A DNA stretch of 64,000 nucleotides from an uncultured Acidobacteriota bacterium (GCA_963813155.1 CAWEYG010000001.1:160001-224000), one strand, 5' to 3'; shown: positions 1 to 64,000, numbered from the stretch's first letter. Notes: generated by a model from the letters alone, not told the origin. Made by a program: numbers and translations.

Positions 1-562
1 GCCCGGGGAGGAACTCCCTCTCTCCCGTCAACCGCGATGTCGTCCAGCCAAAGGGGTTCGTCGGCACGAAGGCCGATTCCGGGACCGGCGAGATCGAGGG
101 GCTCTGCGACGGCCACGTCGGATTCGCGCGCTCGACCTCCTCGAGTCTCTGCAGAGCGCCCCGAAGAAACTCCAGCTCCGCCTCGGTCGCGGCGAGCCGT
201 CCCGGGTCGGCCCCGCCCGACTCCGGAAACGCCGAAGCCCGCCGAGCGAGGGCCGGCTGATCGTACAGAAAGGCGATTCGCCCGAGCAGGTCGCTGTCCG
301 ATGCGAGGCGGGACGCCGTTTGCCGCAGGGCGGAAGTGGCGAGCTCGAGCGCCTCCTTCCTCCGTTGGTTGAGCGCGACCACTTCGGACTCCACCTCGCC
401 GCGTCTCCATCTCACGAGCACCGTGGAGAACAGCAGCGGAAACCCCCCGAGAACGGCGGCGAGTAACAGGAGAAGTGCCGTGACGAGCTTCTGGCGTGCC
501 GGCGAAAGCTCCAGGGAGACGACGGTTCTCCTTCCGGACGCGGGGTGATACTGAATCTTCAA
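1..562 (-). CDS. M23-family peptidase-like protein (N-terminal TM + coiled coil), truncated by window edge
   Basis: TTG at 562 overlaps the upstream TGA; my translation: [12 protein letters not shown] ([15 protein letters not shown])..[33 protein letters not shown], resembling the entry into an M23 domain; absent from ORF track because no stop in window. Confidence 0.6.
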
Positions 563-2443
563 GGTTCGGAGAAGACCTGAATCGAGAGCTCGCGCGAATC
601 CTTCGAATCGCCCGACGCGGACGGACGGAACGCGTCCGAGTTTTCAAACAAGAAGACCGCCGGACGGCCCGCGGGCGCGACGAGGGCCAGACGAAGGCCG
701 CGGTCTCGCAGAAGCTCGGCCGAAAAAAGCATCGTCCCGCCGGACGAGATTCGAAATCGCTCTCCCGTCCGGGTGGGGCTGCGGAAGACGATGCGAACAC
801 GCTGCCGCTCGCCGGCGAGAAGCCGCACGGCCGCTCGCCGTCCCGACCATCGAAACTCCCCTTCGGGCGACTTCTCCGGAGCGTACATTCCGATCCCGCC
901 GGAGTAGCGAAACGCGTAGGCGGCGTCCGCCGTCGGCGCGAGGGAGACGCCCCACGCGAGCGCCGCGGCGGCCACGCCGGCCCAGGCGATCTCTGCTCCC
1001 CCGCGACGGCCGTCCGGAATCCCGAAACTGCGCCAGCAGAACGAAGGCGGCGCAGGAGACCTCCGCGGCGAGGAGATGCGACCCGAAAAACAGCGCGACC
1101 GCGAACGCGCCGAGCGCGGCGGCAGCGCCCGACGCCAGCCACGGCGTCTCCCGCCCGGCGCCGAAGGACTTCCTCACCTCCCGCGCCGCGGCCGCGAGAA
1201 ACGCGAGAAAGATGGCCAGACCGACGATGCCCGTCTCGGCGAGCATCTGCAGGTAGAAGTTTCCCGGGATTGTCGTAGCCGCCCATGGCGGCGCCGGCGC
1301 TCGGGCTCACGTTCGGAAGCTGCCACGAGAACGCGTTCCATCCCAGCCCGGCGATCGGATTCCAGCGCCAGGCCTCCGACGCGCCGCGCCACAGAATCGG
1401 CCGGGCCGACGCGCGGAATTCGAGGGGAACGTCCCGGTCGAAGATCGACACGAGCCGCTGAAAGAGGCCGCCGGCACGGCGATCCGCCGCGATGACGAGC
1501 CCGAACAGAGCGACGGCTGCAGCCGCGCCGGCCCACGCGGCGAAACGCCCGCGAGACTTCGCCGGCAGGCGCGACCGGCCCGCCGCGAGGACGATCGCGG
1601 AGCCGCCGACGGCGACGAGAAACCCGCTGCGGGATCCCGACGCCGCGAGCCCCGCGCCGAGCACGGCGGCGCCGATCCACCATCGAACGCGGCGGGAGCT
1701 CCACAGGCTCCCGGCCACGGCCGCCGGTATCGCCAGTCCCACGAGAACTCCGAGAGCGTTCGGATCGGAGCTCAGGCCCTGCAGCCGGCCCGCCAGCTGC
1801 CAGAAGTGAACGCGGGGCGACGGGATCCAGCCCCGGGTCTGCAAGAGGGCGACGAGACCGGACGCGACCGCCCCGGCAATCACGCCCCGAAGCGCGCGGC
1901 GCGCGTCCTCGATGTCGAGTCGGCGAAGAACTCCGTACAGGACGATCCCGGAGAACACCGCGGCGAACGACGCGAGGTCGCCGGCCAGCGCCTCCGCGTC
2001 GGTCATCCCGCGGGGATTGACGACCCGCAGGTCGAGCCCCCGGAACAGCGCCCACAGCGATCGGGCCGACGCCGCGGCCGCAGCGGCGGCGAGGATCCAG
2101 AGAGCGGCGAGGGGAGCGAGAGCGCGGGCGACGGGATCCGGCGGAATCGGGTCCCTGGCCCCGACGAGCTCCCGAAACAGAAACCCCGCTCCGAACGAGA
2201 GGACGACGAGCGCAGTCCAGGGACACTGCGGCGCGCTCTTCAGCAGTGCCGCGGTTCCTCCGGCGACCGCCGAGGCGAACGCCGCCGCCGCGACCCCGAT
2301 CCGGCGGCTCGCGAGCCCGAGCGTTCCAAACGCGAGAGCCACTGCAACGGCCCAGCGAGACTCCGGCGTCGCCGCGGGAAAACCTTCGAGGAGGACGCCG
2401 GCCGCGAACAGCGAAACGAGCGCCCAGCGCGCGGCGCGGAGGG

Positions 2444-2447
<4 letters not shown>
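559..2447 (-). CDS. O-antigen ligase (WaaL/Wzy_C-like) family membrane protein; two apparent frameshifts (~1262, ~1000)
   Basis: ATG 2447 overlaps carB stop; polytopic; motifs [38 protein letters not shown]; joins ORFs 644..1246 and 559..975. Confidence 0.75.
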
Positions 2448-5645
<3,198 letters not shown>

Positions 5646-5732
5646 CTATTTGATCCGGCGGAGTATACCCGATTTGGCCCAATCCGCCGCTCCGGGAACG
5701 AGATAACCGGGGAACCGGGGCGCGACTAGCGG

Positions 5733-6950
5733 TTACTCGTACCGGAGGGCTTCCGCGATGCGGAGCCGCGAAGCGCGGCGGGCGGGGAAATAGGACGCCG
5801 CGAAGATGATCGCAAACGAGAAGACCGAGATCGCGGCCAGATCGCGCACCCTCAGGAGGAACGGCACGAACGAGACGAAGTAGATTTCGGCGATCTCGGG
5901 AGGAAACGAGACGAGCCGGAACTTCGTGATGACGAAACAGATCGTCGCCCCGGCCGCGAGCCCGAGGACGACTCCCGCTCCCCCGAGCAGAACTCCCAGC
6001 CGCAGGAAAATTCCGGACGGCAGACGGGGCGGCGCGCCCATCGCCGAGAGCACTCCGATGTCGCGCTGTTTCTCCTGGACATTCATCACGAGAGTCGCCA
6101 CGATGTTGAACGTGGACACCGCCACGATCAGGCCGATCACGAGAAAGAGCGTGATTTTCTGGACCGTCAGCGCGGAGAAGAGATTTCCGTTGAGGGATCT
6201 CCAGTCGGTCACCGTGAACTCGTCGCCGGCCAGCTCGCGGATCTTCACTGTCGATTCGGCCGTCCTGTCGAGAGAATCGAGCCGGACTTCGAGCACGTTG
6301 GCGCCGCTGGACAGGCCGGAGAGTAGGCTCGCGTCCTCCCTTCGGACGAAGACCCACTCGGCGTCGTACTCGTAGAAATTCGTGCGGAAGACCTGCGTCA
6401 CGCGAAAGGCCTTGCGCCGCAGCGAAAGCGCCGAGCCGCGGCGCGAGGCGTCCGGGACGGTCAGGACGACCGTCTCTCCCTTGCCCACGCGCAGCTTGTT
6501 CGCCAGCTCGTATCCGACCGAGCAGCCCGGGAGCTCTCCCGGCGAGGGAGCGGCGGGGCTCGAAACGGAAACCGCGGCGGCAGCCCCGGCCCGGTCGACG
6601 CCCTTGACGATCGCGTTCGAGCCCTCCGGAACGGCCTCGGAGCCCGCGGTCCCCTGGAGGTAGATGACGGCGGCAGTCGAAACGACATTCGGGGCCCGGC
6701 GTACCCGGTCCGCAAGCGCCTCCGGGTGCGCGATGCCTCCCGGGGTGAGCGGAAAGATCACGATTTCCGCGTTGGCGCCGATCAGCTTCGCCTGAATCTC
6801 GTCGCGGTAGCCCGTGAGCAGGCCCATGGCCACGACGAGCGCCGTCACTCCGAGCGCGACTCCGGCGATCGCAAGCCACGACACGCGCGACACGAGGCGG
6901 GAGGAGCGCCGGCGGAGGTATCGAAGGGCGATCTCGGAAGCGAGATTCAC
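5733..6950 (-). CDS. LolC/LolE-type (FtsX-like) ABC permease
   Basis: IALRYLR...GVALGVTALVVAMG; EKQRDIGVLSAMGA; C-terminal YFPARRASRLRIAEALRYE. Confidence 0.88.
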   Translation of the reverse strand: MNLASEIALRYLRRRSSRLVSRVSWLAIAGVALGVTALVVAMGLLTGYRDEIQAKLIGANAEIVIFPLTPGGIAHPEALADRVRRAPNVVSTAAVIYLQGTAGSEAVPEGSNAIVKGVDRAGAAAAVSVSSPAAPSPGELPGCSVGYELANKLRVGKGETVVLTVPDASRRGSALSLRRKAFRVTQVFRTNFYEYDAEWVFVRREDASLLSGLSSGANVLEVRLDSLDRTAESTVKIRELAGDEFTVTDWRSLNGNLFSALTVQKITLFLVIGLIVAVSTFNIVATLVMNVQEKQRDIGVLSAMGAPPRLPSGIFLRLGVLLGGAGVVLGLAAGATICFVITKFRLVSFPPEIAEIYFVSFVPFLLRVRDLAAISVFSFAIIFAASYFPARRASRLRIAEALRYE

Positions 6951-8053
6951 CGCGCCGATTCCATCAGCGCCAGGAACTCGGGGAACAGCGAGCGGGAATC
7001 ATGCGGGCCGGGCGCTCCCTCGGGGTGGAACTGGACGGCCAGGATTCGGCGGCCCGGGTCTCGAAAGCCCTCGAGCGTCCCGTCGTTCAGGTTCACGTGG
7101 GAAACCCGCGCGCCTGCCGGGAGTCCCAGCGGATCGACGGCGAAACCGTGGTTCTGGGACGTGATCGCGACGGCCCCTCCGCCGGCGTCCTGAACGGGAT
7201 GATTTCCCCCTCGATGGCCGAATTTCAGTTTGAACGTGTCGGCCCCGAGGGCCCGCCCCAGGATCTGGTGGCCGAGACAGACGCCGAAGATCGGTTTGCG
7301 GCCGACGAGCGATGCGACGGTTTCGACGCATTCCGGCAGCGCGGCGGGATCGCCAGGCCCGTTCGACAGGAAGACTCCGTCCGGGGCGGCCGCGAGCACG
7401 TCCGAAGGCGTGGCGGACGCGGGGAACACCGTGACGTCGCAGCCGGCGGCGTTCAGGAGCCGCAGGAGGTTCCTCTTCATTCCGTAGTCGATCGCCGAGA
7501 CGCGAAACCGCGCCCCGCCTGCGGCGGCCCCCGGGTGCGCGGCGGCCGCGCTGAAGTAGACGACATCGGTCCCCGCCGTGCGGGCGAGAGCGCTTCCCTC
7601 CATCTGCGGCGATTCCTGCACCTTCTTTTTCAGCTCCGCGGGGTCGTCGATTTCGGTCGAGATCCCCGCGCGCATCACCCCGAGGGACCTCAGCCGGCGG
7701 ACGAGGCTGCGGGTGTCGAAACCGAAGAGTCCCGGAACGCCTCCCTCCGCGAGGTATTGGGCGAGCCCGAATTCTCCTCCGGCGCCGCTCCAGACCCGGG
7801 GAAAATCGCGCGCGAGAAAGCCCGAGGGTTGGATCCGCGGCGACTCGGCCTCCTCCACTCGCCCGCCGTAGTTCCCGACGTGAGAGGACGTCATCAGGAC
7901 GAGCTGCCCCTTGTAGGAGGGGTCCGTCAAAACCTCCTGGTACCCGGTCATCGAGGTGTTGAAGACGATTTCGCCAAAGAAGGTTCCGGGAGCGCCGATC
8001 GATTCGCCGCGGAAATGGGTTCCGTCCTCGAGGACGAGAAGTCCGCCGCTCAC
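6947..8053 (-). CDS. carA: Carbamoyl-phosphate synthase small subunit
   Basis: GTG 8053 overlaps aroF stop; [54 protein letters not shown]. Confidence 0.96.
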
Positions 8054-9063
8054 GCGCTCCTTCCCATGACGACCGAAAGGGCGCGGACCTGGTTCATCAG
8101 GTCGGCGAACTGCTCCGGAAGCAGCGCCTGAGGACCGTCCGAAAGGGCCGTCTCGGGCTTGTGGTGCACCTCGATGAGCAGACCGTCCGCGCCGACCGCG
8201 ACCGCCGCGCGAGAGAGCGGGATCACCTTGTGGCGCTTTCCCGTGCCGTGCGACGGATCCGCGACGATCGGAAGGTGGGAGATCCTCTGGACGGCCGGAA
8301 TCGAGGAGAGATCGAGCGTGTTGCGGGTGTGGTCGGCGAAGGTCCGAACTCCCCGCTCGCACAGGATCACGTCGTAATTGCCTTCCGCGAGAATGTACTC
8401 CGCCGACAGGAGGAATTCCTCGATCGTCGCGGACATCCCCCGTTTCAACAGGACGGGTTTTCGCAGCCGTCCCACTTTCTTCAGCAGCGAGAAATTCTGC
8501 ATGTTTCGCGCGCCGATCTGAAGGCAGTCGGCGTACTCGGCGACCTCCTCGGCCGTTTCGGTGTCGAGGACTTCGGTGACGATCGGAAGGCCCGTTTCCT
8601 CGCGGGCCTTCGCGAGAATCTTCAAGCCCTCGAGGCCGAGCCCCTGAAACGAGTAAGGAGAAGACCGGGGTTTGTAGGCGCCGCCGCGCAGCAGGCTGGC
8701 GCCCGCGGCCGCGACCCTCCGGGCGATCTCGATCGTCTGCTCTTCCGACTCGACCGCGCACGGTCCGGCCCCGACGACGATCTTCTCTCCTCCCACCTCG
8801 ACCCCACGGATCGAGACGACGGAATTTTCGCGTTTCGATTCTCTCGAAACGAGCTTGTAGGGAGCGCTGACGGGAATGATCTCGAGGACGCCCGGAAGAT
8901 TTTCGAGACCGGTCGGGTCGACGGTGCCGCGGTTGCCCGTGATCCCGATCGCCACGCGCTGCGCGCCGGGAATCGGCGTTGCCTTGAGGCCCATCTGCTC
9001 GACCTTTTCGATGACACGCCGGATCGTTTCGGCGTCGGCCTGCGAGTCCATCACGATGAGCAT
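8050..9063 (-). CDS. aroF: DAHP synthase type I-beta with N-terminal ferredoxin-like regulatory domain
   Basis: [48 protein letters not shown]. Confidence 0.95.
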
Positions 9064-9070
9064 CGGTGCT

Positions 9071-9076
9071 AATATA
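9071..9076 (-). promoter_or_regulatory. Candidate -10 element (TATATT) 7 nt before aroF ATG; leaderless promoter
   Basis: Minus strand GGATATATTAGCACCGATG, no SD. Confidence 0.5.
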
Positions 9077-9098
9077 TCCGAACCAAAAGGGGGCGCGG

Positions 9099-9815
9099 AT
9101 GCGACGGAAATTCTGGCAAACGAAACTCTGGATCGCCCCGATCCTCGCCGCGTGGGCGTTGCCCGCGCTCGGTTATGTTCTCGTCCTCAAGGATGGAAGC
9201 AAGGTCCTCTCGATCGACCGGTACGAGGTCAAGCGCGGCTTTGCCGTCTTCCACCTTCCCAACGGGACGATCAACCAGATTCCGATGGCGAAGCTGGACG
9301 TCCCGGCGACGGACAAGTACAACAAAGAGAACGTGGGCAACGCGATCACGTGGGACTCGCCGGGCGAAATCGCCACGCCGCCTTCGACCCGCCCGGCCCG
9401 CGATTCCCTGACGAGCTACATCAAGAAGCACGACACGAAGCCCGACCTTCCGGAAGTCCAGCACAGCGCCCCGGCCGCCGCGGTTCCGCAGGCCGATTCC
9501 GGGGATCCGATGGTGATCCGGGAAGCCGCGCGGATCTTCAGCTCGGAAAACATTTCCCAGTACCGCGTGGCGCCCGGCCCCCGGGTGATCTTCGTCGCCG
9601 ACGACGAGAACACGGTTTTCCACGCCATGACTGCCGCTGCCAAGCTCACGATCGCGCTCACGGCGTCGGGGCGGGCGAAGAACCTCGAGATCGAAATCGT
9701 CGCCAGCAACGGCAATCCCGCGGGGCGTTTCAAGATGGACGCGGACGGCGTGAAAGCGCTCGCCGAGGGCGACGTGACTCCCTCGGAGTTCTTCGTCACG
9801 AACGTGATTTTCTGA
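9099..9815 (+). CDS. Exported hypothetical protein
   Basis: Signal peptide [31 protein letters not shown] beta-rich start, Pro/Ala linker. Confidence 0.7.
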
Positions 9816-9863
9816 CACCGCGCCCCCTCGGCGCCGCGGTGTCATCCCCGCGAAAGCGGGGAT
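9813..9863. terminator. Two adjacent hairpins between convergent genes (bidirectional terminator or REP-like)
   Basis: TGACACCGCG 9813-9822 / CGCGGTGTCA 9835-9844 and ATCCCCGC-GAAA-GCGGGGAT 9844-9863. Confidence 0.55.
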
Positions 9864-9885
9864 CGCCTGGGTGGATCGGTAGGCG

Positions 9886-10206
9886 TCAGTGCTCCCCTTG
9901 CGGTTCCGCAGCCAGGTAGAGCCGCGGGTCCTCCCCCGTCCACTGCCGGAACTGGTCCTCGTGGGAAGGAACCGACAGCGTGGATTCGTCTTCGTAGATT
10001 CGCTCCACCCGGTTCATCGGAAAGAACACCGTCGATGGACCAATCTCCCCCTCCTCCCGCCGCGCCACGCTTCGCGCCCAGGGCTCGAAGGATTCGAGCG
10101 TCACACCCCTTAGCGTCACGCCCGCGGGCGCGACCCACTGGAGAAGGCCCCACCAGCGCTCCCGCGGAGTGTGGAGATAGGCGACGACGAAAGTGTCAAC
10201 CCGCAT
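9886..10206 (-). CDS. Hypothetical small protein (possibly Sm/SH3-like beta fold)
   Basis: Overlaps mce 3' end; plausible globular sequence VVAYLHTPRERWWG...VFFPMNRVERI. Confidence 0.6.
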   Translation of the reverse strand: MRVDTFVVAYLHTPRERWWGLLQWVAPAGVTLRGVTLESFEPWARSVARREEGEIGPSTVFFPMNRVERIYEDESTLSVPSHEDQFRQWTGEDPRLYLAAEPQGEH

Positions 10207-10597
10207 GTTCGGTGAGCTCGATCAGGACGCCGCCCCCCGCTTCCGGGTGAAGGAAGGCGACTCTCTTGCCGCCGGCGCCCGGCACGGGCGACCGGTTCAA
10301 CAAACGGTAGCCCCGTTCGGCGAGGCGCGCGAGCGCGGAGTCGAGATCGTCGACCGCGAAGCACAGGTGGTGGATCCCCGGCCCGCGGCGAGCGAGGAAT
10401 TTCGAGATCGGAGAATCGTCCGCGGTTGGCTCGAGCAGCTCGATCCGGACGCCGTCCGCGGGAAGAAACGCGGTGCGGACTTTCTGCGACTCGACGACCT
10501 CGCGATGAGTCTCCTCGAGGCCGAGCTCCCGGAAGATCGCGAGGCTCGAATCGAGCGAGGCGACCGCGATTCCCACGTGGTCGAGTTTCGTGCTCAT
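10196..10597 (-). CDS. mce: Methylmalonyl-CoA epimerase
   Basis: LDHVGIAV, IELLEP, GPGIHHLCFAV, AFLHP..GGVLIEL; next to meaB. Confidence 0.93.
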   Translation of the reverse strand: MSTKLDHVGIAVASLDSSLAIFRELGLEETHREVVESQKVRTAFLPADGVRIELLEPTADDSPISKFLARRGPGIHHLCFAVDDLDSALARLAERGYRLLNRSPVPGAGGKRVAFLHPEAGGGVLIELTEHAG

Positions 10598-10601
10598 GTG
10601 C

Positions 10602-11549
10602 TCATCCCGATTTGAACCTCCGGAACAGCTTCTCGGCGGCCGCGTAGGGGTCGATCCGGCGCTCCGCGACCCGGTCGATCGCTTCCTCGAGGCCGTCGGG
10701 ACGGCTCCGGTCGGCTTCCACCTCTTCGAAGAACTTCGCTTCGAGCAGTCCCCGCAGCCGGGCCGCGGCCCGCTTCCGCCGCCGCTCGCGGTCCTCGCCC
10801 GTCGCTTTCAGATGCTTCCAGTGCTCGTCGAGGCCGTCGCGGACGAGATCGATCCCTTCTTTTTTCGTCGCCACGGCCTTGACGATCGGCGGCCGCCAGC
10901 CGGACACCGGCGTCGTGAAGTCGAGGCTCATCGAGAGCTCCGCGACCGTCCGGTCGGCGCCTTCGCGGTCCGACTTGTTGACGACGAACAGGTCCGCGAT
11001 CTCGAGGATTCCCGCCTTCAGCGCCTGCACGTCGTCCCCGAGGCCGGGCACGACGACGACGGCGATGGAATCGGCCGCCTTCACGATGTCGACTTCGTCC
11101 TGGCCGACGCCGACGGTCTCGATGAGGACGACGCCGAAACCCGCCGCGTCGAGCACGTCGACGGCGTCGATCGTCGCGCGCGACAGCCCGCCGAGCGCTC
11201 CGCGGGTCGCCATCGAGCGGATGAAGACGCCCGGGTCGGTGTACAGGTCCCCCATGCGGATTCGATCGCCCAGAATCGCGCCGCCGGAAAACGGCGACGA
11301 CGGATCGATCGCGACGATGCCGACCCGCTCTCCCGCGGCCCGGTACACCGCCGCGAGCTGGGAGACGAGCGTCGACTTTCCGGCTCCGGGCGGACCGGTG
11401 ATTCCGAGAATCCTCGCGCGGCCGGTCTGCGGATAGATTTCGCGAAGCAGCTCCGCCACGTCGGCTCCTCCGCGTTCGATTCGCGAGATCGCGCGGGCGA
11501 CCTCGCGGGGGCTGTCGAGAATCGCCGCGGGAGCCGGGCCAGGGGTCAA
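10602..11549 (-). CDS. meaB: Methylmalonyl-CoA mutase-associated GTPase MeaB/ArgK
   Basis: GITGPPGAGKST, IDPSSPFSGGAILGDRIRM, ETVGVGQDE, NKSD; TTG 11549 overlaps acd stop. Confidence 0.93.
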   Translation of the reverse strand: MTPGPAPAAILDSPREVARAISRIERGGADVAELLREIYPQTGRARILGITGPPGAGKSTLVSQLAAVYRAAGERVGIVAIDPSSPFSGGAILGDRIRMGDLYTDPGVFIRSMATRGALGGLSRATIDAVDVLDAAGFGVVLIETVGVGQDEVDIVKAADSIAVVVVPGLGDDVQALKAGILEIADLFVVNKSDREGADRTVAELSMSLDFTTPVSGWRPPIVKAVATKKEGIDLVRDGLDEHWKHLKATGEDRERRRKRAAARLRGLLEAKFFEEVEADRSRPDGLEEAIDRVAERRIDPYAAAEKLFRRFKSG

Positions 11550-12691
11550 AGCCCGCTCAGGATCTGGCGCGCGATGACGAGCTTCTGGATCTCGGTGGTT
11601 CCCTCGCCGATCGTGCAGAGCTTCACGTCCCGGAAGAACTTTTCCACGGGAAAGTCCTTGATGAATCCGTATCCGCCGTGGATCTGGAGCGCTTTGTCCG
11701 CGACGCGGACGCACATTTCGCCGGAGAAGTACTTCGCCATCGACGAGATCTTCGTCACCTTCTCCCCCGCGTCCCGCGCGGCCGCGGCCCGGCGGGTGAG
11801 GAGCGAGCCGGCGTCGATGTCGGTCGCCATCTCCGCGAGATAGAACTGAATGGCCTCGAACTCGGAGATCGCCTTTCCGAACTGGCGCCGCTCTCCGGAA
11901 TACCGCAGAGCGGCCTCGTAGGCGCCGCGCGCCATTCCCACGGCAAGGGACGCGATGCCGATGCGTCCCCCGTCGAGGATCGCGAGAGCCTGCTTGAAGC
12001 CCTCGTTCTCGCGGCCGATGAGGGCATCGCCGGGCAGCCGGCAGTCCTCGATCAGGAGAGTCGAGGTATCCGAGGCGCGCATCCCCAGCTTGTTTTCCTT
12101 CTTGCCGGGCCGGATTCCCGGGGTGCTCATCGGAATCGCGAACGCGGAGATGCCGTTCTTTCCTTTTTCGCGGTCCGTGACCGCCATCAGCACGACCATC
12201 TGGCCGGTGGAAGCGTGCGTGATGAAGGTTTTCTGTCCGTTGACGACCCAGCCGCTGCCGTCCCGGACGGCGATCGTTTGCATTCCTCCCGCGTCGGATC
12301 CGGAGCTCGGTTCCGTCAGGCCCCACGCGCCGATCCACTCGCCGGTGGCGAGCCGGGGAAGGTAGAGTTTTTTCTGCTGCTCCGAGCCGAACATCACGAG
12401 GTGATTCGTGCAGAGCGAATTGTGCGCGGCCACCGAGAGGGCCACCGAACCGTCCACGCGGGCGAGCTCCTCGATCAGGCCGATGTACTGCGACACGGTG
12501 AGAGCCGCGCCCCCGTGCTCCTCCGGAACGAAACAACCGAGGAAGCCGAGCGCCCCGAGCTTGTCCCACAGCGACCGGGGAAAAGCCTGCGCCTCGTCCC
12601 ACTCCATGACGTGGGGACGAAGCTCCTTCTCCGCGAAGTCCCGAGCCGTGTCGCGGATCGCCTGTTCGTCTTCCGTCAGCGAAAAGTTCAA
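11546..12691 (-). CDS. Acyl-CoA dehydrogenase
   Basis: TTG start LNFSLTEDEQAIR; GAWGLTEPSSGSDA, NGQKTFIT, KLGMRASDT, GRIGIA, QIHGGYG, IGEGTTEIQ. Confidence 0.95.
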   Translation of the reverse strand: MNFSLTEDEQAIRDTARDFAEKELRPHVMEWDEAQAFPRSLWDKLGALGFLGCFVPEEHGGAALTVSQYIGLIEELARVDGSVALSVAAHNSLCTNHLVMFGSEQQKKLYLPRLATGEWIGAWGLTEPSSGSDAGGMQTIAVRDGSGWVVNGQKTFITHASTGQMVVLMAVTDREKGKNGISAFAIPMSTPGIRPGKKENKLGMRASDTSTLLIEDCRLPGDALIGRENEGFKQALAILDGGRIGIASLAVGMARGAYEAALRYSGERRQFGKAISEFEAIQFYLAEMATDIDAGSLLTRRAAAARDAGEKVTKISSMAKYFSGEMCVRVADKALQIHGGYGFIKDFPVEKFFRDVKLCTIGEGTTEIQKLVIARQILSGL

Positions 12692-12699
12692 GCTCCGAG

Positions 12700-12709
12700 A
12701 TGATACATT
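12700..12709. promoter_or_regulatory. Overlapping divergent -10 elements (bidirectional leaderless promoter candidate)
   Basis: ATGATACATT gives TATCAT on minus (8 nt before TTG 12691) and TGaTACATT on plus (6 nt before ATG 12716) in a 24-bp intergenic gap. Confidence 0.5.
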
Positions 12710-12715
12710 TTTTCG

Positions 12716-13150
12716 ATGCCGATGATCATCGCGGCCGGCGGGCTCGCCGCAGCCGCCCTCCTGGCGCTCGCTCCCCGGGCGCTGATCCGGCGAGGCCAGG
12801 ATCGCCTCGCGCGCGAAATCCTCGAACGCAGCGGCTCGGAGCGGCCGCGGCTCCTCACGCGCGCGGAAAAGTTCGTGGGCGCCTACCGCCGCCTGCCGGG
12901 CGTCCTCGGGATGACCGGCGCGAGCCTGGTCTTCGAAAACCGGTTCGAGCCGCCGCTCGAGATTCCGCTCGGAGAAATCCGAAAGATCTCGACCGGAAAG
13001 CGCCTGTCCAGCGGGCGCCGCCTCTTCCACGACGAGGTCCTCGCTCTGACCGACGCCGCCGGAACGCTCTTCGAATTCCAGATGTCGCACGCGTCCTGTT
13101 TCCAGTGGCGCCAGCACCTCGGGGCGTGGTCCGCAAAACAGAAAGCCTAG
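12716..13150 (+). CDS. Hypothetical membrane-anchored protein (possibly PH-like)
   Basis: N-terminal hydrophobic helix, GVLGMTGASLVFE...EIPLGEI. Confidence 0.6.
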   Translation: MPMIIAAGGLAAAALLALAPRALIRRGQDRLAREILERSGSERPRLLTRAEKFVGAYRRLPGVLGMTGASLVFENRFEPPLEIPLGEIRKISTGKRLSSGRRLFHDEVLALTDAAGTLFEFQMSHASCFQWRQHLGAWSAKQKA

Positions 13151-13977
13151 GCGAACGCCGTCACGCGGTCTTTGAGCGAAGCCGGTAGAGCTTCGGCGAG
13201 CCGGGTCAGGATTTCCTCTTTCGAATATTTCGCGGAGAAGTGCGTGAGGACGATCGCTTCGTTCCGGAAGTCGGACGCCCGCGCCACGATGTCGGTCACG
13301 TGCAGGTGGCCGTACCCCCGCGCCTTTTCCTCCTCGCCGGGGCGCAGGAACGTGCACTCGATCAGCAAAACGCGCGACCGGAAGAGCTCGGGCGACTTCT
13401 CGAAGATGCCGGCGTCGCAGTCGCCCGTGTAGGAGAGCAGTGGCGTCTCGACCGTGTCGGAGAGCTCGCGGCCGAGCGCGCGCATTCGGGCGAGCTCCGG
13501 CGAGTCCATCCCCTCGAACTCCCGCTTCAATTTCCGCCGGCTCTCGAGAAACGTGTACCCGAGTGTCGGAACGCGGTGGCTCCCCTCGAACGCCCGGACG
13601 ACGAGATCCTTCCGCACCGCGATGCGATCGCCCGCGGACACGGGGCAGAGGGCGGCGTTGTACGTCTCGAACCCTTCGAGCCTCAGGTGGAGCGAAAGGA
13701 TCTTCGAGAGATCGGCGTGCGTCGCGGCGGGCACGTGGACGCTCCCCGAGGCGAGCCCCTGGAGGGTGCGCTGGGAAGCGTAGGTCGCGATGCCCGCGGC
13801 GTGGTCCAGATGGGCATGGCTGAGGAACACGTTCGGAATCGGAACGATCTCGTCGGGGCAACGCCCGACTTCGAGCGCCGAGCGGAGCTCCAGGAGGCGG
13901 TAGTAAGACTCCTGCCCGGCGACCGAGCGGCCCTGGACCCGGACGGAGCACACGTCGAGGGTGATCTCCCGTTCCAC
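13147..13977 (-). CDS. RNase Z-like metallo-beta-lactamase
   Basis: FLSHAHLDH, SHRVPTLGY, YTGD, IECTF, GHLH, LTHFS. Confidence 0.85.
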   Translation of the reverse strand: MEREITLDVCSVRVQGRSVAGQESYYRLLELRSALEVGRCPDEIVPIPNVFLSHAHLDHAAGIATYASQRTLQGLASGSVHVPAATHADLSKILSLHLRLEGFETYNAALCPVSAGDRIAVRKDLVVRAFEGSHRVPTLGYTFLESRRKLKREFEGMDSPELARMRALGRELSDTVETPLLSYTGDCDAGIFEKSPELFRSRVLLIECTFLRPGEEEKARGYGHLHVTDIVARASDFRNEAIVLTHFSAKYSKEEILTRLAEALPASLKDRVTAFA

Positions 13978-14044
13978 GTTTTCGAGCCTACCATCCCCAT
14001 TGCGCCCGCCTCGGCGCCCGGCGTATCATCCCATTGACAGATCG

Positions 14045-15652
14045 ATGGTTGTCTATAACGCCGGCTCCAAAGAGCTCACCGCCAAGATCGTGTACTACGG
14101 TCCGGGACTCGGCGGCAAAACGACGAACCTCCAGTTCCTTCACCGGCGCCTGGAGCCCTCCTCGGTCGGCAACCTGCTCACTCTCGCGGCGACCGCCGAC
14201 CGCACGATCTTCTTCGATCTGCTCCCCGTCGAGCTCGGAGAGCTGAAGGGCTACCGGATCCGTTTCCAGGTCGCGACCGTTCCGGGACAGTCGCCCTACA
14301 ACGAGACGAGGCGCGTCGTGTTGCGCGGAGTGGACGGAATCGTCTTCGTGGTCGATTCGCGCTGGTCGATGCTTCCGAAAAACCTCGAGAGCTTTCAGAA
14401 CCTGAAGGACAACCTCAAGGAAGAAGGAACTTCGATTGACACTCTCCCCGTCGTCGTGCAGTTCAACAAACGGGACCTCCCGGACGTCCTCGCTGTCGAC
14501 GCGCTCCAGGAAGGGCTCGGTCTCGGCCCGCTTCCGTACATCGAGGCCGTCGCTTCCGACGGGAAAGGCGTTGTCGAGACTTTCAAGCTCGTTTCCAAGC
14601 TGACATTCGTCGACATCCTTCGCCGTCTCCAGAAGAAAGGCGGGCCCCGCGAGGCGCGACCCTCCTCGACGGCCGCGGCGGAGGCTTCGAATCCCCTGCG
14701 TGCCGTTCCGTCCGCGATCGAGCTCGATACCGGCCAGGACGAGAGCGCGACCCGGGCGATCCCCGTGGCGTCCCACGCGACCCTCGACTCCCCTTTTTCT
14801 CCCGGCGACGACACGAATCCCGCTGTCCGGGTGGCAGCGGAAAGGCGCGAGGCGATCGTCCAGGAGACGTTCGCTCCTTTTCCGGAGGCCCCCGGCTCGC
14901 CGCGCGAAGACACGAACCCCGCCTTTTTTCCGAGCGGGCGAGAGCACCCTTCTTCGAGCCCGAGCACGACCGCCTCGTTCCCGGCGTTCGACCCGGAGCC
15001 GCGGACGGGCGAGATCGAGGTCCTCTCGCCCCCCGAAGGGGCGGAGCCCGCTGCGTTTGCCGAAGAGGCGTCTCCGTGGACCGAGGCCGCCGCGGAAGCG
15101 CCTCCGGCAGCTTCCCGTCTCGAAGCGCTGGAGTCCCGCCTTTCGGCGATTCAGAGGGCGAAGCCCTGGACAGCGGAGCTCGACGAGCTCCGCACGGCGC
15201 TGGCGAACCAGAAACTCGGGGCCGAACGCGGTTTCGGCGACATCCGTTCCGCGGTCGAGCGAATCCAGAGGGAAGCCGAAGAGTCCTCGAACCGGGAGAT
15301 GGAGCTCGTCGCCCAGATCAGCCGCGAGTCTCTCGGCGTCGCCGCAGCCCTGGAGAAGCTCGGCTTCCGGATCCAGGAGACGGAAGAGAAATTCAGCCAG
15401 CTCGCGATCGACCAGGAATCGCGGCTGAGCCGTCTCGAAAGGCTGATCGAGGAACAGGCGGAAAGGAATCTCCAGGATCACGAAGCTCAGCGCCGGACCG
15501 CGCTGGAGATCCGCGAGACCCTCGAGGCGTCCCGCGTCGATTCGGAGGAGCGCCTCGCCTCGTTCGAATCGCTGCGGGAGGCCCTTTCCACGACCCTCGG
15601 CGACCTGGCGGACAAACTCCGCCGGGCCGTGAAAGCGGCCGGGCAGACCTGA
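14045..15652 (+). CDS. MglA-family small GTPase fused to Pro/Ala/Glu linker and C-terminal coiled coil
   Basis: KIVYYGPGLGGKTTNL, DRTIFFDLLP, TVPGQ, VLRGVDGIVFVVDS, NKRD, EAVA. Confidence 0.88.
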   Translation: MVVYNAGSKELTAKIVYYGPGLGGKTTNLQFLHRRLEPSSVGNLLTLAATADRTIFFDLLPVELGELKGYRIRFQVATVPGQSPYNETRRVVLRGVDGIVFVVDSRWSMLPKNLESFQNLKDNLKEEGTSIDTLPVVVQFNKRDLPDVLAVDALQEGLGLGPLPYIEAVASDGKGVVETFKLVSKLTFVDILRRLQKKGGPREARPSSTAAAEASNPLRAVPSAIELDTGQDESATRAIPVASHATLDSPFSPGDDTNPAVRVAAERREAIVQETFAPFPEAPGSPREDTNPAFFPSGREHPSSSPSTTASFPAFDPEPRTGEIEVLSPPEGAEPAAFAEEASPWTEAAAEAPPAASRLEALESRLSAIQRAKPWTAELDELRTALANQKLGAERGFGDIRSAVERIQREAEESSNREMELVAQISRESLGVAAALEKLGFRIQETEEKFSQLAIDQESRLSRLERLIEEQAERNLQDHEAQRRTALEIRETLEASRVDSEERLASFESLREALSTTLGDLADKLRRAVKAAGQT

Positions 15653-15692
15653 TTCCGAATCGAAGCAGCCGCGGCCCCCGCGCGAGGATGAA

Positions 15693-16838
15693 ATGAGCGT
15701 GCTCGCCGTTCTTGTCGGGGCAGCCATCATCGTCCTCGTCCTCTGGGACGCGTTCGAATCGATCGTCCTGCCCCGCCGGGTCACGAGACGATTCCGGCTG
15801 ACCCGCTATTTCTACCGCTCGACGTGGAAGCCCTGGTCCTCGCTGGCGCGCCGGCTGCGGCCAGGCAAGCTGCGCGAGGGCATGCTGAGCGCCTACGGGC
15901 CGCTCTCGCTCCTGCTGCTGCTGGTCGTCTGGGCCGTCGGCCTCACGATCGGCTTCGCGCTGCTGCAGTGGGCCGGTCATTCCCTGGAGGATTCCGCGAA
16001 GCGGGCTTCCTTCGCGACTGACCTCTACATGAGCGGAACGACTTTTTTCACGCTCGGTCTCGGCGACGTGACGCCCCACGGCGCGCGCGCTCGCCTTCTG
16101 ACCGTCCTCGAGGCGGGAACCGGTTTCGGGTTCCTCGCCGTCGTGATCGGCTACCTGCCCGTCATTTACTCGGCATTTTCGCGCCGGGAAACCAACATCA
16201 CGCTTCTCGACGCGCGCGCGGGGTCTCCGCCGTCCGCCCGCGAGCTCCTCAAGCGTTTCGCCCACCCGGACGCCCATCCCTCGATGGCCAGGTTCCTCCG
16301 CGATTGGGAGCTCTGGACCGCGGAGCTGATGGAGAGCCACCTGTCGTATCCCGTTCTCTGTTACTACAGGTCCCAACACGACAATCAATCCTGGCTCGCC
16401 GCTCTGACGACGATTCTCGACGCCTGCTCCTTCGTGACGGCGCACGGGGAGGGCGAAGTGGCGTGGCAGGCGAAAATGACCTTCGCGATCGCGCGCCACG
16501 CCGTCGTTGACCTCTCGCAGGTGCTGATCGCGCCCCCGGGCCCGTGGGTCGAGGACCGCCTTCCGCGCGGAGAGCTCGAGCAGCTGCGCGAAGACCTCCG
16601 GCTGGCGGGAATTCCGTTGTGCACCGAGCCCGAGGGAGCGGAACGACTCCGCGCTTACCAGCGGCTCTACGAGCCGTACGTGCATGCCCTGGCCAACCGC
16701 CTGCTCATCTCGATCCCCGGGTGGTCGCCGGCGGTCGGCAAGGCCCCCAGCGACAACTGGCAGACGAGCGCCTGGGAGAAGCAGTCGAAGGATCGATCCG
16801 GCTCCGCGTCCACTCCGGCCGACGACGAGCACGCATGA
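15693..16838 (+). CDS. Two-TM potassium-channel family protein
   Basis: TM-pore-TM with SGTTFFTLGLGD filter-like motif. Confidence 0.8.
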   Translation: MSVLAVLVGAAIIVLVLWDAFESIVLPRRVTRRFRLTRYFYRSTWKPWSSLARRLRPGKLREGMLSAYGPLSLLLLLVVWAVGLTIGFALLQWAGHSLEDSAKRASFATDLYMSGTTFFTLGLGDVTPHGARARLLTVLEAGTGFGFLAVVIGYLPVIYSAFSRRETNITLLDARAGSPPSARELLKRFAHPDAHPSMARFLRDWELWTAELMESHLSYPVLCYYRSQHDNQSWLAALTTILDACSFVTAHGEGEVAWQAKMTFAIARHAVVDLSQVLIAPPGPWVEDRLPRGELEQLREDLRLAGIPLCTEPEGAERLRAYQRLYEPYVHALANRLLISIPGWSPAVGKAPSDNWQTSAWEKQSKDRSGSASTPADDEHA

Positions 16839-16980
16839 CCTCTCGCCCCGGGCGGGATCGATTTTGACAAGAAAACCGTAACTTTCCGGGGTGCTTCCGG
16901 CGTTTGCCAGTGGGATGCTGCGCACGAACGGGCCGAAAGTCAGGAATCTTCCTCCGCCCCCGGCCGTTTTCGAAGGTCGA

Positions 16981-17859
16981 ATGGCCGAGCTCGCCCGCCG
17001 CCTCCCGGACAACGTCGAAGGAGACTTCTATGTCGACAGCACGTGCATCGACTGCGACGCGTGCCGGCAGATCGCTCCCGCGATTTTCCGCGAAAAAGGC
17101 GGCCGGTCGATCGTCTGCCGCCAGCCGTCCAGCCCGGAGGAAGATCGCCGCGCGATGATGGCTCTCGTCGCGTGCCCGACGGGATCGATCGGGGCTCCCC
17201 GCGAGCGCGACCGCCGGGCCGGCGTGAGCGCCTTCCCCGAGCGCCTCGTCGAAAACGTTTCGTTCTGCGGCTTCACGGCCGAGTCGAGCTTCGGCGCCTG
17301 GAGCTACCTCGTGTCCCGCTCGCCCGCGGACGGGGGAAACGTGCTCGTGGACTCTCCCCGGTTCGCGGCGCCCCTCGTCGCCCGGATCGAGGAAATGGGC
17401 GGCGTCTCGGCGCTCTTTCTCACCCATCGGGACGATGTCGCCGACCACGAGAAATTCGCCCGGCGATTCGGCTGCAAGCGATACCTGCGCGCCTCCGACG
17501 ACGGCGCGCGTTTCGGGGTCGAAGAGGCGTGGAGCGGAGACGATCCGCTTCCGATCGGCGACGACTTCCTGGCGATTCCGACTCCCGGCCACACGCGGGG
17601 GCATGCCGTTCTCCTCTACCGGAACAAGTACCTCTTCACGGGCGATCACCTCGCGTGGTCGCCCTCCCGAAAGCGTCTCACGGCCTTTCGCGGGGCTTGC
17701 TGGTACTCGTGGGAAGAGCAGATCCGGTCGATGCGCCGGCTTCTCGATTTCTCCTTCGAGTGGGTGCTTCCCGGCCACGGCCGGATCCACCACGCCCCCG
17801 CGGGTGAGATGCGCGCTTCGCTCGAAAAATGCATCGAATGGATGGAGAAATCGGCTTGA
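16981..17859 (+). CDS. Ferredoxin-MBL-fold hydrolase fusion
   Basis: CIDCDAC...ACPTGSIG Fe-S motif; LTHRDDVADH, TPGHTRGH, FTGDH, LPGHG. Confidence 0.85.
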   Translation: MAELARRLPDNVEGDFYVDSTCIDCDACRQIAPAIFREKGGRSIVCRQPSSPEEDRRAMMALVACPTGSIGAPRERDRRAGVSAFPERLVENVSFCGFTAESSFGAWSYLVSRSPADGGNVLVDSPRFAAPLVARIEEMGGVSALFLTHRDDVADHEKFARRFGCKRYLRASDDGARFGVEEAWSGDDPLPIGDDFLAIPTPGHTRGHAVLLYRNKYLFTGDHLAWSPSRKRLTAFRGACWYSWEEQIRSMRRLLDFSFEWVLPGHGRIHHAPAGEMRASLEKCIEWMEKSA

Positions 17860-17879
17860 ACGAAGAAAGGAGATCTCGA

Positions 17880-18765
17880 ATGCACCGAATCGGAATGTTC
17901 GCTCGCGGCCGTCGCCTGCTCGGCGAGCGTTCAGGCGGCCGGGACGCTGAAAGTTCGCGTCGGACCGACGCGAACCTACGGACAGCTGGCCGCGCAGGTC
18001 CGGCAGTCGATGGGCGCAACGCCCGTCCCGTCGAAACGGAGCCGGAACGCGATCGAGTACGACCTCGGGTACAGCGCCCTCCTGCTCCCGGGAGCCGGCA
18101 ACCTGGCGGGGAGCAACGGCACCTACTTCCGCTCGGACGTGATGCTCGTCAACTACCTGAACGTCGACCAGGACGTTGCGCTCACCTGGCTCGCGCAGGG
18201 CGTGGACAACTCGAACGCCCAGGCCCAGATCTACACGCTGACGAAGCAGTCCGTGGTGGCCCTCGACGACTTCGTCGGCCAGACGCTTCAGAAACAGGGA
18301 CTCGGCGCCGTCGCGATCGTGGGCGTCGACAGCTCGGGAAATTACGACGTCAATGCCGACATCGACGCGACTTCGCGAATCTGGACCCCCCAGCCGGGCG
18401 GCGCGGGCACGACTTCGCTTCAGCTGGCGGCCGTCACGACCCCCGATCTCTTCGACAATCCTCCCGGCTACGCGTTCGGGTTGAAGCAAACGGCCGGATT
18501 CCACTCGAACGTGGGGATCGTCAACCTCGACAGTGTCGCCCACACGTTCACCGTCGGCGTGAACGGGCAGAACACCACCGCCTCGTTCAACGTCACCGTC
18601 CCCGCCTTTTCTCTCCAGCAGGTCCCTCTCCCGGACGGCGATTTCGGCGACCTGTGGCTGTCATTCGTGCCCGAGGGAGGGGGATTCGCCTGGAGCGCTT
18701 ACGGGGTGAGCGACGACAACACGACGGGCGACGGATGGGCCTCGCACGCGCATCAGCCCCAGTGA
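17880..18765 (+). CDS. Exported beta-rich protein; apparent frameshift ~17900
   Basis: SD AAGGAG + ATG 17880; signal-like MHRIGMF/LAAVACSASVQA continues into ORF 18010..18765 (GSNGTYFRSDVMLVN, SNVGIVN, VSDDNTTGD). Confidence 0.65.
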
Positions 18766-18789
18766 GGGACCTCTTTCGCGGGCGCGCGG

Positions 18790-20262
18790 CTACAGCAGCG
18801 GCGACATCAGCCGCGCGAGGCCCTGGCCGAGCAGCGCGAAGAAGCCCCGGCCCGAGAGCAGCTTCGGCGTGATTTCCCGGCTGAACTCGAGATCTTCGTA
18901 AAACTGGCGCTCGAGCCGGTCCGCGAAGCCCGGGTCGAAGACGAGCGCGCTGATCTCGAAATTCAGCCAGAAGCTCCGCACGTCGACGTTGGCGGACCCC
19001 ACGAGGCACCACCTCCCGTCGACGACCATCGTCTTGGAATGGAGCATCGAGCGCCGGTATTCGAAGATCCGCACGCCCGCCCGCACGAGGCTCGCGTAGT
19101 ACGAACGGGACGCCGGACCCATCAGCGCAATGTCGTTTTTCTCCGGCAGCAGGACCCGGACGTCGACCCCGCGCAGCGCCGCCGTCACGAGCGCGCGAAC
19201 CGTCGGGCCGTCGGGAATGAAGTACGGGCTCGCGATGAAGCACCGCGACACGGCCGACGTGATTCCCGCGAAATATCCGAGCCGGTTCGCGTTGGCTTCC
19301 TGGTCGGGGCCGCTCGGGAGCACGGCGACGAGGCAGCCGTCCTTCTCCCGGAATTCGGGCTCCGGGACGTCGAGCAGTTCTTCGCTCTCCGTCGCGAATG
19401 ACCAGTCTTCTGCGAACACCTCGCCGAGCTGACCCGCGGCCGGGCCCCTCAGCACGAGCAGCGTGTCGCGCCACGGTCTCTGCTTCACCCGGCCGAACGC
19501 GCCCGAATACTCGTTTCCGATGTTCATGCCGCCCGTCATCGCGAGCTCGCCGTCGACGACGAGGATCTTCCGATGGTTTCGAAGGTGCACGGCCCAGCGC
19601 TTGCGCAGAGGATTGACCGGGAGAAAGACCTCGACGTGCCCGCCGGCGGCCCGGATGGCCCCCAGCGCCGCGGCGTCGATTCCCCACGATCCGACGGCGT
19701 CGTAGAGCAGGCGCACGTCGACCCCCTCGCGGGCTCGTGCGCAGAGGAGCTCGAGGAACTCCTTTCCGGTCCCGTCGTTCTTCACCATGTAGAACTCGGC
19801 CCAGACCGAACGCCGGGCGCCGCGAAGCGCATCCGTGATCCGCCGGGTCGCCTCCGCGTTGTGCGAGATGAGCTCCGCGGAGTTGCCCCCGGCGGCCGGG
19901 ATGTCGGAAAGGCGGCTCGCGAGGCGAACGATCGAGCGCTCGACGGCGGACAGGCGCTCTTCCTCGCCTTCTCGAAGCCCGGAGCTCCCCTGTCCGGGCT
20001 TGTGCCGGCGCAGTTGCCGGGTCGCCGCGCGCTTGGCCCGCCGCGTTCTCGCGACATGGGGATTCGCAAGGAGCAGGTAGGCGATCGGCCCGGCGACGGG
20101 AAACGCGATGATCGCGAAGATCCATGCGAGCGTGCTCGCGAACCCGCGCCCTCGGACGATCGCGAGCACGAGGACCCCCAGAACGACGAGGTCGTAGACG
20201 AAGAGCGCGGGAACCGGGACGCGGGAAAGGAGCGATCCGAGGTGAACGAGCCGGGTCAGCAC
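18790..20262 (-). CDS. cls: Cardiolipin synthase
   Basis: Two N-terminal TMs and two HKD motifs (RNHRKILVVDG, LHSKTMVVD). Confidence 0.93.
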   Translation of the reverse strand: MLTRLVHLGSLLSRVPVPALFVYDLVVLGVLVLAIVRGRGFASTLAWIFAIIAFPVAGPIAYLLLANPHVARTRRAKRAATRQLRRHKPGQGSSGLREGEEERLSAVERSIVRLASRLSDIPAAGGNSAELISHNAEATRRITDALRGARRSVWAEFYMVKNDGTGKEFLELLCARAREGVDVRLLYDAVGSWGIDAAALGAIRAAGGHVEVFLPVNPLRKRWAVHLRNHRKILVVDGELAMTGGMNIGNEYSGAFGRVKQRPWRDTLLVLRGPAAGQLGEVFAEDWSFATESEELLDVPEPEFREKDGCLVAVLPSGPDQEANANRLGYFAGITSAVSRCFIASPYFIPDGPTVRALVTAALRGVDVRVLLPEKNDIALMGPASRSYYASLVRAGVRIFEYRRSMLHSKTMVVDGRWCLVGSANVDVRSFWLNFEISALVFDPGFADRLERQFYEDLEFSREITPKLLSGRGFFALLGQGLARLMSPLL

Positions 20263-20292
20263 GGAGCCAGCGCCTCGAATAACATTCCCGGC

Positions 20293-20427
20293 GTGCCGGA
20301 AGACCCTCGCGAGCAGCAGGCCCGAAACTCGCCCCGGGCGGTCATGGCGGCCTTTCTCCTGGCCGCGATCGTCTTCGGGGCGGCCGCGCTCTTCGCGTTC
20401 GTTCTCTTTTCCCGCGCCTGCGGGTGA
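20293..20427 (+). CDS. 44-aa single-TM small protein
   Basis: GTG 20293, MPEDPREQQARNSPRAVMAAFLLAAIVFGAAALFAFVLFSRACG; TAACAT 8 nt upstream. Confidence 0.45.
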   Translation: MPEDPREQQARNSPRAVMAAFLLAAIVFGAAALFAFVLFSRACG

Positions 20428-20463
20428 CGTCGGCTCACGAGCCGGATGTTACACGCCGGAAGC

Positions 20464-20479
20464 TGGCATTCTCTATGCT
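20464..20479 (+). promoter_or_regulatory. Candidate sigma54 -24/-12 promoter
   Basis: TGGCATTCTCTATGCT, exact GG-N10-GC spacing, just upstream of the PAP2 ATG. Confidence 0.6.
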
Positions 20480-20492
20480 ATCGAACGACAGG

Positions 20493-21440
20493 ATGGGGAC
20501 AAGCCTTCTCGTTTTCCTCGCCGCGGCGGCGATCGGCGGCGCGGATCGTCCGGCCATCGCCCAGGAGGCCTGCCCCGGCCCGGACGACGGGCAGGTCGTC
20601 GTGGCGGGACTCGACGCGCAGGCCACTCTCCCGCCCGACACGTCCGCCCCTCCCAACGACGCGCCGGAGACCGAGACGCCGCCCAAGCCGCGGCCTTCTC
20701 TGCCGGTTCGCGTCTTTCTCCGCGCCAAGGAGGAAGCGGGACGATACGTCGCCGACGCGGCGGGTCTCGTCCTCGCGCCCGCGAAGTGGGATTCCGGCGA
20801 TTGGAAAACGGCGGCGGGCGCGACGCTCATTCTCGGCGGCCTTTTCGCGGCGGACGAATCCATCGACCGCGCGGCCCAGAGAAACCGGTCGACGTTCACG
20901 AACCATGTCTCGTCGGCGACGACGAGTCTGGGGGGAGGCGAAGGACCCGAGATCTCCGGGCTGCTGCTCGCGGTCGGAATCGTCTTCCACGACCCGAACA
21001 CGCGCGACATGGGGCGCGAAGCGCTCGAGGCCGGGCTCTTCACGAGCCTGCTCAACAACCTCGTTCTGAAAAGAGCGTTCGGCCGCGAGCGGCCATTTCG
21101 GTCCAACGGGGAGACGGATTTCGATGCCGGCACGCGCAACGACTCCTTCCCGTCCGGACACGCGACGGAAGCGTTTTCCGTCGCCTCCGTCGTCGCCATG
21201 CGAGCGCCCGGCTGGATCATCCCCGGCCTCGCGTACGCGGCCGCCACGATCGTGGCGTTCGACCGCGTGAACGACCACGTCCACTTCGCGAGCGACGTCT
21301 TCGCGGGGGCCGTCCTCGGCACGGTCACCGGCCGCTGGCTCGTCGCGCGGCACCGCCGGGAAGAGCAGAAAGGCGCCCCGAAAGCGTCGATCGACATCGT
21401 CCCCATCCGCAACGGCCTCTCCGCGAGGGTTCGCTTCTAG
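20493..21440 (+). CDS. PAP2-family phosphatase, exported/membrane
   Basis: KRAFGRERP, SFPSGHA, RVNDHVHFASDV motifs; signal peptide. Confidence 0.85.
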   Translation: MGTSLLVFLAAAAIGGADRPAIAQEACPGPDDGQVVVAGLDAQATLPPDTSAPPNDAPETETPPKPRPSLPVRVFLRAKEEAGRYVADAAGLVLAPAKWDSGDWKTAAGATLILGGLFAADESIDRAAQRNRSTFTNHVSSATTSLGGGEGPEISGLLLAVGIVFHDPNTRDMGREALEAGLFTSLLNNLVLKRAFGRERPFRSNGETDFDAGTRNDSFPSGHATEAFSVASVVAMRAPGWIIPGLAYAAATIVAFDRVNDHVHFASDVFAGAVLGTVTGRWLVARHRREEQKGAPKASIDIVPIRNGLSARVRF

Positions 21441-21494
21441 ACCGCCTTTCCCCGCGAACGCTTCGATATAATCCCGCCCGGAACGGAGGCTGAC

Positions 21495-23573
21495 ATGAAA
21501 GTCTTCTCGGCGCCCGAGATCCGCAACGTCGCCGTGCTCGGGCACAACACGGTCGGAAAGACGACCCTCGTTTCCGCGATGCTTCACCGGGCGGGTGTCA
21601 CGACGCGCGCGGGCGACATTCATGCCGGAACGTGCGTGACCGATTTCGACGCCGAGGAGATCGACCGAAAGATCTCGATCAATCTCGGCGTCGCGCACGC
21701 GATCCACCGCGACGTCAAAGTGAACTTCCTGGACGCCCCGGGCTACGGAATCTTCGTGTCCGAAGCGAAGTGCGCGGTCGTCGCGGCCGACGCCGTGCTC
21801 CTCGTCATCGACGCCGTCTCGGGCGTGGAGGTCCAGACCGAGAAAGCGTGGAAATTCGCGGAACAGTTCGGCCGGCCGGTCATCTTCGTCGTCAACCGGA
21901 TGGACCGGGAGCGCGCCTCTCTGGAGCGCTGCATCGCGGACCTTCAGAAGAAATTCGGACGCGGGGTCGTCGCGCTCCAGATTCCCGTCGGAGCCGAGAA
22001 GAGCTTCCATGGCACGATCGACCTCGTCCGGATGGAGGCGCACATGCTCGAGGACGGGAAGCGCAAGGACGGCGCCATTCCGGAAGACCACCGCGAGCGC
22101 GCCGAGGCCGAACACAAGAATCTCGTCGAAATGGTCGCCGAAGGGGAAGACGACCTGATGGAAAAGTTCTTCGCGAACGGGACGCTCGAACCCGCCGAGC
22201 TCCTGCCCGGTCTCCGGCGCGAGATCAGCGAGCGAAAAGTCTTCCCGGTCCTGTGCGTGTCGTCCCAGCTCGAGATCGGCGTGCTGCGCGTGCTCGACGC
22301 CTGCGTCGCGCTGTTCCCCTCCCCCGAAGGCGCCCGAGTGACGGCGAAGGACAAGGACGGCAAAGAGCTGGAAATCGCCAATGAAGAGTCCGGTCCGCCG
22401 CTCGCGCAGGTGTTCAAAACGGTCTCCGACCCGTTCTCCGGCCGGCTCACGTATTTCCGGGTTCATTCCGGCGTATTGAAGTCCGACGGAAACTACTGGA
22501 ACTCGACGAAATCCGCGCCGGAACGGTTCACGGGCCTTTTCCTTCCCCAGGGAAAGGAGCACGTCAGCGTGCCGGAGCTCAAGGCCGGCGACATCGGGGC
22601 GGCGGCAAAGTTGAAGGAGACGACGACCGGCGACACCCTCTCCTCCAAGGAGAACCCGCTCGTGCTGCCGCCCCTGACGTTTCCCGAGCCGGCGATCGCG
22701 TTCGCGATCGAGGCGAAGTCGAAGGCCGACGAAGACAAGATTTCCGTTGCCCTTCACAAGCTGATCGAGGAAGACCCCTCGCTGCGATTCGAGCGCGACG
22801 AGCAGACGAAGGAATTCCATCTCTCCGGCGCGGGACAGCTCCACGTCGAGATCGCGGTCGCACGCCTGAAGAAGCGCTACAACGTGGAGGTCATCCTCCA
22901 TCCGCCGAAGGTCCCCTACCGCGAGACGATCACGAAGAAGGCGGAAGCGCACGGCCGCCACAAGAAGCAATCGGGCGGACACGGCCAGTTCGCGGATTGC
23001 CGCATCGAGGTCTCGCCGCTGCCGCGCGGCGCGGATTTCGAGTTCGAAAACGACATCTTCGGGGGTTCGATTCCCCGCAACTACATCCCCGCGGTCGAGA
23101 AGGGCATCCAGGAGGCCCGCCGCCACGGTTTCATCGCCGGCTATCCGATGGTGGACTTCAAGGTCCGCCTGTACGACGGCCAGTACCACGACGTCGACTC
23201 CTCGGAAATGGCGTTCAAGATCGCGGGCGGCCTCGCCTACAAGGAGGCGATGGCGAAGGCGGGCGCGACGCTGCTCGAGCCGATCATGCAGGTGGAGGTC
23301 TACGCTCCCGCGGAGTACATGGGCGACCTGATGGGCGACCTGTCCTCGCGACGCGGGCACGTGCAGGGCCTCGACACCGAGGGAGACCGGCAGACGATTC
23401 GCGCGCTCGTCCCGATGGCGGAGATGCTGACGTACGGGTCGACGCTGCGGTCGATCACGCAGGGACGCGGCGATTTCCACATGGACTATTCCCACTACGC
23501 CGAAGTCCCGCATTCGCTCCGCGAGAAGATCGCCGCGGAATCGGGCAAGAAGCCGGCCGAAGTCGAGGGCTAG
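21495..23573 (+). CDS. fusA: Elongation factor G paralog (EF-G2-like), outside the str operon
   Basis: GHNTVGKTT, DAPG, NRMD, VPYRETI, KKQSGGHGQFA, DVDSSEMAF; SD GGAGG and TATAAT upstream. Confidence 0.88.
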   Translation: MKVFSAPEIRNVAVLGHNTVGKTTLVSAMLHRAGVTTRAGDIHAGTCVTDFDAEEIDRKISINLGVAHAIHRDVKVNFLDAPGYGIFVSEAKCAVVAADAVLLVIDAVSGVEVQTEKAWKFAEQFGRPVIFVVNRMDRERASLERCIADLQKKFGRGVVALQIPVGAEKSFHGTIDLVRMEAHMLEDGKRKDGAIPEDHRERAEAEHKNLVEMVAEGEDDLMEKFFANGTLEPAELLPGLRREISERKVFPVLCVSSQLEIGVLRVLDACVALFPSPEGARVTAKDKDGKELEIANEESGPPLAQVFKTVSDPFSGRLTYFRVHSGVLKSDGNYWNSTKSAPERFTGLFLPQGKEHVSVPELKAGDIGAAAKLKETTTGDTLSSKENPLVLPPLTFPEPAIAFAIEAKSKADEDKISVALHKLIEEDPSLRFERDEQTKEFHLSGAGQLHVEIAVARLKKRYNVEVILHPPKVPYRETITKKAEAHGRHKKQSGGHGQFADCRIEVSPLPRGADFEFENDIFGGSIPRNYIPAVEKGIQEARRHGFIAGYPMVDFKVRLYDGQYHDVDSSEMAFKIAGGLAYKEAMAKAGATLLEPIMQVEVYAPAEYMGDLMGDLSSRRGHVQGLDTEGDRQTIRALVPMAEMLTYGSTLRSITQGRGDFHMDYSHYAEVPHSLREKIAAESGKKPAEVEG

Positions 23574-23578
23574 CAGGA

Positions 23579-23716
23579 GCCTTCGCTTCTCGCGCGGGTG
23601 GCCCGGGGCAAGACCCCTTTTGCCGCTCGCGACGCGGGTGTAGCAAAGTCCTCAGGCTCGCGGCGAGCGGAAAAGAGGGTCGAGCCCCGTGACAGGACCC
23701 GCACGAGAAGCGAGGC
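23579..23716. repeat. 138-nt nested imperfect inverted repeat (rod-like hairpin) between convergent genes
   Basis: GCCTTCGCTTCTCGcGCGGGT/ACCCGCaCGAGAAGCGAGGC, CGGGGC/GCCCCG, GACCC/GGGTC, CTTTT/AAAAG, CCGCTCGC/GCGAGCGG, CGCGGGT/GCTCGCG. Confidence 0.8.
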
Positions 23717-23717
23717 G

Positions 23718-24827
23718 TCAGAGCTTGAGCTTGATCTCGGCCGCGGCGCCGAGGTCGCGCTTTCCCGTCGCGTAGACGGCCGAAACGCCGAGCGAGATGA
23801 AGTGACCCGAGAGCTGGAAGCCGCCCGTGTAGGCCCAGTGCGGGTCGACGGCTTCGAGGTCGCGGTAGGCCCCCACCCGAAGGAAGTAGATCTGCGCCCC
23901 CGCGGCGATGCGCCGGCTGGAGAGGCCGGGAACGAGCGTCTTCTGCTTGTTCAGGTCCGCGTCCGCGGAAATAACGACGCCGTCCCACGAGAGCGGGGCA
24001 AACGCCGCCCCGACCCGGATCGTCCGGGGAAGCACGGCGTCCGAGCCGTCGAACATCCCGAATTTCGGCTCGTTCAGGTTCATGCCGACGATGCCGAGCC
24101 GCAATTTCGGAATCGGCTGGTACAGGGCCCCGAGGTCGAAGGCGATCCGGTTCGTCTTGACTTCGTTCTGCCGAAGGGCGTTGCGCGAGAGAGTCGCCGG
24201 GTTTTCCGCCGCTTCTTGCAGCGAATCGGAGACGAAGTACGTCCGCCCTTGAATGTAGCGCACGACCCCCCCGACGGTCAGGCCGGAGAATGCCTTCGAA
24301 TACCCCATGCGCAGCTCACGGGTTTCCAGGCCCTTCAGCGTCACCCGGCTGTCGAGGGAAGGCACGATGGCCGCCCCGATGCCGATGAGGTCGATCGTCG
24401 GATAGACGCCCGTGTAGACGGTGCCGCCGATCCCGATGCCGAAGCCCTGGATCGCGTACGCGAGGCCGGCCGATCCCGACGCGATCGTGCCCGTGCCGGG
24501 CGTCTGGAAGCCCCTCAGGTCGTCTTCGAGCCGGGTCAGCTGGCTCGCCGAAAGGTGCGCCAGGTCCGCGTTCGCAAAATCGTCGCGAAGCGTGTTCGCA
24601 AACCGGTTCTCGTCGGTCGCGATCGCTCCTCCGAAAAGGACCGCGCACCCGAGGGTGCACTGGGCGATTCCCGCGGGATTGCCCCACAGGGCGGTCGCGT
24701 CGCTCCCGGCCGCGACGAACGTGCCCCCCATGCCGATCGACTTCGCTCCGGGAGAGGGAGTCTGCGCCCCGGCGGCCGCGGCGACGAGGAGAGGTCCGGC
24801 GAGGGAAAACCGTCGAAAGTATTTCAT
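23718..24827 (-). CDS. Outer-membrane beta-barrel, TraF_2/FadL/PorV-like
   Basis: Signal peptide; GAKSIGMGGTFVA...DATALWGNPAG; amphipathic strands, FDLGALY, IRVGAAF. Confidence 0.7.
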   Translation of the reverse strand: MKYFRRFSLAGPLLVAAAAGAQTPSPGAKSIGMGGTFVAAGSDATALWGNPAGIAQCTLGCAVLFGGAIATDENRFANTLRDDFANADLAHLSASQLTRLEDDLRGFQTPGTGTIASGSAGLAYAIQGFGIGIGGTVYTGVYPTIDLIGIGAAIVPSLDSRVTLKGLETRELRMGYSKAFSGLTVGGVVRYIQGRTYFVSDSLQEAAENPATLSRNALRQNEVKTNRIAFDLGALYQPIPKLRLGIVGMNLNEPKFGMFDGSDAVLPRTIRVGAAFAPLSWDGVVISADADLNKQKTLVPGLSSRRIAAGAQIYFLRVGAYRDLEAVDPHWAYTGGFQLSGHFISLGVSAVYATGKRDLGAAAEIKLKL

Positions 24828-24918
24828 CTGGCTGGCATTATCGCAGGAATCCGACCGAGCCATCGCAGGAATTTCCCGGCTCCGTTCGCGTTAGAATGAT
24901 CTCGGAGGACAAATCGAA

Positions 24919-25632
24919 ATGAACCCCTACGAAACCACTCCCGACAGCCGATTCCAGGCGGGCGCCCTGGGCGACGTCAGCCGGGTTTCCGCTTTCCTGC
25001 GCCGCGTGTACGGCTGGATGTTCGCCGGGCTCGCGCTGACGGGGCTCGTCGCCGCCGGGATGGCGAGCAACCCCGCCCTCGTCGTCGCCTTTGCGCAGAA
25101 CCGGATGCTTTTCTTCGGCCTCGTGATCGCGGAGCTCGGCCTCGTGGTCTACCTGAGCGCCCGCGTGCTCAAGATGTCGCCCGCCGCCGCGATCGCCTCG
25201 TTCACGGCCTACGCCGCGTTGAACGGCGTCCTCTTTTCGACGATCTTTCTCGCGTTCACGATGACCTCGGTCGCGACGACGTTCTTCATCACGGCCGGCA
25301 TGTTCGGCTCGCTCGCGCTCTTCGGCACGGTGACGAAAAAGAACCTGGCCGGCATCGGGTCCTTCGTTTCGATGGGCCTGATCGGCGTGATGCTCGCGAT
25401 GCTCGTCGGAATGTTCGTTCACTCCGACGGCCTCCAGTTCGGGATCTCGATCATCGGCGTGATCGTCTTCACGGGCCTGACGGCCTGGGACGCGCAGCGC
25501 TTGAAGTCGATGGCAGTCGCGACCGCGGAAGGACACGTCGAGAACCTCGCGATCGTGGGCGCGTTGAGGCTCTACCTCGACTTCGTCAACCTGTTCTTGT
25601 TCCTGCTCCGCTTCATGGGGAGGCGGCGCTAG
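24919..25632 (+). CDS. Bax inhibitor-1/YccA family membrane protein
   Basis: FLRRVYGWM, FTGLTAWDAQRLK, GALRLYLDFVNLFLFLL. Confidence 0.92.
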   Translation: MNPYETTPDSRFQAGALGDVSRVSAFLRRVYGWMFAGLALTGLVAAGMASNPALVVAFAQNRMLFFGLVIAELGLVVYLSARVLKMSPAAAIASFTAYAALNGVLFSTIFLAFTMTSVATTFFITAGMFGSLALFGTVTKKNLAGIGSFVSMGLIGVMLAMLVGMFVHSDGLQFGISIIGVIVFTGLTAWDAQRLKSMAVATAEGHVENLAIVGALRLYLDFVNLFLFLLRFMGRRR

Positions 25633-27135
25633 ATCGACGCCGGGGAGGCCCCGCCGCGGCGACGAACCGCGGCGGCCCTCGCGATCGCGCTTCTCTATCT
25701 CGGCCTGGCCTCCTTCAACCTTCTGTGGCCTAGCCCCCGGGGCCCAGCCGACAACGGCGACTTCGCCCGAGTCTTTGGCTACTTTTCCTCCGGGCCGGAA
25801 GGGCTCGCCACCTGGCCCTCGAAGTTCTCCGATCCGGAAGGCCACGAGCGTCGTTTCTTCGCCTACTATCACCGCTTCTGGCGGAGGGACGGGCGCGTCC
25901 CGGGACTCGCCCACTGGTCCTCGAGCTTGCTCGTCCCGCTGCCGGGGCTCGCCCTCTCTGTCGGCCAGGCCCGTTTCGACCTGGCCCTCAACGCGTTCTG
26001 CATCCTCGTCCTGCTCGCGGCCTGTCTCTTCTGGGCGTTGCGCGCGCTTTCCGGAACGGCGGTCTTCTGGGCGCTGGCGGTGTCGGCGCTTGTCCTGTGC
26101 GACTGCCGAATCGCCATTTACTTGAATTCCTTCTACCAGGAATCGGGAGCGTACGCAGGGCTGGTCCTTCTCGTCTGCGCCCTGCCTGCCTTCTGGGAAC
26201 AGCCCAGCGCATTGCGGCTCCTCGCCGTGGGAGGAGCCGCCGCGGCCATCGGCCTGGCCAAGATCGCCTACACGCCGGCCATCCTGCCGGCCATGATTCC
26301 CGTCGCGGCCGCTATCGCGACGAGAAGAGGCGAAGAGCCGGCGGTCCGGCGAAGAATCCTGGCTGTCTTCGCCATTCTCCTGGTCCTGTTCACGGCCTTC
26401 GCGATTTTCCCGAAGGACCTCTTTGTCCGCCAGAACACGTACCAATTCATTTTCTCGGGGGTGGTACCGCACCTACGCGCGGAAGAGCGCGGGCCCTTCC
26501 TGATCGCGATCGGGTTGGACGCCCGCGATGCGTCGCTCTCCGGCGACGACGCCTACACGGCCGGGAACAGGATCAACGAACCGGATCTTCGTCGCCTCCT
26601 GACGAGGCGGACCCAGCTGCGTGCGGCGCTCGAGCTGCTCCGTCACCATCCCACGTCCTTCCTTCGCTTGCTCCGCGATGGATTCTCGAAGGCGGGAATC
26701 TATCCAGCGTACGACCGGCCGTCCTACGAGAACCGGCGAGAGCCAGAGCCGCGCCGATGGTCGGCCTGGTCATCGCTTCGGGCTTCTCGGTTCTCGGGGA
26801 TCCCGCCCTACGTCGCGTCGGGAGTTCTCTGGCTGGGGCTCCTCGCGGCCGCACGCCGCGGCAACTGGCCGGATGAAGCTCGTTTCTTCCTCCTGGCTTC
26901 AGGCGGCTTTCTGATCGCTTCGACCCTGGCGGTCTCGGTATCGATCCTCGGCAACGGCCCCGCCGATGTCTACAAACACAGCTATCTCGGAAACCTGTTG
27001 TTGGACGCGGCGATCGTCTGGATTATCGCGGGGCTGGCCGCAGCCGCTTCGCCCGCTCCGAAGAGCACCTCAACCAATTCCGCTCGCGGCATCCCGGTCC
27101 AGCATCCAGGTCACCTTCCGGGCGCGAACGCGTGA
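25633..27135 (+). CDS. Polytopic membrane protein, WsfD-like GT-C glycosyltransferase candidate; no canonical start
   Basis: Frame open from 25633 (ATC) with TM then PADNGDFARV, YLNSFYQE, GLAK, YKH; first canonical start only at 25927. Confidence 0.55.
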   Translation: MDAGEAPPRRRTAAALAIALLYLGLASFNLLWPSPRGPADNGDFARVFGYFSSGPEGLATWPSKFSDPEGHERRFFAYYHRFWRRDGRVPGLAHWSSSLLVPLPGLALSVGQARFDLALNAFCILVLLAACLFWALRALSGTAVFWALAVSALVLCDCRIAIYLNSFYQESGAYAGLVLLVCALPAFWEQPSALRLLAVGGAAAAIGLAKIAYTPAILPAMIPVAAAIATRRGEEPAVRRRILAVFAILLVLFTAFAIFPKDLFVRQNTYQFIFSGVVPHLRAEERGPFLIAIGLDARDASLSGDDAYTAGNRINEPDLRRLLTRRTQLRAALELLRHHPTSFLRLLRDGFSKAGIYPAYDRPSYENRREPEPRRWSAWSSLRASRFSGIPPYVASGVLWLGLLAAARRGNWPDEARFFLLASGGFLIASTLAVSVSILGNGPADVYKHSYLGNLLLDAAIVWIIAGLAAAASPAPKSTSTNSARGIPVQHPGHLPGANA

Positions 27136-27792
27136 CGCCGGCAGGTCTCCTTCCCCGGCAAGAGCTTTCTTGACGGCATCCGCCTTTGCGGCCCCTTCCG
27201 CGAGGAACACGCACTGGCGGGCCGCGTCGAGCACGGGAAACGTCATCGTGAGGCGCCAGGCGTTCAGGCCAGGCACGAAGTTCGCCGCGACGGGCCGGCG
27301 CGTTTCCCGGAGCGCGAGGCTGCCCGGAAAGAGCGAAGCCGTGTGGCCGTCCGCGCCAAGCCCGAGAAAGACCCAGTCGAATTCCGGGATCGCCGCCCCG
27401 AAACGAAGCCCAAGCCGGTTTTCGTAGGCATCCGCGGCTTCCGCCGCCGGCCGGTACGTCTCCCAGGGATGCACGTTTTCGGGAAGGATCGGAACACGAG
27501 TGAGCAGGCATTCTTTCGCCATCCGGAAGTTGCTCTCGGAATCGTCCAGCGAAACGCACCGCTCGTCGGCCCAGAAGATGTCGACTTTCGTCCAGTCCAG
27601 TCCGCCTCCCGCGCCCGCAATTTCTTCGTAGGCCGCCTTCGGAGTGGAACCTCCCGAGAGAGCCGCCGAAAACCGGCCCCGGCCCGCGATTGCCTCTCCG
27701 GCAGCGCGAAGAAAATCGGCCGCAGCCGCCGCCGCGAGAAGGGCCGGCGTGTCGAAGACTCGGACCTCCCGGTCCGCTACAGCTTTCTCCAA
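27070..27792 (-). CDS. pgl: 6-phosphogluconolactonase
   Basis: ALSGGSTP, FWADERCV, SNFRM, LGLGADGHTASLFP, RLTMTFP. Confidence 0.93.
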   Translation of the reverse strand: MEKAVADREVRVFDTPALLAAAAAADFLRAAGEAIAGRGRFSAALSGGSTPKAAYEEIAGAGGGLDWTKVDIFWADERCVSLDDSESNFRMAKECLLTRVPILPENVHPWETYRPAAEAADAYENRLGLRFGAAIPEFDWVFLGLGADGHTASLFPGSLALRETRRPVAANFVPGLNAWRLTMTFPVLDAARQCVFLAEGAAKADAVKKALAGEGDLPASRVRARKVTWMLDRDAASGIG

Positions 27793-29360
27793 CGGCGGCC
27801 GTCCCTCTCGATGAACGTCTCGGCGCATTCCGGGCCCATCGTTCCGGCGGGATAGTTCGGAAATCCCGTCGCCCGAGTTTTCGCCCAGTTCTCGAGGATC
27901 GGCGTCACGACGCGCCACGCCTCCTCGACTTCGTCTCCGCGGGTGAACAGGGTCGCGTCGCCGTGCATCACGTCGAGAAGCAGCCGCTCGTAGCCGCCGT
28001 GCTGCGCCACCCCGAGCTGCGAGTAGGGAAAATCCATCACTTCCGGCGTCACGCGCATTCCGGCGCCGGGAATCTTCGCCAGAAACTTCAGCGAAATCCC
28101 TTCGTCCGGCTGGATCTTCAGGCGCAGCACGTTTTTCTCGAGCCGGTCCGCGGTCGGCTCTTTGAAGAACATGTACATGTGCGGGACCTCGCGAAATTCG
28201 ATCGCGATCTCCGTCGTCCGTTTCGCGAGCCGCTTGCCCGAGCGCAGGTAGAAGGGCACCCCCGCCCAGCGCCAATTGTCGATCAGGAACTTGACGGCCG
28301 CGAACGTCGGCGTGGAAGATCTCCGGGAGACTTTCTCCTCATGGCGGTAACCGGGGACCTCTTCGCCGTCGACGACGCCGGGGCCGTACTGTCCCCGGAC
28401 CGCCCAGGGCTCCATGTCGGCCGACGGAATCGCGCGAATCGCCTTCAGGACCTTCACCTTCTCTCCGCGGACGGATTCCGCGTCCATCCGAACGGGAGCT
28501 TCCATCGCGGTCATGCAAAGCAGCTGCAGGAGGTGGTTCTGGAACATGTCCCGGATGATGCCCGCCGTCTCGTAGTATCCGGCGCGGTGCCCGACGCCGA
28601 TCGATTCCGCGACGGCGATCTGGACGTTGTCGACGTACCGGCGGTTCCAGAGGGGCTCGAAGACGCCGTTCGCAAATCTCAGAACGAGGATGTTCTGGAC
28701 CGTCTCCTTGCCGAGGTAATGGTCGATGCGAAAGATCTGCTCCTCGCGAAAAACCTTCAGGATTTCCGCGTTGAGAGCGCGGGCCGACTCCAGATCGTGG
28801 CCGAACGGCTTCTCGACGACGACGCGGGAAAAGGACCCTCCGGTCTCGGCGGCGAGGCCGGCTTCGCCGAGTTGCCGCACGATCATCGGGTCCGCCTCCG
28901 GAGGCGTGGCGAGATAGAACACGTGGTTTTCCCTCTCGCCGCCGAAGCTCTTTCGCTGGCGGGACAGCACCTTCTTCAGGTTCCGGAACGTCTCCACATC
29001 GTCGAACTCTCCCGTGACGTAGAAAAGCTTCGAAGAGAGATCGGCAGGGAGCTCGCTCTCCGGAGCGAATTTCTCCACGGCCTCCCGCATCGACGATCGA
29101 AACTTTTCGTCGGTCATCGGGGTTCGCGAGACTCCGACGACGAAGAACTCCTCGGGGAGAGCCCGCTCGAGCGTGAGCTTCGAAAGCGCCGGCATCAGCA
29201 TGCGAGCCGTCAGATCTCCGGATGCGCCGAAAATGACCATCGCGCAGGGTTCCGGCGGATGAACGGGGACGAGGACTCCGGCTTTCGGGGCGGGGGAAGC
29301 GGCTTTTCCGGCGCCGGCAGCTCGCTTCGCGCGTTTCGCCCGCGGCTTCTTCGCGGTCAT
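27777..29360 (-). CDS. zwf: Glucose-6-phosphate dehydrogenase
   Basis: IFGASGDL, VVEKPFGHD, FRIDHYLGKETVQN, DMFQNHLLQ, RWAGVPFYLRSGK. Confidence 0.97.
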   Translation of the reverse strand: MTAKKPRAKRAKRAAGAGKAASPAPKAGVLVPVHPPEPCAMVIFGASGDLTARMLMPALSKLTLERALPEEFFVVGVSRTPMTDEKFRSSMREAVEKFAPESELPADLSSKLFYVTGEFDDVETFRNLKKVLSRQRKSFGGERENHVFYLATPPEADPMIVRQLGEAGLAAETGGSFSRVVVEKPFGHDLESARALNAEILKVFREEQIFRIDHYLGKETVQNILVLRFANGVFEPLWNRRYVDNVQIAVAESIGVGHRAGYYETAGIIRDMFQNHLLQLLCMTAMEAPVRMDAESVRGEKVKVLKAIRAIPSADMEPWAVRGQYGPGVVDGEEVPGYRHEEKVSRRSSTPTFAAVKFLIDNWRWAGVPFYLRSGKRLAKRTTEIAIEFREVPHMYMFFKEPTADRLEKNVLRLKIQPDEGISLKFLAKIPGAGMRVTPEVMDFPYSQLGVAQHGGYERLLLDVMHGDATLFTRGDEVEEAWRVVTPILENWAKTRATGFPNYPAGTMGPECAETFIERDGRRWRKL

Positions 29361-30253
29361 TTCGGCTTGACGTCGTGGCCGCCGAACTCGTTGCGCAGGG
29401 CGGCAATCGCGCGGGCGGAAAACGAGTCGTCCTGGCGGGACCGGAATCGGGCAAAGAGCGCATCGGCGAGAGCGGGCGCGGGGACCGCGCGATCGATCGC
29501 TTCCTGGAGCGTCCAGCGGCCTTCTCCGGAATCGGCGACCCATCCGCGGATCTTCTCGAGTCCGGGATCTTTTTTCAGCGCGTCCACCATCAGCTCCAGG
29601 AGCCACGACCGCACGACCGAAGCGTGCGTCCAGAGCTCCGCGATTTGGCCGAGATCGAGCCCGAAATCGGATGCATGGAGGATCTCGAATCCCTCGCCGA
29701 TCCCCTGCAGCATCGAATACTCGATCGCGTTGTGCACCATCTTCGTGTAGTGCCCGGCCCCCGAAGCGCCCACGCGCGCGTAGCCGTTTTCGGGCGCGAG
29801 CGAGAGAAACGCCGGCTCGACCGTCCGGCACGCCCCCTCGTCGCCGCCCACCATCAGGCAGTAGCCGTTCTCGAGGCCCCACACGCCGCCCGACGTGCCC
29901 GCGTCGATCAGGAAGATCCCCGAGCCCGCGAGCTCGCCCGCCCGGCGCACGGAATCCTTGTAGTGCGAATTGCCCCCGTCGACAACGATGTCGCCGCTTT
30001 TCAGCGCGGGCCGGAGCGCCGAGATCGTCTCGTCGACCGGCGCGCCCTCGGGAATCATGAGCCAGACGACCCTCGGAGATTCCAGCCGGGCGGCCAGTTC
30101 CGCCGCCGACGGCGCAAACTCCGCGCCGGCCCCTCGCGCGATCGATTCCGACTCCGGGCCCCTCGAAAACGCGACGACCGAATGGCCGCCGCGAACGAGG
30201 CGCCGCGTCATGTTCGCGCCCATCTTCCCGAGACCGATCATTCCGAGTTTCAT
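29357..30253 (-). CDS. gnd: 6-phosphogluconate dehydrogenase (short form)
   Basis: GMIGLGKMG, DGGNSHY, DAGTSGG, KMVHNAIEY, DSGEGRWT, RNEFGGH. Confidence 0.95.
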   Translation of the reverse strand: MKLGMIGLGKMGANMTRRLVRGGHSVVAFSRGPESESIARGAGAEFAPSAAELAARLESPRVVWLMIPEGAPVDETISALRPALKSGDIVVDGGNSHYKDSVRRAGELAGSGIFLIDAGTSGGVWGLENGYCLMVGGDEGACRTVEPAFLSLAPENGYARVGASGAGHYTKMVHNAIEYSMLQGIGEGFEILHASDFGLDLGQIAELWTHASVVRSWLLELMVDALKKDPGLEKIRGWVADSGEGRWTLQEAIDRAVPAPALADALFARFRSRQDDSFSARAIAALRNEFGGHDVKPK

Positions 30254-31935
30254 TTCGACTCCTCGCAAGCTTCGGAAACGCGGCGCGCGAGCTCGCGCAG
30301 CCCCTCCGCCGACGGGCCCGAACAGCGGACCTTCAGGAACCGGCGCTTCCGGGAAAGCAGCGCGCGGGCGTCGCCGATCGCCTGCGCCTCGAGAAACGCG
30401 GCGAATCCGTAGGCCGCCGCCGGTATCGCGACGTCGCCTTCGCCGGGCGCGACGAACTGGAGGAACAATCCCTCGTCCGGGCCCCCCTTGTGGAGCTGAC
30501 CGGTCGAGTGAAGAAAACGCGGGCCGAACCCCACGGTCGTCGCGCAGGAGGTCGAATCGCGCAGCTTCGCGCGAAGGCCCTCCACGATCGCCTCGTTCTC
30601 GCCGTCGCGTTCCGCGTAGATCTGAAGTGACAGGTAATCCTTTCCCGGTCGGGCCGACCGAAGGAAATCGCGCAGGCTCGGACCGGAGAGTTCAAACCAG
30701 CCTTCCAGCCGACCGGCCTCTCCCTCCGGGAGCCGGCCGCTCCGTTCGAACTCTTCCAGCACCGCGGCGGTGTTGTCCTTCGATTCCTGAACGTTGGGCT
30801 GATCGAACGCGTCGATTCCGAGAAGCGACCCGGCGACCGCGACGGCGAATTCCCAGACGAACATCCGGGCGGCAAGATCGTAGCGGTCGTTCGACGAAAA
30901 GGCGGCAACCGGGTGGCCGGCCGCGGCGAGCGCATCCAGCCTCGACTCCGCCGAGCCGTCCGAATCGCCGCGCAGGCGTTCGTAAACGAAGAACCGGTCG
31001 TTTCCGTAGACCTCCGGTCCGCCGAGCGGCTCCCCTTCCACCGGAACGACGCCGCGCCCTTCCTTCCCCGTCGATTCCGCGACAAGCTGCTCGAGCCAGG
31101 TCCCGAACGTCGCGAGCGCCGGGGAACAGACGATCGTGAGCTTGTCCCTGCCGATCCGGGCGAGCGCGCCGAGCGCGGCGCCGAGCTCGAGGCCGGGATT
31201 GTTCCGCTGCTCCCGGCACGCCGCCATTGCGCCGCGCGCGCGGGACAGCAGTTTCGAAATGTCCGCTCCGCAGAGCGCGGCCGGGACGAGACCGAAACAC
31301 GAGAGCGCGGAATAACGTCCCCCGATGTCGGGGAAGTTCCGAAAGACTTTCGAAAACCGCTCCTCGGACGCGAGAACGTCCAGCGGCGAACCGGGATCGG
31401 TGATCGCCACGAACCGCTTCGCCGCGGCGGCTGCCGATCCCGTGGCGGCCTCCGCTTCCGCGCGAAAGTACCGCTCGTGCGTCCGCGTCTCTAGCGTAGA
31501 ACCGGATTTCGAGGCGATGAGGAAGACCGTTCGGGCGGGATCGATCCGGGCGCGCACGGACCGGACCTGCTCGGGCGAAGTCGAATCGAGGACGATCAGC
31601 CGCGGGCGATCGGTCCGCTGAAACGTGCTTGCGAACACTTCCGGAGCGAGGGAAGAGCCGCCCATGCCGCACAGCACGGCATTCGGTACATCCGCCACCT
31701 GGCGGCACCACGAATCGATCTCCCCGATCCTCGCCTGCATCCCGTCGGCCACGTCGAGCCACCCGAGCGCGTTTTCGATGATCTTTCGGTGCTCCGCGGA
31801 CGATTTCCAGACGGTGGGGTCTCTCCGCCAGATTCGCGCCGCGGTCTGGCGCGCCCGAAGCTCCGCGAGCGAGTTTTCCCACGCCGCGCCTCCCGCCGCG
31901 AGCCGGAAAAATCGGTCCGGCGGGGGGCGTCTCAC
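30250..31935 (-). CDS. pgi: Glucose-6-phosphate isomerase (type usually fused to transaldolase)
   Basis: GMGGSSL, ASKSGSTLE, AITDPGS, IGGRYSALS, EQLVAESTGK, FDQPNVQESK, HSTGQLHKGG. Confidence 0.88.
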   Translation of the reverse strand: MRRPPPDRFFRLAAGGAAWENSLAELRARQTAARIWRRDPTVWKSSAEHRKIIENALGWLDVADGMQARIGEIDSWCRQVADVPNAVLCGMGGSSLAPEVFASTFQRTDRPRLIVLDSTSPEQVRSVRARIDPARTVFLIASKSGSTLETRTHERYFRAEAEAATGSAAAAAKRFVAITDPGSPLDVLASEERFSKVFRNFPDIGGRYSALSCFGLVPAALCGADISKLLSRARGAMAACREQRNNPGLELGAALGALARIGRDKLTIVCSPALATFGTWLEQLVAESTGKEGRGVVPVEGEPLGGPEVYGNDRFFVYERLRGDSDGSAESRLDALAAAGHPVAAFSSNDRYDLAARMFVWEFAVAVAGSLLGIDAFDQPNVQESKDNTAAVLEEFERSGRLPEGEAGRLEGWFELSGPSLRDFLRSARPGKDYLSLQIYAERDGENEAIVEGLRAKLRDSTSCATTVGFGPRFLHSTGQLHKGGPDEGLFLQFVAPGEGDVAIPAAAYGFAAFLEAQAIGDARALLSRKRRFLKVRCSGPSAEGLRELARRVSEACEESK

Positions 31936-33084
31936 GCGCGCGCGGCCACGCCCGGGAGCTGCCGGCGCTTGCTTTCGAGGCCGGCGAGGAGCTCCGCGTA
32001 CGCTTCCATGAATTTCTGCACGCCCTCGGTTTCCGCGAAATTGTCCGTGATGTCGCGGTAGTCAATGCCGAAGTCCGCGAGCGAATCGATCTGGCGGTGC
32101 GCCTCCTCGACGTCGCGCGTCAACGTCGCCTCCGGGCGGCCGTGGTCGAGGTAGGCCTCCATCGTCTTGATCGGCATCGTGTTGACGGTGGGGCCCCCGA
32201 TCAGTTCCTGGACATAGAGAATGTCGGAATAGGCCTTGTTCTTCGTCGAAGTCGACGCCCAGAGGCAGCGCTGCACGCGCGCGCCGCGATCGGCGAGCTT
32301 TTCCCAGCGCGGGCCGGAAAAAACGCGCAGGTACGTCTCGAAGGCGAGCTTCGCGTTCGCGACGGCGATTTTTCCCCGGAGCCCCTCCAGGCGCGCCCGC
32401 GCGCCGGCGTCGTCGATCTCCGCGAGCTTCTTTTCGATTCTCCGGTCCGTCTCCGTGTCGATCCGCGACACGAAAAACGAGGCGACGGAATGAACGCCGT
32501 GCAGGTCTCCCCCGCGAGCGGCGAGCTCCTCGAGGCCCGAGAGATAGGCTTCCGCGACTTCCGCAGTACCGGCCGACGGAAAAGATCAGCGTGATGTTGA
32601 TCGACTTCCCGGCCGCGATCATCCGGCGGATCGCCGGAATTCCCGCCGGCGTCCCGGGGATCTTCACCATCAGGTTCGGCCGCGCGATGTCCCGGTGGTA
32701 CCGGGTCGCTTCGCGGACCGTTCCCTCCGTGTCGGACGCGAGGTCCGGCGCGACCTCGATCGAGACGAAGCCGTCTTCGCCCTTCGTCTTCCGGTAGATC
32801 GGAAGAAACACGTCGCACGCCTCGCGGATGTCCTGCGTCGCGAGGGCGTCGAAGATTTCCTCCTTCGTCTTCCCCGCCGCCGCCAGCTTCTCGATGTCGG
32901 CGTCGTAGGCGTTGCCCTCGGCGAGCGCCTTCTGGAAGATCGACGGGTTCGACGTGACGCCGACGACCGCCTTGTCCTCGGTGAGCTTCTGCAACTCGCC
33001 TCCGCGAATCATGGCGCGGGACAACTCGTCGCACCAGACGGAGACGCCGAAGTCCTTGAGCTGGAACAGAGAATTGCGGCTCAT
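31932..33084 (-). CDS. tal: Transaldolase (long type); apparent frameshift ~32565
   Basis: [36 protein letters not shown], then [20 protein letters not shown]. Confidence 0.92.
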
Positions 33085-33566
33085 TCCTTCACCTCCGGAA
33101 AATCGAAACTTCCCGTTCGCGCGTCGATCTCGATCTGCTTCACCTTCTCGAGCCGGCGGCGGTGGCGTTCGGCCCCCGAGAACCGCGCCGACAGGAACGC
33201 CGCGACGACCTCCCTCGCGAGCGCGACCCCGACGACTCTCTCGCCGAGCGTGATGACGTTCGCGTCGTCGTCTTCGACGCCCTGGCGGGCGGAAAACGTG
33301 TCGTGGCACATCGCGCCGCGGACGCCGGGCACCTTGTTCACGGCGACCGACGCGCCGACTCCCGAGCCGCACACGACGATTCCCCGGTCCGCCATCCCCC
33401 GCGCGATCGCGACGGCGACGGCGCGGGCGGAATCGGGATAGTCGTCCGCCGGATCGAGCTCGAGATTGCCGAGGTCGGACACCTTGTGGCCCAGCTGTTC
33501 GACGAACGGCATCAACTCCCTTTTCAACGCGAAGCCCGCATGGTCGCTGCCGAATGCGACTTTCAT
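33081..33566 (-). CDS. rpiB: Ribose-5-phosphate isomerase B
   Basis: [39 protein letters not shown]. Confidence 0.95.
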
Positions 33567-35612
33567 GCCTTCCGCCCTTGCAACAGCGACTCGGCCTGCC
33601 GGACGACGTTCTCGGCGCTGATTCCGAGCTCTTTGAACACCGTCCCCGCCGGCGCCGAGGCGCCGAAACGGTCGATGCCGATCGAAATCCCCTCCGCCCC
33701 GACGTACTTCTCCCAGCCGAAGGTCGCTCCGGCCTCGACGGAGATCCGCGCCCGGACGTCGGCGGGAAGCACCTCGTCCCGGTACTCGCGCGTCTGGCGG
33801 TCGAAGATCTGCGTCGAAGGCATCGAGACGACCCGTGCCGCGACGCTCTTCCCGGCGAGAGTCTCCTGGGCCGCGAGCGCGACCGCAACTTCGGAGCCGC
33901 TCGCGATCAGGATCAGGCGGGGCTTTCCCGACGGGGGATCGGAGAGAACGTAGCCGCCTCTCGCGGCGCCCTTCGCGGACGCGAGCTTCGCCCGGTCGAG
34001 AACGGGAAGCCCCTGGCGCGTGAGCACGAGGCCGACCGGCCCTTCCCGGTGCCCGATCGCCGACCTCCAGGCCTCCGCGGTTTCGTTCGCGTCGGCGGGC
34101 CGAATCAGGGTCATGTTCGGCATGGCGCGGAACGACGCGAGGTGCTCGATCGGCTGATGCGTCGGGCCGTCCTCGCCGAGACCGACCGAGTCGTGCGTCC
34201 AGACGTAGATCACGGGAAGCCGGGAAAGGCACGCGAGCCGCACGGACGGGCGCATGTAGTCGGAGAAGATGAAGAACGTCGCGCCGAACGGCCGCACGCC
34301 GCCGTGCGCGGCCATGCCGTTCAGGGCCGCTCCCATGCCGTGCTCGCGAATCCCCCAGTGGAAGTTTCGCCCGGCCGTCGCCGCTTCGAAGTCTTCTTCG
34401 CCGTCGAGGAGCGTGTCGGTCGAGGGAGCGAGGTCCGCGGAACCTCCCGCGAGCGCGGGGTAGCGCTTCGCGATCTTGTTCAGCACCTTTCCCGACGCCT
34501 TGCGCGTCGCGAGCTTTCCGTCCGCGACGGCGAATTCCGGGATTTCCGAGTCCCACCCGTCCGGGAGCCCGCCCTCGAGGTCCCGGCGGAATTCCGCCGC
34601 AAGGTCCGGGATACCGCCGGGCGTATTCGTCGAACGCGGCCTGCCAATCCTGTTGCGCCTGTCCCGCGCGCTTCCCGGCGTCGCGCCAGCGGGCGAGAGC
34701 CTCCGGGGGAACGGCGAAATGCTCGTCCGGGTTCCATCCGAGGACCATCTTCGTCGCGCGGACTTCTTCCTCGCCGAGCGGCGATCCGTGCGCGTCGGCC
34801 GAGTCGGTCTTGTGGGGAGAGGGGTAACCGATGTGCGATCTCATGATGACGAGGGAAGGCCTTCCGGTCTCGGCGGCCGCCTCTCCGTAGGCCTTCTCGA
34901 GCGCGTCCACGTCGTTCGCGTCGGGAACCCGCAGGACGTGCCAGCCGTATCCCTCGAATCGCTTCTGCACGTCCTCGTCGAAGGCGAGCTTCGTGTCCCC
35001 CTCGATCGTGATGTGATTGTCGTCGTAGAGAAGATTCAGCTTTCCGAGCCGCAGATGACCCGCGAGCGACGCCGCTTCCGAGGCGACTCCCTCCATGAGG
35101 TCGCCGTCGCTGCAAAACCCCCACACCCGGTGATTCACGATCTCCTGGCCGGGCCGGTTGAAGCGTTTCGCGAGCAGCCGTTCCGCGATCGCCATGCCGA
35201 CGGCGTTTCCGAATCCCTGGCCGAGCGGTCCGGTCGTGACCTCCACGCCCGGCGTGTGCCCGCGCTCCGGGTGTCCCGGCGTGGACGAGCCCCACTGCCG
35301 GAAATTCTTGATGTCGTCGAGCGAAACACCGTAGCCGGTCAGAAACAGAACCGAGTAGAGCAGCATCGAGGCGTGACCGTTGGACAGGATGAAGCGGTCG
35401 CGGTCCGGCCAGTTCGGATCGGCCGGGTTGTATCGAAGCCGGCGCGTCCACAGCGCGTAGGCCGCGGGCGCAAGCGCCATCGGCGTCCCCGGGTGGCCCG
35501 ATTCCGCTTTCTGAACCGCGTCCATGGAAAGCGTCCGAATCGTGTCGATGCAGAGCTGGTCGAGCTGGAGATCCGCGCTCGACGGCGCGGCTTCGTTCCG
35601 GACTGAGCTCAC
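33563..35612 (-). CDS. tkt: Transketolase; apparent frameshift ~34605
   Basis: [65 protein letters not shown]. Confidence 0.96.
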
Positions 35613-35693
35613 TCGGACCTCTCTTTCCCTCAAGATGTAATCACATGCGAAATCAATTCCAAAACCGGGCCGAATCGGAATATTCTCACGAAA

Positions 35694-37245
35694 ATGCCCG
35701 ACCGCGGCGCCCCGCCCTCCCGGCCCGTCGTCCTCGTCATCTGCGACGGCTGGGGCGTTCGCGACGAAACGCCGGGAAATGCGATCGCTCTCGCGAGAAC
35801 TCCGAACTATCGGCGAATGCTCGCGGAATACCCGTCGACGACGCTGCGGGCGTCCGGCGAGGACGTGGGCCTGCCGGCCGGCCAGATGGGAAATTCCGAG
35901 GTGGGGCACCTGAATCTCGGCGCGGGGAGGATGGTTCCCCAGGACATCCTGCGGATCGATCTCGGGATCCGCGACGGGTCCTTCTTCCGAAACCCGGCGC
36001 TTCTCGGCGCCTGCGAGGCGGCGAAGGCCCGCGGGACCGCGCTCCACCTGATGGGCCTCGTTTCCGACGGCGGCGTTCACTCCCACGAGAACCATCTCTT
36101 CGCGCTGCTCGAGCTCGCTTCCCGGCACGGCCCTCCGGACGTGTTCGTGCACGCCTTCCTGGACGGCCGGGACACTCCTCCGCAATCGGCCCCGCTCTAC
36201 ATCAAAAGGCTCGAGGACGCGATTTCCCGCGTCGGGACGGGCCGAATCTCGACGATCTCGGGCCGCTACTACGCGATGGACCGCGACAACCGCTGGGATC
36301 GAACCGAGAAGGCCTACGCGGCAATCGCCCTCGGAATCGGAATGCGGGCCGTGAGCCCGGCCGAAGCGCTCGCGAACGCGGCCCTCCGCGGCGAGACCGA
36401 CGAGTTCGTCGCCCCGACGGTCGTTCTGGACGGCGACGACCCGGTCGGGAGCCTCGCGGCGGGAGATGCGGCCGTCTTCTTCAACTTTCGGGCGGATCGC
36501 GCCCGACAGCTGACCGAAGCCGTCACGCAGGAGGACTTCTCGCGCTTTCCGCGCGAGGCCCTCCCCGGCGTCGACTTCGTGTGCATGACCCGGTACAAGA
36601 AGGAATTCGCGCTGCCGGTCGCGTTTCCGCCCCAGCGGCTCGTCAACATTCTCGCGCAGGTCTGGGAATCGGCGCAGGTCCTGAATCTCCGGCTCGCGGA
36701 GACCGAGAAATACGCCCACGTGACGTACTTCTTCAACGGCGGGGTCGAGAAGGAGTTCGCGGGAGAGTCGCGCCTGCTCGTTCCCTCCCCGAAGGTCGCG
36801 ACGTACGACCTCGCGCCCCGCATGGCCGCTCCCGAAATCACCGAGAAAGCGCTCGAGGCGGTCTCCTCGGGCGTCTACGACGCGATCGTGATGAATTTCG
36901 CGAACGCGGACATGGTCGGCCACACGGGCAAGCTCGAGCCGACCGTCGAAGCGGTGGAATGCCTCGACGCCTGTCTCGGGCAACTTCTCGACGCGGTCCT
37001 CGCCCGAGGCGGAGCGCTCCTGATGACCGGAGACCACGGAAACGCGGAGCAGATGATCGACCCGGAGACGGGGGCGCCGCAGACCGCCCACACGACGAAT
37101 CCCGTTCCGCTCATCGTCGCGACGAACGACGATCGCCGCCCTCTCGCCGACCGGAGGCGCCCTGAAGGACGTCGCGCCGACGATTCTCGGCCTGATGGGC
37201 ATTCCCGTTCCGAAGGAGATGACCGGGCGAGATCTGCGGCGATGA
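35694..37245 (+). CDS. gpmI: 2,3-bisphosphoglycerate-independent phosphoglycerate mutase; apparent frameshift ~37155
   Basis: [54 protein letters not shown]; C-terminal LKDVAPTIL in shifted frame. Confidence 0.95.
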
Positions 37246-39074
37246 CCTCCCTTCGCGTCGCGTCGCCGCCCGACCGGCCCACGATGCTCTTCGACGGAGA
37301 CTGCGGCTTCTGCCGGTTCTGGGTCGAGCGATGGAAGCCGAAGCTCGAGGGCAGGGTCGACTTTCGCCCGTTTCAGGAGGAGGGCGGCCGGTTTCCCGAG
37401 ATTCCCCGTCGAACAATTCCGGAAAGCCGTGCACCTCGTCCAGCCCTCCGGGGAAGTGACGCGCGGCGCGGAGGCCGTCTTCCAGGCGCTCTCGGAGCGA
37501 GGACGGCGCTGGCCGCTCGCGCTCTACCGCCATCTTCCCGGCTTCGCCGCCGTCACGGAGCTCGCCTACCGCGCGATCGCGGATCACCGAATCTCGCGGC
37601 GAAGCTGACGACGCTCTCGTGGGGACGAGATCCTTCGCCCGCCGACGTACGCGCGCTCGACCTGGCTCTTCTTGCGGATTCTGGGCGCGATCTCCCTCGC
37701 CGCGTTCCTGTCTCTCGCCGTCCAGATCGACGGTCTCGTCGGAGAAAACGGGATTCTCCCCGCGCGGCGATTCCTGCAGGCCGTCTCGGACCAGGTCGGG
37801 ACTGCGGAAGCTCTGGCTCGCTCCGACGCTCTGCTGGATCTCCGGCTCGAACGGATTTCTCCACGCCCTGTGCCTCGCCGGGGCGATCGGCTCCATCCTG
37901 CTGATGCTCGACTTCGCGCCGGCGCTGTGCGCGTTCCTCCTCTGGGCCCTCTACCTCTCGCTCGGCGTCGTGTGCCAGGACTTCCTGGCCTTCCAGTGGG
38001 ACACGCTGCTCCTGGAGGCGCTGTTTCTCGCGATCTTTCTCGCTCCGCTGCGCCTCCGCCGGGGCGGGCCCGAGGAGCCTCCCGGCATCGCGCACGGACT
38101 CGCCCGCTGGCTGCTCTTCCGCCTGATGTTCTTCTCCGGCGTCGTCAAGCTCGGCAGCGGCGACCGGACGTGGCGCGGCCTCACGGCTCTTCGCCACCAC
38201 TACGAGACGCAGCCGCTTCCGACGGGGATCGGCTGGTACGCGCACCACCTTCCCGCGAAAGCCCAGAGCGCCTCCGCCGCGGTCCTGTTCGCCGTCGAGC
38301 TCGCCGCGCCGTTCCTGATCTTCGCGCCGCGCCGGCTTCGCAATCTCGGGCTCGCCCTGCTCGTGGCGCTCCAGGTCGCGATCGGCCTGACGGGCAACTA
38401 CGCGTTCTTCAACCTGCTCGCGATCGCGCTCTGCGTGCTCGCGTGCGACGACCAGACGCTGCCCGGCCGCTTCCCCGCCGGGCGCGAGCGCGCGCCCGGG
38501 CGCGCCGCAGATGGCCCCGGCCCGTGCTCGCCGCTCTTGCGGTCGTCATCGTCGCCGTCAGCGGCATCGAGGCCGAAGAGGCTCTCTTCCACCGCGCGTG
38601 GCCGCAGCCGGCCGTCTGGCTCGCGCGAGGCCGCCGAGCCGTTTCGAACGATCAACAGCTACGGCCTCTTCGCCGTGATGACGACGACGCGCCCGGAGAT
38701 CGTCGTCGAGGGAAGCGCCGACGGGGAGACCTGGAAGCCCTACGAGTTCCGCTGGAAGCCGGGGAATCTCGCGCGCCGGCCCGCGTTCGTCGAACCGCAC
38801 CAGCCGCGCCTGGACTGGCAGATGTGGTTCGCGGCGCTCGGCTCGCTCGAGCAGAACCCGTGGCTCGAGGGATTTCCTGTCGCGGCTCCTCGAAGGCTCC
38901 CCCGACGTGCTGCGCCTCCTGAAGACCAACCCCTTTCCCGGCGCTCCGCCGCGCTACGTCCGCGCGCTCCTGTACGACTACAAGTTCACGACCCTGGAGG
39001 AAAAACGGCGGACGGGGAACTGGTGGAAGCGCGAGCTCCTCGGGGCCTATTCGCCGGTGTTCTCGAAACGCTAG
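37242..39074 (+). CDS. DCC1-like CxxC domain fused to lipase maturation factor (LMF) domain; several frameshifts
   Basis: FDGDCGFC; [55 protein letters not shown]. Confidence 0.85.
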
Positions 39075-40483
39075 ACCGTCGCGACCTTCATCAGGTTCGT
39101 CGCGCCCCGGCCGCGCGTGGAGCCGGAGACGATCGACGATGCGGTCCCCGGGTCTTCAGAGTAGCCGCCCCGCCGCAGCTTCGCCTTCGCATTCTCGACC
39201 ATCCGGTCGGTGTTCGACGGCATCGCGAGAGACACGCCGGTGACGCCCGCGTACAGCGTCACTTTCCGGCACGCTTCCTTCTTCCGCGCGATCGCGTAGA
39301 TCGGCCTCCCCCGGACGAATTTCGACAGGAGCAGCGCCGTCCGACCGGTCTCGGTGAAGCAGACGATCGCGCGCGCTCCCACTTCGGAGGCCGTCTGGCA
39401 GGCGGCCTTCGTCACCGCGTGCGCGACCGACGTGTCGCTGCGGGACAGGAACGTGCTCTTCAGGAATTCCGACTCCTCCGCGACGCGCGCGATCGTCGCC
39501 ATCATCCGCACGGATTCCCGCGGATACCGCCCCGCCGCCGTCTCGGCCGAGAGCATGACGGCGTCGGTGCCGTCGAAGATCGCGTTCGCGACGTCGGAAG
39601 CCTCCGCACGGGTCGGCCTCGCGTGCTCGATCATCGATTCGAGCATCTGGGTCGCCGTGATCACGGGGATCTCCCGTTCGTTCGCCCGGTTGATGAGACG
39701 CTTCTGGATCTCGGGCACGTCCTGCGCCGGCAGCTCGACGCCGAGGTCGCCCCGGGCGACCATGAGCCCGTCCGCGACGTCCAGGATCCGGTCGAGATCC
39801 TCCAGCGCCTCCGGCTTTTCGATCTTCGCGATGACGGGAAGATCGGCGGAGCTGCGGCGAAGGAGCTTCTTCAGCAACTCGATGTCGCGGGCGGACCTCA
39901 CGAAGGATTGGGCCAGGAAATCGACGCCGGCGGCCGACGCGAACGCCAGGTCCCGCCGGTCCTTCCGCGTGAGGGGCCCGATGGAAAGCCTCACGCCGGG
40001 AAAATTCAGCCCTTTGTGCTCGTGAAGAAGTCCCCCGATCCGCACGCGGCATTCCACTCTCGACCGCCTCACCTTTTCGACGACCCATTCGAGCAGGCCG
40101 TCGTCGACGAGAATGCGGTCTCCCGCCGACACGTCGCGCGCGAGACGGGGGTAATTCGTCGGGATGTCGGAGCCGGCGGCTTCCGAAGCGGGAACGAGAA
40201 CCACCCGCTCTCCCGCTCGGACCTCCCGGGGACCGCCGGCGAGCGTTCCCGTGCGGATTTTCGGTCCCGACAGGTCGAAGATGATCGGAATCGGCCGGCC
40301 GAGGCGCCGCTCCATTCCGCGAACGGCGTCGATCCGTCTCCGATGGTCGCGGGCCTCGCCGTGCGAGGCGTTCAGGCGAACGATGTCGACGCCGGCCTCG
40401 AGGATCGCGGCCAGGATCCCCGGCGGGTCCGTCGCGGGCCCCAGCGTCGCGATGATCTTGGTCCGGCGAAACGGTCTGGCCAT
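39071..40483 (-). CDS. pyk: Pyruvate kinase (possible compensating indels near C-terminus)
   Basis: RTKIIATLGP, RLNASHG, DLSGPKIR, IAKIE, MVARGDLGVE, ATQMLESM, DGTDAVMLSAET. Confidence 0.96.
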   Translation of the reverse strand: MARPFRRTKIIATLGPATDPPGILAAILEAGVDIVRLNASHGEARDHRRRIDAVRGMERRLGRPIPIIFDLSGPKIRTGTLAGGPREVRAGERVVLVPASEAAGSDIPTNYPRLARDVSAGDRILVDDGLLEWVVEKVRRSRVECRVRIGGLLHEHKGLNFPGVRLSIGPLTRKDRRDLAFASAAGVDFLAQSFVRSARDIELLKKLLRRSSADLPVIAKIEKPEALEDLDRILDVADGLMVARGDLGVELPAQDVPEIQKRLINRANEREIPVITATQMLESMIEHARPTRAEASDVANAIFDGTDAVMLSAETAAGRYPRESVRMMATIARVAEESEFLKSTFLSRSDTSVAHAVTKAACQTASEVGARAIVCFTETGRTALLLSKFVRGRPIYAIARKKEACRKVTLYAGVTGVSLAMPSNTDRMVENAKAKLRRGGYSEDPGTASSIVSGSTRGRGATNLMKVATV

Positions 40484-40491
40484 CTCGAGCG

Positions 40492-41841
40492 TCAGGCCCG
40501 CGTTTTTCGAAACCGGGCGAGCCGTTGCCGGAGGGGACGCAGGCGGGCCTTCACGCCGTGGTACACGCGAAACGCAAGCACTTCCGCCGCGCGCGCCATC
40601 TGCCGGGGCGTGCCGATCCACCGGACCTCCCGGCGGCGGAGCTTGTCCATCTCCGCCCTCAGCTCGGCATAGAACGCTTCGTCGCCCCGAAAGAACATGT
40701 TTTTCAAGCCGCAAAGCGACGGCTCGACGCACTGGCGCTTGAGGGTTTCGAACCGGCCCTCGCGATAGAACATCCGCCCGCCCCTCAGCATGACCTCGCG
40801 CTGCTCTTCCCGCATCTTCGTGAATTTCGGGCCCTGCCAGTGGCTCTGGAACGTGCCCTCGAGCGCGTTGCCGAGGGGCTTGTACTCCGGGTTCAGCAGC
40901 ATGCAACAGGGGTACAGCTCCCCGTTGCCGCGAACCGTCGCCGTGTACCAGCCGAAAAAGCACTGCCCGTCGATCTCCCGAAAGGACGGCGCCGTCGGAA
41001 ATACCTCGCGCGGAGGCTCCGCAATCTGCCTTCGAATTTCGTCGGCCATGACGTTCCATGCCTGGAACGGAAAGAAGATCTGGAGCCGACCGGCCTCGCG
41101 GTCCTCCCGCAGGACCTCTTCGAGATAGGGTCGGAGCGCCTCGCCGTCGGCGATTTCGTCGAACAGGAGATTTCCGTCGATGCGCTCGAGTGGAATTTCG
41201 AGCACCGGGTTGACGGCGATCCGGTCGACGCCGAGCGAGCGCCCGAGGCGGTACATCGCCGGGAGATCGGAGAAATTCTTCCGGTCGATCAGGAACTGGA
41301 CCACGACATTCGGAAAGGCCCCGCTGCCGCGAGCGGCGAGGAGCCCTCGAACGTTCTCGAGAACCCTGTCGAACGTCGCCTCCGGCACCTGCATCATGCG
41401 CCGGTAGTCGGCCGCGTCGGCCGCGTTCAGCGAAAAGAGGACTTCGCGGCAACGGTTCTCGACGAGCCGCCGCGCGATGTCGGGCCCGAGCAGGGCGCCG
41501 TTGGTCGTCAGGTTGTCCACGACGACGCCGCGCGACTGCAGGTGGTCGAAGACTTCGACGATCTCGCGGTGATAGAGGGGATCGCCTCCTCCGGAGAGGC
41601 GCACCGACTTCAGCCCGCCTTCGACGAGCTCGTCGACCAGACGGCGCACGTGCTCGATCGACAGTTGCTCTTTCGTGCGGACATCCTGCTGGTTGCAGAA
41701 GTAGCAGGCGACGTTGCAGCGGTCCGTGACGTCGAGCTCCGCGTGCACGGGACCGCGCGTCGAAGCGCCGCCGGCGATCGCCGCGATGATCTCGCGCTTT
41801 CTCTCCGTCTCGATCTCGGCCCAGCCGTGCGAACCCGCCAT
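40492..41841 (-). CDS. Radical SAM protein with SPASM/twitch domain
   Basis: CNVACYFC, SGGGDP, TTNG; C-terminal CFFGW..VRGNGELYPCC..C..C; TATACT 7 nt before ATG. Confidence 0.88.
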   Translation of the reverse strand: MAGSHGWAEIETERKREIIAAIAGGASTRGPVHAELDVTDRCNVACYFCNQQDVRTKEQLSIEHVRRLVDELVEGGLKSVRLSGGGDPLYHREIVEVFDHLQSRGVVVDNLTTNGALLGPDIARRLVENRCREVLFSLNAADAADYRRMMQVPEATFDRVLENVRGLLAARGSGAFPNVVVQFLIDRKNFSDLPAMYRLGRSLGVDRIAVNPVLEIPLERIDGNLLFDEIADGEALRPYLEEVLREDREAGRLQIFFPFQAWNVMADEIRRQIAEPPREVFPTAPSFREIDGQCFFGWYTATVRGNGELYPCCMLLNPEYKPLGNALEGTFQSHWQGPKFTKMREEQREVMLRGGRMFYREGRFETLKRQCVEPSLCGLKNMFFRGDEAFYAELRAEMDKLRRREVRWIGTPRQMARAAEVLAFRVYHGVKARLRPLRQRLARFRKTRA

Positions 41842-41872
41842 CGGTTCGAGTATACCTTCCGAAGAAAATCTC

Positions 41873-42724
41873 TCAGGCCGAGGCTGCGACGGTCTTCTCC
41901 ATCCGCTCCAGCACCGAAACGGGCGCCCGCTCCGGAACGACGAGGGCCGTCCGCGGAACGATGAACGTCTGTTCCAGCGCGAAGCGGCCCGACAGGACGG
42001 CATGGGCGACGGTGTCCGTGAATACCATCCATCCGGAACCGGGCGGGAAGGACGTCTCCACTTTCGGGCAAGTCGCCTGGTACCGGTCGTTCTCCTTCAG
42101 GAAATGGTGGAAGCGAAGCATGAAATCGTCGTATCGGGGCCGTCCCAGGAGGCGGCGCCAGCTCGCGCGGCCGAGGATCCCCGACGAAACGGCGTACTTC
42201 TTCGCGAGAGCCTCGAATCGCTCGCGCCCGGTGACCCACCGGCGGGGGTCTTTCTCGTTCAGGTTCGCGAAGACGCGCAGGATCCTTCCGCCGCGTGTCG
42301 GACGGGTGGGAAAAGAGTCGACGTGCAGCAGGTCGTTGCGTGAACGCAGGGCGAGCGGCCGGCCCGCCTCCTCGATCGGACGAAAGCTCGCGTAGTCGAG
42401 CTCCGCGGCGACGTAGGAGGGAAAGAGGAAGGAGAGGAATCGCCGGGCGCCGTCGGAGTATCGGGAAAGAATCGACCGCAGCCGCTCGGCCTGGGCCGGG
42501 TCCTTCGAGGAGAACCCCGTCAACCGGCCCTCCTCCGGCCGGAAGGCGATGTTCTTGTGGAAGCTGGAATCGGTCGCGTCGAGGCCGAGCAGGAAGGCCC
42601 GATCTTCGGCAGGCACCGCGATCGGCGACGCGGGGAACAGGAGAATTCCCCCCATCTCGAGGGCTCGCTGGCAGCGACTCCGACGGAGGGGATCGAGAGC
42701 CGCGGCGTTCGAAATGGAAATCAT
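41873..42724 (-). CDS. Kdo hydroxylase (KdoO) family dioxygenase
   Basis: ASFRP, RNDLLHVDSFPTRPTRGGRILRVFAN, YDDFMLRFH, FPPGSGWMVFTDTVAHAVLSGRFALEQT. Confidence 0.8.
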   Translation of the reverse strand: MISISNAAALDPLRRSRCQRALEMGGILLFPASPIAVPAEDRAFLLGLDATDSSFHKNIAFRPEEGRLTGFSSKDPAQAERLRSILSRYSDGARRFLSFLFPSYVAAELDYASFRPIEEAGRPLALRSRNDLLHVDSFPTRPTRGGRILRVFANLNEKDPRRWVTGRERFEALAKKYAVSSGILGRASWRRLLGRPRYDDFMLRFHHFLKENDRYQATCPKVETSFPPGSGWMVFTDTVAHAVLSGRFALEQTFIVPRTALVVPERAPVSVLERMEKTVAASA

Positions 42725-42765
42725 ACGGCCGCCGAATCCGACATCCCGGGGAGTTTAACCCGGCG

Positions 42766-43080
42766 CTACTTCCAGTGACCGTCGACCCAGTACCAGCCTT
42801 CGCGGGTGTGGCGCCAGTGGCCGGCCACCCAGCGGGCGCCGCGGCGGGGCCTCACGGCCCAGTGGCCTCCGACCCACACGTAAGCGTTGCCGCGCCACTC
42901 GTGGTGCCCGCCGATCCAGACGTGCTCGGGCCCGGGCGCCGTGCCGATGACTTCCACCTCGGCGGGCGGGGGGGCGATCCGCGCGTACACGACCCCGCGC
43001 GGCGGAGGCGGAGGACAGCCGACGAGCAGCGGAAGGACGAGGACGGCGGCAACGAGGAGAGCAGGAATGCGAATCTTCAT
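42766..43080 (-). CDS. WxxGxW-repeat (YXWGXW) lipoprotein
   Basis: SD GGAGG; lipobox LLVGC; repeats WIGGHHEW, WVGGHW, WVAGHW, WVDGHW. Confidence 0.85.
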   Translation of the reverse strand: MKIRIPALLVAAVLVLPLLVGCPPPPPRGVVYARIAPPPAEVEVIGTAPGPEHVWIGGHHEWRGNAYVWVGGHWAVRPRRGARWVAGHWRHTREGWYWVDGHWK

Positions 43081-43131
43081 GGCGAGCTCCCTCCTATCGG
43101 GCAAGGATAGCAATTCCCGGATCGGGCGGAC

Positions 43132-43443
43132 CTATTTCCAGCTGCCGTCCCGGTAGCGCCATCCCCGGTCGGAGTGGTCCCAGCTGCCCTTCTCCCAGTG
43201 GGCGCCGGCGCGGGGCGGCTTCTGCCAGCTCCCCTTCTGCCACGTGTACCCGCCTCCCCGCCAGATGTGATGCCCGCCCACCCAGATGAAGTCGGGGCCC
43301 GGCGCGACGCCGTAGACCTCGACCTCCTCGGCGGGAGGCCCGTAGGACGCGTACCCGTAGGTCGCGCAGCCCGCGAGAAGGGGAAAAGCCGCAGCCGCGG
43401 CGAGCAGAAGAACTTTCTGACGTATCTTCTTCGTAAACATCAC
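43132..43443 (-). CDS. WxxGxW-repeat (YXWGXW) lipoprotein, paralog
   Basis: Lipobox LLAGC; WVGGHHIW, WQKGSW, WEKGSW, YRDGSW. Confidence 0.85.
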   Translation of the reverse strand: MMFTKKIRQKVLLLAAAAAFPLLAGCATYGYASYGPPAEEVEVYGVAPGPDFIWVGGHHIWRGGGYTWQKGSWQKPPRAGAHWEKGSWDHSDRGWRYRDGSWK

Positions 43444-43467
43444 GAACTCCTTCGAGATGTAGGAAAG

Positions 43468-43483
43468 TGCAATTTTCGGGCCG
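43468..43483 (-). promoter_or_regulatory. Candidate sigma54 -24/-12 promoter
   Basis: CGGCCCGAAAATTGCA (GG-N10-GC, TTGC) followed by SD GGAG and start. Confidence 0.65.
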
Positions 43484-43495
43484 GGAGACGGGGTA

Positions 43496-44218
43496 CTAAG
43501 GCTTCTCCGCCTCGCCCGTCATCGGGACGAAGCGGACCGGGAGGACCGATCTTTCCGTCACGGTTCCGTCGGCCGCCTTCGCGAAGACTTTCAGCTCCTG
43601 GTAGAAATCGCCGACGGGAATGACCATGCGGCCGTTGGGGGCGAGCTGGTCGAGCAGCGGCTCCGGAATCTTCCGCGGCGCGGCCGTCACGATGATCGCG
43701 TCGAACGGCGCCGCCTCGGGCCACCCGCGGTAGCCGTCGCCGACTCGGAACTCGATGTTCTCGCAATGCAGGGCGCGAAGCTTTTCCTCCGCCTTTCGCG
43801 CGATCTCCGGAAGGATCTCGATCGAATACACGCGGCTCGCGATCCGCGACAGGATCGCCGATTCGTAGCCGGAGCCCGTGCCGATCTCGAGCACCCGGTC
43901 CGCCGGCTGAATGTCGAGGAGCTCCGTCATCAGCGCGGCAACGTAGGGCTGCGTGACAGTCTGCCCGTCCCCGATCGGCAGCGGGTGATCCGCGTAAGCC
44001 TCGTGGCGGTACCGCGCGTCCACGAAGAGCTCTCGCGGGATCTGCCCCATCGCTTCGAGAACCCGGGCGTCCCGAACGCCCCGCGCGGAAATCTGCGTGC
44101 GGACCATGCGGGTCCGAGCTTCGGCTTCCGGGTCGCCGGCCATTTTCTTTTCGCCTCCGCAGGCCGCGCAGGCCAACGCCGCCGTCAGCAGCAGCGTGGC
44201 TTCGCGACGTGCCGTCAT
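43496..44218 (-). CDS. pcm: Protein-L-isoaspartate O-methyltransferase with N-terminal lipoprotein-like signal
   Basis: AYADHPLPIGDGQTVTQP, VLEIGTGSGY, APFDAIIVTAAP, VRFVPM. Confidence 0.92.
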   Translation of the reverse strand: MTARREATLLLTAALACAACGGEKKMAGDPEAEARTRMVRTQISARGVRDARVLEAMGQIPRELFVDARYRHEAYADHPLPIGDGQTVTQPYVAALMTELLDIQPADRVLEIGTGSGYESAILSRIASRVYSIEILPEIARKAEEKLRALHCENIEFRVGDGYRGWPEAAPFDAIIVTAAPRKIPEPLLDQLAPNGRMVIPVGDFYQELKVFAKAADGTVTERSVLPVRFVPMTGEAEKP

Positions 44219-45855
44219 GGCGCTCGGAAAGCCACTTTCCCCGCGACCATCGTCAGGACGACGCGCGCCGCCGGAATTTCCGCGGGCGGGCAGCGGACGA
44301 GGTCGCGGTCGAAGACGGAGAAGTCGGCGCTCATCCCCGCGGCAATCGAGCCGTTCGTCGGATCCTCGAAAAGCGCGTAGGCCGCCCACCGGGTATAGAG
44401 ATCGATCGCCTCGTCGCGGGAAAGGGCCTCCTCCGGCCGCCAGCCGCCGGGAGGATCCCCGTGAAGGTCCTGACGCGTCACCGCGGCGTAGAGCCCGAGA
44501 CGCGGATCGTTCGATTCCACCGGAAAGTCGCTGCCGCCGGCCAGGCGCGCGCCGGCCTTTTCGAGGCTCTTCCACGCGTACGATTCGCCGATCCGGCCCT
44601 TCGAGAGACGCGCCTCCGCCCAGGGCATGTCGGAGGTCGCGTGTGTCGGCTGGATCGACGCGATGACGCCGAGCTTCGCAAAGCGGGGCCGGTCCTCCGG
44701 CTCGACGACCTGCGCGTGCTCGATTCGAGGGCGAGGATCGCGGGGCTGCACTTTCCTCTCCGCGTTTTCGATCGCGTCGAGGGCAACGCGGTTGGCCCGA
44801 TCCCCGATCGCATGGATCCAAACCTGGAACCCGGAGCGAAAACACCGCTCGGTCACCGACTCGATCGTCTCCGCCGGGGTGACCATCAGGCCTCGGTTCC
44901 CGGGATCGTCCGAATAGTCGGCGAGAAGCGCCGCCCCGCGGCTGCCGAGAGCGCCGTCCGCGTAGATCTTGACCGCGCGAACCGTCAGGAGCCCGGCCGA
45001 AATCGGCCCGCGGGCAAGGAACCCCTTCAGATCGGGGTCGGCCGCGCCGACGGTCGCGGAGACGCGGATCGGCAGCTCGCCGCGGCTCGCCATTTCGCGC
45101 AGGACCGCGATCTCTTTCGGCCCGTAACCCGAGGCGTCGCCCACGCCCGTCAGGCCGAGCGACGCGCACGAGGCGAGAGCCTTCTGGAAATAGCGGCGAG
45201 CGTCCTCCGGCGAGACGGCCGGCCTCGCCCGCAGCACGACCTCCATCGCGTTGTCGACGAAAACGCCCGACGGGGATCCGTCGGCGCGGCGCACGATCCT
45301 GCCGCCCGCGGGATCCGGAGTCTCGCGCGCCACGCCCGCGGCCTTCATGGCGGCGCTGTTGACCCACACGGCGTGGCCGTCGATGCGGATCGCAAAGGCG
45401 GGCCGGTCGGGAACGACGGCGTCGAGCTCGGAGGCGTCCGGAAACTGCTTCGGCGTCCAGAGATTCTGGTCCCAGCCGTGGGCCGCGGCCCAGACGCCCG
45501 CGGGAGCCGGATGCCCCCCCATGCGCGCGGCGCACGCCTTCGCGGAAGCCACGCCCTTCATGTCGACGGACTCTAGCGACAGGCCGAGCTCGGCGAGATG
45601 CCCGTGCGCGTCGGTAAAGCCCGGATAGACGACGGCGCCCGACAGGTCCATTTCCGGGGCGCCCCGGTACCGGCGCGCGGCCTCGCCGGGCGGCCCGACG
45701 AACGCGATCTTCTCCCCTTCCACGACAACGTCGAGCGGAACGGCCGCCGCGCCCGCATGGACGACGACGCGCGCGTTCTTCAGGATCGTGGCAGCGGGGG
45801 CGAGGCGGGACCCGGCCAGCGCGGCCGCCAGGGCGCAGACGAATAGCAGCTTCAT
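44215..45855 (-). CDS. YtcJ-like amidohydrolase, exported
   Basis: Signal peptide; PGFTDAHGH, DGALGSRGA, HAIGD, RIEHAQ, QPTHATSD, GSDFPV. Confidence 0.88.
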   Translation of the reverse strand: MKLLFVCALAAALAGSRLAPAATILKNARVVVHAGAAAVPLDVVVEGEKIAFVGPPGEAARRYRGAPEMDLSGAVVYPGFTDAHGHLAELGLSLESVDMKGVASAKACAARMGGHPAPAGVWAAAHGWDQNLWTPKQFPDASELDAVVPDRPAFAIRIDGHAVWVNSAAMKAAGVARETPDPAGGRIVRRADGSPSGVFVDNAMEVVLRARPAVSPEDARRYFQKALASCASLGLTGVGDASGYGPKEIAVLREMASRGELPIRVSATVGAADPDLKGFLARGPISAGLLTVRAVKIYADGALGSRGAALLADYSDDPGNRGLMVTPAETIESVTERCFRSGFQVWIHAIGDRANRVALDAIENAERKVQPRDPRPRIEHAQVVEPEDRPRFAKLGVIASIQPTHATSDMPWAEARLSKGRIGESYAWKSLEKAGARLAGGSDFPVESNDPRLGLYAAVTRQDLHGDPPGGWRPEEALSRDEAIDLYTRWAAYALFEDPTNGSIAAGMSADFSVFDRDLVRCPPAEIPAARVVLTMVAGKVAFRAP

Positions 45856-45866
45856 CGAAAGCAAAC

Positions 45867-47285
45867 TTATAACGTTTCGCGGCGGGCGAGAACGACGAGC
45901 GTCTGGTCGTCGTACTGGGGCGTGGCCCCCGCGAACGCGAGGACCTCTTCCAGGATCCGGCGGGCCGTGTCGGCGACCGGCTCTTCTCCGGCGCTCCCGA
46001 GCACGTCTCGCAGCCGGGGAACGCCGAAGTCCTCGCCGGCTTCGTTTTGCGCTTCCGTGATTCCGTCCGTGTAGACGCAGAGACGGTCGCCCGGGGCGAG
46101 CTGAACGCTCTCCTCCGTCCAGGTCGATTCCCAGAACATCCCCACGGGCCGCCCGGTCGCGCCGAGCATCTCCACGCGGCCCGAAGGGCGCATGAGCAGG
46201 GCAGGGTTGTGCCCCGCCGAAACGTAGGTCATCCGGCCCGAAGCCGTTTCCACGAGGCCGAAGAAAAGCGTCGCAAATTTTCGCGCCCGGGAGAACCGGT
46301 AGAGATGGCGGTGCACGCGCAGGATCAGGTCCGCCGGCGTCCTCGCGTCTTCGATCTGCAGATGAATGGCGGAAGCAAGCGTCGACACGAGGAGCGCCGC
46401 CGGCACTCCTTTTCCCGACACGTCCGCGACGACGAAGGCAAACCGGTCGCCGGAAAGGGGAAAGAAATCGAAATAGTCGCCTCCCACCTGCCGCGTCGAC
46501 AGGCTCTCGGCGGCGACCGCGAAACCGGGAAATTGCGGGATCTCCCGGGGAAGGATCTCCCGCTGGATCGCCGCGGCGAGCTCGAGCTCCCGCTCCAGCC
46601 GCTCCTTCTCCACCGCCTCGCGGTGAAGGCGCGCCGTCTCGACGGCGGTCGCCGCCTGGCTCGCGAACAGCATCAGGAGGCGGGCGTCGGAGAGAGAGAA
46701 ATCCGCGATCGTCCCGTCGCGGGTTTCCTTGTCCGCAACCGCAAGCACCCCGAGCCGCCTTCCCTCGTGCTGGATCGGAACGACGATGCACTTTTCGCAG
46801 TCCGAGAGATAGACGCCGGCCGTCGGGAAAGCCCGGGCGTCGTTGTTGATCGCCCCGTCGGAATCGAGCTCGATCCGAACCGCCGCCTCCTCGCTCAGGA
46901 GCGTCCCCCCGAAGGAGCGCGACAGCGCCGCGCGCTGCCCGTCGAAGAGATGGAGCGATCCGGAACGGGAATTCGTGAGGGAGATCGACCGCAGAAGGAT
47001 TTCATCCGCCAGCCGGTCGAGCTCCAGCCGCCCCCCGACCGAGAGCCCGACATCGTAGAGAGATTCCAGCTCGACGGCGCGCTCCCGAAGCTCGAAGCGC
47101 ACTTCCTTGAGCGACCTCGCGAGGACCCTCGCGGCGACCCAGGCCGCGCCGCCGTCGGACTCGCCGGAATGGGCTGCGCTGTCTTCCACTCGCGCGAGCG
47201 CGAGATCGAGGTTTTCTCCCGGTTCTTCCCCGAGCGCGAGAAGCGCTTCCCGGACGCGGTCCGCGAGCGTGGTCGGCGGGGTCAT
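45867..47285 (-). CDS. GAF + PP2C (SpoIIE/RsbU-like) phosphatase
   Basis: ELELAAAIQREILP, VGGDYFD, ADVSGKG, SAGHNP, YTDGITE, YDDQT; N-terminal GAF. Confidence 0.92.
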   Translation of the reverse strand: MTPPTTLADRVREALLALGEEPGENLDLALARVEDSAAHSGESDGGAAWVAARVLARSLKEVRFELRERAVELESLYDVGLSVGGRLELDRLADEILLRSISLTNSRSGSLHLFDGQRAALSRSFGGTLLSEEAAVRIELDSDGAINNDARAFPTAGVYLSDCEKCIVVPIQHEGRRLGVLAVADKETRDGTIADFSLSDARLLMLFASQAATAVETARLHREAVEKERLERELELAAAIQREILPREIPQFPGFAVAAESLSTRQVGGDYFDFFPLSGDRFAFVVADVSGKGVPAALLVSTLASAIHLQIEDARTPADLILRVHRHLYRFSRARKFATLFFGLVETASGRMTYVSAGHNPALLMRPSGRVEMLGATGRPVGMFWESTWTEESVQLAPGDRLCVYTDGITEAQNEAGEDFGVPRLRDVLGSAGEEPVADTARRILEEVLAFAGATPQYDDQTLVVLARRETL

Positions 47286-47638
47286 CGGGCCGGGGCGAGA
47301 GCCGCGCGCGCTTCCTGTTCGGAACCGTAGATGCCGGCGTACTGGGCGAGGCCCATAATCCGGAACGTCTTGTCGATCGTGGGGGTCAGGTGGCAGAACG
47401 CGAGCGTTCCCTTGCGATCCATCATCTTCTCGAGCACCTCGATGAGAATGGAGATCCCGATCGAGTTGACGATCTTCGTCTTTTCGAGGTTCAGGATGAT
47501 CTGGGAAACGCCGCCTTCGAGCAGTGTCTGGATGCAGCGCTCGATTTCCTCGCCGCCCTCCCGGTTGATGTACCCGTCGGTCCGAAGAACCGCGACCGAT
47601 CCGTCGCGAACGGATTCCACTCTGCAGGACTCGTTCAT
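47282..47638 (-). CDS. STAS-domain anti-anti-sigma (RsbV/SpoIIAA-like)
   Basis: IILNLEKTKIVNSIGISIL with phosphorylatable Ser; KTFRIMGL; ATGA overlaps on both sides. Confidence 0.9.
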   Translation of the reverse strand: MNESCRVESVRDGSVAVLRTDGYINREGGEEIERCIQTLLEGGVSQIILNLEKTKIVNSIGISILIEVLEKMMDRKGTLAFCHLTPTIDKTFRIMGLAQYAGIYGSEQEARAALAPAR

Positions 47639-48060
47639 TTGTACTTCCGCATCACGATGGTGGTCCCCTTCTCGCTCGATCGGATCTCTTCTTCGTCCAT
47701 CAGGCTCTGAATGATCTTCAGGCCCCAGCCCCGCTTGCTGTCCCCGCGGAGCTTCTTCTCCAGCGACGGCGGCTCGACCCGCGAGGGGTCGAATCCCCGG
47801 CCGCGGTCGGAAACCGTCACCTCGAACATCTCCCCGCCGCCGGGGGCCGAGGAAATTCGAAAGAACACGTCCACACGGTGACCTCCCCGGCCGGCGTGCT
47901 CGAAAGCATTGATGCACGCCTCCACGAGCGCGAGCTTCACTTCGTCAATCTTATCCCGAGAGAGGCGCATCGACTCGGCGAGAACCTCGGCGAGCGCGGT
48001 CGCGGCGAGCTCCATGCCCGGCGAGGCCGGGATCGAAAGAGAAACCTCTTTCGCGGTCAT
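47635..48060 (-). CDS. RsbW/SpoIIAB-like anti-sigma Ser kinase
   Basis: LALVEACINAFEHA, VSDRGRGFD, RGWGLKIIQSLMDE. Confidence 0.9.
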   Translation of the reverse strand: MTAKEVSLSIPASPGMELAATALAEVLAESMRLSRDKIDEVKLALVEACINAFEHAGRGGHRVDVFFRISSAPGGGEMFEVTVSDRGRGFDPSRVEPPSLEKKLRGDSKRGWGLKIIQSLMDEEEIRSSEKGTTIVMRKYK

Positions 48061-48070
48061 CCGGACATCC

Positions 48071-48220
48071 TCAGAATTGGAGGAACGCCCGAAGGGCCGT
48101 CCATCCCCACCCCGGGATCGGCAGAACGAGAAGCGCCGCACCGGCGAGGCTCGAGAGGAGAATCGAAAGAGCGCTCGAGAGCGGCGCGCTGAGGGAGAGG
48201 CTTCGGGCTTGGGGGATCAT
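48071..48220 (-). CDS. Unannotated 49-aa hydrophobic small protein
   Basis: MIPQARSLSLSAPLSSALSILLSSLAGAALLVLPIPGWGWTALRAFLQF; fills the space between the sigma54 promoter and rsbW; its TGA overlaps the GAGG SD of rsbW. Confidence 0.55.
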   Translation of the reverse strand: MIPQARSLSLSAPLSSALSILLSSLAGAALLVLPIPGWGWTALRAFLQF

Positions 48221-48237
48221 GGCGAACATCATCCATC

Positions 48238-48253
48238 GCAAGGAGGCTGCCAG
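48238..48253 (-). promoter_or_regulatory. sigma54 -24/-12 promoter
   Basis: CTGGCAGCCTCCTTGC: TGGCA...TTGC with exact GG-N10-GC spacing. Confidence 0.75.
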
Positions 48254-48349
48254 AATTCCGGAACGGCCCGAAAGCCATCAACCCTTTCTTTTGCAAAGAC
48301 TTCAACAATTTTCTTCTCGTTGCAATGACAGCCCGTCTCTGCTGCATTC

Positions 48350-48440
48350 TGTCACATATGGCGATCTTAGCACTTGCGCATTTATATGCATATAATTCAA
48401 AGACAGATGTTTAGCTACAGTATCGTGGCTATATGCCACA
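48350..48440. promoter_or_regulatory. AT-rich candidate upstream activating region (bEBP sites)
   Basis: GTGGC-TATAT-GCCAC 48425-48439, related TGTCACATATGGCGA 48350-48364, perfect palindrome TTATATGCATATAA 48382-48395; ~100-190 bp upstream of the promoter. Confidence 0.55.
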
Positions 48441-48453
48441 GTACTATAAAGTC

Positions 48454-49971
48454 TCATATCTTCTTCCGGTAGAGCGTCCGGCGATCGATCCCGAGGATTC
48501 GCGCCGCACGGCTCTTGTTTCCGTTCGCCAGGCGAAGCACGCGCTGGATGTGGCGCGACTCGAGCTGGCGAAGAGAAACAGCGTCGCCTTCCGCCGGGGA
48601 CGGGGGCGCGCCCTCGTTCGAGCGCGATTCGATCCACTGCAGGTCGCCCCGGTGAATCGCGCCGCCCCGCGCCAGGGCCGCCGCGCCTTCGAGAACGTTT
48701 TCCAACTCCCGCACGTTGCCGCGAAACGAGTGCGAGAGCAGGGCCGCCATCGCCTCGCGGTCCAGCGTGGCCGGCGACTTCCCTTCCCGCGCGGCAAACT
48801 TCGCGAGAAAGTACCGAATGAGCCGGGGCAGGTCCTCCCGGCGGTCCCGGAGCGCGGGCAACGAGACCTCGACGACCCGGAGGCGGTAGTAAAGGTCCTC
48901 CCGAAACTTCTTCTCCGTGATCATTCGGGGAAGGTTCTGATGCGTCGCGGAAAGCACCCGCACGTCGAGCGGGATCCGTTTGCGGCCCCCGACCCGCTCG
49001 CACTCTTTTTCCTGGAGGACACGGAGGATCTTGGCCTGCAGGGCGAGCGGCATGTCCCCGATCTCGTCCAGGAGGATCGTGCCTCCCTGCGCGGTCTCGA
49101 ACTTCCCCGCCCGCGCCTCGACTCCGGTGGCCACTCCCCGCTCGATGCCGAACAGCTCGGCCTCGAGAAGCGACTCGGGAAGCGCCGCGCAATTGATCGC
49201 CACGAACGGGCCCTGCCGCCTCGGGCTCTTTTCGTGAATGAGGCGCGCGACCAGTTCTTTGCCGGTGCCGCTCTCACCGGTGATGAGCACCGAAACGGAC
49301 GACGCCGCGACACGGGAGACGACGTCCAGGACGCGACGCATCGGAACGGACTCGCCGACGAGAAACGAATCGGCGGCCGACCTCCCCGACTCGTCCCGGA
49401 GCCTTCGGTTCTCCTCCTCGAGCCGGTTTCGCTCTCGCTCGAGCCGCGACAGGCGGCGGCGGCGCTCGAGCGCGACGCCGGAGAGCGCGGCGAGCGAGGA
49501 CAGAAACCGCTCGTCCTCGAGCCCGAACGGGAGCGCTCCCCTCCGCGACTCCTTGTCGGCGAGAACGAGCCAGCCGAGACTCCGGTCATCGCCGCCGACC
49601 GCCACGCCGAGCGCGTTCGCGACCGGCGTCTTCAGGAGAACCATCCTGCCCCGGGACAACGGCTGGCGGGCCTGTTCGAGCTCGGCCAGGAAAGGCTCCT
49701 CGAGCAGGATCGAGTCGGAAGTCTTCCTGGGAAACCCGAGAAGCGCCCGCGACGACACCTGCCCGTCCTCCGAGAGCGAAAGGAAGAATCCCCGCGCGGC
49801 GTCCAGGACCGAGACGGCCCGGGACAGCACTTCTTCGGCGAGCTCCCGGTCCGATTCGAGCCCGGTCAGAGTGAGCGCGGCGTCATAAATCGTCTCGAGG
49901 AGGAGCAGCCGGTGCTGGACCTCGAAATCGCGGCCCAGCTCGGCTTTCATTCCTCCCTCGTCGGTCTTCAC
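48454..49971 (-). CDS. GAF-domain sigma54 enhancer-binding protein (Fis-type HTH)
   Basis: GESGTGKE, FVAINCAA, ELFGIERGVATGV, LDEIGDM, FREDLYYRL, GNVRELEN, NKSRAARILGIDRRTLYRK; start GTG 49971 or ATG 49950. Confidence 0.93.
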   Translation of the reverse strand: MKTDEGGMKAELGRDFEVQHRLLLLETIYDAALTLTGLESDRELAEEVLSRAVSVLDAARGFFLSLSEDGQVSSRALLGFPRKTSDSILLEEPFLAELEQARQPLSRGRMVLLKTPVANALGVAVGGDDRSLGWLVLADKESRRGALPFGLEDERFLSSLAALSGVALERRRRLSRLERERNRLEEENRRLRDESGRSAADSFLVGESVPMRRVLDVVSRVAASSVSVLITGESGTGKELVARLIHEKSPRRQGPFVAINCAALPESLLEAELFGIERGVATGVEARAGKFETAQGGTILLDEIGDMPLALQAKILRVLQEKECERVGGRKRIPLDVRVLSATHQNLPRMITEKKFREDLYYRLRVVEVSLPALRDRREDLPRLIRYFLAKFAAREGKSPATLDREAMAALLSHSFRGNVRELENVLEGAAALARGGAIHRGDLQWIESRSNEGAPPSPAEGDAVSLRQLESRHIQRVLRLANGNKSRAARILGIDRRTLYRKKI

Positions 49972-51332
49972 GCCGTTTTCTTCAGCTTCCCGATCTCGGA
50001 TTCCGCCGCGATCGTGTCGAGGTCGCGGGGATTGAATTTGCGATTGACGGCGAGGGTCTTTTCCGCCCCTTCGAAATCGCCCAGGCGAGCCTGAGCCTCC
50101 GCGAGCAGGGCGCGGTAGCGGATGGCGCTCGCCTGTTTGTCCAGGTCGCCCGCCTCGCCCGGAGAAGGCAGCGCGCTCTCCCAGAGCCGGATGGCGTCGC
50201 GGAATCGACGGTCGCGAAACGCGATTCGCCCGCGAGTCACGCGCAGCTGGCGCTCGATTTCCGCCTGCATGACCGGATCCGGGTCTTTCCAGGACACCGA
50301 GTCGAGAACGGCGTCGGCTTCTTTCGTCCGGCCCTCGTCGCTCAACAGCACGGCTTCGAAGATCTGGTCGGCCCCGCCGAGTTTCGGGGGAATTTTCGCG
50401 CTCCGCATCGTCTCGATCGCCTCGCGCGCCCGGTCGAAGTCCCTTTCGCGCAGAGAGAGGAAGAAGAGCTTCTGCGCCACGACGAATTTTTCGATCGGCA
50501 TCTGGGCGAGCCGAAACGAAAGGTCGAAGTTCGCGCGGGCGAGAGCGAAATCCCCGCGCCTCTCCTGGGCGACTCCGAGGCGGTAGAGGTAGCCGTAGAA
50601 ATTCGGCTTCAATTCGTGGGCCTTCTGAAAATCGCGGATCGCGGCTTCGTAATCGCCATGGGCGGTCTCGACCTCGCCGAGCGTCTCCAGCGGATCTGCC
50701 GAGTCCGGCGCGATGAACGCGTAGCGCTTCAGGTCGGCGAGGGCCTCGGGAATGTTTCCGCGCGTCGCCTCGAGGTATCCGAGGTAGTTGTACGCCTGAG
50801 CGCAGTTCGGATCGTGCGCCAGCCGCTCGCGAAACAGGGCGGCCGCGTCTTCGGTCCGGTTCAGGCGCATCGCGTCTTCGGCCAGGCACTGATAGCCGAC
50901 TTCGTCCTGATAGTCCTGTTTCAGGATCCGGGCGATCCGGGTGGCTTCGCCGTTGCGGTGGTACACCCAGGCTCGCGCGAGATCCAGCACGAGACGCTCC
51001 CGTCGCGTCACGCGGCCGCGCAGCCGGTTCGCGGCTTCCAGGACTTCCTGGGCTCGCGACGTGTTCCCGTAGCCTTCGTAGAACTCGATCAATCCGACCC
51101 TCACCATGGCCATGACGAATTTCGGATCGTCGGAAAGCGCCTTTTCGTAGTGCCGCCGGGCGTCGGCGAAGTACATCCGATCGTAGTCTTCGTTTCCCTC
51201 GGTGTACTCGCGGTAAGCGAGGTCCGACGACGTCGTCACCTGCCGCCGCGGAAGAAGGAAGAGGGCCGCCGAGACGGCCGCCACCGCGAGGCTCGCGGCC
51301 GCGATTCCCCAGCTCTTGTGCGTGCTCGCCAT
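49968..51332 (-). CDS. Membrane-anchored TPR protein
   Basis: N-terminal TM; TPR-like repeats (ARRHYEKALSDDP, AYNYLGY, AIRDFQKAHELKP). Confidence 0.82.
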   Translation of the reverse strand: MASTHKSWGIAAASLAVAAVSAALFLLPRRQVTTSSDLAYREYTEGNEDYDRMYFADARRHYEKALSDDPKFVMAMVRVGLIEFYEGYGNTSRAQEVLEAANRLRGRVTRRERLVLDLARAWVYHRNGEATRIARILKQDYQDEVGYQCLAEDAMRLNRTEDAAALFRERLAHDPNCAQAYNYLGYLEATRGNIPEALADLKRYAFIAPDSADPLETLGEVETAHGDYEAAIRDFQKAHELKPNFYGYLYRLGVAQERRGDFALARANFDLSFRLAQMPIEKFVVAQKLFFLSLRERDFDRAREAIETMRSAKIPPKLGGADQIFEAVLLSDEGRTKEADAVLDSVSWKDPDPVMQAEIERQLRVTRGRIAFRDRRFRDAIRLWESALPSPGEAGDLDKQASAIRYRALLAEAQARLGDFEGAEKTLAVNRKFNPRDLDTIAAESEIGKLKKTA

Positions 51333-51336
51333 CCTG

Positions 51337-53859
51337 TCATCCTTTCGAAATGCTCATCAGCATGAAGGTCATGTCGTCGTATTGCTCGGCATCCGCCACG
51401 TGCGCGCGCACGTCCGCAAGGATACCGCGGGCCGTCTCCTCCAGGTTCGGGGAGGAGTGCTTCGCGAAGGACTGCATCAGGCGATCCTCCCCGTACGGAT
51501 TCATCTCCGCGTCCATGGCCTCGGTAAACCCGTCCGTGTAGAAGAAGAGGACGTCCCCGTGCCTCAGGTAGACCTCGCGCGTGTCGTAGGGAACCTCCCG
51601 AAGCGCGCCCAGGGGAAGGCGAAATTCGGGCGGCTCGAGCTGCCGGGGGCCGCCGTCTCCCGTTCGCAGCAGAAACGGCAGGGGTTGCCCGCCGATCGCG
51701 TACTTGAGCGTCAGCGATTCGATGTCGAGCAGGAAGTATCCAAGCGCGACGAACATCTTCCTCTTGATGTCGTAGATGCGCCGGTTCGACTCGCGGAACA
51801 GGGCCCCGGGGTCCTCGGTGTTGCGCGATCCCGCGTAGATGATCTCCCGCGAGGCGACCATGAGCAGCGAGGCCGGGATCGACTTCCCCGACACGTCGCC
51901 CATGACGAATCCGAGGCGCGCGCCGTTCTGAAACGGGAAAAAATCGTAGAAATCGCCCCCGACGACCTTCGCCGGCAGGCTCCCTCCCGAGAACCTCACT
52001 CCCGGGATCTTCGGAAACTCCTTGGGAAAGAGGCTCGTCTGGATGTCCCGGGCGATTTCCAGGTCGCGCCGGAATTCCGCCTGCTGGGTCATCTCGTCGT
52101 GGAGCGAGGCCGTCTCGATCGCCGTCGCCGCGTGATTGGCCAGAGTCTCCAGCACGAGAAAATCGTCCGGGTCGAAGGCTTCCTCGGAGAGCTTGCCTTT
52201 CAGGGCGAAAAAGCCCATCAGGCGATCGCGATAGATGATCGGAACGAGGAGCGTCACTCCCCGGCGCGCGATCGAGTCGAGAAACGCGACGCTGTCGGGC
52301 TCTCCCCAGCACCCCGATTTCAGCTCCGGGATGCCGCGGGGTCTCGCCGAACCCTGAAGAAAACGCGAGACGAGCGAACGGGCCGGCACTCTCTGGTCCC
52401 GGTCCTCCCTTCCGAAAAAATGCCCGTCGCGGTCGCGAAGAAAGAGCTCGACGCCGGATAGCCGCAGAAGCGAAAGGATCCGAGCGGTCAGGTAATCCGA
52501 GACGCGCGCGAGGTCGAGCTCGCCGGCGACCGCTTCCGAGATTTCGAGCATCGCTTTCTGGTAGTCGTACTTCTCGCGGAAGAAAAGCCGGTCGATGGGA
52601 TTCTGCAGCCTGCGCCGGAGGAACTCGAACGTCGGGATGACGACGAGGAACACCCCGAAGAGAAAAAGCCGGGACGAAGCCAGGCGCGAATTCGCGAACA
52701 GCGCGTTGGCGGCGGAAAGGGCGCCGGCGTAGAAAGCGAAAAGAATTGCGGTCGAAAACGTGTAGAGCAGGGACTTCCGGACGATCACGCGAACGTTGAG
52801 AATCTGGAATCGGACGATCGCGTACGCAAAAGTCAGCGGGATCAGGACCATCGGGGCGATCCCGTAGAACACGTAGGCGTCGTTGTGCAGCGCCGTCGGA
52901 AACACGATCCCGAAGAGGACGAACGGCGCGGTGCCGAGAATCGTTCCGACGAAGACCTGCATCACCTGGCGCCGCTCGCGCGGATTCTCGAGCGTGAAAG
53001 CGGAATGGGCGAGGGCCGCGAGGCCGAGGACCAGGTAGTCGCCGAGAAGCACCCAGGAGGCCAGCGGCGCTCCGGAGAGCAGTTTCACCGGACGCCCTTC
53101 CATCTGGCGCTGAACGTCGAAGATGAACACGACGGGAGGAATCGCGTAAATCAGGAAGTACAGGAGCGGACTTCCGTTCAGGAAGTCCTGGAGCCTTCGC
53201 GCGATCGAGCCGGCGCGGTCCTCCTCCGCGAATCGAAACTGGTTCTGTCGCGGGAAAATCAGGAAGAAGTGGAGAAACGCCGCGGGCAGGAGAAACAGGG
53301 AGATCGTGCCCGTGTTCTGGACGAAGAGGTCGACCCACCAGTAGGAGGCGGGCCTCAGCCGGCAAACGAAGAACAGGAGGAAGAGAACGCAAACGACGAA
53401 GAAGACCCGGACGGCTCCGTCGTCCGGCCGTTTCCAGAACACGAACAGCCCGATCGCGAAAAAGAGAAACCCGATGATCGCTTCGTAGAAGTAGGTGGGG
53501 TCCGCGAGGATACGTCCCGTCAGCGCGACGTCCACGACGAACGGCGCGTTGCGTCCGCGTTCCACCATGTAGGAGACCCGGGAGCCGATCCGGGACTTCA
53601 ACAGCTCCCGTCTCGCGTCGGCCGGCCCGCGCACCATCCGGTGGTTGATGCCGAGAATCCGGTCTCCGGCGAGGATGCCCGCCTTCTCGGCGCCCGAACC
53701 CCGAAGGACCTCGCGAACCTCGACGGCATCCTGACCGTACGGGTTCGGGACGACGCCGTCGGCGGGCCGCCGAACGAACATGTCGGCGAGCGAGCCCAGG
53801 GCGATTGCCAAACCCACGAAGCCGAAGATCAGGAGTGCTCGCCGGGACCCAAAGTTCAT
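51337..53859 (-). CDS. PDZ + multi-TM + GAF + PP2C (SpoIIE-like) membrane sensor phosphatase
   Basis: GSGAEKAGILAGDRILGIN (PDZ); many TMs incl. PLTFAYAIVR; IDRLFFREKYDY; VGGDFYD, GDVSGK, YTDGFTE, YDDMT. Confidence 0.9.
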   Translation of the reverse strand: MNFGSRRALLIFGFVGLAIALGSLADMFVRRPADGVVPNPYGQDAVEVREVLRGSGAEKAGILAGDRILGINHRMVRGPADARRELLKSRIGSRVSYMVERGRNAPFVVDVALTGRILADPTYFYEAIIGFLFFAIGLFVFWKRPDDGAVRVFFVVCVLFLLFFVCRLRPASYWWVDLFVQNTGTISLFLLPAAFLHFFLIFPRQNQFRFAEEDRAGSIARRLQDFLNGSPLLYFLIYAIPPVVFIFDVQRQMEGRPVKLLSGAPLASWVLLGDYLVLGLAALAHSAFTLENPRERRQVMQVFVGTILGTAPFVLFGIVFPTALHNDAYVFYGIAPMVLIPLTFAYAIVRFQILNVRVIVRKSLLYTFSTAILFAFYAGALSAANALFANSRLASSRLFLFGVFLVVIPTFEFLRRRLQNPIDRLFFREKYDYQKAMLEISEAVAGELDLARVSDYLTARILSLLRLSGVELFLRDRDGHFFGREDRDQRVPARSLVSRFLQGSARPRGIPELKSGCWGEPDSVAFLDSIARRGVTLLVPIIYRDRLMGFFALKGKLSEEAFDPDDFLVLETLANHAATAIETASLHDEMTQQAEFRRDLEIARDIQTSLFPKEFPKIPGVRFSGGSLPAKVVGGDFYDFFPFQNGARLGFVMGDVSGKSIPASLLMVASREIIYAGSRNTEDPGALFRESNRRIYDIKRKMFVALGYFLLDIESLTLKYAIGGQPLPFLLRTGDGGPRQLEPPEFRLPLGALREVPYDTREVYLRHGDVLFFYTDGFTEAMDAEMNPYGEDRLMQSFAKHSSPNLEETARGILADVRAHVADAEQYDDMTFMLMSISKG

Positions 53860-53950
53860 CAAACTGAATGAATTATACGGATCGTCCGAGAAATGGTTCA
53901 AACCCTTGTGGGTGCCGGAGGGTGCGGATAGAGTCCCGGGCGGGAGACCG

Positions 53951-54572
53951 ATGCCGCTCATCACGTTCGAAGGAATCGAAGGCTCCGGAAAGTCGACGCA
54001 GTCCCGGCGCGCGGCGTCGCTCTTTCGAAGCCGGGCCGCGGAAGTGCTGCTGGAGAGAGAGCCCGGAGGAACGCGGATCGGCTCCGCGATCCGGGAAATC
54101 CTTCTCGATCCGGCGAACCGTCACCTCGATCCGATCGCGGAGTTGATGCTCCTGGAAGCCGACCGCCGCCAGCACGTCGCCGAGACTCTCGCTCCCGCCC
54201 TCGCCCGGGGAGCGCTCGTTCTCTGCGACCGCTTCAGCGACGCGACGTTCGCGTACCAGGGAGGAGGCCGCGGAATCGATCCCGCCCTGCTTTCCCGAAT
54301 CGACGGGTGGAGCGTCGGAAATCTCCGCCCGGACCGGACTCTCCTTTTCGACTGCCCCGCGGAGGTGGGTCTCGCTCGCGCCCGGGAGCGCGACGGCGGC
54401 CGGAGCGGATCGGTTCGAAGCCGAGGAGGAGGATTTCCACCGGCGGGTGCGGGATGCCTACCTCGAAATCGCGCGGCGGGAACCCCTCCGGGTCCGCGTC
54501 CTGGATTCGACCCGGTCTCCCGAAGAAGTCTTCGGGGACGTGGAGCGCGAGATCTCCGGACTGCTCGGCTGA
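53951..54572 (+). CDS. tmk: Thymidylate kinase; apparent frameshift ~54405
   Basis: ITFEGIEGSGKST, REPGGT, VLCDRF, AYQG; shifted C-terminus FHRRVRDAYL. Confidence 0.92.
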
Positions 54573-54573
54573 C

Positions 54574-55446
54574 GTGCGCACCCTCCTGATCTCCGGCGAT
54601 TCTCCCGCCCTGCTGCGCCAGGAGGCTCTCGCGACCGCAAGACGCCTTCTCTGCCCCGAACATCGGGAAGACTCCTGCTCCGTCTGCCGGCGCATCGCGG
54701 ACGGTTCGCATCCGGACTTTCTTCGGGTGGGCCCCGACGGCCCGCAGATCAAGGTCGAAGACGTGCGCGATGCCGTTCGATTTGCGTCGGGGCGCCCCTA
54801 CGAAGGCCCCGCGCGGATGATCTGGATCGACGGGGCCGACGCGCTCCGGGACGCCGGCGCGAACGCCCTCTTGAAATCGCTCGAAGAACCGGGGGAGTCG
54901 GTCCAGTGGCTGCTCACGGCGACGGCGCCCGAATCGATCCTTGCGACGATCCGTTCCCGCTGCGTGCACCGCCGGCTCTCGCCCCGAAGACCTTCGGATC
55001 TCGCGGCGGCTTTCGAAGCGGACGGCCTCGCGCCGTCCGACGCGCGCGACGCGGTCGCCTTCGGGCTCGAACCGGGGGAGCCCGCCGACCTCGACGCGGC
55101 GAGGGAGCGCCGCCGCCTCGTCCTGGGCGCTCTCGGGAACGGGTCCGTGACCGCGCTGCTCTCGCTCGCGGCCGCGTCCGCGGAAGACGATTTCGCCCCC
55201 GGCCTCGTCGCCTCGGTCCTCCGGGACGCGGCCATTCTCGCCTCGGGGGCCTCTTCCGACCGGCTTCGCCACGTCGGCGCCGCCTCCGAGCTCGCCCGAG
55301 TCGCGGCGCTCTACCGTCCCGAAGCGCTCCAGGAAGCCGCTCGGGAGGCGGACGCCCTTCCGGACGCCTTCCAGCGCAGCCGCCAGAAGAGGCTGGGCTT
55401 CGAAAAATTGTTTCTCAGGCTGAGCGAAGGAAAGGCCGAGAAATAA
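54574..55446 (+). CDS. holB: DNA polymerase III delta-prime subunit (compact)
   Basis: CSVCRRI..HPDF, IKVEDVR, ANALLKSLEEP, TIRSRC; follows tmk. Confidence 0.85.
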   Translation: MRTLLISGDSPALLRQEALATARRLLCPEHREDSCSVCRRIADGSHPDFLRVGPDGPQIKVEDVRDAVRFASGRPYEGPARMIWIDGADALRDAGANALLKSLEEPGESVQWLLTATAPESILATIRSRCVHRRLSPRRPSDLAAAFEADGLAPSDARDAVAFGLEPGEPADLDAARERRRLVLGALGNGSVTALLSLAAASAEDDFAPGLVASVLRDAAILASGASSDRLRHVGAASELARVAALYRPEALQEAAREADALPDAFQRSRQKRLGFEKLFLRLSEGKAEK

Positions 55447-55588
55447 TCGGGGGGAGGAGGCGAACACGGGGTTGAGAAGGAGGATGTCGGAAGAGCGCGG
55501 AACTTAGAACGCTAAGAGCGAATCGGTGACAGCTTGGATGCATCGGACGCCCGCCTTCACAACCTCCCCCCGAAACCATTTCTCGGAC
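55436..55588 (-). ncRNA. Structured ~150-nt RNA, 6S-RNA-like candidate
   Basis: Long terminal helix CCGAGAAAUGGUUUCGGGGGGAGG..AGGCGGGCG / UGUUCGCCU.CCUCCCCCCGAUUAUUUCUCGG with G-U pairs on the minus strand; central unpaired region; apical CUUAG-CGUU-CUAAG; own extended -10. Confidence 0.55.
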
Positions 55589-55594
55589 TCGGGG

Positions 55595-55603
55595 ATTATA
55601 CCA
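55595..55603 (-). promoter_or_regulatory. Extended -10 promoter TGGTATAAT for the ncRNA candidate
   Basis: Perfect TGnTATAAT 8 nt upstream of the helix 5' end; no sizeable CDS follows. Confidence 0.65.
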
Positions 55604-55606
55604 CGA

Positions 55607-56620
55607 TTATTTTCTCAATCGCACCCTCACCCGGGCGCTTCTCCGGGCGGGCGCCATGATCTCCACCGTCGTCTCGCGGTATCCCGGGCACGTCACGGTG
55701 ACGCGGTGCTCGCCGGCCTCCACCGCGAAGCCTTCGGACATCGCGTCGAGCTCCCTTGCTCCTCCGGCAAACCGGCCGTCGACGTAGACCGCCGCCTCTT
55801 CGGGATCGATTTCGAAGGAAAGCCGCGAGTCGGAAACCGCCGGACTCTCGGTGGGCGGCTCGGGAGCGGTCGCCCCGGGAGCGTCTTCGTCGGTCTCCAC
55901 TTCCTCGCTGTCACCCCGATACGGTTCCGGCTGGCGCGCGCGAGGAGGGGCATCCCTGTCCGGAGAATTCGGGGACGCCACTTCCAGGCGATCGCCCCGT
56001 TTTCGGAAGAAGCGGACCACGCCCCCTTCCGGCCGCGCGGGCTCGTAGGTGCCGTGATGTTTCGCTCCCGGAATCTTCTTCAAGTGCTCGTTGATCCGAA
56101 ACGACAGGCCCGGCTCGGCCTCGACCTCGGTCGTATAGGTCTCGTACCCGTCGAGCCGGAATTCGAGCCGGTAATGACCGCGCCCGAGATAGAGCTTGTC
56201 GGGATAGCCGTCGAAATCGTCCGCGGTCCCGATCAGCCTTCCGTCCAGGTACAAGGCCGCCTCGTCCGGCTCGACGTCGGTCTTCACGGCCGTCCACCGC
56301 GAGGGGGCCGCATATCGGTAGGGGTATGGGTTTGGATACGGATAGGCGTAGGGGTAATAGCCGTATCCTCCCCACCACGGGGAATACCAGCCCCACCCTC
56401 CCCCGACGAACACGCGACCGCCTCCGCCGTGAAATCCGCCGCCTCCATGCGATCCGCCCGAATGATCGGCCCGGGCCACGCGGCCCGACGAATGAGACCC
56501 GTGAGACGCGCTCGACCTCGACGTCGCCGCCGAGGCCGGGCGGGAAGCGATCAGGACCGCAAAGGCGACGCCAAGAGCGAGGCGCGAAATCGAACGAAAG
56601 GAAACTCGCATTCTCGACAT
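55607..56620 (-). CDS. Exported PEGA-domain protein with Gly/His- and Tyr/Pro-rich region
   Basis: SD GGAGG; signal peptide; GWGWYSPWWGGYGYYPYAYPYP; two PEGA-like units (EPDEAALYLDG, DPEEAAVYVDG). Confidence 0.82.
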   Translation of the reverse strand: MSRMRVSFRSISRLALGVAFAVLIASRPASAATSRSSASHGSHSSGRVARADHSGGSHGGGGFHGGGGRVFVGGGWGWYSPWWGGYGYYPYAYPYPNPYPYRYAAPSRWTAVKTDVEPDEAALYLDGRLIGTADDFDGYPDKLYLGRGHYRLEFRLDGYETYTTEVEAEPGLSFRINEHLKKIPGAKHHGTYEPARPEGGVVRFFRKRGDRLEVASPNSPDRDAPPRARQPEPYRGDSEEVETDEDAPGATAPEPPTESPAVSDSRLSFEIDPEEAAVYVDGRFAGGARELDAMSEGFAVEAGEHRVTVTCPGYRETTVEIMAPARRSARVRVRLRK

Positions 56621-56644
56621 TTCAAACCTCCGTGGAAACAACAG

Positions 56645-56660
56645 AGCAATTTCGCGACCA
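56645..56660 (-). promoter_or_regulatory. Candidate sigma54 -24/-12 promoter
   Basis: TGGTCGCGAAATTGCT (GG-N10-GC); palindromes CTGCGG-GT-CCGCAG 56713-56726 and TGACC-N8-GGTCA 56741-56758 upstream. Confidence 0.6.
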
Positions 56661-56769
56661 CCTGCCTTCCGACCGAGTCTCGAAAAGCCCCAAATGATTG
56701 AGCGGCTTGGCGCTGCGGGTCCGCAGGGGGGTGGATGCGATGACCTCCGTTTGGGTCAACTCGTCCCCT

Positions 56770-57678
56770 TCATGGGGCATCGGCAAGGGCGCCCTTGAGG
56801 CCCCGCAGGTAGTCCGCCCGCAGCACCCGATCGATCGCGCGGCGGCCGCCCGGGATCTCCCAGCGCTCGCACATGCCGGCCCAGAAGCGCAGGGGCAGAG
56901 AGACGCCCGTACTCTCGACCCGGGCGGAGCTCACTCCGAGAAAGTCCGCGAGCTCGGGGTGCTTACGATAGAAGATCGCCGCCGCGCGGCCGGAGCGCTC
57001 CTGCCGCCGACGGAAGGAATCGAACGTGATCGCGTGGTGGTGCCGGACGACGGCGCCCGGCCGATAGACGATCACGTACCCGCTCTGCGACAGGCGATAG
57101 GAGAGCTCGATGTCTTCCCAGGCGGCGTCGGGAAACGTCGTGTCGAAGAGCCCGACCTCCAGAAGGGCCCGGCGGGGCAGCGAAATGTTCGACGTGTAGA
57201 AGAAATTGAAGGGAACGGAGTCGGGATCCTCGATCAGCTCGTAGCCGAACTGAAGGCCGTATTCGTTGATGTGATGGAGAAACGGCGTCACGCGCCGCTC
57301 CCGCGGCCAACCCGTGTACCCGAGGACCGCGACTTTTCTGCCGCCTGCCTCGCGGTGCGACCGCAGGTGCACGGCGAGGAATTCGGATTCCGGAACGGTG
57401 TCGTCTCCCAGGAAAACGACGACCTCTCCGTTCGCCGCGCGCACGCCGCGGTTCCGCGCTCCGGCCGGCCCCGTGTTCCCCTGCCTCATCACGGTGAGAT
57501 CGAAGGGCGCCGAATAGTGTTCCAGGATCTCCGGCGTTCCGTCGTTGGACCCGTCGTCGACGACGAGGACTTCGAAATCGTCCCGGGGCAGCGTCTGGCG
57601 CCCGAGCGCGTCGAGCACCCGCGAGACGGTATCCTTTCGGTTGAACGTCGGGATGACGACGGAAAGCTCCGCGCTCAC
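56770..57678 (-). CDS. GT2 glycosyltransferase
   Basis: LSVVIPTFNR, VVDDGSND, GPAGARN, FLGDD, WEDIELSYRL. Confidence 0.92.
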   Translation of the reverse strand: MSAELSVVIPTFNRKDTVSRVLDALGRQTLPRDDFEVLVVDDGSNDGTPEILEHYSAPFDLTVMRQGNTGPAGARNRGVRAANGEVVVFLGDDTVPESEFLAVHLRSHREAGGRKVAVLGYTGWPRERRVTPFLHHINEYGLQFGYELIEDPDSVPFNFFYTSNISLPRRALLEVGLFDTTFPDAAWEDIELSYRLSQSGYVIVYRPGAVVRHHHAITFDSFRRRQERSGRAAAIFYRKHPELADFLGVSSARVESTGVSLPLRFWAGMCERWEIPGGRRAIDRVLRADYLRGLKGALADAP

Positions 57679-58862
57679 CCGAGCCCCACGAAGATGTCGG
57701 CCAGGGTTCGAGGCTTCAACGACAGGAGCCGGGGACGAATCTCCTCGAAGAACCGCGAGGCGAGAAGGTCGTCCCCCGGGTACGTGGGGACGACCGCGGC
57801 CGGAAATTGCGAAAAAATCTCGCGATCCCCGCGCCGCCGGCGGGACTGGACCCATTCGCGCTTGCGTTGAAGCGCGTCGCGGCCGGCGACGATCCAGCGG
57901 AGGGCGCGCAGCTGGGCGATGGCGAGGGGGTCTTTCACGACAACGCTCTCGCCCGGCCGAATCCCGAACAGGCGCGACAGCGAAGAAGCCCACCGCTTCC
58001 TTCCCGCAGGTTCGTCGTACGGATCGCGGGACAGCTCTCCCGCGCCGGGGTCCCGCGACACCATCGCCGAGATCCGGGCGAGAAACGTCGCGAGCAGCGC
58101 CGGCAGGGCGTCCCGGAGGTGATCGGCTTCGAAATTCTTGTAGGCCGTGGCGAAGGCGTTTTTCTCGATCAGGAAGCCGCGCTTGAACACCCCGAGAGCC
58201 TCGCCCGTCGCGCCGCCCTCGTGCCGGGCCGACGCCCCGGGCTCGAAAAGGATCCGGCTTCCAAAAATCCACTGGCGCCACCCGAAGTCCACGTCCTCCA
58301 GGTAGGCGAAATAGTCGTCGTCGAATCCGCCCGTCTCCAGGAAGGCCTCGCGATCCGCCAGCATGTTCCCGCCGCACGCGAAGAGACGCTCTTCTCCGGC
58401 GGCGCCGGGAATGGCCGGAGCGCCCACGAGATCGGAAAATGCATGCCCGTCGAACGTCAGGAAACCGTCGGAGAAATCGTTTCGCTGCCCCGAAGAGTCG
58501 GTGAGACGCCCGGCGATGGCCGTCACGTCGCCCGGTTTCCGGTCCGCGGCGGAGAGGAAGCTCGGAAGCCAGCCGTCCTCGGGAACGGCGTCGTCGTTCA
58601 GAAAGATGACGCGGGGTCCCGAAGCCGCTTCGGCGCCCACCCGGCATGCCCGGGCGAAACCCAGGTTTCGATCCTGGGACAGGATACGAACCCGGGGAAA
58701 ACGCCGGGCGACTTCCGCGGAGGCCCCTTCGCGGGAGGCGTTGTCCACGAGAATCACTTCCGCGCCTTCCTTCCCGGCCTGCAGGTCGACGGGCGCCAGC
58801 GTCCGAAAGAGACGTTCCCGCCCCCGGTGGTGGACGATGACGATCGTCGCTCGCGGCGTCAG
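57675..58862 (-). CDS. GT2 glycosyltransferase (probable CTG start)
   Basis: TIVIVH, VDNAS, NLGFA, FLNDD, GGFDDDYFAYLEDVDFGWR. Confidence 0.88.
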   Translation of the reverse strand: MTPRATIVIVHHRGRERLFRTLAPVDLQAGKEGAEVILVDNASREGASAEVARRFPRVRILSQDRNLGFARACRVGAEAASGPRVIFLNDDAVPEDGWLPSFLSAADRKPGDVTAIAGRLTDSSGQRNDFSDGFLTFDGHAFSDLVGAPAIPGAAGEERLFACGGNMLADREAFLETGGFDDDYFAYLEDVDFGWRQWIFGSRILFEPGASARHEGGATGEALGVFKRGFLIEKNAFATAYKNFEADHLRDALPALLATFLARISAMVSRDPGAGELSRDPYDEPAGRKRWASSLSRLFGIRPGESVVVKDPLAIAQLRALRWIVAGRDALQRKREWVQSRRRRGDREIFSQFPAAVVPTYPGDDLLASRFFEEIRPRLLSLKPRTLADIFVGLG

Positions 58863-60091
58863 CGCCCCCTCCGAAGAAGCCGAAACGCGGGACGAGGCCG
58901 CCGCTCGGGAAAATCGAGCCGGCTGGAGATCGACGGATGCTCGAAGAACTCGGCGAGCGGGAGCGTGACCCGGCTCCACGAGAACCCGCCCGCGAATTCG
59001 CGAGCGCGGCGGGACGCTTCCTTCCGGCGCGCCCCGTCCCGAAGGTAAGCCCGGATTGCCTCGCGAAGACCGTCCGCATCCTCAACGCAGGCGCCCGCGC
59101 CCGCCGCGGAGAGATCGCGGGCCAATCCGCCGCCTTCCAGCGAAACGGACGGAAGCCCGTAGGCGGCGGCGTCCAGAAGTCGCGTTCGAAAAGAAAGTTG
59201 CGTCTCGAGCCCCGGGCGGCAGAGACACACGGAAAGGGTCGAGGCCCCGTAGAGCTCGCCGCGACGATCGTACGGCGTCCACGGCAGGAAGAAGACCGAG
59301 CGCTCCGCCCAGCCGCGCCGCCGGGCGGCCGAAACCGCAGAATCGTAGACGCTCTGGGGCGTGCTCTCGCGATTGGGGTTCTCGCAGAAAATCAGTCGAA
59401 TCGACGGGAACTCCTCGAGAAGCGCCGGCCAGATCTGAAAGAGCGGCTCGGGGTCGTGCCAGTCGTAGAGGCCGCCGAAATAGAGCACGGGATCGCCGTC
59501 GTTCGCGCCGATTCTCGTTCGGATCGCGTCCGGGGCCGCGAAGGGAGCGGCTTCGACCCCGAAAGGAACGACGCGAACGAGGGAGCTTGCCTCCCGGTCC
59601 TGTTGAAAAGTCGCCCCGTTGACCCGGCCTCCCTGCAGAAGCATCCCGAGATAGAAGAGCCGCTGCTCTTCCGACGCGCAGAGGAACAGGTCCGCCCGGC
59701 AGAGGGCGAGGGCCCACGCGGCCCGATCGTTGGCCTCGACACCGTCGCCAAGCGACTCCCGGTACTGAAAATTCTCGACGAGGAAGGGATCGTACCAGTC
59801 GACGGCAACCGGCACATGGGGCGCGGCCAGGAAGAAGTAGTTCGCCGCGTGTCCCGAGACGAGCGCGGCGCGGCAATCGCGGATCTCCGAATGGAACGCC
59901 TCCGACCCGGGAGGCGCTCCGACGATCGCGACGCCTTTCGCGGCCGGAGCCTCCGCGGGATCGTTCGGAACGAGGAGGCGAACTTCGAAGCTCGCGGCTA
60001 GCGTTCGGGCGAGCTCGAGGGCGCGAATGCCCATCCCGGCCATCCGCGGGCGGATCGGCTCGGGGGCCAGCACGACGACTCTCCGATTCAC
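58859..60091 (-). CDS. GT4-like glycosyltransferase
   Basis: MAGMGIRALELA, VDWYDP, FGGLYDWHDP, ETQLSFRTRLLD..GLP, FSWSRV. Confidence 0.85.
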   Translation of the reverse strand: MNRRVVVLAPEPIRPRMAGMGIRALELARTLAASFEVRLLVPNDPAEAPAAKGVAIVGAPPGSEAFHSEIRDCRAALVSGHAANYFFLAAPHVPVAVDWYDPFLVENFQYRESLGDGVEANDRAAWALALCRADLFLCASEEQRLFYLGMLLQGGRVNGATFQQDREASSLVRVVPFGVEAAPFAAPDAIRTRIGANDGDPVLYFGGLYDWHDPEPLFQIWPALLEEFPSIRLIFCENPNRESTPQSVYDSAVSAARRRGWAERSVFFLPWTPYDRRGELYGASTLSVCLCRPGLETQLSFRTRLLDAAAYGLPSVSLEGGGLARDLSAAGAGACVEDADGLREAIRAYLRDGARRKEASRRAREFAGGFSWSRVTLPLAEFFEHPSISSRLDFPERRPRPAFRLLRRGR

Positions 60092-61959
60092 TTCCGTCCC
60101 CGCAGTTTCCCGGCCCAGAGGTGGATACGCCACGCCTTCGTTGCTTCCATCGCGCGGACCAGAGACGTCAGGCGATCGATCTCCACGTAGAGCGACTGTC
60201 CCAGGCGGGAAGCGTCGAGCACCTCCGCCGTGAGCCGCCGGGTCTCCGACTCCAGCGCCTGGACCGCTCCGAACCGCCGGTCCGACTCCGCGCGAATCTC
60301 CTCCAGGCACTCGCGGAGGCTCTGCGTCTCCCCCGCCAGACGGCGATGGCTCGCCCGCTGGTAGGCGAGCTCTCCCGCCGACCGATATTCCTTCTCGGAG
60401 ACCTCCCAGAGTCGCTTCGAAACGCGGTCGAGCACCCGGGCGGGCGTCTCGTCGTCGCGGAAGCCGCGGTACCGCTCCAGGATCTTCCGGCGAGCCGCGA
60501 GAAACGGCTCCCCCCCGGATTCCACGTGCCCCTCTTCTCCCTCGAAAACTCGGTAATAGGCCGTCACCGCCCGCAAGTGACGAAACGGCGCCTCTCGCGA
60601 AAGGCGGATCAGGAGATCCCAGTCCTCCGAGAATTCCAGGCCCGTGTCGAAACCTCCCGCCTTGCGGACGAGGGCCGCGTCGAAGAGAACGCACGGAAGC
60701 GGAATGTAGTTCGCGTAAAGGAGAAATTCTCGGTCGAAATCCATCGAGTACTGGAGCTCGCGATGACGCTCCTTCCACCCCTCGCCTTCGCGCTCCAGAA
60801 GCACGACGACCGAGTCGGAATAGACGATCGGTTCGGGACCGGCGGCGCGCGCGGCGAGCAGCCGCTCGAAGTGGTCGGGGGAGACGAGGTCGTCGTCGTC
60901 CAGATAGACGACCGCGTCTTCGCGGGTCTTCGCAAGGCCCTCGTTGGCCGCGGCCGACCTCCCGAGCGACTTTTCATGCGTCACCGGAAGCACGGAGAAC
61001 GCCGTTTCGAAACGGGACAGGAGCGGTTCGACGGCCACGCCGCCGTCGTTGACCACGACGACGCTTCGGGGCCTCGCCGTCTGGGCGGCCAGGCTCTCGA
61101 GAGCCTCGACGAGCAGGGCGGGGCGATTCTTCGTCCGGACGATGGCGGCGGCGGGCGCCGTCTGGTACGACCCCGCGGCGATCGATGCCGGCCCGATCGC
61201 CCGGCGAAGCTCCGCCAGGGGCGTGACCGAGGCATCCCGGGCGGAAATGACGTGAAAAGCTTCCACGGGTCCTGCGCCCGAGAGAGTCAGCGAGCGAAAA
61301 GCGTTCAACCCCGCGACCGCTCCCCCGTAGTCGCGGACCGCCGCCTGCGAAACGAACTTGCCGACGGCGCGATTCTTCTTCTCGCCGCGGTCGCCGAGCG
61401 GAACGAGCGCATTCGGCAGGATCGGCTGGGTCACCTCGTAGAACACGAGCCGAACAAGGCGGTACGTCTCGAAGCCGGCGTCTCCGGCCCGCATTCCGGC
61501 GACGAGGCCGTAGCCGGCTTCCGCGACGGCCCGGTGGTCGGGATGGATTTCGCACGGCGACGGAAGGACGATGACGTCGGGACGAAACGCCGTCACATGA
61601 TCGCGAAGCAGTTTCGCGAGGTCGCGCTTCCGCGCGGAGAGCGCGCGATCGGGCAGGCCCTCGAAGGCATAGTCCGAAATCCCGAGCTCGGCGCCAGCCT
61701 CCCTCGCCTCGCGCCGCCGGATCTCCGGATCGGACGAGCCTTCGCCCCGGTCCTCCTGCGCCTCGCCGCCCGTGAGAACGACGACGCGGACCGCCTCGGC
61801 GGTCTCCGCGAAGAAGGCGAGAAGGCCTCCGGCCCCGAAGACTTCGTCGTCGGGATGCGCGGCCAGCGCGAGAACCCTCTCGGCCCGGATCTCCGCGGCC
61901 TCGTAGGGAATCAAGTCTTTCTCTTCCATCGGTTTTCCGATTCTAACCTCAGCGGTCAT
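60088..61959 (-). CDS. PIG-L-type deacetylase + GT2 + coiled-coil fusion
   Basis: AHPDDE and HPDH; VRTKNR, VVNDGG, YLDDDD, EDWDLLIR; heptad tail ending TKAWRI; alternative start ATG 61929. Confidence 0.85.
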   Translation of the reverse strand: MTAEVRIGKPMEEKDLIPYEAAEIRAERVLALAAHPDDEVFGAGGLLAFFAETAEAVRVVVLTGGEAQEDRGEGSSDPEIRRREAREAGAELGISDYAFEGLPDRALSARKRDLAKLLRDHVTAFRPDVIVLPSPCEIHPDHRAVAEAGYGLVAGMRAGDAGFETYRLVRLVFYEVTQPILPNALVPLGDRGEKKNRAVGKFVSQAAVRDYGGAVAGLNAFRSLTLSGAGPVEAFHVISARDASVTPLAELRRAIGPASIAAGSYQTAPAAAIVRTKNRPALLVEALESLAAQTARPRSVVVVNDGGVAVEPLLSRFETAFSVLPVTHEKSLGRSAAANEGLAKTREDAVVYLDDDDLVSPDHFERLLAARAAGPEPIVYSDSVVVLLEREGEGWKERHRELQYSMDFDREFLLYANYIPLPCVLFDAALVRKAGGFDTGLEFSEDWDLLIRLSREAPFRHLRAVTAYYRVFEGEEGHVESGGEPFLAARRKILERYRGFRDDETPARVLDRVSKRLWEVSEKEYRSAGELAYQRASHRRLAGETQSLRECLEEIRAESDRRFGAVQALESETRRLTAEVLDASRLGQSLYVEIDRLTSLVRAMEATKAWRIHLWAGKLRGRK

Positions 61960-62917
61960 CGTACACGCCGGCCGCCAGGTACGCGTGGTGAACGAACGTC
62001 TGCAGGGTCTCCTCGTCGAACACGACCGCGGTCACGAAGGAAAACCCCGCATCGCGGACCTGCCGCGGCCACTCGCGCCGACCGATCGCCGTTTCCATCG
62101 CGTTCCCGGCCGCGCCGCCGGGCGGCTGCCAGAAGACGAGATTTCGGCACCCCATCGCTCGAGCCTCGGCGCCCAGGTCTCCGAGAAGCGCTCCGGCCAG
62201 GCCGGGGTCGGGCCGTTCCAGCAGGTAGTCCATGACCAACGCCGTCTCTCCGACGGCGGAGAGAACGCCCCAGGCGCAGTCCCCCGACTCACCCGGAATC
62301 GTGATCATCCGGTAATACCGATCGGGCCGCGCGTGGTATCTCCAGTTCGCTCGCGCGCGGTCGCGAACGAGGCAGGCGGCGTCCACCGACGTCCGGGCCC
62401 GCGCCCAGAGCGCGTCGAAACCCGGCCCGACCGAATCCGATGCCACGGCCACTCCGGACGATTCACCCGGTGCCGAGATGTCGAGCCCGACCTCGCGGAT
62501 CGGGAAATGAGACCGATACCCGAGCAGGCGGCGGCCGATCTCATAGGCCCGCGAATTCGGAAACCCGAAGCCGAAGGGAATGCCGCGGTTCTTCAAGGCT
62601 TCGAACATCGCTTCCGCGATGGTTCGGAAGACGTTCCGGCGGCCGCCGAGATGCCGAACCGCGGGGTCGGTCGCGACGTCCCCGAGCGAGACGATCGTCG
62701 TCGGCCTTCCTCCGATCCAGGCGCCCATCAGCCATCCGCCGTAGTGGCCGACGATCCTCTCGTTCCATTCGGCGACGACCGAAATCCAGCCGTCGGGATT
62801 GGAGGGGTACTTCCAGCGCCACTCCTCCTCCGACATCGCCCTCGGAAAGACCAGGCCAAAGAGCTCGCGGATTCCGGCCGAATCGGAAACCGAGGCCATC
62901 CGCACGGAAAAACTCAC
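61949..62917 (-). CDS. GNAT-family acyltransferase
   Basis: EWRWKY..NP, IVGHY, GDVATDPAVR, FGFPN, RWRY-like NWRY; GTG overlaps upstream TGA. Confidence 0.75.
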   Translation of the reverse strand: MSFSVRMASVSDSAGIRELFGLVFPRAMSEEEWRWKYPSNPDGWISVVAEWNERIVGHYGGWLMGAWIGGRPTTIVSLGDVATDPAVRHLGGRRNVFRTIAEAMFEALKNRGIPFGFGFPNSRAYEIGRRLLGYRSHFPIREVGLDISAPGESSGVAVASDSVGPGFDALWARARTSVDAACLVRDRARANWRYHARPDRYYRMITIPGESGDCAWGVLSAVGETALVMDYLLERPDPGLAGALLGDLGAEARAMGCRNLVFWQPPGGAAGNAMETAIGRREWPRQVRDAGFSFVTAVVFDEETLQTFVHHAYLAAGVYDDR

Positions 62918-63957
62918 GACCGGACCGCGTGAAAGATTTGTCCCGCCTCTCCGGTCGCCGTGTCGAAAATCCGCAGGTACAGGGAAGGGCCGATCGCGGC
63001 GAAGAGATCCGACAGCTCCACCTGGCCGTCGAGCGTCGCCGAGGCGAATGGCCGGGCGCTGGGGTTCAGCGAAACGGCGACGGCCGCCCCGGATCTCGCC
63101 TCGAGCGGCCGCGAGGCGTCCCACGCCGGCGGCGAGAACGAACGCGCGCGCTTCTCGGCCCAACCGAGAATCCCGCCGCCCAGCGCTCCCCAACGGCGCC
63201 GGCGATAGAGGCTCCTCGACGCCTGCCGCCTTCTCTCCGAATCGGGGTTCCGCGACGACGAGGACCCGGGGAAATGACATGCCCGGGACTCCGCGACGAC
63301 CCTCAGCCGGAGCCCGGCCGACCGCAGCCGATCCTCCCATTCCGTCTCTTCGTACTCGAAGGAGAACCGCTCGTCGAATCGTCCGACGCGGTCGAGAACG
63401 TCTTTTCGCGTCATCACGATCGAACCGGTCAGATGATCCGCGTCTCCGCCTCGCTGCCACAGGCGCCATTGCCGGGTCGCGGCGGAGGCGAACCGTCTCC
63501 GCTCCCACAGGCCGGGCGAGGCGCCCCGGAACTGAAGGAGGTCTCTCGCGAATCCGGGCGCGAAGCCGGTGGGAAGGAAAATGCGCGCCGTTCGGTCCGC
63601 GAACTGAACCGGAGCCGCCGCGCCCACCAGCTCCCGACTCGCCGCCTCGATCAAGGACCCGAGACAGCCGGGAAGGAACTCGATGTCCGCGTTGCAGAGG
63701 AGCAGCAGTTTCGACTCCCCCGCCGCGATCCCGGCATTCAGGCCGCCGGAGTAACCGCGATTCTCGCGCAGAAGAACGAGGCGGTCCGCCTCCACCGCCG
63801 GCAGCCGCCCGGCGTCGTCCGCGCCGGAATCGCAATCGACGACGACGACGAACGGCCGAACACCCTCCTCGCCGGCGGTCCGGCGCAAAGAGCGGACCGC
63901 CTCGAGGCAGAGATCGGCGGTTCGGTGGTTGACGAAGATCGCGGTGAAATCAAACAT
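62914..63957 (-). CDS. GT2 glycosyltransferase
   Basis: IFVNHR, VVDCDS, NRGYSGGLNAG, CNAD, GRFDERF..YEETEW. Confidence 0.88.
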   Translation of the reverse strand: MFDFTAIFVNHRTADLCLEAVRSLRRTAGEEGVRPFVVVVDCDSGADDAGRLPAVEADRLVLLRENRGYSGGLNAGIAAGESKLLLLCNADIEFLPGCLGSLIEAASRELVGAAAPVQFADRTARIFLPTGFAPGFARDLLQFRGASPGLWERRRFASAATRQWRLWQRGGDADHLTGSIVMTRKDVLDRVGRFDERFSFEYEETEWEDRLRSAGLRLRVVAESRACHFPGSSSSRNPDSERRRQASRSLYRRRRWGALGGGILGWAEKRARSFSPPAWDASRPLEARSGAAVAVSLNPSARPFASATLDGQVELSDLFAAIGPSLYLRIFDTATGEAGQIFHAVRS

Positions 63958-64000
63958 CGACCGCTCTCCGAAACGCCTCCTCGAGCCGGTCGCCGACGTC
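63950..64000 (-). CDS. C-terminal end of upstream gene (partial)
   Basis: DVGDRLEEAFRRAVDV-stop overlapping next ATG; helix typical of GT-B C-termini. Confidence 0.4.
   Translation of the reverse strand, partial: DVGDRLEEAFRRAVDV

Follow-up and report, generated by a model that had tools for sequence, protein, structure and literature searches.

What does a partner switch control when no sigma factor is encoded beside it? The outputs of sigma-less switches such as those of SypA and BtrV are an open question, and a cassette in the genome of an uncultured Acidobacteriota bacterium offers a candidate, namely a sigma-54 activator that carries the GAF module of the cassette's own phosphatase. The window analysed here is the whole stretch of 64,000 nucleotides in which this cassette lies.

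Gene content and conservation of the cassette

Seven co-oriented genes had been proposed in the first-pass annotation. All seven are real and lie on the minus strand, and six of them were confirmed by Pfam. The three upstream genes encode a membrane phosphatase with the order TM1-PDZ-nine TM-GAF-PP2C (51337–53859; Pfam PDZ, GAF and SpoIIE/PP2C), a signal-anchored TPR protein (49968–51332; one TM segment and TPR) and a sigma-54 activator composed of GAF, AAA+ and Fis HTH domains (48454–49950; GAF, Sigma54_activat and HTH_8). They lie behind a sigma-70-like promoter (53872–53901, minus strand, 10/12 matches), the −10-like hexamer of which was recovered by regular expression in 19 of 34 relatives, with a TAACAT variant seen by eye in the remaining 15. 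The downstream genes encode a membrane microprotein, an RsbW/SpoIIAB-fold serine kinase (47635–48060; HATPase_c_2), a STAS protein (47282–47638; STAS) and a soluble GAF-PP2C phosphatase (45867–47285; GAF and SpoIIE), and are preceded by a sigma-54 promoter and a pair of enhancer-like sites. An Rfam search of the window returned no match.

Gene order is conserved in the regions of 35 of 40 relatives, and the seven-gene form, for which a wider synteny search had been suggested, is limited to the order of the source genome. The core found across the class Thermoanaerobaculia, in which the system is near-universal, consists of activator, promoter, microprotein, kinase, STAS and GAF-PP2C. Among class genomes, the PDZ phosphatase and its TPR partner frequently lie elsewhere or were not found (18 of the 28 genomes with the core yielded no orthologue of the PDZ phosphatase), so the envelope input proposed earlier for this pair is optional and the two proteins are accessory parts. 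Homologue listings for the sensor and the STAS protein gave close relatives only, among the matches listed. The presence of the downstream amidohydrolase and pcm genes varies between loci, and no conserved candidate target gene was found at the locus.

A sigma-54 promoter, the single apparent target of the activator

The correctly spaced −24/−12 promoter noted in the first pass was located at 48238–48252 on the minus strand, with a predicted start near 48226. This match is unique in the window; 8 of 100 shuffles also gave one, so a single site is weak by itself. The prediction is made strong by its conservation, since the site is found upstream of the kinase in 110/110 activator–kinase intergenic regions (92 distinct), compared with 0/92 when the opposite strand was read and 1.9% for shuffled sequences. 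Motif searches resolved what had been described as an AT-rich palindromic region into a distal (48424–48440) and a proximal (48340–48356) palindromic enhancer-like site, each of 17 bp and unstranded, and a conserved IHF-like site (48278–48303, minus strand) between these and the promoter. The last resembles the IHF consensus, with a partial match in the source genome. The palindromic sites are candidate binding sites of the cassette's own activator. Promoter, enhancer and microprotein remain with the switch where the activator gene is elsewhere (G376, L216), and also despite inserted genes. The earlier suggestion that the activator transcribes the switch genes is supported by the conserved sigma-54 promoter and enhancer-like sites before them, and one RpoN is encoded in the source genome.

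A scan of the source genome found both enhancer-like sites together at one promoter only, that of the cassette, and the activator therefore appears to drive its own operon alone in this genome. In the search for a wider regulon, a strict pattern gave six matches in 41 genomes, every one at a cassette, while matches to a loose pattern stood at control level; among 20 loose-pattern candidates picked by eye, only the cassette promoter of G021 reached the cassette score range. A regulon of one promoter is a weak output, a point that was counted against the mechanism proposed below.

Switch proteins and the search for a partner sigma factor

The catalytic residues of the switch are intact. In the kinase E47, N51, D85, G87, G89, G111 and G113 are invariant (66/66) and the N, G1 and G2 boxes are preserved, and the STAS phospho-acceptor noted earlier corresponds to Ser59, which is aligned with the SpoIIAA site and is invariant in 51/51. 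The catalytic Asp motifs reported for both phosphatases are indeed present and conserved among orthologues: the PP2C motifs of the large phosphatase are kept in 69, 69, 68 and 68 of 69 sequences, and in the small phosphatase DVSG/DVAG is found in 105/115, [TS]DG in 115/115 and DDxT in 113/115, with regular-expression matches to GGD in 94/115. By sequence, the closest solved structures are RsbW, SpoIIAB and SpoIIAA; scores of the cassette proteins against equivalog models all fall far below the cut-offs.

Residues linked with sigma factor control are replaced. The canonical Arg20/23 of the kinase is mostly Thr, Ser or Ala (Arg in 2/66), and in the STAS protein Glu21 has become Tyr and Asp23 has become Asn, each in 51/51, so that the kinase Arg23–STAS Asp23 pair of the Bacillus systems is lost from both partners. 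In Bacillus, STAS Glu21 displaces the sigma factor, as described in the accessible text of PMC7340262. Consistent with the initial reading of a locus that is devoid of a local sigma factor, no sigma-70 match occurs in any cassette-bearing region, and a SigB/F-type sigma factor, sought in the homologous loci, was not found in cassette regions; the one match in 120 regions lies beside a lone activator paralogue of the unpublished genome G008. Genome-wide, no SigB/F/G-type sigma exceeded the TIGR02980 cut-off in 61 class genomes (1/14 above it in the control; the source genome is 90.8% complete). The source genome encodes one region-3 sigma factor, RpoD, and two further sigma-less kinase/STAS pairs.

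A GAF module common to the activator and the soluble phosphatase

In the activator and in the GAF-PP2C phosphatase, the GAF/coiled-coil modules are closely related. In 37/42 class genomes (36/41 when G008 is left out), a search with the activator GAF gave a second match on its own contig at a distance of 3–6 kb, and in the fetched regions this neighbour proved to be the GAF-PP2C. In the source genome a joint GAF profile, which is partly circular because it contains a 97% relative, scored 216 and 189 bits for the two domains and at most 58 for other GAF stretches. In one tree the two are split from other GAFs with support of 94/94, in another with 80/86. That the activator GAF was copied from that of the phosphatase is not established, as AU tests reject none of three groupings (p 0.25–0.64). 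When the joint alignment was used as a profile against 1.84 billion representatives, the 150 matches listed were long multi-GAF proteins and thus uninformative, and fold and PDB searches returned generic GAFs.

The two families have 27 conserved positions in common. On the two outer helices and the DKExR loop, conservation averages 0.62–0.76, but 0.32–0.41 in the lid, which forms the ligand pocket of GAF domains; in both GAFs no other part is less conserved than the lid, and the residues common to them lie outside it. The K-D pair and Phe of the common loop are general GAF features. Mutual-information analysis of coevolution between GAF, kinase and STAS gave noise, as did the kinase–STAS positive control (effective depth ∼30). 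The idea of feedback from the switch to its own activator gains indirect support from the module that the activator and the soluble phosphatase have in common.

The microprotein and the membrane proteins

The small ORF predicted behind the promoter (48071–48220, minus strand) was found to encode a conserved 49-residue, two-helix membrane microprotein under coding selection, for which no family was found, NCBIfam and Atlas giving no match. It is the first gene downstream of the sigma-54 promoter, forms a hydrophobic hairpin that has no conserved Trp in its profile, and ends in a hydrophobic-X-hydrophobic tripeptide, a pattern typical of PDZ ligands. The membrane phosphatase has ten predicted TM segments with the PDZ domain between TM1 and TM2. 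The TPR protein, which travels with it, is more positive on the N side of its TM segment than on the C side in 72/79 sequences, and the TPR probably lies outside the cytoplasm, to judge from the protein sequence.

Proposed mechanism and alternatives

We tentatively propose, at somewhat less than an even chance, that the cassette forms a partner switch that regulates itself, with a sigma-54 activator standing in for the sigma factor. In such a circuit the kinase would phosphorylate Ser59 of the STAS protein and both phosphatases would reverse this. The switch protein thereby freed, more likely the kinase (as RsbT does on RsbU) and otherwise the STAS protein, may dock on the helical face common to both GAF modules and so set the state of the activator as well as that of the soluble phosphatase. 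The switch would be flipped by a membrane signal that enters via the PDZ phosphatase or, in genomes that lack its gene, by some other input, upon which the activator would turn on its one known promoter. The microprotein, as the sole non-switch product, may be an effector or a feedback regulator of a membrane sensor. That the switch acts directly on the activator is the step that we infer, on the hint given by their common GAF. Against the proposal stands the kinase-STAS-GAF-PP2C trio, which occurs without any activator in 11/11 regions fetched from other classes, so that by gene content the older output of the switch is distinct from this activator. If direct control is true, enhancer-binding proteins would join the effectors of partner switching and a GAF domain could serve as the docking site of a switch protein; the parts of the cassette are small soluble domains. 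Its near-universal presence in Thermoanaerobaculia, together with an uncharacterised microprotein, suggests that the circuit is basic to regulation in a class that has received little study.

Should the link between switch and activator fail, the cassette would be an ordinary syp-like arrangement with one-way wiring, in which the activator does no more than transcribe the switch. An unlinked target would then be controlled by whether the STAS protein is phosphorylated, or by action of the GAF-PP2C on a second STAS protein. We regard this as nearly as probable as the proposed mechanism. The activator-less trio of other classes favours it, with a further kinase/STAS pair behind the trio in two cases (L208, L209); so do the two additional pairs of the source genome and the strong conservation of the STAS protein, which has 19 invariant columns. 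SypG, SypA and SypE work in this manner, the SypA target being given as not known in the available portions of PMC4517449 and PMC8256260. The common GAF would then reflect a common small-molecule signal or plain ancestry; however, its poorly conserved lid fits badly with a common ligand, and the locus holds no conserved target candidate, amidohydrolase and pcm coming and going. Much less probable is a role of the kinase as a genuine anti-sigma factor that acts on RpoD or on a group-2 or ECF sigma factor encoded elsewhere. The source genome does encode, besides RpoD, 12 further region-2 matches above cut-off, and RsbW of Chlamydia can form a complex with the housekeeping sigma-66, as stated in the accessible part of PMC11619594, but the replacement of STAS Glu21 and of kinase Arg20/23 argues against this, as does the presence of only one region-3 sigma factor in 18/41 genomes of the source order.

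Compatible with the proposed self-regulating switch, and in our judgement improbable, is a peptide-signal loop in which the microprotein or a C-terminal piece of it is the ligand of the PDZ/ten-TM sensor, resulting in quorum-sensing-like autoinduction or in feedback by a small membrane protein, presumably in the manner of MgrB. The position of the gene directly behind the promoter and the C-terminal pattern of its product are in keeping with such a loop. The ten TM segments with the PDZ domain between TM1 and TM2 match the predicted layout of ComP (PMC9620489, in its accessible text), a likeness of layout only. In contrast, lineages that yielded no orthologue of the membrane phosphatase still have the microprotein with its C-terminal pattern, although a kinase-like PDZ-TM paralogue is widespread, and no processing, modifying or export gene was found at the locus. 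The full combination, a GAF-docking partner switch on a sigma-54 activator with the microprotein signalling back through the ComP-like phosphatase, is unlikely; if true, it would be a peptide-sensing circuit of anti-sigma parts wired to sigma-54 and kept across a bacterial class.

Relation to known systems

The architecture was new to the first-pass annotation; sigma-less partner switches with sigma-54 promoters have already been described in the Vibrio syp system. The closest known systems are Vibrio fischeri SypG/SypA/SypE and the logic of RsbT–RsbU. In the former, according to the available portions of PMC4517449 and PMC8256260, a sigma-54 activator likewise transcribes a locus encoding a single-domain STAS protein that is under a serine kinase/phosphatase, and an anti-sigma target is not known there. 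SypG, however, is a response regulator under a phosphorelay that drives an 18-gene polysaccharide locus, whereas the cassette activator has a GAF domain in common with the phosphatase instead of a receiver domain; kinase and phosphatases are separate genes rather than fused as in SypE; and the cassette has no polysaccharide genes, one promoter being the only target found. In B. subtilis RsbT–RsbU, which serves as a model for the mechanism proposed here, a protein of the kinase fold docks on a dimeric N-terminal domain and its coiled-coil linker, and this input domain has been reused on other outputs: with RsbT it also controls a diguanylate cyclase, and it occurs on histidine kinases (PMC12143880, in its accessible text). 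In the cassette a GAF takes the place of the RsbU N-terminal domain as the common module, a stressosome is absent, and docking is proposed by analogy.

The Bacillus RsbU-RsbV-RsbW-SigB and SpoIIE-SpoIIAA-SpoIIAB-SigF systems have the same three folds, with phospho-serine and catalytic motifs kept in the cassette, and differ in that no SigB/F/G-type sigma was found and in the replaced Arg20/23, Glu21 and Asp23. Pseudomonas aeruginosa SiaABCD and Bordetella BtrU/V/W are also partner switches with a non-sigma output, which is either biofilm formation together with a diguanylate cyclase or type III secretion; a sigma-54 activator with a phosphatase-common domain is not mentioned in the accessible portions of 10.1101/674879 and PMC8256260. 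Bacillus ComP–ComX is similar in layout only, with a ten-TM sensor, an extracellular PDZ domain after TM1 and a small peptide gene (accessible text of PMC9620489), whereas the cassette sensor has a PP2C output rather than a histidine kinase, no ComQ-like transferase gene is present, and the microprotein hairpin has no conserved Trp. A literature search, the coverage of which left out most subscription papers, listed no paper that deals with the cassette, nor one that describes binding of a GAF activator by a STAS or RsbW-like protein.

A point overlooked in the first pass is the sigma-54-contact loop of the activator, which is GVATGV instead of GAFTGA in 105/106 orthologues, with Walker A and Walker B each kept in 105/106. 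That a loop of this form is active is a prediction, a point counted against the mechanism proposed above. GVATGV activators as general companions of partner switches were considered and rejected. The survey comprised 140 loci, of which four were dropped (motif not in an ORF), 13 were cassette-type and one carried a truncated cassette. Among the 122 that were left, the 36 that were at least 10 kb long were scored, and any switch gene was found in 2/36 and at least two in 1/36, compared with a switch gene beside 1/14 canonical activators of the source genome, all with home-made profiles of limited sensitivity. The same loop is found in DVUA0100 of the Desulfovibrio vulgaris plasmid pDV, which is no closer to the cassette activator than to the other activators of the source genome. 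A HAMP-PP2C gene lies two genes downstream of DVUA0100, a STAS protein and a kinase are encoded in the cluster, and no sigma factor is annotated there. DVUA0100 differs in having no GAF domain and in its predicted targets, which are type III secretion operons, and in the accessible text of PMC4641369 its GVATGV loop is predicted to be active in Desulfovibrio.

Conservation and distribution of the cassette

The cassette is real and class-wide in the Thermoanaerobaculia (Acidobacteriota). Pfam and motif search confirm the first-pass annotation for the -24/-12 site (48238-48252) and for six large genes with their domains, all on the (-) strand: a PDZ/10-TM/GAF/PP2C membrane phosphatase (51337-53859), a TPR protein (49968-51332), a GAF-AAA+-Fis sigma-54 activator (48454-49950), an RsbW-like kinase (47635-48060), a STAS protein (47282-47638) and a soluble GAF-PP2C phosphatase (45867-47285). 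Relatives conserve the catalytic motifs of the two phosphatases, the boxes of the kinase and Ser59 of the STAS protein. The expected synteny within the order UBA5066 is borne out by the full six-gene order in 35 of 40 regions around the best activator matches in relatives, the others being three that stop at contig edges and two lone activator paralogues; two of the 40 come from the unpublished genome G008, on which alone no claim rests. Among 80 loci found through the kinase, a set overlapping these 40, 58 are complete and 22 are sub-runs of the identical gene order. In the 110 loci where activator and kinase occur together, representing 92 distinct spacers, a -24/-12 motif always precedes the kinase, as against 0/92 on the opposite strand and 1.9% of shuffles.

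Lone second activator copies, with neither switch genes nor promoter nearby, occur at L045 (genome G036) and L069 (G008). At nine loci (L057, L060, L062, L101, L110, L128, L136, L140 and L150), opposite-strand genes of ~750 aa are inserted between activator and enhancers, some of these loci carrying a second large gene, and the enhancer-promoter unit remains with the kinase. The inserted genes presumably resemble isocitrate lyase and malate synthase.

In class genomes outside the order, activator, kinase, STAS and GAF-PP2C are kept together in 18 of 20 regions, 16 of them with the -24/-12 motif, and the activator stands alone in two; in one of these genomes, G376, the rest of the unit, including enhancer, promoter and microprotein, sits elsewhere. 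The genes for the membrane phosphatase and the TPR protein are accessory: both searches covered 28 genomes outside the order with the activator GAF, of which 18 yielded no orthologue of the phosphatase sensor region, including three single-contig genomes that are 98-99% complete. Where an orthologue is present outside the order (17 genomes), the best TPR match directly follows it in 10, and in six others the orthologue lies directly before the activator, with no TPR gene; TPR protein and PDZ phosphatase thus behave as a pair. The TPR/PDZ pairing proposed initially therefore gains support, but its necessity does not.

Beyond the class, 12 of 359 phylum genomes match the activator GAF at E below 1e-10. 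In the 11 regions fetched, the match is a GAF-PP2C downstream of a kinase and a STAS protein belonging to these same families, and no activator, sigma match or enhancer-promoter set was found, so the switch is more widespread than its sigma-54 wiring. Three of these regions carry a different, inserted membrane phosphatase and two continue into a second kinase/STAS pair. The genome of the window has two further kinase/STAS pairs (L152:7236-10390 and L153:7070-7836), one adjoining a receiver-domain phosphatase, with no sigma factor within the 14-16 kb fetched; they are possible candidate downstream modules.

Promoter region and microprotein

The palindromic region noticed in the first-pass annotation resolves into two conserved copies of a 17-bp enhancer-like palindrome, which motif search of the 92 spacers placed at about -106 and -190 relative to the promoter (48340-48356 and 48424-48440). 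An additional element at about -52 (48278-48303) is one that we liken to an IHF site. Linkage and a conserved recognition helix suggest that the neighbouring activator binds the palindromes. In four family f3 genomes (L397-L400), a conserved 57-59-aa ORF follows a sigma-54 motif with a different upstream repeat; it has no match among the called genes of the genome of the window.

Downstream of the promoter, 109 of 110 loci carry an ORF of 40-110 codons, a count that required a hydrophobic-X-F/L end, the unfiltered ORF list showing the same family; outside the order this microprotein (here 49 aa, 48071-48220) was found in 15 of 18 regions by script and in the other three by eye. Codon differences fall mostly at third positions (2626, 2175 and 6163 at positions one, two and three), and synonymous changes predominate (4481 versus 1660, over 586 non-independent pairs). 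A segment of TM strength occurs in 98 of 104 microproteins, and two helices are predicted by a single-sequence model (pLDDT 77). The gene is single-copy in this genome, and the protein has no match in NCBIfam or the Atlas.

Proposed control of the activator

The link of most interest is a putative action of the switch on the activator, suggested by a shared GAF. Structure prediction gives a GAF flanked by two long helices for the first 190 residues of the activator (pLDDT 94), which share 33% identity with the soluble phosphatase's GAF. With the activator GAF as query, 37 of 42 class genomes have the other match on the same contig, at a distance of 3-6 kb. Conserved residues common to both GAFs lie in the outer helices and a DKExR loop, the lid being conserved least. 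On the simplest reading, one partner would control both activator and GAF-PP2C, for which there is precedent in RsbT, described in the available text of PMC12143880 as acting on the RsbU N-terminal domain, which is reused on other effectors. We tentatively propose that the switch may control the activator directly, a reading to which we give a less than even chance. Trees of the two GAFs did not settle the direction of copying, and coevolution of GAF, kinase and STAS gave noise, the kinase-STAS positive control included.

Our literature searches did not find the cassette in print. The closest described arrangement, going by the available text of PMC4517449 and PMC8256260, is Vibrio SypG/SypA/SypE, and a one-way wiring of this kind with an unlinked target is almost as likely as direct control. 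The two-enhancer score singles out the cassette promoter (29.7, next 17.4) among 2687 relaxed sigma-54 sites of the genome, and searches of relatives' genomes found no second target promoter; weak targets may have escaped detection, since a single promoter family supplied the enhancer matrix and genome completeness is 90.8%. That the microprotein is a ligand or feedback regulator of a PDZ sensor is unlikely, though compatible with direct control of the activator: the membrane phosphatase has 10 predicted TM segments with the PDZ after TM1, the layout predicted for ComP in the accessible part of PMC9620489, whereas the microprotein persists in lineages with no detected membrane phosphatase.

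A sigma factor encoded elsewhere is a quite improbable target. In line with the first-pass annotation, which saw none at the locus, no canonical SigB/F partner was found, none of 61 class genomes having a SigB/F/G model over cut-off. This genome has 13 region-2 matches over cut-off, one region-3 match (RpoD) and one RpoN; a second region-3 match occurs in 22 of 41 genomes of the order, and both of those inspected score best to RpoD/RpoS-type models. In Bacillus, according to the portion of PMC7340262 available, STAS Glu21 displaces the sigma factor and Arg23-Asp23 forms a kinase-STAS contact; the Glu21 position is Tyr in 51 of 51 sequences, and the contact is replaced on both sides in the cassette proteins. 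The cassette works like a partner switch, yet falls outside the SigB/SigF systems.

In 105 of 106 activator orthologues the sigma-54-contact loop reads GVATGV. This loop is shared by DVUA0100 of Desulfovibrio, predicted in the available text of PMC4641369 to be active, and the DVUA0100 cluster likewise contains PP2C, STAS and kinase genes. The term anti-sigma is absent from the searched text of that paper on the plasmid cluster. This type III secretion cluster (L255:21571-25840, L256:3793-4560) encodes the GVATGV activator, a HAMP-PP2C, a STAS protein and a kinase, with no sigma factor annotated. A general pairing of GVATGV activators with partner switches was rejected: of 36 further long loci with such an activator, just two contained any switch gene.

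Neighbouring and related loci

Elsewhere in the genome (L151:8421-12539, contig C1), a histidine kinase gene lies ahead of one for a receiver-type sigma-54 activator, and a -24/-12 motif is present 31 nt upstream. The sensor at the kinase's N-terminus is a relative of the membrane phosphatase's sensor (25% identity), and relatives of similar size are found across the class. Divergent from the cassette at 53780-55446 (+) are a thymidylate kinase gene, whose frame seems shifted near 54400, possibly through assembly error, and a gene that we take to be DNA polymerase III delta'-like, both fixed neighbours in the order. At 42766-43443 (-) lies a tandem pair of small lipoprotein-like ORFs with Trp-Gly-rich repeats.
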